From a virus (lineage: Duplodnaviria > Caudoviricetes): 37,693 bases of DNA. A program made the translations under genes and the position numbers. The notes below the pieces were generated by a model. That model worked only from the letters and a program-made list of their open reading frames with translations, was not told where the DNA came from and made no database searches. Shown here piece by piece: positions 1 to 37,693 of this stretch. The stretch is taken from positions 1 to 37,693 of the IMG/VR virus record IMGVR_UViG_3300043394_000191, one strand, 5' to 3'. Numbering within the stretch: the stretch's first letter is position 1; each line of letters starts with the position of its first letter.

Positions 1-345
1 TGCATAAAGGAATATGCTGAAGGTTATTTGATCCGCCAAGGAACTGAACAAGCCTATTTGATGGTGTCAAATAGTTACCCTCTGGGATTTCAGTGGTCAA
101 TCCAGCATCGGTGTAGACTTTTACGTTAGCAATACCACCGTTAGATAGAAAAATACTTTCCATCGTGTAGCGCTCAGCACCAGTCACAGTCCAAGTTTTC
201 GTATCGCCAGTAGTTGTTGAGTAGTTGATATTCGCAACACCGCCGGTTGTTGTTGGTGATGTCCAAGTGCCAACCTGAACACCATCGGCGTTAGTTTTTG
301 TAACTGTAGGCGATGTCGCTGTGGTTCCTGTGGTCTTGTTCTCTG
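1..345. repeat. Terminal direct repeat, left copy (circular overlap or terminal redundancy); 10 mismatches to the right copy
   Basis: 1-345 aligns without gaps to 37349-37693. Mismatches at 86, 179, 182, 188, 194, 200, 206, 209, 215 and 218. Confidence 0.97.
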
Positions 346-1525
346 TCACTTTAGCAACAATAGTTGCCGGATAAAGGCCTGCCAAAGTGCAATTTATCAT
401 GCGAGGCGCGCCGTCGTTCGTCACATTAAATCTGTTTGTGAATAACCATCTAGCCCAATACAGGCCGTCAGATGTCATTGGGGTATATACCGCAAATTCA
501 GGATAATCTGTGCGCAGCTTTTTAAGCATGCAGGCATTTTGCAGCGAAGACAATGAGAACGCTGGCGCGCTTCGTGCGGCAATGTCTCGAATCACTTTAG
601 AGATTTTATTCTCTGCGAACTTTTCCCAGTATATTCCGCCTGTAGCGCTGTCAATCTGTGTTGTGCTGCCAACGTCAGCGGTGCCTGATTTTGCTACATA
701 TGAGCCACTATCAACGCCAGCTAATTCATATCCTGACGTAATAATAACATCATCAACAACTGCGGTTTCAGCCCCTAGATCATCAAATGTTTCTGCAAAT
801 CTTACTCTATCAAGCAGTTCTGTCTGGACAAAAGCAGTTGTCGCTATGCTGGTATCATTATCATTTGCGGATGGAGTTGGTGCACTTGGATTACCAGTAA
901 ATACTGGTGATGAAAGTGGCGCCTTAAGGTCAAGCTCATCATTTATATCTGATATATCGCCAGCTGTATCTGAAGGCAATGACAAATCAGATTTAAGCTG
1001 CGACACGGTAATAAGCTCTGCCGTATCGTCGTCGTTTATTCTTGCGTATGATTTTTGGCTAACACTTTCGATCTCTATTAAAGCATTGCCAATTTCGGTG
1101 GGAGTTGCGCCCTCAGCCAAAGCTTCGCCACTTGTATCTGAAAATACGGCGATAGCTCCAATTGTTGAAGTTAATGGACCAATTACAAAACCATTATCTC
1201 TATACTCAATTTGATAAGTTGCTGTTGCGCCATTATTAAGAGTTATGTCATCTACTCCAGCGGCCAAGCTGGTTATCTTGTATAGGCGGTATTCTGTTTC
1301 TTCGCAGCGCACATAGGTTGGCTCATCATCATCAACTTCAAGATTTGCCGCTTGCAGCAACGATATAGTTTTATAAATAAACCTAGGATCTATAGAGTCT
1401 TTAATCTGAGCTATAAAGTTATCTCTGGAGATTTTCTCATTCTCTGTGGCAGAAAATACACCAATGAATTTATCCTGAGATACCGTTGATACCGTTGTAA
1501 AATCAGATTGCCGATCATTTGCCAT
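1..1525 (-). CDS. Tail fibre / receptor-binding protein, N-terminal part; continues across the junction into 37348-35982 (about 963 aa in total)
   Basis: ATG at 1525 just after the stop of 1528..2595, giving MANDRQSDFTTVSTVSQDKF. Contains the tail-fibre repeat KAPLSSPVFTGNPSAPTPSANDNDTSIATTAFVQ. In frame with ORF 35982..37535 through the repeat (1525+1367=2892 nt). Missing from the ORF track because it runs off the edge. Confidence 0.85.
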   Translation of the reverse strand, partial: MANDRQSDFTTVSTVSQDKFIGVFSATENEKISRDNFIAQIKDSIDPRFIYKTISLLQAANLEVDDDEPTYVRCEETEYRLYKITSLAAGVDDITLNNGATATYQIEYRDNGFVIGPLTSTIGAIAVFSDTSGEALAEGATPTEIGNALIEIESVSQKSYARINDDDTAELITVSQLKSDLSLPSDTAGDISDINDELDLKAPLSSPVFTGNPSAPTPSANDNDTSIATTAFVQTELLDRVRFAETFDDLGAETAVVDDVIITSGYELAGVDSGSYVAKSGTADVGSTTQIDSATGGIYWEKFAENKISKVIRDIAARSAPAFSLSSLQNACMLKKLRTDYPEFAVYTPMTSDGLYWARWLFTNRFNVTNDGAPRMINCTLAGLYPATIVAKVTENKTTGTTATSPTVTKTNADGVQVGTWTSPTTTGGVANINYSTTTGDTKTWTVTGAERYTMESIFLSNGGIANVKVYTDAGLTTEIPEGNYLTPSNRLVQFLGGSNNLQHIPLC

Positions 1526-1527
1526 GT

Positions 1528-2595
1528 TTAAACTCCAGCTCCAACTCTAATTGCGTTTATTGATCCGTATCTTATCTCTGTTGCTGTTGCAGATGAAGCA
1601 TTTTGTGCAACCCATAGCCCAAGGCTTGATCCTGTATCCAATCTAATCATCCCGCTAAAAATAATTGTGTTATCTGAAGATCCGCTATTTTCAAAAACAG
1701 GAGTGGTGACTGAGCTTGACTCATCAACAGATGATAAGGTGAAATTTTGCCAGCAAACCTTTTGCAGGGCTGTTGATGAGTCGGCATCGAGAGTTATTTG
1801 AAGCCCGTTTGCGGCACCACCAGAATTAGAGTTCCATACAACAACACCTTGCACAAAGTACCATCCAGTAGCCAATCCTGTAATCGTGAGGTCAGTATCT
1901 CTGCTTAATGTTGTATCTGTTGTTATGGAAAGAGTTGATGATCTTCTTGCTGAGCCAGAATAAGAACTTGTTATTCCGCCGCCAACTGTCAGGTTTCCAG
2001 AAACATCAAAATCACCTGCTACAGCATTATTAAATGTTAAGTTCTCCCAAGTAGCATCGGGCGGCTCAGTGATGTTGTCGTCAACAGTTGACCGGTATAA
2101 GTAGCCGTTAAGAATCACTATGCTATTTTCAGAATATCCGCTTGGGCGATCTTCGTTCCAATATTCTAAGAATGCTATTTTAGACCACTTGGTTGGTGCG
2201 GAATCAGGCGCATTACCTATGTTATTTGCTGAAAGAGATAAATAATAGTTACCATCAGTATATTTAACTGTATCGTTTAAGCCATAGTTATTAACTAGGC
2301 TAAAGTCAGAGAATTGACCCTCTGATCCACTAAAATCTACGCCATGACGTAACCATTGCTGAACGCCATCAGAGTTTGTCACTTTGATTGTATAAAGGCC
2401 ATCACCCCAAACTGGCGGAAGCCGACCCTCGGCGCTCAATGTCACTGGGTTTGTGTTTGCTGACCCACCATCAGAGTTATAAGTATCTTTTAAGGTGGTA
2501 GTTGATCCATTTTCATAGAAGTAAACTTTTCCACCGGAAAGAATATTTCCTTCGCCATCAAAATACTGTGGAACTGGATTTGTGAATCGTTTCAT
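1528..2595 (-). CDS. Tail or tailspike-attachment structural protein with two short carbohydrate-binding-like (CBM5/12-type) repeats
   Basis: N-terminus (PQYFDGEGNILSGGKVYFYENG...NTNPVTLSAEGR) resembles podovirus tailspike head-binding regions. Repeats YGLNDTVKYTDGNYYLSL...W and YSENSIVILNGYLYRS...W. Follows the ejection genes. Confidence 0.65.
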   Translation of the reverse strand: MKRFTNPVPQYFDGEGNILSGGKVYFYENGSTTTLKDTYNSDGGSANTNPVTLSAEGRLPPVWGDGLYTIKVTNSDGVQQWLRHGVDFSGSEGQFSDFSLVNNYGLNDTVKYTDGNYYLSLSANNIGNAPDSAPTKWSKIAFLEYWNEDRPSGYSENSIVILNGYLYRSTVDDNITEPPDATWENLTFNNAVAGDFDVSGNLTVGGGITSSYSGSARRSSTLSITTDTTLSRDTDLTITGLATGWYFVQGVVVWNSNSGGAANGLQITLDADSSTALQKVCWQNFTLSSVDESSSVTTPVFENSGSSDNTIIFSGMIRLDTGSSLGLWVAQNASSATATEIRYGSINAIRVGAGV

Positions 2596-4268
2596 TTATT
2601 TTCACTCTGCAAAATTGTTTTTAATGCCTGTAGTGATTCTTGCCGCTTTTTCTTGTCGGATTTAGACAGCAGCGAAATACCCTTATCTAGGGCGGTTCTT
2701 GTAACTCCGCGATCTATAAGCTCAGCGGCTTGTTTATCAAGATTTCCACCAAGAGATGTTTTTGGCCTAACACCATAAAATGACTCAAGATCATCAGATA
2801 TAGCAACAAGCTTAAAAATATCATCACTGAATTGCGCACCATATTTCTGCGTTACGGAATCTATATTCTTTATTGCATTTTCCATGTCCGCTACGCGCTG
2901 CTGTTTGCTGAGCAGTGCCCCCAATCTGATACCGAGAGCCTTATCTGATCCTTCGCCATATATATCTATGGTTCCCAATGATTTTTGAAGATCTCCAAGC
3001 GCTTCCGCTGTTTCAGAGTATGCAGAGTTGGCAGATTTATAGCTATCGCTCGCATCTCCAAGAGTATTATTGATGTCTCTTGCTACATCCTTTAAAAAAA
3101 CTTCCGTACTTGGACGCAATCCGCCTTCGCGCTTTTTACCATAATGGACATTGTCGTAAATATATTTTTTTAGATAATGTAAATCTTTTGCAGTTTTTGC
3201 CTCTCTTATTCTTCCAGCAACATTTGATATTACTTTTTTATCTGCGCTAAACCCTTCAACTGCTGATTTTTTAAATATAGGCACATTATCATCATCTAAC
3301 CTAATGTCTAATTTTTTAATGCCTTCGGAAAAGGTGCTTATTGGAGCGCTAGGATCAATAACTTCAGGAAGCGTTTGAACAGCTTTATCAACTTCTATGC
3401 CAGCTTTTTTGTTTTCACTCTTTGCCGACTTTATTCTTTCGGCTAGCGCTTGACCTACAACACTGGTGTGTCGATCATAACGAGATGCCATGTAATCATT
3501 ATCGCCGCGCTCAATTGCGCTGACCATCTCTGCCGCTCTTTTTCTTTCAACTGGGTTTAGCTTAGTTAGCTCATCAACAAACCGCTCATCCATTCCATTT
3601 TTTATTGCGGAACTTGCCGCAGACTGTATTTTGCTTTCCTGACTTGCCGCTATAGATAATGGCGATTTCGCCTTTGCTATGGCCGCCTCATCTAATGCCA
3701 TATGCCCAATTGCTGGTGCGCCAATTTTAGTTGCTTGCGCTGCCGTATTAATATTCCCAGCCATGCCACCAAGAACAGGAGGCAACGAAGATAAGCCAAG
3801 TTTTTCTGAACCTTCGCCTATTTTTTGTAAAAATAGCTTTGCAGCCTCTGTTTCAGGTGTATTTGTTAGGCTCTCACCTACTCTATTGGAGTAATCTTCT
3901 ATTCTGTTGGCCGCTTCAGGAGTTCCATATTGACCTGTCATAAGCTCTCGTCCGGCCTGAGCAATAAATCCAGCTCCTCGCCCTAACATGCCAGTTGTTG
4001 CGCCAGTAATCATTGTGCCAGATGCGCCTCCAACTCCTTCTATAAAGTCACCAATAGACATACTTGGCGATGCTTCTTTTTGGCGATTAGCATAATAATC
4101 GGCAACTTGCCTGTCTTGCACAGGGCTTGGTACGTCGCTTATCGGTGCCGATGGTTGTGATGAAAATTGCTGCTGAGCATAGGCTATAACCTGCTCTTGT
4201 GTGGCATCATCAGGCGCGTTAACTTCAAACCTTCTGCCATCTGGTGATGTAATTTCATATCTAGCCAT
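2592..4268 (-). CDS. DNA ejection / internal virion protein (P22 gp16 position)
   Basis: Probable start MARYEITSPDGRRFEVNAPDDATQEQV at 4268, overlapping the upstream stop (TAATG). Last of the ejection cluster by synteny. Confidence 0.6.
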   Translation of the reverse strand: MARYEITSPDGRRFEVNAPDDATQEQVIAYAQQQFSSQPSAPISDVPSPVQDRQVADYYANRQKEASPSMSIGDFIEGVGGASGTMITGATTGMLGRGAGFIAQAGRELMTGQYGTPEAANRIEDYSNRVGESLTNTPETEAAKLFLQKIGEGSEKLGLSSLPPVLGGMAGNINTAAQATKIGAPAIGHMALDEAAIAKAKSPLSIAASQESKIQSAASSAIKNGMDERFVDELTKLNPVERKRAAEMVSAIERGDNDYMASRYDRHTSVVGQALAERIKSAKSENKKAGIEVDKAVQTLPEVIDPSAPISTFSEGIKKLDIRLDDDNVPIFKKSAVEGFSADKKVISNVAGRIREAKTAKDLHYLKKYIYDNVHYGKKREGGLRPSTEVFLKDVARDINNTLGDASDSYKSANSAYSETAEALGDLQKSLGTIDIYGEGSDKALGIRLGALLSKQQRVADMENAIKNIDSVTQKYGAQFSDDIFKLVAISDDLESFYGVRPKTSLGGNLDKQAAELIDRGVTRTALDKGISLLSKSDKKKRQESLQALKTILQSENK

Positions 4269-5452
4269 TATTGCCCCAATGGACGAATTGACCATCCGCC
4301 AGTTGATTGCTGACTGTTAATACCCTGAGTCATTGCGCCGGCGCCAGATCCGCCCTGAGACTCATCACTAAAATCAATTGAGATCGCATCATCAATGTAT
4401 TTTAATGTATCTTCGTCTTTGTCTGTTTGTGCGGCCTGCTTTCCTCTGCGAATTCTTAATTCAGCAAGCTTCATTGCATTATTAAGCAATCGAATATTTA
4501 TTTTACCTGTTTGAGAAAAGCTGGCCTGAGCCTGCTCTAATGCAAGTCGCTCTCCTTCTGTTGGGTTGCCGCCAAAGGTAGATTTAAGCTGCCCAAGTAT
4601 ATTTTGGCCAAATAACGAATTAAGCTCACCCTCATCTGCGCTCGAAACCCCAAGATAATTAGCTACTTTTCTCAAAGCGTTTGCGCCACCACCGGAATTT
4701 ATTTCTTCTTGTAGTTGAATTGCACGCTTGATGGTTGGCATATTCTCTGCCGCCGCTAATGCTTGAGTTTTATAGATTGTTCTTTGCTCAGCGCTTTGTG
4801 TTGCGGTTTTTTCAGAAGCCTTAATTTGAGGCTCAGTTCTTGCTATGACACCCTGCTCTTCTTCTTTGATTGATCGCTTTAGCTCAGGCTCAAGCTCTGC
4901 TCTAGCCTCAAGGCCAGTTCTGGTTTTTAATCCATAGGCTTCAGCTTGCCTTCCAGCTTGAGCGTCCAAGGCGGCCTTAACTTTAGCTTGCTGATCTGGC
5001 GATAACTCAGCCATGGCAACTTGACCATTTCGCAATTGCTGAATATAGCCAAGACCTTCAACATATTGAGCTTGCTGTACGTCGGTAGCGTTATTTGCGC
5101 CAGATGCACCAAGAACGCTATCTGTCTGCGCAATAAGATTTTGAAGTCCAGCGTCATCTAGTGGAGTGCTAGCTAAATCTTCTGGCGTAAATCCCACTGC
5201 CTGAAGAGCGCCAGAGTAATCCTGCACTAGCTTCATGCGGCCTTCTGGTGGCAAAGTTAAGGCTTTCTGTGCGAGCTTATTGGCGATCTGAATCTTTCGT
5301 AAGCTAGATTGATATTCACCCTCGCCAAGACTTTGCTGGCGCGCCTGATTAGATAATGTCTTTGCGCGAATATCCTGACCAGATGAAAAGGCATCAAGAA
5401 GCCCTTGACCCGCATTGGGAGATTGAACACCCTGAAGAACTGAGTAGGCCAT
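4268..5452 (-). CDS. DNA ejection protein (P22 gp20 position)
   Basis: 394 aa, A/Q/G-rich and helical. Synteny. Confidence 0.55.
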   Translation of the reverse strand: MAYSVLQGVQSPNAGQGLLDAFSSGQDIRAKTLSNQARQQSLGEGEYQSSLRKIQIANKLAQKALTLPPEGRMKLVQDYSGALQAVGFTPEDLASTPLDDAGLQNLIAQTDSVLGASGANNATDVQQAQYVEGLGYIQQLRNGQVAMAELSPDQQAKVKAALDAQAGRQAEAYGLKTRTGLEARAELEPELKRSIKEEEQGVIARTEPQIKASEKTATQSAEQRTIYKTQALAAAENMPTIKRAIQLQEEINSGGGANALRKVANYLGVSSADEGELNSLFGQNILGQLKSTFGGNPTEGERLALEQAQASFSQTGKINIRLLNNAMKLAELRIRRGKQAAQTDKDEDTLKYIDDAISIDFSDESQGGSGAGAMTQGINSQQSTGGWSIRPLGQ

Positions 5453-5901
5453 TATTTTCCACCGAATAGTTGCGCAAAATTCACATATTGAGAATTCCCC
5501 ATTACAGGGCGCTTGCTAGGATCATATGGCATTCTAGGAGGCCGAGATTGAGGCGATTGGCGCGGCACCATTGCGGCCTGCTGCTGTTGCAGATTCTGCA
5601 TCATAGAATTATATCTATTTAGTAAATTATTTGGCATTGCGCCGCGCTGATAAATATCGCCGACCTGCGAATAATCGAACTCAGGCTGATTAAACAGTTG
5701 ATCAAAAGAACGGTACTGTGGAGGCGCGATATATTGCTGAGGAGTATACTCAGGAATTTGAGGCTGATTAGTTTGGCCTGCAGGCTGTTGCTGCCTATAA
5801 TTGTCCATAAATCTTGACAGCATTCCGCCGCCAGATACACCACCAAGCGCTTGCGACAAAGCATTACTACCGGAAAATTTATTAATCATATTAATCTCCA
5901 A
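5452..5901 (-). CDS. Hypothetical Q/P-rich low-complexity protein in the ejection cluster
   Basis: 149-aa ORF translationally coupled to the next gene. Confidence 0.55.
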   Translation of the reverse strand: MEINMINKFSGSNALSQALGGVSGGGMLSRFMDNYRQQQPAGQTNQPQIPEYTPQQYIAPPQYRSFDQLFNQPEFDYSQVGDIYQRGAMPNNLLNRYNSMMQNLQQQQAAMVPRQSPQSRPPRMPYDPSKRPVMGNSQYVNFAQLFGGK

Positions 5902-5915
5902 ATATCTTGGCGCAA

Positions 5916-6932
5916 TTAGTATTGTGGCGCTCTAAAGTCCCATCCGCCCTGTGGAGCAGAACCACTGCCACCGAAAAGCGAGCCGAAATTAGGCATAGCC
6001 CCACCGGCAGCCCCATACGCACCTACGCCAGCCTGTAAACCTTGCATCCATGCTGGGGTAGTTTGTGCTGCATAAACATCACCACCAGCTTTTGCGGCGC
6101 CAAGGTTCTTGGCTAATTGTGCCTGTTCAGTTCCTGCGCCAGTGTAGACATTAGCAGTTGCAGTACCCTCATTAGCAAATAGATCAGCCAGATTTTGCAT
6201 TGTTGACTGAGCTGAGCCAGCTCTAGTCCCTATTAGCTGCTGAAATGCAGCGGCCTCACCAGTGCTTAAATTGCTAAGGTTTGAACCCAAGTTTGATCTA
6301 ATTCCAGCTATGTTGGATGCTGCATTTTCACCGCGCCCAGATATTTCATTTAAGCGTCCGTAGTAGTTACCGAAATCAGTTTGAGCGCGGCCAAATTCAT
6401 CTTCAGCCAATGCTGACATAACAGATGCTTGATTTCCAAGGCCGCCACCAAGACGGGAGAATGTACGCAACCGCGCCTCCTCTTGCTTTTTCCTCAGCCA
6501 ATCAGTGCCGGGTGATTCATTAAAACCTGCGTATGCCTGCCGCTGTGCGTCGCCGCCCATTAACCCGCTAAATGCGGCCTGCAGTTGTGATGCTGATTCT
6601 CCCCTTTGGTAGGATGGCTGAAACATTTCTTCAGCACCCATTGCGCCAGCAGTAATATCGCCGCGAGCGCGATCATAGCCGCCAGACAAGACTTTGCCTG
6701 ACTCATCGAAAATTCTGCCAAATTGCTCTTGGCCGGATAGTAATGCAGTTCTGGCATTTTGGTAGTTTGTACCAAGTTGATTCACTGCTTTGCCAGTAAA
6801 TTCTCTTTGTAGCTGCTGCCCTGCGGCTACACCTTTAGCCTGTTTATTTGCTGCTGATTTAGCGGCATCAGCCTGCTTATCAGCTGAATACAATCCAACT
6901 GCTGCACCACCAATTGCTATTGCTGCTGGCAT
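5916..6932 (-). CDS. DNA ejection protein (P22 gp7-like)
   Basis: Probable start MPAAIAIGGAAVGLYSADKQADAAKSAA, a typical gp7-like N-terminus. G/A-rich. Confidence 0.7.
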   Translation of the reverse strand: MPAAIAIGGAAVGLYSADKQADAAKSAANKQAKGVAAGQQLQREFTGKAVNQLGTNYQNARTALLSGQEQFGRIFDESGKVLSGGYDRARGDITAGAMGAEEMFQPSYQRGESASQLQAAFSGLMGGDAQRQAYAGFNESPGTDWLRKKQEEARLRTFSRLGGGLGNQASVMSALAEDEFGRAQTDFGNYYGRLNEISGRGENAASNIAGIRSNLGSNLSNLSTGEAAAFQQLIGTRAGSAQSTMQNLADLFANEGTATANVYTGAGTEQAQLAKNLGAAKAGGDVYAAQTTPAWMQGLQAGVGAYGAAGGAMPNFGSLFGGSGSAPQGGWDFRAPQY

Positions 6933-7369
6933 TTTTTCAGCTCCCATGCCTCTACAGGCACTGATAAACCATTTTTAATTATCGGATCTTTTTGACCGGA
7001 ATATGAGAACCCGCACTTGATAGCCAGCTTTTTTGCAGCTGGATTATCAATTGGGATAAATGTTTCTATGGATTCATAATCAGTATCATTAAAAACCTTT
7101 TCAATGATCTCATCGCCGAATTTCTTTGCCAGTCCATGTACAAATAAACAGGTGTGTATTTCTGTGGCTTTGTGTGACTTCTCCATGAAAAAGAAGCATC
7201 CACATAGGTTTTTATCATTGTAGCACAATGCTAGCCTAATTTTAATGCCGTCAATTTCTGGGCATTTAAAGCTATCTAAATTACACGTATCATCACTTAT
7301 CCATGGCCAAATAGATGGCATTGTAAATATCTTCTGGGCGATCTCTTTATCTGTAGACCACTCAATCAT
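6917..7369 (-). CDS. GNAT-fold head assembly protein (P22 gp14 / DUF2824-like)
   Basis: Motifs EIHTC and NPAAKKLAIKCGF. Lies between the tail-hub genes and gp7. Confidence 0.7.
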   Translation of the reverse strand: MIEWSTDKEIAQKIFTMPSIWPWISDDTCNLDSFKCPEIDGIKIRLALCYNDKNLCGCFFFMEKSHKATEIHTCLFVHGLAKKFGDEIIEKVFNDTDYESIETFIPIDNPAAKKLAIKCGFSYSGQKDPIIKNGLSVPVEAWELKKCQQQ

Positions 7370-7626
7370 CCTATTGCCACCCATCCAGTATTTAAATCGC
7401 CAGCAGTTGTTTTTATGTAAATAAAGCTTCCTGAAGATCCTGTAGTATTAAAGTATAGCTTCTTTTTACTGGCGAACTTAACTCCCTCTGGTGAACCATC
7501 CCCTTCATCAATATTGAGCGCCTCTAGCATTTCGGTAACCGTTTCCATCCAAGCTCGCATGGTAATTTCTGCAATGCCATCCTTTCTAATTAAAGACGCT
7601 ATTTTATGAGGGATTACTGGCTTCAT
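7366..7626 (-). CDS. Small virion protein (gp26 position)
   Basis: 86 aa with GDGSPEGV...LYFNTTG...YIKT...TGW motif. Coupled to the gp10-like gene. Confidence 0.55.
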   Translation of the reverse strand: MKPVIPHKIASLIRKDGIAEITMRAWMETVTEMLEALNIDEGDGSPEGVKFASKKKLYFNTTGSSGSFIYIKTTAGDLNTGWVAIG

Positions 7627-9083
7627 AGTGTGTTCGCCATTACTGCATTCACCGAAAGAGCCTTGGAGCCGGTGTAATCAATTCGCAGCATTCTTGTATT
7701 AGGAACGGCGCCAAGCCTATCAAACACAACCCTGCGTCCATATTCACCGGTTCCGCCTATTCCTCTGGATATTGTCTCAGAGTAATTAAAACCGCCATCG
7801 TCTGAATATTTTAGCTGAAGGTATTCATTAGGCGCATTTCCTACATCACAATACACTTCCACACCATAAACTCTAATTCTGCGACCCATATCAAGGAATG
7901 GCTGAGTGATAAAATAGGAGTGCATCCCATTGCCATATTCGGTGTGAACAGAATCGTCTAGCATCCCGAGATTGCCGCCATCACTATCGGTGACAATCAC
8001 GCGATTGTAGGCCTGAACAATGTGTTTTGCTCGCCAAGGAGTATCTATTTCATTTGCGCCACTAGCGATTAATGATCGTCTTTCGTGCCAGCGACCACTT
8101 AATAGATCATAAACAAAACACCAATCACCGACAAATACCACAATAAATTCTGCACCGTTCTGTGAGTGGCGCAGAATTCTCGCGCCAGATATGGCTTCTG
8201 GCGTTTGGTTTTGGATAATAAAATCAACAGTGTTATCAGATAGCTTCTCTGGTTGTCCGCCATTAAATAACCATACCCCACGCTCTGCATTTTCACCGCT
8301 TCCAAGATATACAAATGATCCACGGAATAAGGAAACTGCATACTGACCCGCGAGGCCTGAATCTATAACTGAATTTGGCGAAGGTCTAAATGCAAACTCG
8401 ATACTGTCTGCATTGTAAAAAGGGACGGTAATATATTCGCCCATTGCATACAGGTTGTTCTGATAAACAACAAGGCCAATACAATTTGGAAATTGCTGAA
8501 TCTCCCATGCATCAACAGCACTATAGATGGTGCCATCATTTAAGTTTGAGTGGAATATAAAACGAGTGTTGTATTGCGCAAATACAAAAAATGAATCGAT
8601 AGCGACAACAGATATTGCAGGAGCTAGGAAGTTTGATACCGCCGTCACATCGGTAAGCGATGAGCCGTTATAGATGTAAGCGTTTCCGTTAGTCGTAAGC
8701 GTTGAATCAGGCACAAGAATACACATCTGCGCTTTAATCGAAACCATTATCACATCGATATTACCAAGTATCGTACCGACATCAACAGGCGTTAACGTAT
8801 CACTACCATCGGTATTTACAGCGCGATCTATCCGATAAAGTTTCTGGCCGCAAACAACATAAAGCACGCCATTCCAAACGTGAGCACCTCTGCCAATGCC
8901 ATCCAGACCAGTAATTAGCTCAGATATTCCGGGCGTCGCAAATAGACTGGATTCACTTAATGCGGCATTGGTTTGTTGTTGTGGATACCAATTGACGCAA
9001 CGCTGTGACGATAATGGCTTAGACCTCGATTGATAGAAGCCATTTGTAAAAGGAAGCTGCACACGACCTGATTTAAGAGCCAC
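7623..9083 (-). CDS. Tail hub / DNA stabilisation protein (P22 gp10-like)
   Basis: 486 aa, beta-rich. Motifs LFATPG, WHER and SDDGG...GEYGRRV. Synteny. Confidence 0.85.
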   Translation of the reverse strand: MALKSGRVQLPFTNGFYQSRSKPLSSQRCVNWYPQQQTNAALSESSLFATPGISELITGLDGIGRGAHVWNGVLYVVCGQKLYRIDRAVNTDGSDTLTPVDVGTILGNIDVIMVSIKAQMCILVPDSTLTTNGNAYIYNGSSLTDVTAVSNFLAPAISVVAIDSFFVFAQYNTRFIFHSNLNDGTIYSAVDAWEIQQFPNCIGLVVYQNNLYAMGEYITVPFYNADSIEFAFRPSPNSVIDSGLAGQYAVSLFRGSFVYLGSGENAERGVWLFNGGQPEKLSDNTVDFIIQNQTPEAISGARILRHSQNGAEFIVVFVGDWCFVYDLLSGRWHERRSLIASGANEIDTPWRAKHIVQAYNRVIVTDSDGGNLGMLDDSVHTEYGNGMHSYFITQPFLDMGRRIRVYGVEVYCDVGNAPNEYLQLKYSDDGGFNYSETISRGIGGTGEYGRRVVFDRLGAVPNTRMLRIDYTGSKALSVNAVMANTL

Positions 9084-9537
9084 TTTCCAACCCTATATAA
9101 CCGCCAGATTCTGAAAGCATCAAATTATCGTCTGTTGGATAAAATGATCCCAATAAGTTGTCGCGCTCTACTGCAAGTCCTATCGGCAAGCCGGATGGAT
9201 AAGCATTTGAATAATCAAAATCGATGTTTCTTAGCATCGTATTATAGGCGGTTCTTTCATCCATCTTGAGCATATCAAGACCGTCGAAAGCGCCATACTG
9301 CGAGGCCATGCGAACAGCCAAGGCCTTGACCGCCCACTCTTCAGAATAGCCAGGAATGGTTATATCTGAACTCGATGATATCGGTATTGTGTAGCCTAAA
9401 CCAAGATATGCAAAAACCCTAAACATCCTATTCGCATAACGAATGCCGGTTGCATATTGGTCATCTGACATTGGCTGCTCAGCGGCTAATTGGCCAAGCT
9501 CTTGGAGCGCATCACGAATTAGTTCGTTTGCTTTCAT
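9073..9537 (-). CDS. Head completion / adaptor protein (P22 gp4-like)
   Basis: Motifs LIRDALQELG, LAVRMASQYG and YPSGLPIG. Size and synteny. Confidence 0.8.
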   Translation of the reverse strand: MKANELIRDALQELGQLAAEQPMSDDQYATGIRYANRMFRVFAYLGLGYTIPISSSSDITIPGYSEEWAVKALAVRMASQYGAFDGLDMLKMDERTAYNTMLRNIDFDYSNAYPSGLPIGLAVERDNLLGSFYPTDDNLMLSESGGYIGLESGS

Positions 9538-9826
9538 TTAAGGCCACCATTGCTTTTTCTTTTACGGTTTCAAGGCTGCCACGCTTATCAATATCAATTC
9601 CTGCTTTTTCTTTCACAAGAGCTTCAACATCGTCTTTACTATCAAGACTTTTCAATAAATTCAATGTTTCGTCTTTTGCTTTCTCTTCTCTTTTTAATGG
9701 GAGCGAAAGTTGATCAAGAATAAATCCTGATTTTTCTAAAATAGCCCAGCCTTCACCATTGCACACTACCTTTACAGGCTCTGATTTTGTGCCATGCCAA
9801 ACTGGAAAATAATGATTCTTGTCCAT
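9512..9826 (-). CDS. Hypothetical protein downstream of coat
   Basis: 104-aa ORF with GAGG RBS. Confidence 0.65.
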   Translation of the reverse strand: MDKNHYFPVWHGTKSEPVKVVCNGEGWAILEKSGFILDQLSLPLKREEKAKDETLNLLKSLDSKDDVEALVKEKAGIDIDKRGSLETVKEKAMVALNESKRTNS

Positions 9827-9840
9827 GTAAACCTCAAATT

Positions 9841-9863
9841 AAAACAGGGGGATTTCTCCCCCT
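9841..9863 (-). terminator. Rho-independent terminator after the coat gene
   Basis: Minus strand reads AGGGGGA-GAAA-TCCCCCT-GTTTT. Confidence 0.7.
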
Positions 9864-9867
9864 ATTG

Positions 9868-11139
9868 TTAAACACCGTAACCGCGACCAGCCATGTGAGG
9901 GTTAATCACACCGAACGCTGCCAACAAGTCAAAACGAACCTTGTTAGTGTTTGCATCACCGTTTGCATACTTACTAACGCGGATGGAGAATCCATCTTTG
10001 GTGGTAATATAGCTATCAGTTGAGTGCAATTTAGGTAATTTAATTGTTGCCATGGTGAACGCATCTTTATGGAAGAACAAGTTTGGCTTATACACTGCGT
10101 TTGCAGTACCCAACAGGGTAATAACATCACCAGCAACAATCTCAGAATCAATATTGTTGTACTTGCCGCCAGATTCATAAATAGCATTGCCGCTAATCGT
10201 GATAGTTGCAACACCAGACCCAACAGTTGCAGTTGTTGATTGAACAACGCCCGTGAACTTCACGCTATTGCCAGACGAGTCGATTAGCAATTGGCCGGTG
10301 TGTGGATTGATGCGATTACGACCTGTAATCTGAACAACATCGCCAGCGCGGAAAGCCGCAGCGGTATCAGCAGAAAATGCGGTTACTGAAATGCTTTGAG
10401 TTGTAGCATCTTTGTTGCCAACCCAAGTCTGAGTCACTGTACCTGTAACAGTACCAGCGCGATCAGAAGCGGCACCAGAAGTAAAGCCCTTCAGGCAGTT
10501 TGAAGATAAGGCAGTTAATCCGCCGAAGTCTTTAGAAACAACAGACTTACGCCAAGCTTCATTTACCAATCCATCATCACCGTTAGATAAACCTTTTTGC
10601 GCGTCAGCTAGCTTCTCGCGAGTGCCGGGCGTCATTACGTAGTAACAATCTTCCATTGGGGCGCCAATATCCTCAAGAAGAGTATTTGCAGCAGCAACAT
10701 CAGACCATTTAGTAACGGCAGTGCCCGGCGTTCCCACCATCAAGCCGCCACCAAGCATCATGCGGTTAGCAATATCAAGCTCAAGATCGGTGACAATGCG
10801 CGTGGCTAATGGTTTCATGATTTCATCCATTGAATCCATTTTTAACGCTTCGTCAATTACATCCCAGTTGGCAAAAGTGGTGAACATGTCCATCACAGTT
10901 ACTGGCACTTGGCCTGATACGATGTCATCAGTTTGGCCGGTTATGTCGCCGCCTGAAGTGCGGAAAATCTTACTTTCGTAAGGCTTGCGAACATAAATAG
11001 TGCTTCCAGTAAATGGACTAAACGCACCCTGTGCGATTTGTGAATTAATCGCTTTGGTTAAAACTCGTTGGGATTGGAATGCCTTACCAAAGGAAGTGGC
11101 AATCCGTTTTTCTACGTTACTTGCGAAATTATTAGACAT
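9868..11139 (-). CDS. Major capsid (coat) protein, P22 gp5 family
   Basis: 423 aa. Motifs GSTIYVRKP, FRAGDVVQITG, NLFFHKDAFTMAT and SIRVS...VRFDLL. Confidence 0.92.
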   Translation of the reverse strand: MSNNFASNVEKRIATSFGKAFQSQRVLTKAINSQIAQGAFSPFTGSTIYVRKPYESKIFRTSGGDITGQTDDIVSGQVPVTVMDMFTTFANWDVIDEALKMDSMDEIMKPLATRIVTDLELDIANRMMLGGGLMVGTPGTAVTKWSDVAAANTLLEDIGAPMEDCYYVMTPGTREKLADAQKGLSNGDDGLVNEAWRKSVVSKDFGGLTALSSNCLKGFTSGAASDRAGTVTGTVTQTWVGNKDATTQSISVTAFSADTAAAFRAGDVVQITGRNRINPHTGQLLIDSSGNSVKFTGVVQSTTATVGSGVATITISGNAIYESGGKYNNIDSEIVAGDVITLLGTANAVYKPNLFFHKDAFTMATIKLPKLHSTDSYITTKDGFSIRVSKYANGDANTNKVRFDLLAAFGVINPHMAGRGYGV

Positions 11140-11156
11140 GATTTAGCTCCTAAAAA

Positions 11157-12002
11157 TTAAGATACATCAAAGCCATACTTATCACTTACAGTCTTTCCGG
11201 TTCCGCGTGCCCCTGAAATTTTAGTGGTCGGCTTTGGTGCTGAGGGTTTTTTAACAAATTTGGAAAGAGCTTTAGCCTTTAAGTCGGTACGCAAAAACAC
11301 GCGAGCCTCAACAGGATCATTGCGCAACTTATAAAACAGCTCTGAAGCCATTTCCTCATCAGTTGCTAACAACGATAAAATCTCGGCGGCATGTGGATTG
11401 CCTAAGATCTCACCTTTTAGTGAGTCCATCATTCCTGTTTGTGCCAGAAACACGGCGCCAGCCTCTACAAACTTCTCATCAATGCCTTTAGTTTTGGCAT
11501 CTTCAAGAATCCGCATGGATCGCTCCTGTATTTCCTGCGACTTTACTGCCTTATCTCTTTCGGTATTGGCTTCTTGCTCTGCTTTAATTGCAAGCTGCGC
11601 AGCTTCATATTCCAGATACTGCTTTTGCTGCCTTACGAACTCACTCGGGTTTTCTATGGCAAGATCAACCGATGGAACCTCAGGCGCTTTCTGTTTATTG
11701 AAGTCGTTTAGCTTTGCCTCAAGCGCGGCTTTTTCAGCCCTGACCATTTCAAGCTCGCGCTCTCTGGTCATTGAAACACGATGGTATTCTCCTATCCTGC
11801 CCTTGATTACGTCCTTTTGCTCATTAAGGTCGCGATCAAAATCAACATAGTTGCTTACTTTCGGTTTCGGTTCGTCTTTCCCCCTTTCTTCTACTTCCGA
11901 TTCTTCGGTTTCTTCTGGCTCATGTTCAGCCTCCATGTCAGGTGCTTCATCTTCGCCAAGTTCAACTTCTAATTCTTCGTAGTTCAGGTCGCTGTCACTC
12001 AT
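11157..12002 (-). CDS. Scaffolding protein
   Basis: Acidic N-terminus, coiled coil and basic/Pro-rich C-terminus. Lies between portal and coat. Confidence 0.8.
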   Translation of the reverse strand: MSDSDLNYEELEVELGEDEAPDMEAEHEPEETEESEVEERGKDEPKPKVSNYVDFDRDLNEQKDVIKGRIGEYHRVSMTRERELEMVRAEKAALEAKLNDFNKQKAPEVPSVDLAIENPSEFVRQQKQYLEYEAAQLAIKAEQEANTERDKAVKSQEIQERSMRILEDAKTKGIDEKFVEAGAVFLAQTGMMDSLKGEILGNPHAAEILSLLATDEEMASELFYKLRNDPVEARVFLRTDLKAKALSKFVKKPSAPKPTTKISGARGTGKTVSDKYGFDVS

Positions 12003-12028
12003 TTCATAACCTCACGGTCGCAGTGTAA

Positions 12029-12037
12029 ATTATATCA
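12029..12037 (-). promoter_or_regulatory. Putative extended -10 promoter upstream of scaffold and coat
   Basis: Minus strand TGaTATAAT in the portal-scaffold gap. Confidence 0.45.
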
Positions 12038-12062
12038 AACATTTATCAGGATGACACCTGAG

Positions 12063-14159
12063 CTATATTTGACGGGTTAAATCATTAATATCTTGCGCTG
12101 TATTGCTATAAGCCATTGAAGCTTGAGGACTTACTATCGCATCAGCACCCATAGATTGAGAAATCTTATTTAAAGTGTCGGCCATAGTGTTCAACATATC
12201 AACCATTTTCGATTGATTGTCAATGCTATTCTTTTGCTGCTCTTCAATAAGCTTGATCTTTTGCAGCTCTTGCTCAAAGTCCATCTTCTGCTGTTGCTGC
12301 TCAGCTTTGATTATCGCCAGTTGAGTCTCAGCCTGAACTTTCTGCGCTCCAAACTCAGCCGTTTTAAGCTCAGCGTCTGCTATCTTCTGCATTGGATCTG
12401 GCTCTTTAGGCCGCGATGCCGCTTGCTGTTGGGCTTGCTTCTCTTCATCAGTCCATTCATCTGGTGGAATTCTTCCAGCTTGCATTAGCTGGAACCTTGC
12501 GCGTTTAGCTGCCCTATCCATGCCGGGGGCACTGAATGATCCAAGCAGAATATCTTTATTTTCAGCAATGATTGAAGGGTCATACTGAGCCATGTCGGTT
12601 AGTGCTCTACCGGCCCGCTCTTTCTTGGTTGTGTGGTTTAATCCAATATCGCAATAAACATCATATTGACCTGATGAAAGATCATTAATAACAATTTCTT
12701 CGCCGGTAGGTGCCATGATCTTTTGATTTAGCTTGGCCTCTTCGTACTCGCCACCCTCACCAATAATCCGCTTAACCATTGCAGTGTCATAAACTTTTGG
12801 CATTGCTCCAATACAGATTTTAGCGATGCGCAAAACGAATGACTTGTAGGCGTTATGATATGGAAGGGAGCCAACGTCACCTTTGTGCTGTAGAGCTTCA
12901 ATTGATTCGAAGGCCATGCGACCCTGATTTACACCCTCTTGAACACCGGATAGTCCCATTGTTTGACCTATGCCATCAAACATAGTCTGAATGATTGAAT
13001 CCATTGCTGGTGAGGCAATACCACCACCCATTTCAAATGGTGGAGGTTGGCCATCAACTGGAGTCCATACTTGGATTGGGTCATTATTAGTGTTGTAGGT
13101 TTTTATCTGAGACAGAGCTTTTGGATCATTAAGCTGATTTTTGCTGACCCATATCTTTTTCTTAGCGTTAAGAACTTCATCGCTTACTTTCTTACTGATC
13201 GTGTAGTTGAGAATTCGCTGCTGATCCATCGTATAGACAATATCACCAGACCATAGAGGGATATTTTCCACAATATCAAAGTTTGCCATCAATGGGGATA
13301 CCGGAAGCGTATCAAATACAGTCAGCTCCTCATCATTAAGCCATCCTTTGTTGTCGTACCAGCGAGAATAGATTTTAGGTACTTTTCTAGTTCTTTCCTC
13401 AAGCGTAGAAACATCTACACCATTTGCCTTTAATTTGTCGTAATCTTCTTGATCTATTACATTGCCATCGGCTGTTTGGTAAATTGTCTCGGGAACCATT
13501 TTCTTGTAAAACAGTTGAGAGATTATTTCACCCTCTCTTTTGTTCCAGTAATGGTTTTGCTCAGAGTCAGTCCCCAAGCTTTCGCACTTTCTGCCAACAT
13601 CAAAAGTATCCTTAAACTCGTGATCTTCAATCATGTGATCAACAGTAACGGCCTCAGCATCTTCTGCGGTTGGCATAATCCAATTACCAAAGAACCACAC
13701 GCGATTCATTGCATCGGGTATATCACGAATGAATAGCTCTTGGTTAAATGAGTAGTCGTCACCGTAGTCAGTCTCTACCATCGCAGCGCCAAAGCCTGCA
13801 ATCATCGATCTAAGTAGGTTTCTATCGTAGATATAGTCTGCACTAGACTGGTACTCGATTGCCTTCATCAGGCCACACATAACCTTAGCGGTGTCTTTAT
13901 TTCCGCCATTGCTAGGCTTGATGTTTATCTGAACCTCTTGAGATGCAAGCTCGCCATATTTCTTGTTTATCTTGGCATTAACAATATTAACCGAGTATTT
14001 CGGCTTCCCATCCCACTTATCAAGAATGTTTTGCTCCCAAAACCCATCAGGCTCGTGGTATGCAAATTGGCATGTGCGCGCTAAATCGCGGCGCGGCTTC
14101 TCTGCTGACTGAGCCTGCTCGCGCCTTTGGATAGTATAAGAATGGTCTGTGTATTTCAT
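12063..14159 (-). CDS. Portal protein (P22 gp1-like)
   Basis: 698 aa. Motifs GLMKAIEYQS, INDLSSGQYDV and a C-terminal coiled coil. Follows TerL. Confidence 0.9.
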   Translation of the reverse strand: MKYTDHSYTIQRREQAQSAEKPRRDLARTCQFAYHEPDGFWEQNILDKWDGKPKYSVNIVNAKINKKYGELASQEVQINIKPSNGGNKDTAKVMCGLMKAIEYQSSADYIYDRNLLRSMIAGFGAAMVETDYGDDYSFNQELFIRDIPDAMNRVWFFGNWIMPTAEDAEAVTVDHMIEDHEFKDTFDVGRKCESLGTDSEQNHYWNKREGEIISQLFYKKMVPETIYQTADGNVIDQEDYDKLKANGVDVSTLEERTRKVPKIYSRWYDNKGWLNDEELTVFDTLPVSPLMANFDIVENIPLWSGDIVYTMDQQRILNYTISKKVSDEVLNAKKKIWVSKNQLNDPKALSQIKTYNTNNDPIQVWTPVDGQPPPFEMGGGIASPAMDSIIQTMFDGIGQTMGLSGVQEGVNQGRMAFESIEALQHKGDVGSLPYHNAYKSFVLRIAKICIGAMPKVYDTAMVKRIIGEGGEYEEAKLNQKIMAPTGEEIVINDLSSGQYDVYCDIGLNHTTKKERAGRALTDMAQYDPSIIAENKDILLGSFSAPGMDRAAKRARFQLMQAGRIPPDEWTDEEKQAQQQAASRPKEPDPMQKIADAELKTAEFGAQKVQAETQLAIIKAEQQQQKMDFEQELQKIKLIEEQQKNSIDNQSKMVDMLNTMADTLNKISQSMGADAIVSPQASMAYSNTAQDINDLTRQI

Positions 14160-14166
14160 TGCGGCC

Positions 14167-15684
14167 TCAGTAGAAGCTTGAGAAGTTTAAATCTAGGTCG
14201 AATTTATCTTTAACTATAAAGCCCTGCGCCCACTGCCTAAAAGCATCAGCACCCTCTGAATGCACATCATGCTTTGGATGATCTGTAAACCTTTGATTGG
14301 TTGTGCTCCATTGCTTTTTGTAATTATCCAAATGGACTATGCCATCCTTGCATTCAGTCTCGTCAAACCAGCAAGAACTTAATCTATTTCTAACTTCCTG
14401 TATGCCGTGTGATATATCATCGACACACTTAACGATCTCTATATTCTTTAATCCAAGCTGCTCTAGCATCTGCTTTGGGGACAAGCTTTTGAGCATTCCC
14501 TGTCTAACATGCGCCCCATCATGAGGCAGATAATGACTACCCCAAACATATCCTTTCTTCTGTAGCTCAGAAACAAAATAGGAATAAGGTTCACCCCAAG
14601 CCTCAATAAATCCTATAAAGTTGTCGCTTTGGCCAATTCGTTGATGCAACCATATTGCTGTACCATCACCGTGACCAATATCCCAAAAAGTATTGACTGG
14701 ATAGGATGGATTATGCGCAACTCGCGTTATTCTGCCTTGTTTTCTTGCAGAAGTCATCTGTACAGTGTAATAACATCCTTCTGTCGATCTTTGGAATGCC
14801 TCTTTCGGTGTGCTCGGGTATTCCTGCCACATCTTCTCATCTTCGCCAGAGAATTCAGAATCCCTAGTACTTACCCACCATGCGCGCTGCTCTAAATCAA
14901 TTGTACACCCAGCTTGCTCCTCAATCTTGTCGAAATACTCATTATCCTTATCGGTGATAATTACATCATCAGCCTTAAGCCTGTACTTATCTTCTACCCA
15001 CCAAGGGAAAAAGTGGAACTTAAAATCTTTTTTGCCTAATCGCTTTCCTGATTCATGGTTCTTACGAGCACGGTCAGTCATCTTGAAGAACTCCCCTTCT
15101 TGACCTTCAGCCGTAGACTCGATAAACACCACACCATTAGATGGAACAGCAGGTATTGAGCCAGTAACAACCTCCTTTGCCCTATCAGGAAACTTAGCAC
15201 CTATCTTTCCAAACTCAGAAACATGAAGGTATTGCAATGTACCAGACCGCATTGACGTTGCCACACGGATAGAACTGTTGTTGTGCGCGAATAGAAGCTC
15301 TGATTGACTGTCCCTGCCCAATGGCATTGCCTCCCTTAACTGCTCAGGAAGGTTGTTGTATGCAAACTGCACCTTATCTCTAAAAATAGTCTTGGCCACA
15401 TCCTCTGACTGAGCAACAATACCGGCACGGATGTTTTCACGGAATAAAGCGCAATCAAGGAAGTAGATGGCAATCAGCGTAGTAAATCCAAGCTGCCTAG
15501 CCTTGAGGATTATGTTGCGATTGTGAATATCTTTAAGGAGAATTAGCTGTGATGCGTTGGGGATAAAAGGAAGAACTAAACTTTCCTCGCCGTCATCCCC
15601 TTTGATCATGATCTTGTAGAGTACGCCACTTGTTAGGCGCCACCATGGATCAGCAAGCTTTGACTTTAAGTCAGCTTCATTCAT
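14167..15684 (-). CDS. terL: Terminase large subunit
   Basis: Walker A ILKARQLGFTT, Walker B LHVSEFG, coupling motif ESTAEG, nuclease motifs WDIG and HDVHSEGADAFR. Confidence 0.95.
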   Translation of the reverse strand: MNEADLKSKLADPWWRLTSGVLYKIMIKGDDGEESLVLPFIPNASQLILLKDIHNRNIILKARQLGFTTLIAIYFLDCALFRENIRAGIVAQSEDVAKTIFRDKVQFAYNNLPEQLREAMPLGRDSQSELLFAHNNSSIRVATSMRSGTLQYLHVSEFGKIGAKFPDRAKEVVTGSIPAVPSNGVVFIESTAEGQEGEFFKMTDRARKNHESGKRLGKKDFKFHFFPWWVEDKYRLKADDVIITDKDNEYFDKIEEQAGCTIDLEQRAWWVSTRDSEFSGEDEKMWQEYPSTPKEAFQRSTEGCYYTVQMTSARKQGRITRVAHNPSYPVNTFWDIGHGDGTAIWLHQRIGQSDNFIGFIEAWGEPYSYFVSELQKKGYVWGSHYLPHDGAHVRQGMLKSLSPKQMLEQLGLKNIEIVKCVDDISHGIQEVRNRLSSCWFDETECKDGIVHLDNYKKQWSTTNQRFTDHPKHDVHSEGADAFRQWAQGFIVKDKFDLDLNFSSFY

Positions 15685-16010
15685 TTTGGATCAAGAGTCC
15701 TACCTGATATTTCTTTTATTAGCTCAGATATTGGATTGTTTTCTTGAAGACCGTGATTCATATCTACAGCTTTAAGCTTAGGCTCTACATATTGAGCTAT
15801 ACCATCCCATAGCTTATTAGCCTCTATGAGATCAGCGCCTTTTTCATCAGTGTCTTTAGCATCAACTAATTGCTGAAACTCTACAGCATTTTTAGCCATG
15901 TTCATTATGGGGTGAAAGTCTTCGCCGTACATGTCTTGTAGGCGCTTCATTAGGAAAACTTTATTCCTATTTGGTGAGCCTTCTCTGCTAGCCATACACT
16001 TTGACCTCAA
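15681..16010 (-). CDS. terS: Terminase small subunit (putative)
   Basis: Motifs REGSPNRNK and AQYVEPKLKAVD. Directly upstream of terL. Confidence 0.7.
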   Translation of the reverse strand: MRSKCMASREGSPNRNKVFLMKRLQDMYGEDFHPIMNMAKNAVEFQQLVDAKDTDEKGADLIEANKLWDGIAQYVEPKLKAVDMNHGLQENNPISELIKEISGRTLDPK

Positions 16011-16113
16011 GTATATGAATAAGAAAAAGTTTTTTTGCAGACATAATTATAACCTCGCTTAATGGTTTCCCATCACAAGGTTATAGGATAACACAGTTAT
16101 TTAGTCAATCAAG

Positions 16114-16404
16114 CTATGGTGTATTGAATGATATAACTAGCGCTGCTGTGGTTGCTCCGGCTTGTACTTGATAGGTTCCAGCCGCATTAACTGTAAGCGC
16201 ATTCACCGTTGCGGTTATCTCAGTGGCCGATCCAGTGCTATCTGGCGCAGCAACGAATGAGTCACCAACCTTAACATATAGCGAAACAACCTCAGCCGCC
16301 GTTAGTCCGCTAACAATGATAGAGTCTCCGCGCTTGAGCTCTATACCATTAACTGGCTCGGCTATAGAGTTTCCTAGAGCCTTGTTGATAATTAGCTTTT
16401 GCAT
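16114..16404 (-). CDS. Hypothetical beta-rich protein, possibly virion decoration
   Basis: 96 aa, A/V/T/G-rich, upstream of terS. Confidence 0.6.
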   Translation of the reverse strand: MQKLIINKALGNSIAEPVNGIELKRGDSIIVSGLTAAEVVSLYVKVGDSFVAAPDSTGSATEITATVNALTVNAAGTYQVQAGATTAALVISFNTP

Positions 16405-16454
16405 GTTATTTACCTAATCAGGTTATGATAATTGCTATATAGCTTAACACAAAT

Positions 16455-16477
16455 AAAAAAGCCCGAGAATATCGGGC
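16455..16477 (-). terminator. Rho-independent terminator
   Basis: Minus strand GCCCGA-TATTC-TCGGGC-TTTTTT. Confidence 0.8.
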
Positions 16478-16486
16478 AAGGTGGAG

Positions 16487-16714
16487 TTAGTATTTTGGTG
16501 GTGGTGGTAGTGGCATCCAGTGGGTCGGATGATAGTGAAAATCACCCTCGCAGAACTCTTTCCTGTTGCAACACCAGATAACTATTAATGGATCGTCGTT
16601 GTTTTGTGCGTTATAAAATTCAAAAGGTGAAAACTCGCACCCATAAGTTCCGCCACAAATTAGAATCTTGGTTCCATCTTTAGGCGCTGTCTCTATCGGC
16701 TGCCATTCCATCAC
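16487..16714 (-). CDS. DUF551-family phage protein
   Basis: WQPIETAPKDGTKIL...PTHWMPLPPPP signature. Confidence 0.85.
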   Translation of the reverse strand: MMEWQPIETAPKDGTKILICGGTYGCEFSPFEFYNAQNNDDPLIVIWCCNRKEFCEGDFHYHPTHWMPLPPPPKY

Positions 16715-16929
16715 ATCACCTCATTCTCAGGCCAATCGTAAATGACTGGCGCGCTTTTTGCTTTGGCATTCTGCTGCTCATACTTAGGCTTACTCGCCAC
16801 AGGCCATTTTTGCTGGCTTATTGGCTCATCTTCTGCCTGCGCCAATAGTTGTTCGTGCCACTGGTTGCGAGGTTGTGACATTGTTTTTAGCAATGCCATG
16901 TATGCTTGTTCTTCAAGTACGTTTTTCAC
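16711..16929 (-). CDS. Hypothetical protein
   Basis: 72-aa ORF with 4-nt overlaps on both sides. Confidence 0.55.
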   Translation of the reverse strand: MKNVLEEQAYMALLKTMSQPRNQWHEQLLAQAEDEPISQQKWPVASKPKYEQQNAKAKSAPVIYDWPENEVM

Positions 16930-17129
16930 AACATCCTACCCATCAATATCATTGTCATCAGGTTATTCATTGACGTGCGCTCGATTAATTTCCAGCGCTC
17001 TGCTGATTTATTGACGTTATCAGCGATCCAGTTTTGTATCTTTTCTCTGTGATGCGGATATACATAGGTTAACTCACTCCACACTGCATCTATGTTAAGG
17101 TCTTTTGAGTAGCTGGCTATGTTTGACAT
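16926..17129 (-). CDS. Hypothetical protein
   Basis: 67-aa ORF with AGGG RBS. Confidence 0.55.
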   Translation of the reverse strand: MSNIASYSKDLNIDAVWSELTYVYPHHREKIQNWIADNVNKSAERWKLIERTSMNNLMTMILMGRML

Positions 17130-17150
17130 GGTTTCCCTTCGTATTTAATT

Positions 17151-17218
17151 TGGAGTCGCGCGTCAGAATCGAACTGAACTTCGGTTGCATAACAGTCGTC
17201 ACTGTGCCACCAGCGGCC
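17151..17218 (-). pseudogene. Degenerate tRNA-like remnant
   Basis: Minus strand has a T-arm TCAG-TTCGATT-CTGA followed by CGCGCGACT-CCA. No convincing 5' acceptor, D arm or anticodon arm. Confidence 0.45.
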
Positions 17219-17861
17219 ATGCCACGTCACAACTTAGTTGCCGCCCTTTCATGCGGCCTGCCCGTCTTACGGCTTGCACTGGATTTTCATGCCTCACAGC
17301 TGGCGCCTCATCCTCTCTGGATTACCTCGTATTCGCTACTTCCGCAAATTTGCGCGCAATGCACAATATTTTATTGGATTTGCTACTGGCTTCAATCTCC
17401 AAGGCGTATCGACTCTGTTTGCCTTTCGGCTAATTCTTTGAACTTTGAACTTTGTACTTGTTGCGGGATGCAACCCCGCTAGGGCTTATGTGGGCTTCAC
17501 CTGTTTCAGCTTCTTACCTAACCAGCCTGACACTGGATCACCGGCACGCGCTACCTCAATGCCTGCCACTCTTGCCCCTACTTGCCGATTTGCCAGCGCC
17601 AGCCAGCCATCACTGTCAATCTACTCACAAGAGTGCCCGCTTCTCACAGCGGCGAACAATTACAAAGATCAAAGCCCTCTCAGTTTACGCCAGAGAGGGA
17701 TGGCCAAAAATAAACAATCCACACAACACTGCCAGTCTGCTCACCGGTCTGTAAATTTCTTTACAACTTCTTCCTGCTTTCCCAGATTAGGCTATTACCT
17801 AACGTAGCCAGTGCGGTGTGGATTGCCCACTATTGCTAATGGGCAGATGTTGTAAATACAG

Positions 17862-17878
17862 GCTGGACTTGAACCAAC
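17862..17878 (-). pseudogene. Isolated tRNA T-arm-like remnant
   Basis: Minus strand GTTGG-TTCAAGT-CCAGC. Confidence 0.3.
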
Positions 17879-18081
17879 ACACTACCTTTGCTATCGACAG
17901 GCCTATCTACACACAAGGTTGCAACGACCATCGCTGCTGCTGTATTCACAACAATTTCATTTTAACACTTTTACGCTTTGTCGTTAGCGGATTTACTGTT
18001 CTTTACACTCGGTATTTCTGTTTCAGATCTGCAATTAGCGCATATCGTTTTGCCCGCTGCGGGCATTACGTATAGCGAGTA

Positions 18082-18090
18082 ATTATAGCA
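18082..18090 (-). promoter_or_regulatory. Putative extended -10 promoter (late-promoter position)
   Basis: Minus strand TGcTATAAT just downstream of ninG, ahead of about 950 bp of non-coding sequence. Confidence 0.5.
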
Positions 18091-18106
18091 TTTACTGCAT
18101 TGATTT

Positions 18107-18724
18107 TTATGCATTTTCTAGCTCTCTTATTTGTTTATTCCACTCCTTGCGCATTGCTATTAGCTCATCGCAAGACCATTTTTTTACTTCTGTATTTGTT
18201 TCGCAATAATCAATAATCTTTTGTGCTTCTTCATCACCAAACCTGTTACGCAAGCCCTGTAAATAACCGTGCGTTGTTTTGGTTCCGTATATGTCCCCGC
18301 TTAGGTCGCTGTTGCATCGACGGTTATGTTGTAGATATACGTTTTTAGGGTCGAATCTTAATCCACTTTGCGCGCCCCTAGTTTTGAAGTGGCCAGCACA
18401 GAAAATGTCACCACCCTTTGGCTTTCCGCAGCTAATGCATGTTGGCTCAAGTCCGCGATCAGCGAACCACTTAAATTCCTGTAGTCGCCTTAACTTGTTG
18501 AATGTCTTTTGGCATAGATCAAGCTGCTTTGGTAAGTCGCTCTTATAAAACTCAACCTTGCGTACCCTAGCGGCCTTATCAGCTTCTTTAGCCCTAACTC
18601 CCTGCGCCCAATCCAATACGCAGCTAGCATCAAGGCATACCTTTGTGATCTTCAGCCCTATACGCTTAGGGGTGTACAATTCACGGCATACGGCACAGCG
18701 CTTTTGCTTCATTGGCTTAATCAT
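18107..18724 (-). CDS. ninG: NinG/Rap-family recombination endonuclease
   Basis: CAVC...C zinc motif, CISCG, AGHFKTRGA..LRFDPKNVYLQ...CN. Confidence 0.9.
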   Translation of the reverse strand: MIKPMKQKRCAVCRELYTPKRIGLKITKVCLDASCVLDWAQGVRAKEADKAARVRKVEFYKSDLPKQLDLCQKTFNKLRRLQEFKWFADRGLEPTCISCGKPKGGDIFCAGHFKTRGAQSGLRFDPKNVYLQHNRRCNSDLSGDIYGTKTTHGYLQGLRNRFGDEEAQKIIDYCETNTEVKKWSCDELIAMRKEWNKQIRELENA

Positions 18725-18885
18725 TTAACCGCCTTAACTGGTGGCTTTGATTCTGCTATCGCCAGATCAAGCCTAGCTTTAACCAGAGTGTAATCATCGC
18801 CAATCGCTTTACATGCGCACTCAAGGCCGCAAGTCTTGCCGCCACGTGAGCTGATTTTCTTTACCGTGCAGATTTTGCAATTCAT
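18721..18885 (-). CDS. Small Cys-rich hypothetical protein (54 aa)
   Basis: Read by hand as MNCKICTVKK...KTCGLEC. Its stop overlaps the ninG start (ATGA). Confidence 0.55.
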   Translation of the reverse strand: MNCKICTVKKISSRGGKTCGLECACKAIGDDYTLVKARLDLAIAESKPPVKAVK

Positions 18886-18887
18886 TT

Positions 18888-19352
18888 TTATCTCACAATT
18901 CGTGCGCTTAATTCGCAGTGGGAATATTCGCCTTTGTTTTTGTCGCCTTCAGCATAAAAACTATTTGACAGCCTTGATTGGTATAGTGCCTTTTCAAATA
19001 GGTCATTTACTTTTAGCCCTATTACTGCGAGCTTATCTCTTATTACCAGTGGAGCATCTAGCCTATCAATTTTTGTATTTGATCCATCCTCTCTTGGTTT
19101 TACTTTGTAAATCACATCGCACTCAAATTGCCAGTTATAAACTGTTCCAAATATTTTTCTATGATAAACATTAAACCACGCATTGGCCAAAATGTTAAAG
19201 GCTGGATTTTTATGGGTTATCGATGGCAGCGAGCAGCTATCAATCACATCCAAATGTGGATTAGAGTCTTTCCAGCTCATTGTTAAACCTATCAACATTT
19301 TATCGCTTGGCTTTTTTATCAATGGAGCGCCAGCTACAAATCTAGTTTTCAT
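18888..19352 (-). CDS. Hypothetical protein
   Basis: 154-aa ORF coupled to ninB. Confidence 0.65.
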   Translation of the reverse strand: MKTRFVAGAPLIKKPSDKMLIGLTMSWKDSNPHLDVIDSCSLPSITHKNPAFNILANAWFNVYHRKIFGTVYNWQFECDVIYKVKPREDGSNTKIDRLDAPLVIRDKLAVIGLKVNDLFEKALYQSRLSNSFYAEGDKNKGEYSHCELSARIVR

Positions 19353-19795
19353 TGTTGTGCTTCCCGATATGATTCATAAGCGGCTAGTGATTGCTCCGAC
19401 CACTTCACCCCCATATTTGATCCAAATGCGTAAACGATCTCGATCAAATCGGCCATGTCTTTTTTGCTTGCTTTGCTTGTGCTTGCGTTTAATACACAGA
19501 ATCCAGAGCCGCTAATGCTTGGAACTATTGATTGTGGCTTCCATTCGTTTGTTAGCAGGATTTTCCAATCCTCTTTGCTCATGGAATTACCATGCCACTG
19601 TAGCTGCTCGGAAATATCGGTATACATTGCCCACTGCTTTGCGTTCTGTGGATTGCTTCTGCCTTCCTCATAGCGCCTTACGGCTATCTCAACAGCTCCA
19701 CCATCAAGGCCTTTTGTCACTAAGTGATAAACCCACTCTAGCGCTGACTTAATGCTGGCAACGCCATCAATTACTTTTGTGTGCTCTTTAGCCAT
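19349..19795 (-). CDS. ninB: NinB/Orf-family recombination protein
   Basis: RSNPQNAKQWAMYTDISEQLQWHG...EDWK and STSK...MADLIE..YAFG...GVKWS. Confidence 0.9.
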   Translation of the reverse strand: MAKEHTKVIDGVASIKSALEWVYHLVTKGLDGGAVEIAVRRYEEGRSNPQNAKQWAMYTDISEQLQWHGNSMSKEDWKILLTNEWKPQSIVPSISGSGFCVLNASTSKASKKDMADLIEIVYAFGSNMGVKWSEQSLAAYESYREAQQ

Positions 19796-19968
19796 TACCA
19801 ATCGATTCCTTTTACCCACTGTCTGAACGCTTCAGCTAAGTGCTTATCAAAGTAAGAATCACCTAGCCGGTTCTCCTCTAGCGATTGCTTAGCCTCACGG
19901 TATACGTTCCCCGATAGGTGCCTTTGTATGTACTCGCACTCAAACATGTCTTGCGGTGTCATTGTCAT
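19795..19968 (-). CDS. Hypothetical protein (57 aa)
   Basis: Read by hand as MTMTPQDMFECEY...GIDW. TAATG overlap with ninB. Confidence 0.55.
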   Translation of the reverse strand: MTMTPQDMFECEYIQRHLSGNVYREAKQSLEENRLGDSYFDKHLAEAFRQWVKGIDW

Positions 19969-20054
19969 GATTTAACGCCTTTAATTAACCTTCACACAAT
20001 CTACCCCATTCAAATATATTATTGGGATTCTTTACACTTTTTTACTATCGCACG

Positions 20055-20264
20055 CTAAAACAATACCAATTGTCCGGCTTCTTGCTTGGCTGGCTTTATC
20101 CTGATTGAATCAAACCACTCTCTCCTATGTTTTGCTGCGCAATTCTGAAGAAAACTTATCCACTCATTGTCTTTTCTATATTTCCTATTACGAAAAACCC
20201 TTGCTTGGGTAATGTAAATTTTAGCAGTTCTTAAATTTTGGCTAGCATCGTCCAATTTTACCAC
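20055..20264 (-). CDS. Hypothetical protein
   Basis: 69-aa ORF with GGAG RBS, ending QLVLF. Confidence 0.55.
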   Translation of the reverse strand: MVKLDDASQNLRTAKIYITQARVFRNRKYRKDNEWISFLQNCAAKHRREWFDSIRIKPAKQEAGQLVLF

Positions 20265-20394
20265 TCCAATAATTTAACTATCGTTTACTTTGCCCAGCTG
20301 GTGTCTGTGTCGTCGTGTTGGTACTTGGGGGTGATTATTTTTAAGTTGTAATAATCTCCCCAGTAACAAAATATTAATAGCCTTTGCTGGTATG

Positions 20395-20619
20395 TCATTT
20401 TTTATCGCCGCCCTTAATAAAATGCCTCTGCATTGCAAAATATCTATGAGGTGAAAATAATATTTCAGTTCTTACAAGAGAAATATCAACATAAGATTCA
20501 GGGTTTGATTCAACATGATCAAGCCATTCTGATATTTCATCAGCACCAATTGAATCAAAATATTTAACTGGCTCGCCATTAATTCTTAATTGATATTCAG
20601 TTTTATTATTTTCTCTCAT
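20395..20619 (-). CDS. Hypothetical protein
   Basis: 74-aa ORF with GGAG RBS. Confidence 0.6.
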   Translation of the reverse strand: MRENNKTEYQLRINGEPVKYFDSIGADEISEWLDHVESNPESYVDISLVRTEILFSPHRYFAMQRHFIKGGDKK

Positions 20620-20655
20620 GATTTCAATATCTCCAGTCTTTCGTTGTCGGCTATA

Positions 20656-20946
20656 TCATTCAGTAAATTTAACTAACTCTAAATCCCAGTCATCCACATA
20701 TCCACTTTCAATATCTCTACTCACATTAACAACAGCAACTTCATAAATCCCATCCTTAACATCATTAATATTTAATATTCTACCTACTTCATCTGAGCCA
20801 CCATTTTGGCACCCATCAAGTAAAACATTGAAGCCATGACTTTTCCTTTTTAAAAACTTAAGGCTTTTCTTGAAGTACGCACCTTTTTCATCATGCCAAT
20901 ATGTGGTTTCGACTCTTACTACGGTTTTATTTTCTTTATTTTGCAT
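20656..20946 (-). CDS. Hypothetical phage protein
   Basis: 96 aa, ending NVSRDIESGYVDDWDLELV. GGAGG RBS. Confidence 0.65.
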   Translation of the reverse strand: MQNKENKTVVRVETTYWHDEKGAYFKKSLKFLKRKSHGFNVLLDGCQNGGSDEVGRILNINDVKDGIYEVAVVNVSRDIESGYVDDWDLELVKFTE

Positions 20947-21406
20947 TAAGTATTTCCTCCAATCGTTTCATATCTTCAATCTCTGCCGGTGTGGGTTGTT
21001 TTTGTTCTGGCTTGTCGTCTAGCATTGCCAATAATGCCGCAGCCTGTTTAATTCCTTCTTGATAGCGTTTTGATTTGTGCTCTAGTGGCTCTGGCAGTGC
21101 TGGCTTATCAAATGGCTTGTGCGCAAGCGTATCGCGTGTTGATGCAGGAAAAGCTAACGCCCTAAACTCTGCATAGCTTGGCGGCCACATTTCCTCGCCA
21201 TCTCGATAACACTGCTCTGCTCGCCTTTCCAGTCCTTCCATGCCTCGCTTAAAATCTTCAGCGTTTAAATCGTCTAGCTTCCACCCCCAAAGATCGAACT
21301 GCTCTGAATAAATTCCTTTTGCTTCATCCCAGTAAATTACCAGCCCTTTGTTTGATGCCTTACTGCCGAATAAATCCGCTAGGCGGGTAAATAGGAGGAT
21401 AATCAT
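20936..21406 (-). CDS. Putative replication protein (lambda P-like helicase loader)
   Basis: Motifs LFTRL..LFG and MWPPSYAEFRAL. Start uncertain (21406 likely; ORF track gives 21550). Confidence 0.5.
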   Translation of the reverse strand: MIILLFTRLADLFGSKASNKGLVIYWDEAKGIYSEQFDLWGWKLDDLNAEDFKRGMEGLERRAEQCYRDGEEMWPPSYAEFRALAFPASTRDTLAHKPFDKPALPEPLEHKSKRYQEGIKQAAALLAMLDDKPEQKQPTPAEIEDMKRLEEILNAK

Positions 21407-21737
21407 TTTCTCTGTCGATACGCTGTAGCGCCGCGTTAGCTTGCGCCCTTGTCCGGTCTGCATGCCCAGCTTTGCATGAGCTTGAATAACTGCCATTTGA
21501 TTGTTGATTTGATCCACGGTTAAACCTCTCTGCGCGCTTGTTACGACCATTTAATCTAGCGATGCACTCACTAAACCATTTCTTTACGTTACCGCCTTCC
21601 ATTCGCTTTCCGTCTAATTCCATATCTAGCTGCTGAAGCTCTTCGACTAGATTTAAATGCTTGTACATGTCTTGCCACTTGTAAAAATCTTTCGCTGCTA
21701 ATTTTATTATTTCGCCTTCAAAAACGTAATCGCTCAT
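21360..21737 (-). CDS. Putative replication-associated protein
   Basis: Start MSDYVFEGEIIKL with GAGG RBS. Upstream of the P-like gene. Confidence 0.5.
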   Translation of the reverse strand: MSDYVFEGEIIKLAAKDFYKWQDMYKHLNLVEELQQLDMELDGKRMEGGNVKKWFSECIARLNGRNKRAERFNRGSNQQSNGSYSSSCKAGHADRTRAQANAALQRIDRENDYPPIYPPSGFIRQ

Positions 21738-22174
21738 GGGAACCTCGTTGTATTTTATAAGCCTGAAGTTAAGCATATTTTTATAGCTTATTTCTTAGAT
21801 TTACATTTCTTAACTATGTGTTTATTTAAGGCATAGCTAGTCTAATGAGAGCTTAGGGACACCCTAGAATAAATCTAGCCCTGAACACTCTTATTAATAC
21901 TGCATATACCCACCGCGGCCAATTGTCACAAACTGTCTATCATCCTGAAAATACAGTCTAAATCCCCAATAGTGTCCACTTGCTGTGTTTTAGCGCCGCT
22001 CTCAAAGCGCTGGCCTTAGTTTGTTGGCTATCTGTTTGCCTGTTTAACTTACTGGTTTACCTATTCAGGCTTTTGGTCTAGCTTGTTTATATAGCGGTTG
22101 CTAACTGCATCAAAAACCGCTTTAAAATCAATTGGTTATTTGGGCGAAAATTTTCCGCCCAATTCCGTGGAACA

Positions 22175-22807
22175 TTATTGATTACCCCATAATTCAGCTA
22201 TTTTTAACTGGCCTACCGGTGTAACTAGGCACTGCGTAAACTCATGGCCATTCTTGACATCTGCAACAACGTTAAACCACGTTTCGTAGCCAGCCTTAGG
22301 CAAGTCAGCGTTTAACCACTTCACGCCAGAATCGCGCAGGAAGCGGTTTAGCTTGATTGCAGTAGTGCCAAGCTCTTTAGCTATGATGGTTGTGCTTACG
22401 TCGCCTTTTCGGTCAGCCAGTAGCTCATATACAGCAACTTTAGGCGCTGCTATAGCTAACTGGTCGGCAAGGTCTGCGGCTAGGCGTAGTGCTTCAGGGA
22501 GCGTTTGCGGTATATTAAATTGCTGCTTTGTTTCTAGCTCTTGCCAGCGGTCAATAATGGCAAGGCGATATTTAACCGAATAGCCAGAAACAACCAGATC
22601 GCATTCGCGCTTTGGTAGTCGGTATTCTCTTTGATTTCTGTTTTGAGTATCCAAGTAGATGTGAGCAAATTTGCTGGTATCTATTTCGGCTTGAATTAGC
22701 GTGTTTTCAATGTCACGCTTTACGTCTGAATGGTTTTTACCAGTTAATTCCGCTATTTCGCGGCTGGTCATTGTTAAAGATGATTGGTTTTGCAGAATTG
22801 GAAGCAT
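22175..22807 (-). CDS. rha: Rha-family regulator with C-terminal ANT/KilAC-like domain
   Basis: LTMTSREIAELTGKNHSDVKRDI, IIDRWQELE, PQTLPEALRLAAD, AAPKV...IAKELG...VTPVGQ. Confidence 0.9.
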   Translation of the reverse strand: MLPILQNQSSLTMTSREIAELTGKNHSDVKRDIENTLIQAEIDTSKFAHIYLDTQNRNQREYRLPKRECDLVVSGYSVKYRLAIIDRWQELETKQQFNIPQTLPEALRLAADLADQLAIAAPKVAVYELLADRKGDVSTTIIAKELGTTAIKLNRFLRDSGVKWLNADLPKAGYETWFNVVADVKNGHEFTQCLVTPVGQLKIAELWGNQ

Positions 22808-22960
22808 AAAAAAACGCCTTTGATCTAGTCCTTGGTGACAGATACCGTCGAAAGGTAAACTGGCAAAAAGGAGAGCCATTGTTTTACGGTAAAACAAGGA
22901 CTAGATCGAAAGCGTCTCAGGTTTTACCTCTCTGTTTTCCCGCCCCTGTCACAAGGCACC
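22808..22960 (-). ncRNA. Structured 5' leader of rha (C4-antisense-like or attenuator)
   Basis: 21-bp inverted repeat 22814-22834/22895-22915 (19 of 21 match), plus an alternative pairing 22830-22841/22946-22956. Confidence 0.5.
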
Positions 22961-23030
22961 AATTAAGGCTTAAGGGTTGTGCAACCGCCACTTCCGTAAT
23001 CGGGCGAATAGGGCAGCGGCGCACGGATTT

Positions 23031-23058
23031 AGTATAGCAAATGCTGGTTAGGTTTCAA
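23031..23058 (-). promoter_or_regulatory. Putative sigma70 promoter for rha and the replication operon
   Basis: Minus strand TTGAAA-16-TATACT with extended TG. Confidence 0.55.
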
Positions 23059-23060
23059 GG

Positions 23061-23183
23061 TTAAAATATAAAAACAATGTGAAGCCAGATTAGGCCAATT
23101 CGTAGCTGTGACTTACCCCATTCCAAACCCAGTAAATAAGGATTGCCACATACTTTTTTAGACTGAATAAATGAAACTTGCAT
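23061..23183 (-). CDS. Small hydrophobic hypothetical protein (40 aa)
   Basis: Read by hand: GAGG RBS, MQVSFIQSKK...LIWLHIVFIF. Confidence 0.4.
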   Translation of the reverse strand: MQVSFIQSKKVCGNPYLLGLEWGKSQLRIGLIWLHIVFIF

Positions 23184-23201
23184 AAAATAACCTCAGGTTT
23201 T

Positions 23202-23299
23202 GGAAATACACGGCCTATGCCGCAAAATATACAAACCATCTAAAAATCAAGAACTTAGTTTGTAGATATACGGCTCAGACTGTATATTCCCTGTTATAC
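23202..23299 (+). other. Left array anchor: attI-position palindromic element with IHF-consensus site
   Basis: Ends in core GTTATAC (23293-23299). Imperfect inverted repeat with AATCAAGAACTTA (23245-23257) at its centre. Similar to 30396-30514. Confidence 0.6.
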
Positions 23300-23650
23300 G
23301 GTCTCAGGAGCGCAGGTATTCGCGTGCTTCTTAATCCACTCAATCGCTTCGCCAATAGTTTTGCATTTGCTTTCACGAACGTCACAATTACCACTAGCAA
23401 GCCAAAAATTACCAGCTTTATCTCTAAAGCCTGTCTCTATATCTCGCCAACCAAACCCAGTGCGCCTATCCAGAACGGTTATACTTCCAATGTCACAATG
23501 AAACGCTTCTTGGTAGTTGTCGTCATACTCCCAATTTGGGTCATTGTTCATTTTTACTGAATGAAAAATGTCGCGCTGAAATGGTGAATTTAAAACAACC
23601 CCAGCCCAACATTCTTTTCCGTGTTCATTTATGTATCGTTCCATTTTCAT
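23294..23650 (-). CDS. Cassette L1 hypothetical protein
   Basis: GGAG RBS then ATG at 23650 or 23644. TAA stop lies inside core GTTA. The ORF-track extension to 23728 runs through the attC. Confidence 0.75.
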   Translation of the reverse strand: MKMERYINEHGKECWAGVVLNSPFQRDIFHSVKMNNDPNWEYDDNYQEAFHCDIGSITVLDRRTGFGWRDIETGFRDKAGNFWLASGNCDVRESKCKTIGEAIEWIKKHANTCAPETV

Positions 23651-23665
23651 CACTCCGAAAGTTTC

Positions 23666-23749
23666 GTATAACAAAAAGTTGCAGCCGATGGTGCCCCAAA
23701 GGCTAATTAAATTTCTACTCCCCGCCACGGGCTGAACTTGGCGTTATGT
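23666..23749 (+). repeat. attC site L1 (84 bp)
   Basis: GTATAAC-AAAAA-GTTGCAGC...GCTGAAC-TTGGC-GTTATGT. Confidence 0.9.
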
Positions 23750-23953
23750 GTTGTCGCATGGTTCAATCAAAAGTTCGCATTCTTTCATTGGCGCATGCCC
23801 AAGCATATAAATACGGCTCTTAATATATTTAATCGCTGAATCGTATGCCGCACGCTGCGTCCTAAAATGATTTGAGTCACGCATGGCACTAATTCCAGTC
23901 GGCTTGTGCGTAACCCGTACCGCAAACCGAACCATACTGCTGCTAGTTATCAC
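23744..23953 (-). CDS. Cassette L2 protein, release-factor (RF-1) domain-like, without GGQ
   Basis: AVRVTHKPTGISA...RTQRAAYDSAIKYIKSRI resembles the RF1/RF2 segment AVRITHxPTGI...RSQxxNxxxAxxxLxxRI. GGAG RBS then GTG. Confidence 0.6.
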   Translation of the reverse strand: MITSSSMVRFAVRVTHKPTGISAMRDSNHFRTQRAAYDSAIKYIKSRIYMLGHAPMKECELLIEPCDNT

Positions 23954-23965
23954 TTCGGTAACTCC

Positions 23966-24051
23966 ACATAACAAAAATATGAACTGGATGCGGTTTAAGT
24001 TTGGCGCACTTCTATTTAGTTAAAAGCGCACCAGTTATATTGGCGTTACAT
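23966..24051 (+). repeat. attC site L2 (86 bp)
   Basis: ACATAAC-AAAA-ATATGAACTGGATGCG...CGCACCAGTTATAT-TGGC-GTTACAT. Confidence 0.88.
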
Positions 24052-24054
24052 TCA

Positions 24055-24201
24055 CTAGTATCGTTCATCATCACAACTACATTGTGAATCTCGAATCTCA
24101 GCGCGCAACTCTCTTAATTGCTGCTGGTATTCTTTTTGTGTAATGTTTCCTTCAGCTAATTCGTTTTCAATTTCTTCGTAAGCTCTGTCCATCCAATCCA
24201 T
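24055..24201 (-). CDS. Cassette L3 small protein (48 aa), SHOCT-like
   Basis: Read by hand: GAGGTG RBS, MDWMDRAYEEIENELAEGNITQKEYQQQLRELRAEIRDSQCSCDDERY. Confidence 0.7.
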   Translation of the reverse strand: MDWMDRAYEEIENELAEGNITQKEYQQQLRELRAEIRDSQCSCDDERY

Positions 24202-24232
24202 AAATCACCTCATTAATTAGCTTGCTATGTAA

Positions 24233-24316
24233 ATGTAACCAGTCACTCAAAGCGACTGTCTAAGCATTTGTGTTTTTATCACTGCTTAAACGCAGCGCTT
24301 TAGCTCAACGTTAACT
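24233..24316 (+). repeat. attC site L3 (84 bp)
   Basis: ATGTAAC-CAGTC-ACTCAAAGCGACTG...CAGCGCTTTAGC-TCAAC-GTTAACT. Confidence 0.88.
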
Positions 24317-24511
24317 TCTGTACCGCTTACCAACAAAATCATCACCTAGAAATTGTTTCGCTTTTTCGGTTTCGTTTATTTCAATCTCAAAATCTTCAAC
24401 TAAGCAAACAACAAATCCTTTCTTTTCAAGTTCATCTATTGCGCCAATATCTGGAATTGATTGGCCCCGGTCTATTCGCTTTAAACACTTAATCGCTCTT
24501 TTGCTTAGCAT
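24311..24511 (-). CDS. Cassette L4 hypothetical protein (possible winged helix)
   Basis: 66 aa, IDELEKKGFV...TEKAKQFL. Stop lies in the core site. Confidence 0.7.
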   Translation of the reverse strand: MLSKRAIKCLKRIDRGQSIPDIGAIDELEKKGFVVCLVEDFEIEINETEKAKQFLGDDFVGKRYRS

Positions 24512-24527
24512 TTTATTGTATTCCGTT

Positions 24528-24611
24528 AGTTAACAAGTCAATCTTGCGGACGGGATTTAAGTAGCCGCCCAGTTCGCTTACTCCCAGCCGCCGCAAATCT
24601 CGGCGTTATAC
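24528..24611 (+). repeat. attC site L4 (84 bp)
   Basis: AGTTAAC-AAGTC-AATCTTGCGGACGG...CCGCCGCAAATC-TCGGC-GTTATAC. Confidence 0.88.
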
Positions 24612-24812
24612 GCTTTCTGCCTGAGCTAACAGCAAGTCAACAAATTGCATTTTCAATTCAGCAATCTGCCACTTTGTTTCGGCCATAGCTTCTGCTGTAA
24701 TCTTGCGATCTGAACCAGCCGCGTAGTTGTACTGCATTGTCACGTTGTCCAGCCTTGCGTTTATCATGTCAAGAATTCGCTGCGCTGGAACTTGTTGCTG
24801 TAATATTTTCAA
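24606..24812 (-). CDS. Cassette L5 hypothetical protein
   Basis: 68 aa, GGAGTG RBS then TTG. Stop lies in the core site. Confidence 0.7.
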   Translation of the reverse strand: MKILQQQVPAQRILDMINARLDNVTMQYNYAAGSDRKITAEAMAETKWQIAELKMQFVDLLLAQAESV

Positions 24813-24834
24813 AGCTTATCACTCCGGTAGTTTC

Positions 24835-24911
24835 GTATAACAAGTCGTTGCAGCACACTACGCTACGCTTCGTTGGATGCGCTACGCGCACCGCTGAACT
24901 CGGCGTTATGC
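24835..24911 (+). repeat. attC site L5 (77 bp)
   Basis: GTATAAC-AAGTC-GTTGCAGC...GCTGAAC-TCGGC-GTTATGC. Confidence 0.9.
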
Positions 24912-25115
24912 TTGCCACTGAAATGACCCAACACTTCGTAAATCAGTCAATGCTTCTTTAATGATTTCAGTGTTGCACTTGCTAAATAGTGTAGGCTTCA
25001 AAAACATCAAAATTGCTAATTCTTCAGTAGCTTTTGGCAATCCCAAACTACTAACTTGGCATGAGCCTAAACAAGTCTCTAGTATTTCAATTAATATTTC
25101 TTTTGTGTATCCCAT
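24906..25115 (-). CDS. Cassette L6 hypothetical protein
   Basis: 69 aa. Stop lies in the core site. Confidence 0.65.
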   Translation of the reverse strand: MGYTKEILIEILETCLGSCQVSSLGLPKATEELAILMFLKPTLFSKCNTEIIKEALTDLRSVGSFQWQA

Positions 25116-25141
25116 AACTCACAGTCCTATCGTACTTGTTT

Positions 25142-25225
25142 GCATAACAAGGTTATCAAATTGACGGAATTTAAGCCGCCGTTTTAAAAATCTATTCCCT
25201 GCCGCAATTTATAACGGCGTTATAA
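25142..25225 (+). repeat. attC site L6 (84 bp)
   Basis: GCATAAC-AAGG-TTATCAAATTGACGG...CCGCAATTTATAA-CGGC-GTTATAA. Confidence 0.88.
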
Positions 25226-25510
25226 ACCAAAGACCTGATCACGTTCTTCTTGTGTCCCAACAAACTGAAAATATTCACCTGACTTGTAATCTTCAATATC
25301 ATCACTAACGTCAAAGCTTTCCCATCCGTTTAACGCAATCAAATCTCTTGCTGCTTGTGAGCGTTTTGCTATTTCAAGTTCAATCTGCAAATCAGCAATT
25401 CGCTTTTTAATATTTTCCACTTCACCTTCGTAGCCGTAGCCAATTTGCTTGGCTAAAAAGTCCCTGATTTCAGCTTTATCAAGTCCGTTGTGTTTTTCTA
25501 CGTTTTTCAT
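25220..25510 (-). CDS. Cassette L7 hypothetical coiled-coil protein
   Basis: 96 aa, GGAGTG RBS. Stop lies in the core site. Confidence 0.75.
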   Translation of the reverse strand: MKNVEKHNGLDKAEIRDFLAKQIGYGYEGEVENIKKRIADLQIELEIAKRSQAARDLIALNGWESFDVSDDIEDYKSGEYFQFVGTQEERDQVFGL

Positions 25511-25528
25511 GTATCACTCCGTATCGGT

Positions 25529-25614
25529 TTATAACAAGTCGCTCAAAGGCGACGGTTCATAAATTTGTTTTCTGTTCTAGCATCTTCATGCCGCGCTTTA
25601 GCTCGGCGTTATAT
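25529..25614 (+). repeat. attC site L7 (86 bp)
   Basis: TTATAAC-AAGTC-GCTCAAAGGCGACGG...CCGCGCTTTAGC-TCGGC-GTTATAT. Confidence 0.9.
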
Positions 25615-25980
25615 CGTCGGCATCGGCATATATCCGCGCGGGTTGTTTTCGTGCTCGGTTTCGTAGTAGTAATAATACTCGCCGTCAATTTGCTCGGCTT
25701 GCATGTTAGCGTAAGACCAGTCTTGAGACTCAGCGTTGTATATGCCGACCACAGGCCACGGCAATCCAACATCCAGCAGCACTTGGCCTTTTTTTGCATA
25801 GTCGTCAATCGGCTGAAATATCTGCCTCAACTCACAGTCTGCTACCATTGCGCTCATCTGTGCGTGGTGCTCGATAAGCCATTTTACTTTAGCCGTCCAA
25901 GTCGGAAACATGTCACGCACTTTATCTTCGTAAGTGTTGTTTCGGATTCGCTCCGCTGCTTTTATTGTTCCGCGTGTCAT
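25609..25980 (-). CDS. Hypothetical phage protein with a DUF551-like C-terminal region
   Basis: 123 aa, FQPIDDYAKKGQVLL...PRGYMPMP. Stop lies in the last core site. Confidence 0.7.
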   Translation of the reverse strand: MTRGTIKAAERIRNNTYEDKVRDMFPTWTAKVKWLIEHHAQMSAMVADCELRQIFQPIDDYAKKGQVLLDVGLPWPVVGIYNAESQDWSYANMQAEQIDGEYYYYYETEHENNPRGYMPMPTI

Positions 25981-26183
25981 GATTGATCCTTATCAGTAAA
26001 TAAGTAATGGTTAGCGTTTCTGCCCAATTCTTTCTTGGCTTTGTTTGATTTAATCAGCTCGCAAATAGCAACGTAATCGACGATAAGAGCCAGAATAATC
26101 ATGAATATCATTGTGCTACTACCTGCGATGCCGTAGCCGATTGCCGGTAGTAGAATGTTGATGAATAGTAGGAATAGGATCAT
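25977..26183 (-). CDS. Small membrane protein (2 TM)
   Basis: Two hydrophobic stretches. ATGA overlaps. Confidence 0.65.
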   Translation of the reverse strand: MILFLLFINILLPAIGYGIAGSSTMIFMIILALIVDYVAICELIKSNKAKKELGRNANHYLFTDKDQS

Positions 26184-26395
26184 TGCTCACCCCAAAATAA
26201 AAAGCCTAGGAATACAGCGCCAATGAGTGCAGCAATTGATAATACAGCCCGCAAATATCTAGGCATTGGTTCTACTATTTCCCAAAATTCAAAATCTGCA
26301 ACCTGACCGTTTGATAGGTATGCTTTATCGTCATCACGCATGCCAAGATATTCCTCGCCTGTTTCACGGTGACGTAGTTTACATTTGCGATTCAT
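26180..26395 (-). CDS. Small protein with C-terminal TM helix
   Basis: Start MNRKCKLRHRETG with AGGAG RBS. Confidence 0.65.
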   Translation of the reverse strand: MNRKCKLRHRETGEEYLGMRDDDKAYLSNGQVADFEFWEIVEPMPRYLRAVLSIAALIGAVFLGFLFWGEQ

Positions 26396-26396
26396 T

Positions 26397-26609
26397 TTAT
26401 AACTCCTTGATTTTTGAGTATGTGTAAACAGCGTGTTCATCGTAGCCAATCCATTTAAGTACAGCCGGATGTATTCTTTTGTGCTTCCCTTTTATTATCC
26501 TACTTAAATGCGCGCCTGATATTCCTATTGCTGCGGCGGCTTCTTCTCGCGTGTCAAACTGAAGATCAACCTGTACTTTTATTTTCGATAAAATTGTATC
26601 TCTATGCAT
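26397..26609 (-). CDS. Cro-like XRE/HTH regulator
   Basis: TREEAAAAIGISGAHLSRIIKGK. First gene after the leftward promoter. Confidence 0.85.
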   Translation of the reverse strand: MHRDTILSKIKVQVDLQFDTREEAAAAIGISGAHLSRIIKGKHKRIHPAVLKWIGYDEHAVYTYSKIKEL

Positions 26610-26633
26610 ATAACCCCCTTAGTTGGTAGATTC

Positions 26634-26704
26634 AATATATGCCTAATATTTTACGCAGTCAAGTAATTAATTTACTTGACATGGTAATTCTATGCGCATA
26701 TATT
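26634..26704. promoter_or_regulatory. Symmetric divergent sigma70 promoters with central operator-like palindrome
   Basis: Minus TTGACT(26662-26657)-17-TATATT; plus TTGACA(26676-26681)-17-TATATT. Palindrome GTCAAGTAA-N5-TTACTTGAC. Confidence 0.85.
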
Positions 26705-26745
26705 TGATCACATGAAACGCGATTGGCGCGTGATGATTAAGGGGA

Positions 26746-26946
26746 TTGAAGATGTTAGGAAGTAAAGAGCATTACGAAGTCATTGAATTTTTTGAGCAGC
26801 AAGCATCGCCACACGGAAGAAATGACAAAGAACCAAAAGAGCTTTGGTTAAAGGGTCAGATTTACCAGGACGGCAAAAGAAACAATGAATTCCAAATGTT
26901 TTTTGCTGGCTACATGCTTGGCAGACTAAATTACATGAATCAATAG
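26746..26946 (+). CDS. Hypothetical phage protein
   Basis: 66 aa, DKEPKELW..GQIYQDG..N..F..F.AGY. First rightward gene. Confidence 0.7.
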   Translation: MKMLGSKEHYEVIEFFEQQASPHGRNDKEPKELWLKGQIYQDGKRNNEFQMFFAGYMLGRLNYMNQ

Positions 26947-26976
26947 CCGCATAGTGCGGCACATTAAAGAGGTTGG

Positions 26977-27216
26977 ATGATGGACTTAGATAAATTAGCA
27001 GGCGTTCGTGGCTGCCAAGAGTACATACAGGCTCAGCGGGTTCGTGATGCAGCACCTGTGCTACTTGAGGCGCTTGAGGACGCAAAATATGAGCTTATGC
27101 AGTGCTTTCAGAGAATAGAAGATGAATTTGGCGCAGGCGGCTTGGTAGATGAAAACTATGACAATGATTTATTACAAAAAGTATTAACAGCAATCAAACA
27201 AGCCAGAGGCGAGTAA
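26977..27216 (+). CDS. Hypothetical phage protein (AAPxLLEAL...AIKQARGE motif)
   Basis: Motif common in early phage proteins. GAGG RBS. Confidence 0.75.
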   Translation: MMDLDKLAGVRGCQEYIQAQRVRDAAPVLLEALEDAKYELMQCFQRIEDEFGAGGLVDENYDNDLLQKVLTAIKQARGE

Positions 27217-27217
27217 T

Positions 27218-27412
27218 ATGTTCGGCATCAATGAGCTATACGAAGCTGCACTAGAAGAGCTAGCAGGATCAAGAATAGGCCACCTATCTGATGGCATGTG
27301 GGCAACAACAGACAATCAAAAGTTTTACTCTCGGCGCATGGCAGTAACCGCGCAGATAGAGATAGAGCGGAATTTATTAATTAATCGGGTGATGGGTGGA
27401 AGTGATGAGTGA
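27218..27412 (+). CDS. Hypothetical protein
   Basis: 64 aa, tightly packed with neighbours. Confidence 0.6.
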   Translation: MFGINELYEAALEELAGSRIGHLSDGMWATTDNQKFYSRRMAVTAQIEIERNLLINRVMGGSDE

Positions 27413-27587
27413 TTTAAATTCACAGATTGCAGAAATAGCCTGCAATTACAATGTTATTGAGTTTGTTAATGGGCAAAAAGATTGCCGTGATGGGATTGCC
27501 CACAAGGACGGTAAAGGTGATAGCTATGACCGTGGATATGCGTGTCAATATGAATTAGAGCAACAACAATCAAGAGGATTTAACTAA
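27405..27587 (+). CDS. Hypothetical phage protein
   Basis: GQKDCRDG..H....SYDRGY. TAATG coupling to the ATPase. Confidence 0.65.
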   Translation: MSDLNSQIAEIACNYNVIEFVNGQKDCRDGIAHKDGKGDSYDRGYACQYELEQQQSRGFN

Positions 27588-28549
27588 TGCAATTTTCAAA
27601 GGCTGTGCGCAAAAAATCAAAACTACGTCTAGCATTAACTGGCCCAAGTGGCTCAGGGAAAACATACAGCGCATTATTAATTGCTAAAGGTCTTGGCGGA
27701 AAGATTGCGGTAATTGATACCGAAAATGGCAGCGCCTCGCTTTACTCTGATATTTGCGAATTCGACACTCTTGAGCTTGCGCCACCATACTCACCAGAGC
27801 GCTACATTGCTGCCATAAGAGCAGCGTCTGATGCTGGATATGATGTTCTTGTTATCGACTCAACTACGCACGAATGGAGCGGGTCTGGCGGATGTTTGGA
27901 GATTAACGAAAGCACGGCGCAAGTAAAGTATCGTGGAAATACATGGTCTGCATGGAATGAAACAACCCCGCGCCACAGAAAGTTTATTGATTCTATGCTT
28001 CAGTCAAGCATGCACATTATTGCAACCGGCAGAAGCAAGACCGAAACAAGCCAAGAAGATACCGGCAATGGGAAAAAGAAGGTAGTTAAGCTTGGCATGA
28101 AAACAGAGCAGCGTGATGGCTTTGAATATGAATTTACATGCGTGCTGGACATAATGCACGAAAATCATTACGCAGTAGCATCTAAGGATCGTACTGGGAT
28201 ATTTGGCAATCAACCGCTAGTTATAAATGAAAATGTCGGCACAGTCTTACGCAAATGGCTTGATAGTGGAGCTGAGCCAAAAATAGATACGGAACCACAA
28301 GATCAGGCCATACAGCAAGAATCTTATGAAGCGGCATGTGAAAGACTAGCTGAATTTATCAGCGAAATAAAAATAGGCATAAACAAGGCTGACTATGAGC
28401 GAGCAGCATATTCGTGGTCATCTTTATCTGAAGAAGACAAAATGACGCTGTGGAAAGCTCCAAGCAAAGGCGGATGCTTTACAACTGAAGAAAGAACCAT
28501 CATGAAATCGCCTGAATTCCGTCAAGCATATCAACCAGCGCAGGCTTAA
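27587..28549 (+). CDS. AAA_24 / Sak4-like P-loop ATPase (single-strand annealing recombinase family)
   Basis: Walker A GPSGSGKT, IAVIDTE, Walker B VLVIDS, EQRDGFEYEF, ASKDRT. Confidence 0.85.
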   Translation: MQFSKAVRKKSKLRLALTGPSGSGKTYSALLIAKGLGGKIAVIDTENGSASLYSDICEFDTLELAPPYSPERYIAAIRAASDAGYDVLVIDSTTHEWSGSGGCLEINESTAQVKYRGNTWSAWNETTPRHRKFIDSMLQSSMHIIATGRSKTETSQEDTGNGKKKVVKLGMKTEQRDGFEYEFTCVLDIMHENHYAVASKDRTGIFGNQPLVINENVGTVLRKWLDSGAEPKIDTEPQDQAIQQESYEAACERLAEFISEIKIGINKADYERAAYSWSSLSEEDKMTLWKAPSKGGCFTTEERTIMKSPEFRQAYQPAQA

Positions 28550-28551
28550 TC

Positions 28552-28833
28552 ATGGAACGAGAAAAAGGCAGCACAACAGACGAGCAGTTCAAGGCTGTAA
28601 TCGCTGACATACGCAAGCGAGAGCAGCTTATACACGAGATAGAAATGGCTAGTAAAGAAATAAAGTTATTGATGGCAAAGCGTCAATATTTGCGAACTGA
28701 ATCGCGCAAGCTAAAAAACTCAAACATAGCCCATAACACTGGGCTTACTAAGGGTATTGTCGATAACATATCGCGCTGCAAGTACAAGCGAATAGCGAAG
28801 TTAGACCCTGAGTTTTACGATAGATCAAAGTGA
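28552..28833 (+). CDS. Hypothetical protein with coiled coil and C-terminal HTH-like segment
   Basis: NSNIAHNTGLTKGIVDNISR. Confidence 0.6.
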   Translation: MEREKGSTTDEQFKAVIADIRKREQLIHEIEMASKEIKLLMAKRQYLRTESRKLKNSNIAHNTGLTKGIVDNISRCKYKRIAKLDPEFYDRSK

Positions 28834-28904
28834 TCTTTACACTTCTTAACAAATCTTAATATTGCTAAACATTCAAAATGCTATCTTAAATCACATTAAA
28901 CATT

Positions 28905-29135
28905 TTGGAGCAAAGAATGGATCTACTAAAGGTAAAGCCAGCCACTCAGCTAATAGGCGGCATTCAAATACAATGCTATGGAATTTACTGCGGAAATGAG
29001 CTTGTTAGAAAGATTAGCGCTTTTGATTATACAAAAACCATTAAAATGATCAACAAAGCAAATAATGTAATACACGATCAAATACTTGATCTTGTGAATA
29101 GCAAAAAGAAACTTAAAAAGGATTCGGCAAAATGA
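28905..29135 (+). CDS. Hypothetical protein
   Basis: ORF (likely ATG at 28917 after GGAG). ATGA overlap with the next gene. Confidence 0.55.
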   Translation: MEQRMDLLKVKPATQLIGGIQIQCYGIYCGNELVRKISAFDYTKTIKMINKANNVIHDQILDLVNSKKKLKKDSAK

Positions 29136-29335
29136 ACTTTAAAGAACAAGTTATTCTTGCAAATAAGCTACACAAGCAAAAACAAGAGCGTGAGCAGTTT
29201 GAGGATTTAATACCGTGCGAAGTTAGATTTGAGGATGATTTCAATTCAATATTTCGCGATGATGAAAAATTTATGCCACAAATAAAAATAGATCAACACC
29301 ACGAACACGGTGTAAAACCCAGTGACTTTTGTTAG
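29132..29335 (+). CDS. Hypothetical protein
   Basis: 67-aa ORF. Confidence 0.6.
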   Translation: MNFKEQVILANKLHKQKQEREQFEDLIPCEVRFEDDFNSIFRDDEKFMPQIKIDQHHEHGVKPSDFC

Positions 29336-29345
29336 GAGTAAGAAA

Positions 29346-29570
29346 ATGAAAATACTATTCTGGTTATTCTGCGCATGCTGTGTGTGTTTATACGTAGCTG
29401 CATTTGAGTTGATAGCTGAGAAAACAACAGGCGGCGTTTTTTTGTGGGCGGCTATCGGATCTATGATTGCGGGAACTTTGGTGATTCGAGGATGCGAGAT
29501 TCTGATAGAGAGCTTCACGAGACCAAAGTATTCGCACATCAAGATTGGTGAGCCGGTCTGGCGTAGGTAG
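29346..29570 (+). CDS. Small membrane protein (2 TM)
   Basis: AGGAG RBS then MKILFWLFCACCVCL. Confidence 0.6.
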   Translation: MKILFWLFCACCVCLYVAAFELIAEKTTGGVFLWAAIGSMIAGTLVIRGCEILIESFTRPKYSHIKIGEPVWRR

Positions 29571-29576
29571 GAATTG

Positions 29577-29596
29577 TCTGCAACGAATTGTTATGA
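29577..29596 (-). repeat. Truncated attC (R'' and L'' half only)
   Basis: Minus strand TCATAAC-AATTC-GTTGCAGA. No matching L'/R' arm found. Confidence 0.6.
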
Positions 29597-29620
29597 CCAA
29601 TTAATACGGAGTGAGATGCT

Positions 29621-29809
29621 ATGACTGAAGATGAATTCATAGATGAGTATGCTAAAAACTCAGGAATGAGTGTTCATGAAATTTTAAAGGATATGATTTG
29701 CCTACCTTGCGGGTGCGGTGATGTATGTTGCAGGGGTTTTGCTATGGTTCAAAATACACCAAGAGCAATAGAGACGCACAACCTGTTTTATGGGATATGT
29801 GAGTCATAA
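29621..29809 (+). CDS. Cassette R3 Cys-rich hypothetical protein
   Basis: 62 aa, LPCGCGDVCCRGFAMV. GGAGTG RBS. Stop lies in TAAC. Confidence 0.75.
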   Translation: MTEDEFIDEYAKNSGMSVHEILKDMICLPCGCGDVCCRGFAMVQNTPRAIETHNLFYGICES

Positions 29810-29888
29810 CGCCGAGATTTGCGGCGCGCTGCACGATACAACTACTGGGCGCGATATATGACGCGTCCGCAACATTGACTTGTTATGC
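29804..29888 (-). repeat. attC site R2 (85 bp)
   Basis: Minus strand GCATAAC-AAGTC-AATGTTGCGGACGCG...CGCGCCGCAAATC-TCGGC-GTTATGA. Confidence 0.88.
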
Positions 29889-29914
29889 ACACATTTACGA
29901 TAGGAAACTGAATT

Positions 29915-30118
29915 ATGAAAATGCCACAGAACGACCTTAGCTCAAGAGTCAATGAAATGCACTACTTTAATGCTGGGACAAAGGTGATTGAATCATTGGA
30001 CAATTACAAAACAGTCAGAACAGTTGTTTCTGTCGGTGGTCTTTTTAAGGATGACCACATACAGTTAGATGATAAAAATTCCCCTTGGATGATTGCCGGT
30101 CATTACGAAAGAGCATAA
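29915..30118 (+). CDS. Cassette R2 hypothetical protein
   Basis: 67 aa, AGGA RBS. Stop lies in TAAC. Confidence 0.7.
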   Translation: MKMPQNDLSSRVNEMHYFNAGTKVIESLDNYKTVRTVVSVGGLFKDDHIQLDDKNSPWMIAGHYERA

Positions 30119-30160
30119 CGCCAAGTTCAGCGGCTTGTCCGCTGCAACGACTTGTTATGA
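30113..30160 (-). repeat. attC site R1 (48 bp, minimal)
   Basis: Minus strand TCATAAC-AAGTC-GTTGCAGC-GGACAAGCC-GCTGAAC-TTGGC-GTTATGC. Confidence 0.9.
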
Positions 30161-30185
30161 CAAATTGACGAAGCGAGAAACTAAA

Positions 30186-30401
30186 ATGGTAGAAAAGATG
30201 GAAGTTGAGTGGGTTGAGATTGATAGTGCGGAAGATGTGGAAAATGTGCTTGTTGGTGATGAGCTTATTCTATGGGATGGCTGCGACTTTGCAATTGACT
30301 ACGTAGAAACAGAGGTGGAGTTTGGCACTTCATTCTTTGCGAATGGGACGGAAGCAACACATTATTTGCGTGGACTTAAACCGCCAAACGAGAAGTCATA
30401 A
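30186..30401 (+). CDS. Cassette R1 acidic hypothetical protein
   Basis: MVEKMEVEWVEI...ATHYLRGLKPP. Stop lies in TAAC. The ORF-track extension to 30093 runs through the attC. Confidence 0.7.
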   Translation: MVEKMEVEWVEIDSAEDVENVLVGDELILWDGCDFAIDYVETEVEFGTSFFANGTEATHYLRGLKPPNEKS

Positions 30402-30514
30402 CAGCGGAATATGCGGCCTGACCCGCAAAACTCCAAATTTAAGCCTGAAATTTAATAAATAAATCAAAGGTTTAAAAGTTGGCATGATACTTTCGCGGTT
30501 AGGCCGTATATCCA
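30396..30514 (-). other. Right array anchor: attI-position palindromic element with IHF-consensus site
   Basis: Core GTTATGA (minus, 30402-30396). Arms GGAATATGCGGCCTGACCCGCAAAA and TTTCGCGGTTAGGCCGTATATCC. AATCAAAGGTTTA at 30462-30474. Confidence 0.6.
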
Positions 30515-30519
30515 CAGTT

Positions 30520-31008
30520 TTATTTAGGCTGGCAGTAATCAGGGCGAGAGCGTGCGATCAACTCGCGCTGCATCGCGACGTAATTAACTTCGACTATTCC
30601 GATTTGCTCGATGAGATGTAGATAATCTTGCTCAAGCTGTCGCGTATTGGGGGCATTGGCTTCAGAAGTTCTTGATCCACTGGCGGTGGAACTGGGCACT
30701 GTGTTGGGACAGTAGTTGCGCACGACGACACCGCAAGTGCGATTATTAATGCAATCAGTAAGCTTTTTAAATTCCGCATATTTTGCCTCGTGCTCTTTTG
30801 CTGTTTGTTGCTCTCGGTAATTAGCTTCAATAATTAACTTGCGCTCTTTCGCTATCAGTTCCTCGCCTGCTTTGATCTGAGCTTGTTTTAGCTCAAGCTT
30901 CACACTTAACTTACCATTTTTCTGCACTTGCTTGTAGAGGCCAAATGAGGCCAATCCAAGCAATGCAGTTAATACGGCGATGGCGATTAATAGATTTTTG
31001 CTCATCAC
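30520..31008 (-). CDS. Rz: Rz-like inner-membrane spanin
   Basis: N-terminal TM, coiled coil, EQDYLHL. Contains an embedded lipoprotein ORF. Confidence 0.85.
   Translation of the reverse strand: MMSKNLLIAIAVLTALLGLASFGLYKQVQKNGKLSVKLELKQAQIKAGEELIAKERKLIIEANYREQQTAKEHEAKYAEFKKLTDCINNRTCGVVVRNYCPNTVPSSTASGSRTSEANAPNTRQLEQDYLHLIEQIGIVEVNYVAMQRELIARSRPDYCQPK
30594..30779 (-). CDS. Rz1: Rz1-like outer-membrane lipoprotein spanin (embedded)
   Basis: MRNLKSLLIALIIALAVSSC lipobox followed by Pro-rich CPVPPPVDQELLKPMPP, in an alternative frame. Confidence 0.85.
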   Translation of the reverse strand: MRNLKSLLIALIIALAVSSCATTVPTQCPVPPPVDQELLKPMPPIRDSLSKIIYISSSKSE

Positions 31009-32324
31009 GCCTCCGTTAAAGTCATTGAGAAATTTTCAGCGGTTATAGGATTTGCACCAGTTTCATTTGTTCCCCAAAGCTCAATGTAATCGCCGTATGA
31101 AAATCTAGCTGCACCACTTCCAGAGATGTTTTCGCTTCTTCCAGATCCGTTTGCAGTTGATTTAAGCTTAGGGCTTAATAGTGAGCTTGTGTTGGTAGCC
31201 AATGTATATTTATTGGGCTTGAAAGAGCAGACGTTATTATTACCACTGACGAATGTGACCGAAAAATCAATGTGGAATATTTTTGAAATTGCTGCAATAT
31301 ATGTTGCTCTGTTCCCGCTAATTTGAAATCCAGAATTAACATCTATAACCGATGTTGATCCTGCTAATTTGTAATATGTACCCTGAACCGTTATTGTTGT
31401 TGCGCTGGCGTTATCTTCGGCATAATAGCCGCCAACACGCGATGTATTAGTTATGCCATCGCCTCTACATTCTGAAAATCTATGCTTTAAACTATCAAGG
31501 TCAGCGGGGTTTATCCCAAGTAAATATGTTCCGCCACCACTAAAATTAACAGTATCAGCAATATATGAATCATCTGGAATAGTTATTGTTTCTGGTACAT
31601 CTATTCCAGCTGCGCTAGAGGATACAACGATGGCTGTATCTGTAAGTCTTATCCTTCTTGTTATTACGCAATCCGACGCAAATGCAATAGCTTTTTTGCC
31701 TGCGCCGCTCAAGTTATAGAATGAATCAGTTGTTGCAAAAGTTCCTATTGTCCCAGATACCTCAATTCCATTTTGATTGTCTAAAACTCCGATATTCATT
31801 AAAACAACATTGCCTAAATCCTTTAATTTTGCTGATTTTCCACCTTTGAAATTTACACCGTCCCAGTCAGCCACCGCAAGTGGGTTTCCAATTCCGTCAA
31901 TATCAACACCGTAACAATCAGCAGGCGGGTTTAGCGTAACGGTTCTAAGATTTAATATTCCAGTGCTTGATATAAGCGACTCACCAGCAGCTAGACCCGT
32001 AGATGTTATATAGGTTGTCTCTGCATTAGCTCCAGTCACGGCCAGCAATCCACTTGACTCTATTCTATTCCCCGCTAAATCAATATTACACACAGGAAAT
32101 AGCGTAACACCATCGGGTATTGTTATAACCCCAGACGATGGCGCCCACGGTAGTTGAGTGTAATCACTAAAGAAATACACACCAAGAGCATCGGCATCAG
32201 TAACGCTAAACGTGCTAGCCGCTCTAGCCCCAGTGGTAAACATTGCGCGCAACTGATTTATATCGGATGCGGTATATTTCTGACCAACATTATCCGTTTT
32301 CTGAGATACATCGTACCTAGACAT
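31005..32324 (-). CDS. Putative virion protein with beta-helix-like body and C-terminal jelly-roll-like domain
   Basis: 439 aa, G/S/T/N-rich. N-terminal KYTASDINQLR, C-terminal GDYIELW..N. Confidence 0.55.
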   Translation of the reverse strand: MSRYDVSQKTDNVGQKYTASDINQLRAMFTTGARAASTFSVTDADALGVYFFSDYTQLPWAPSSGVITIPDGVTLFPVCNIDLAGNRIESSGLLAVTGANAETTYITSTGLAAGESLISSTGILNLRTVTLNPPADCYGVDIDGIGNPLAVADWDGVNFKGGKSAKLKDLGNVVLMNIGVLDNQNGIEVSGTIGTFATTDSFYNLSGAGKKAIAFASDCVITRRIRLTDTAIVVSSSAAGIDVPETITIPDDSYIADTVNFSGGGTYLLGINPADLDSLKHRFSECRGDGITNTSRVGGYYAEDNASATTITVQGTYYKLAGSTSVIDVNSGFQISGNRATYIAAISKIFHIDFSVTFVSGNNNVCSFKPNKYTLATNTSSLLSPKLKSTANGSGRSENISGSGAARFSYGDYIELWGTNETGANPITAENFSMTLTEA

Positions 32325-32325
32325 T

Positions 32326-33642
32326 TTAGAATCCTATAGTGAACGGGATGTTGTAGGGTATGCCGCCAATTATCTCAGCGCCCATTGCGAGGCCGCGAGC
32401 TGTAATACCTACAGCAGTTAATCCGGCAGCCGTTAAACCCACGGCAGTCAGTCCGCGATTAACCACAGCACCCTCAGCGCTTATCGTGAAGCCGTAGATG
32501 TACATAACACCTGTGCTACGCTTCCAGTGCATGATGATTGTGTATATTGCCGCTGCAACTTCAATTCCACCATTAGCCGTAGTCGATATTACCTCGGCAG
32601 TATTTGTTATCATCAAGTCATCAGTAAGTGGCGTGACATCAAAATTAGCTGTCGGATACTGAAGATTAACAATCTCAGGATCAACTAGCGATGTAACAGT
32701 CCAGCCAGTCAATACAAACGATTTCGCTAGAGTGGCAGATTCGGTCGCACCGCTGATAACAACGTCCTGATTTACACCTATCTCAGGATAAACCTCTAAA
32801 TGCACTGGCGGTGGTACGGTGAAAGTACCATCTCCACCTGTCTCACTAACATCCGTACACTCAAGTCCACCCACGGTCACATCGGTAATGTCTTCAGTGA
32901 ATCCAGTAGTTGTGAACGTATTCCCAGAGGTGTCGCCGCTTACTGGATCACCGCTGTTAATGTCGGTGATTGTTTGAGTAGGAAACGGGGTATCTGTATC
33001 CAGCGAAGGAGATCCGACAAATGTCATTGTCGTTCCGGCATCGGTCAACATTGTTGTTGCTGTACCAGTGCCGTTGATTATTAGATAGTCAACAAGCCCA
33101 TCAGGTACGTCATCAGGATGCGCGCCGGCTTGGTATGAATTAATCTGAGCCGTGGTTAAAACTGTGTTGTATAACGCAAAACCGCCAATTTTCACATTTG
33201 CGAGATCAGTATATGTCGATCCACCCGCCACTCGACGGGCGCCGATGATGAAACGCAGAAGCTCGAAATCCTGATTTATTAGCGTCGATGGTGACACATC
33301 GGTAGAGTTCAAAGCAGAGGGGCTGGCTATAGCTGTGCCGCTGTTTGCTCTTGTAAATACAGCTACGTTCCATTCATCAGCAATTGGGCTGCCAAGGGCG
33401 TGGTGCGTTTCAGTAGACGCCCTGACAACAGATATTTGACCAGATGAATTCCCGCGATAGCAGATACCTGTGTACCGCGTTGATCCGCCAGCGTTTTGAT
33501 CCATTCCCGCCAAAAATTGCTGAGTTGAACCAGTTGCACCCTTGAACCAAACAACTAGTCCGCAATCCTTTGTCCTGTGCAAATACCCAAAGTTAGGAAG
33601 TGTTGCATATTTCGTGTTGGTTCCGTCAAAAATTACACTCAT
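32326..33642 (-). CDS. LamG / concanavalin-A-like domain protein (putative adhesin or structural protein)
   Basis: SVIFDGT..Y, VWFK, WNVAVFT, IIGAR, IGGFALYNTVLTTAQI. Confidence 0.7.
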   Translation of the reverse strand: MSVIFDGTNTKYATLPNFGYLHRTKDCGLVVWFKGATGSTQQFLAGMDQNAGGSTRYTGICYRGNSSGQISVVRASTETHHALGSPIADEWNVAVFTRANSGTAIASPSALNSTDVSPSTLINQDFELLRFIIGARRVAGGSTYTDLANVKIGGFALYNTVLTTAQINSYQAGAHPDDVPDGLVDYLIINGTGTATTMLTDAGTTMTFVGSPSLDTDTPFPTQTITDINSGDPVSGDTSGNTFTTTGFTEDITDVTVGGLECTDVSETGGDGTFTVPPPVHLEVYPEIGVNQDVVISGATESATLAKSFVLTGWTVTSLVDPEIVNLQYPTANFDVTPLTDDLMITNTAEVISTTANGGIEVAAAIYTIIMHWKRSTGVMYIYGFTISAEGAVVNRGLTAVGLTAAGLTAVGITARGLAMGAEIIGGIPYNIPFTIGF

Positions 33643-34943
33643 TATGCCGCCCTCACTAATATGCCGTTGGAATTATATACGCCGTCTTTATTGACGATGT
33701 AAGCATATAGCGCGCCGGTTGGAAATTGACCATCCTGAGCGACGAAGCTAATACTGTTATTAGTTCTTGCTGTGATCTTACACCGGTGCGTTTTTGTGTG
33801 ATCACAAGTTGCCCACGTCGAAGCATCTCCAATCACGATACCCTCTCTTGAGTTTTTAACGTAAAAATACGCTACATCGACAATGGTTTCTTGCTCACCT
33901 GCGCGGTGGAAGTACGGCAATGAAACACGCTGCAACAAATCGCCCGCACTAGATGTGATGTGGTTGGTTATACCTTCCCCACGGAACTCAGTAGCCGCAA
34001 CGGTTGCATTAGGTGATCCGAAGTGCCCGCCACTTGCTGGGGGTACTGGCGAACCGGAAAAAGTGAATGTGTTATCTGCGCCGATTTTTACAAATCGCTC
34101 GCCCGTAGCGGTATCAAGCTGCCCCTTCTTAATGTAAAGAACGTACTTTGCCCACTCACTGTTTGATGGGTTGGTGCCAAACCAGCCAGACGATCCACCA
34201 ATCGACGGTCGAGACTCTACAACGCAGTCCGTAATTTCTATTGTTGATGAGATACTAAGTGGCGTGTTTCCGCTGGCCTGCATTGATGTCTCGCCAGTCC
34301 CCGGGAATATGCGGAAAGCTTTGACCTGAGCGCCGTCAAACGGCGCCCAAAATGCAGTTTCACCTACAGATGGTGATGTCTGCGGAGTATTTCCTATATT
34401 TCCGTCAACTTTTGATTTAAATCTTTGCGAGCCAACCGTTACCGCATCACCTGTGTCGTATGTTGTCCCTGCGTCGTATGGGGTTGTCGGAGTGTCAAAA
34501 AACACCTTGTTAATGCGACAAAACGCCTCCATGTAAACTTCAGTCTGACCTGTGGCAAACTCATAGTGAACGTGCTGGAATTGCTCTTGTATTGCGTGTG
34601 AGCGCAAGACCCTAGAGCCAAATGGATTGCTAACAGATTGAACAGTAAAATCTGCCCCGCCGCCAGACCAGTAATACATGCCACTTGCGCGAGCATTAAG
34701 CGACTCTTCAGTGAAATCCTTATACACTTCGACGGCGTTTTCATCGGCGGAGAAGTTGGTGCCGACTATGGTTATGCTATTGCCGTCAACAAATGTGCCA
34801 GAGTAGCTTGAAGGCACTGGTGGATCACCCTCTATCCATCCTGTTACAAGCTCATAGCCACTCTCTAAATTGCCTTCGAGATTTTCCGGCAGCGTTATCG
34901 CCTTTTGTGCGCCTGCTACAATTGAATCCAATACTGTTGCCAT
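33642..34943 (-). CDS. Putative carbohydrate-binding structural protein with an inserted CBM5/12-like module
   Basis: DGNSITIVGTNF (IPT-like) and YDAGTTYDTGDAVTVGSQRFKSKVDGNIGNTP...W. Confidence 0.55.
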   Translation of the reverse strand: MATVLDSIVAGAQKAITLPENLEGNLESGYELVTGWIEGDPPVPSSYSGTFVDGNSITIVGTNFSADENAVEVYKDFTEESLNARASGMYYWSGGGADFTVQSVSNPFGSRVLRSHAIQEQFQHVHYEFATGQTEVYMEAFCRINKVFFDTPTTPYDAGTTYDTGDAVTVGSQRFKSKVDGNIGNTPQTSPSVGETAFWAPFDGAQVKAFRIFPGTGETSMQASGNTPLSISSTIEITDCVVESRPSIGGSSGWFGTNPSNSEWAKYVLYIKKGQLDTATGERFVKIGADNTFTFSGSPVPPASGGHFGSPNATVAATEFRGEGITNHITSSAGDLLQRVSLPYFHRAGEQETIVDVAYFYVKNSREGIVIGDASTWATCDHTKTHRCKITARTNNSISFVAQDGQFPTGALYAYIVNKDGVYNSNGILVRAA

Positions 34944-34951
34944 GTGCGCCT

Positions 34952-35353
34952 CTATTTATTCACAAGTTGAACGTGTGGCATATCTACAAAACCTTTCCAC
35001 AATCCGCCCCAGTTTAATTTATAGCCAAGCATAGAAGCCGACTGAAGAAAAGCCGCAGCAACGATTGCAAGATGCTCTCGATCCCAGCTTGCTTTTCCGT
35101 CTACGAAAGCGTAGAAATCCAGAGCTAGGCCGGACTGGTGCTCTGATTTTTTGTTGAAGCCATCGCATTTTGACTTTCCAGCTTTGAATAGCTCAAATTG
35201 GCGCTCAGCAGTTCTAACCCCACCATCCTGCGGGATCCCAAAATCAATTGGGCTAATTGTAATTGCCATTTCTGCAATGGAGATAAGGCGACGATCAACG
35301 CCTTCCATATTTGTGCGAGACTTATCAGATAGGCTAAACGTCATTATCATCAC
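34952..35353 (-). CDS. Endolysin, peptidase M15 family (L-Ala-D-Glu peptidase-like)
   Basis: GVRTAERQ, SEHQSGLALDF, WGGLW..FVDMPHVQL. Confidence 0.92.
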   Translation of the reverse strand: MMIMTFSLSDKSRTNMEGVDRRLISIAEMAITISPIDFGIPQDGGVRTAERQFELFKAGKSKCDGFNKKSEHQSGLALDFYAFVDGKASWDREHLAIVAAAFLQSASMLGYKLNWGGLWKGFVDMPHVQLVNK

Positions 35354-35534
35354 CTTTTTGTGGCTTCTGCATTATTTTCTGAGTGGTATTTCCACCAATA
35401 TAAACAGCTACTGTGGCGACTATAATATCCCTAAAAATTGCATCGCTAATGGCGCCAAAACAAACTAGAAAAGTACATGATACACCGCAGCCCATGGTCA
35501 TTAAAAATCTTCTGCCGCCGTACTTGTCAATCAA
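35334..35534 (-). CDS. Putative holin
   Basis: 66 aa with two hydrophobic segments (GGRRFL..., VYIGGN). Directly upstream of the endolysin. Confidence 0.7.
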   Translation of the reverse strand: MIDKYGGRRFLMTMGCGVSCTFLVCFGAISDAIFRDIIVATVAVYIGGNTTQKIMQKPQKGDDNDV

Positions 35535-35962
35535 GGATTGCCGCCTTTTCCGCTTATGTACGCAATGGTTGCCATGCCAGCCGCAAATGCTACGTAAATC
35601 AACTTAGGGATAACGCTTATGGCTGTTTTTTTAATTTCTGTATATTGCTCTTTGTTTTCTTTCGCGCCGGTTTCTATGCCTTGCCTGATCAAATAGGCGT
35701 CTTTCAATAAAGTGATCGCGGCAAGTATTTGCTCATTCTTCTGTGAAGACTCTTTGCGAACTTCCTCTATCTTGCCCATGACTTCGCGCTCTGTGATTTT
35801 TAACTGTTCGCACATGTTATCAATCTTGCGCTCGGTGTTTTCCTGATTTTTTTCGCAATGATCGCTTTTTGTCTGAAGAACACTTATGGCAGACGTATTC
35901 GCGGCAACGTCATTTCTCAAAACATCGATAACTTTCCATACGTCATTAACATCACCGCGCAT
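35531..35962 (-). CDS. Coiled-coil protein with C-terminal TM helix (lysis-associated)
   Basis: 143 aa, GGAG RBS. Upstream of the holin. Confidence 0.6.
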   Translation of the reverse strand: MRGDVNDVWKVIDVLRNDVAANTSAISVLQTKSDHCEKNQENTERKIDNMCEQLKITEREVMGKIEEVRKESSQKNEQILAAITLLKDAYLIRQGIETGAKENKEQYTEIKKTAISVIPKLIYVAFAAGMATIAYISGKGGNP

Positions 35963-35981
35963 CTATTTTAATCTCCTATTC

Positions 35982-37348
35982 TTATATCCCAAAACCAAAT
36001 AGATTTTTAAAGTTACCCTTCGCCACTCTATAGGTTTTTGAGTGAGTCCAGCTAGTCCCAGATGGCACAAGAACACCGTTTGTAGTGTCACCATCAAATG
36101 CGCGGGTGTAGAACTTAATTGTTCTATCAGTACGATCCTGAATCAAGCAGTAATCATTGCCTTGGCTGTATGGGTAAACAGTCATTAACTCTTCAAGCGT
36201 TGGCTCAACATTGTAATTGCAAGTAACCATATACTCGTTATTTACAAAGGCTACACCTTCCTGACGCGGCGCAATGAATGTACCGCTGTTGTCATAAGAA
36301 TTTATGACGTAGTTTATATCAGCCGCTACTTTCTCAAACCCACCGCCAGTTAATTCACCCTGCGTAGGGCTTCCTGATTGACTCATGTCGGTATTTGGCA
36401 CATTCATCATGATCGAATATTCATTGTGAATATAGCTGTTTGCAACCGTCTCTTTAGCGGTGGTTACGCTGTACCCGCTTTGGCTTAAAATCAGCGTGTA
36501 ATCAACGTCACAAAAGTTTGTACTATCTACTGCAAACTTGAGTGTTGTGGAAAACGTGATCCCAATCTCACCTGCAACCCATGTATCAAACTGAGCACCG
36601 CCAGCAAAATCAATCACCTCGCCGTCGCCATAAAATACCGGTGTAGGAGTTGTTTCAAAGCCGTGAATACCTCCTACAAATTCCTCATCACCAACAGCTT
36701 CAGTGGTTTTCCTAACACCTATCGCTAGTTCTAAGTTGCCAGTTCCGATAAGCAAATACTGCGTACCATTACCACTGTCATTATTGGGGTCGGTAACAAT
36801 ATTTGGCATATCGAAATCATTGAAGTCATCAACTCCAATTGTTCCAGCAGTAGTCTCATCGTAAGTGATAGCGCCGAAATCGTAATAACGATAACCGGGT
36901 GAAGCTACGTTTGATGCGTTTCTAGTTTTTCCGTTCGTTACGTGAAGATAGTAATCGCCAAGCTCCAAGCCTTGAGCAATAACGACTTCTTTAGCTGTAG
37001 ATCCCGGCGCGTAAGTGTCCTTCGATGAATTTATATAAGTTGATATTTCCACCCCAAGAGAATCGTAAACTTTGAATGTAACAATGCTTCCAGATATAGT
37101 CTCAACATATCGCCATTTAATGCTGGTGCAGTTAAGGCATGAATAAACCACGGTTGTGCCGGGGTTATAACTGCGCGAGTTTGTTTGACCTGCCAGCGAT
37201 GAATCATCAACAACGCCATGAATGCCAACGTCATCAAATTCTATGTCGTCATAACCAAAGATGCGGCCTTGATATACTCGACCGCTTGCAGGGTTGGTTG
37301 CATCCACGGTAGTTCGTATGTAGTAAGTACTTGCAGAGTTTAATCCTT
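35982..37348 (-). CDS. Tail fibre / receptor-binding protein, C-terminal part (continuation of 1525-1)
   Basis: Frame continues through the terminal repeat. The ORF-track start at 37535 is an internal GTG. Confidence 0.85.
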
Positions 37349-37693
37349 TGCATAAAGGAATATGCTGAAGGTTATTTGATCCGCCAAGGAACTGAACAAG
37401 CCTATTTGATGGTGTCAAATAGTTACCCTCTGGAATTTCAGTGGTCAATCCAGCATCGGTGTAGACTTTTACGTTAGCAATACCACCGTTAGATAGAAAA
37501 ATACTTTCCATCGTGTAGCGCTCAGCGCCGGTCACTGTCCACGTTTTTGTATCACCGGTAGTGGTGGAGTAGTTGATATTCGCAACACCGCCGGTTGTTG
37601 TTGGTGATGTCCAAGTGCCAACCTGAACACCATCGGCGTTAGTTTTTGTAACTGTAGGCGATGTCGCTGTGGTTCCTGTGGTCTTGTTCTCTG
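37349..37693. repeat. Terminal direct repeat, right copy
   Basis: Matches 1-345 with 10 substitutions. Confidence 0.97.

Follow-up and report, generated by a model that had tools for sequence, protein, structure and literature searches.

Clusters of attC sites without intI have already been published from phage genomes (Qi et al. 2023, PMC9892861), with 17 CALINs in 10,705 genomes, and IntI1 was found to recombine phage-borne attC sites with attI1 in E. coli. In the available text of that study the TJE1 and PH101 arrays are termed typical in orientation, off-target or illegitimate capture is suggested, and attI is reported only where the element carries an intI of its own. Two further systems are close to the present case: sedentary chromosomal integrons (PMC4889954, PMC5027507), and attG insertion, in which IntI acts in trans on replicons without an integron (Loot et al., 10.1101/2022.09.11.507474). 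Integrons have lately been viewed as anti-phage gene stores (10.1101/2024.07.02.601686, available text). Among papers open without subscription, none was found on attI-headed arrays of inverted ORFs in phages.

The window is the whole stretch of 37,693 nucleotides analysed here, from a virus of the Caudoviricetes (IMG/VR record IMGVR_UViG_3300043394_000191). It carries ten small cassette genes, seven in array 1 and three in array 2, the latter at 29.6-30.4 kb (Table 1). Both arrays are headed by attI sites of bacterial type, all genes are inverted relative to their attC sites, and it is quite probable that a host IntI is used in trans to gain, lose and reorder the cassettes. The nearest named capsids are 38-41% identical. 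The record is linear, has no terminal repeats and is about 87% complete, and the "apparently complete genome" of an earlier note on this DNA is not borne out; the cassette reading in that note is supported, whereas genome completeness was overstated, and the reversed ORF polarity, the attI-type heads and array 2 were missed.

Table 1 Features of the two cassette arrays and their surroundings (window coordinates)
Feature	Position	Strand	Entry core/own R''	Details
Palindrome copy upstream of head 1	23206..23227	.		second copy of head palindrome; possible accessory binding site
attI-type docking site 1	23264..23299	+		palindrome CGG-N6-CYG, degenerate L box, G|TT crossover at 23293
Cassette 1	23293..23743	+	GTTATAC 23293/GTATAAC 23666	ORF 23294-23650 minus, 118 aa; attC 23666-23749
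Cassette 2	23743..24045	+	GTTATGT 23743/ACATAAC 23966	ORF 23744-23953 minus, 69 aa; attC 23966-24051
Cassette 3	24045..24310	+	GTTACAT 24045/ATGTAAC 24233	ORF 24055-24201 minus, 48 aa; attC 24233-24316
Cassette 4	24310..24605	+	GTTAACT 24310/AGTTAAC 24528	ORF 24311-24511 minus, 66 aa; attC 24528-24611
Cassette 5	24605..24905	+	GTTATAC 24605/GTATAAC 24835	ORF 24606-24812 minus, 68 aa; attC 24835-24911
Cassette 6	24905..25219	+	GTTATGC 24905/GCATAAC 25142	ORF 24906-25115 minus, 69 aa; attC 25142-25225
Cassette 7	25219..25608	+	GTTATAA 25219/TTATAAC 25529	ORF 25220-25510 minus, 96 aa; attC 25529-25614
Resident phage gene	25609..25980	-		123 aa; stop codon inside last core; right boundary of array 1
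Divergent sigma-70-like promoter pair, predicted	26634..26704	.		consensus match only, 10 and 11 of 12
Truncated attC closing array 2	29580..29596	-		R'', spacer, L'' only
Cassette B3 module	29590..29810	-		ORF 29621-29809 plus, 62 aa
Cassette B2	29804..30119	-		attC 29804-29888; ORF 29915-30118 plus, 67 aa
Cassette B1	30113..30402	-		attC 30113-30160; ORF 30186-30401 plus, 71 aa
attI-type docking site 2	30396..30431	-		G|TT crossover at 30402

All nine attC sites follow the order R''-spacer-L''...L'-spacer-R' with an extrahelical base on the L'' arm, and the seven hairpins that the earlier note had placed in 23293..25614 are present in this form, with 5-bp spacers, the extra L'' base at position 4 and the plus strand as top strand. 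The L box pairs on the bottom strand at 7/7 positions in every site, against 3-5/7 under reversed polarity. A pattern detector returned nine sites when run on the window, as against 0-1 per window for 30 random windows. A covariance model was trained on 19 attC sites from metagenome arrays of non-phage type, chosen by the author's own detector and with the structure set by hand; searched on both strands, it gave exactly nine window matches (E 3e-9 to 1e-5). Each of these fell on the predicted bottom strand, and the opposite strand had no match up to E 5. The minus strand as attC top strand was rejected on the L box pairing and the covariance-model strand. An Rfam search gave no match. Minimum-energy DNA folds yielded the full canonical bottom-strand hairpin at only one of the seven array 1 sites, and for that reason excision may be rare. 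With seven and two attC sites and no nearby intI, the arrays are CALINs as defined by at least two attC sites without a nearby intI.

The entry core is complementary to the cassette's own R'' in 10/10 cassettes, three of them in array 2, with the crossover at G|TT. The seven pairings proposed earlier for array 1 are fully complementary at the positions in Table 1, a result reached by only 2 of the 5040 orderings of the array 1 entry cores, and, as also claimed, no R'' in array 1 is fully complementary to the R' of its own hairpin (0/7).

Docking site 1 has a 4-bp L-R spacer, which is 5 bp in most relatives, and several related heads have similar second palindrome copies about 60-80 bp upstream. 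By their sequence, both docking sites belong to the same site family as the attI beside divergent intI in bacterial metagenome contigs. Loci with the head motif were retrieved using motifs taken from the window itself, and in 8 of these 82 metagenome loci a divergent intI, located by tblastn, lies 125-328 bp away; the four full-length intI among them all pass the TIGR02249 cut-off. The intI-bearing contigs that share this attI family with the phage are L138, L153, L164 and L166, and L153 also has a 133-bp attC that is 88-90% identical to attC in the viral contigs L020 and L176. A species-level genome scan for the phage-type head gave 24 matches, none at an attC array, which were taken as chance. 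In a class-level sample of 401 genomes the attC 5' pattern was matched by 22; of 20 loci retrieved, 19 were used, one from an unpublished genome being set aside, and they contained one usable module only, too little to serve as a control.

No tyrosine recombinase was found in the window, as the earlier note had said: neither PF00589 nor TIGR02249 matched at E<=10 in six frames; no intI lies beside attI in the recovered sequence of the record, and IntI was found in 0/19 array-bearing viral records. PF00589 is absent from array-bearing records with terminal repeats (G017, G018) or 90-100% completeness (G005, G010, G020), and TIGR02249 from G005, G010, G017 and G018. The sole tyrosine recombinase among 20 viral records lies beside the array of G002 and was rejected as IntI, having no NCBIfam integron-integrase match. 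Because the recovered sequence has no integrase gene, a host IntI likely acts in trans, and this is supported indirectly by a head in the bacterial attI family together with the lack of IntI in the 19 viral records. In the source-sample contigs, the check for cassette circles disclosed no circle and no exact excision joint; attC-attC joints in read contigs were not counted as excision, their sides being <40 bases and their lengths unlike exact excision.

The ORFs of array 1 all lie on the minus strand, inverted relative to the attC sites and co-directional with phage early transcription, and in 0/10 cassettes is an ORF on the attC top strand read from attI to attC. By the longest-ORF rule, on which these orientation calls rest, the first ORF behind the head is sense in 13/19 bacterial loci (13/14 callable; 1 antisense, 2 without an ORF, 3 too short) and antisense in 8/8 phage loci, and the longer ORF is antisense in 74/76 self-complementary modules from 20 viral contigs. 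According to the prediction, the promoter pair in Table 1 serves the two early arms, each read in the direction of its attI site. The cumulative GC skew minimum is at 26618, and the region contains ten promoter-like sites, fewer than in shuffles (mean 19.5). A search for Pc upstream of attI gave one weak 9/12 match (23159-23188), which as a promoter would run antisense to the cassette ORFs. A host IntI would fold and cut the bottom strand of attC, which is the coding one in these cassettes; circles would be excised by attC x attC recombination and inserted at attI, which in each arm is the end most distant from the predicted phage promoter. From that promoter the inverted genes would be read in the phage, and in a host integron they would be antisense to Pc and therefore likely silent.

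The phage arrays are like sedentary chromosomal integrons, as far as these are described in the available text (PMC4889954, PMC5027507), in attC anatomy, bottom-strand polarity, G|TT crossover and single-ORF cassettes, as well as in the attI family. They are unlike them in having no intI and no Pc seen at attI, in ORFs that face attI, with the gene 5' end and ribosome-binding site adjoining R'', and in a phage-like cargo whose expression would start from the array's far end. The likeness to the published phage CALINs (PMC9892861) is that of attC clusters in a phage without intI; the conserved attI on two arrays, the inversion of all ORFs and the exchange of cassettes among phages set the present arrays apart from what the available text of that paper describes. 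Action of IntI in trans would be common to attG insertion, which uses a short GWT consensus in either orientation, unlike the extended conserved attI at syntenic positions targeted here (10.1101/2022.09.11.507474, available text).

Cassettes 1, 3 and 6 recur in other phages at 91-97% identity. In L003 a copy of cassette 1 is 97% identical from core to core and stands behind attC, not behind attI as here; cassette 3 has a 91% copy in L019, also core to core, directly behind attI there and behind attC here. In both, identity begins at the core, where attI and attC have only GTTA in common. Cassette 6 is matched at 91.5% over 212/244 bp from the entry core in L060/L061, and cassettes 5 and 7 are each matched by a contig from another study, from 24605 and 25218, respectively. 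In G020 the docking site 2 platform is 84% identical over 128 bp up to the core, behind which different cassettes follow, and array 1 is absent between the same flanks; G018 repeats the two-array layout, with other genes as cargo, and L002 has a 91% homologue of the 123-aa resident gene without any attC. Cassettes 1 and 3 are found in other phages at other array positions. At the DNA level the array matched named phages in a short stretch of the cassette 1 ORF only, in Vibrio phages K121/K122, and it matched no plasmid. Homologues of the cassette 1 gene lack attC in 10/11 viral loci and in Vibrio phage K121. The sequences show canonical attC anatomy, G|TT crossover, cassettes held in common by phages as units and genes co-oriented with the early arms, and the comparisons support the cassette nature, crossover and exchange among phages implied by the earlier proposal that the phage gains and shuffles its cassettes.

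A recombinase other than a host-chromosome IntI, either IntI-like or short Xer-like and supplied by a helper phage, satellite or other mobile element, is unlikely to move the cassettes. In its favour, 71/90 distinct viral attC sites measure 82-87 bp, a uniform class unlike the varied bacterial sites, and many phage heads carry their own spacer variant, yet the head is in the same site family as the attI beside true IntI genes and the G002 enzyme has no integron-integrase match. An integrase of the phage's own, encoded in the unrecovered part of the genome or too divergent for detection, would be compatible with the incomplete linear record and the many ORFs of the phage without a family; it is very improbable, given that the gap would, by gene order, fall between the genes for injection and those for the tail, at a distance from both attI, and that the more complete array-bearing records lack PF00589.

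Relic arrays, produced by past IntI insertion at attI or secondary attG and now spread by homologous recombination only, across similar attC, would also retain the core signature if crossovers fell within two attC sites. The phage has Sak4-like, NinB and NinG recombination genes, one attC is truncated and most are not canonical at minimum energy, and attG insertion requires the short consensus only. This account is nevertheless quite improbable: the switch of cassettes 1 and 3 between attI-proximal and internal positions, with identity from the core, is inexplicable by homology, perfect 7-bp cores are retained in 52/54 short attC-bounded modules in viral contigs as in every cassette here, and attG would not be expected to show a conserved extended head. 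The chimeric join of bacterial integron DNA to phage considered in the earlier note, to which the bacterial type of the sites might point, is scarcely credible and is refuted as far as the source-sample contigs reach: contigs of the likely source sample cover 22930-25900 as a tiling path whose members overlap by 30 bases and show no differences, at an even depth (68-94 in X1), the ORF polarity is opposite to that of bacterial arrays, and the cassette 1 gene has the attC-free viral homologues mentioned above.

With a host IntI as the preferred enzyme, a wider reading can be offered tentatively, as possible and still somewhat doubtful. Unrelated phages of one host group may run their own cassette pool on host integron machinery, through reverse-polarity packaging, docking by host IntI at phage-adapted copies of host attI, expression only in the phage and silence in host integrons; this would create a network in which early accessory genes, possibly for counter-defence, are exchanged site-specifically, and would make visible a route by which new cassettes arise. 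Integrons are seen as bacterial tools, and here phages appear to keep docking sites and a cassette pool while borrowing the same enzyme. Site-specific exchange would explain phage early-gene mosaicism in part, a direct test system is offered by the occurrence of one attI family in host and phage with genes of opposite polarity, and genes found in ordinary phage form as well as in exact-fit cassettes have a bearing on how cassettes arise.

The cargo likely consists of phage accessory genes rather than bacterial cassettes, and counter-defence screens could take the cassettes as candidates directly. None of the ten cassette ORFs had a Pfam or PADLOC match above cut-off, and for cassettes 1 and 7 no usable family came from the ESM Atlas. 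The cassette 2 ORF has a weak likeness to a release-factor domain, without GGQ, and the cassette 7 ORF has 25 unnamed homologues.

The cassette system of the window works like an integron and qualifies as a CALIN (an attC cluster without a nearby intI) with an attI, not as a complete integron, and it is real and apparently active. In array 1 (cassettes 1 to 7, behind docking site 1), the seven core pairs proposed in the earlier note were confirmed, every pair being fully complementary, and all seven entry cores were matched by only 2 of 5040 orderings. R'' was fully complementary to the R' of its own hairpin in 0/7 sites, which bears out the offset claimed earlier, and the attC architecture likewise held (R'', 5 bp, L'', then L', 5 bp, R', top strand +), with an L'' of 8 bases carrying its extra base at position 4. 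Within the L box, 7/7 bases paired on the bottom strand, and only 3-5/7 when polarity was reversed. Minimum-energy folds were canonical on the bottom strand in one of the seven sites, which counts against the observation. A pattern detector found 9 attC sites in the window, whereas each of 30 random windows had 0-1, and exactly these nine, all on the predicted bottom strand, were returned by a covariance model with a hand-set structure. The model was trained on 19 attC sites chosen by the analysis' own detector from metagenome arrays whose genes are sense; 10 of these sites came from intI-linked or housekeeping contexts and 9 were unlabelled.

The genome encodes P22-like portal, coat and connector genes, NinB, NinG, Rha and a Sak4-like gene, and the nearest named capsids are those of gammaproteobacterial phages (38-41% identity). 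It has lambdoid/P22-like early and head genes, but neither an integrase nor a CI-like repressor family was hit anywhere in the window; there is one weak helix-turn-helix (HTH). As claimed, no tyrosine recombinase was recognisable (PF00589 and TIGR02249 gave nothing at E<=10). The description of the genome as apparently complete was not supported, because the record is linear and ~87% complete. The array is not a chimeric join with bacterial DNA, because contigs of a freshwater metagenome, the likely source of the record and hence not independent, tile 22930-25900 at even depth with zero differences. In one contig of lower depth from this sample (run X1, record 6), the end of the resident gene is joined to a different attC (window 25606-25675). 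This single contig, with a short side, hints that a relative whose last cassette differs may co-occur.

Features of the window with their coordinates
Feature	Position	Description
Inverted repeat	22814-22915	21 bases, copies 60 bases apart; leader of Rha/antirepressor gene
Shared 5' leaders, examples	23640-23672, 24810-24841, 25505-25535	first 35 bases inside R''
Cassette 2 protein	23744-23953	minus strand
Weak HTH	26397-26609	
Predicted divergent promoter pair	26.6-26.7 kb	consensus match only
GC skew turning point	26618	
Array 2	29580-30431	mirror orientation; three self-complementary modules
Docking site 2	30396-30431	head of array 2

Three features had been overlooked: the gene polarity, the second array and the array heads. 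All seven array 1 ORFs lie on the minus strand, opposite to attC polarity. They start 12-38 bases in from the reversed R'', and 6/7 terminate on the TAA that arises when the G|TTA core is read in reverse. The ORFs of array 2, which has two full attC sites and one truncated, are inverted too, with the stop in the core in 3/3. The arrays occupy one early-region arm each and flank the predicted divergent promoter pair, so that all ten cassette genes run with their arm. Short 5' leaders with a ribosome-binding site are common to unrelated cassette ORFs, and similar leaders were seen in 15/68 viral modules; attC and leader behave as if they formed a reusable start module.

The heads of both arrays are homologous attI-type sites, each made up of a palindrome resembling CGG-N6-CCG, a degenerate L box, a spacer of 4-5 bp and G|TT. 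A narrow head motif matched 13 viral loci and stood immediately at the head of an attC array in 5 of these, and 9 further array heads found via the attC pattern had, by eye, the whole motif (6), part of it (2) or none (1). A wider motif matched 83 stretches of metagenome DNA, and the analysis covered 82 of them. A divergent intI lies 125-328 bp from the motif in 8/82; the four full-length IntI proteins all score above the TIGR02249 cut-off, and the head sites beside them align with the phage heads. Neighbouring genes gave context labels to 27/82 loci: of the 19 bacterial loci, 13 had a sense first ORF, 1 an antisense one and 2 none, with 3 too short to call, whereas the first ORF was antisense in 8/8 phage loci. 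A looser detector gave sense ORFs in 17/20 bacterial modules, and the phage-type head variant at attC arrays accounted for 0/24 matches in a species-level genome set. In eight bacterial or unlabelled contigs (L100, L101, L103, L109, L137, L140, L143, L146) this attI stands without an intI in its vicinity, and L137 has two such sites less than 630 bases apart; attI platforms that lack an integrase may also be common in the host group.

Comparison with other loci demonstrates that cassettes move as units. Cassette 1 recurs at 97% identity over all 380 bases in locus L003, there behind an attC and not an attI; cassette 3 at 91% over all 195 bases in L019, there first, directly at the attI; and cassette 6 in L060/L061, where the match starts at its entry core (91.5% over 212/244). 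The other seven had no comparable match among the fetched loci. Contigs of other studies start at, or <=2 bases from, the entry cores of cassettes 1, 5 and 7. Viral record G020 has a counterpart of docking site 2, a match of 84% over 128 bases that ends at the core, with different cassettes behind it, and has the flanks of array 1 without the array between them; G018 has two arrays with different cargo around the same Sak4-like gene. In 20 viral contigs, including that of the window, 58/78 attC-bounded modules were self-complementary (permutation mean 13.8, maximum 27), as were 52/54 of those <=460 bases; the longer ORF was antisense in 74/76 self-complementary modules, and 37 stopped in the core. 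These counts describe one family of sites, because the loci were found with motifs from the window. Elsewhere, L003:1650-1671 holds a collapsed attC remnant of ~20 bases within a phage array, and in the phage-headed array at L020:4029-4482 the first cassette combines an ORF in sense orientation with an attC of bacterial type (133 bases) and may be a host cassette that a phage captured.

IntI was absent from 19/19 array-bearing viral records, most of them incomplete, although two carry terminal repeats and three are rated 90-100%; PF00589 occurred in 1/20, in a protein without an integron-integrase match. We infer that a host IntI acts in trans on the phage arrays. One attC of 133 bases from an intI integron matches sites in two viral contigs at 88-90% identity, although 71/90 viral attC sites form a uniform class of 82-87 bases. 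No cassette circles or exact excision joints were seen in the contigs searched. The attC anatomy, crossover point, unit exchange, attI kinship and polarity are established at the level of sequence. In bacteria, individual cassettes can hold genes in inverted orientation that have a promoter of their own. Recombination of the top strand was rejected as the source of the phage layout, since ORF and attC would then be inverted together. Inverted cassettes could originate by inversion between 7-base inverted repeats or by building on phage transcripts; either would fit, because each ORF module ends in such repeats. According to the available text of PMC5027507, IntI acts on the folded bottom strand and cleaves it at AAC in R'. 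Insertion at attI would leave the newest cassettes furthest from the phage promoter, and genes in inverted orientation would be silent behind the host integron promoter Pc. If replication proceeds in the direction of transcription, the bottom strand would serve as template for the lagging strand, a position described in the available part of PMC5371416 as favouring folding.

CALINs were defined, and their mobilisation in trans proposed, by Cury 2016 (PMC4889954, available part). Phage CALINs are already known: Qi et al. 2023 (PMC9892861) described 17 and found IntI1 to be active on attC sites of phages, but its available text reports no arrays that, as in the window, have an attI at the head and inverted genes. 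A 2026 review (PMC13492144), as far as its text is available, cites only that study on phage CALINs, and the accessible parts of PMC13676570 and PMC8876359 contain nothing on this layout. No published account of such arrays was found in the openly accessible literature.

None of the cassette ORFs reached the cut-off against Pfam or PADLOC. Homologues of the cassette 1 gene without attC were found in 10/11 viral loci and in Vibrio phage K121, which makes it a phage gene that has a cassette form as well. The cassette 2 protein, with 4 homologues found, weakly resembles the part of RF1/RF2 just after GGQ, GGQ itself being missing (E 0.002-0.02 against release factor 2), a likeness that is a lead only.
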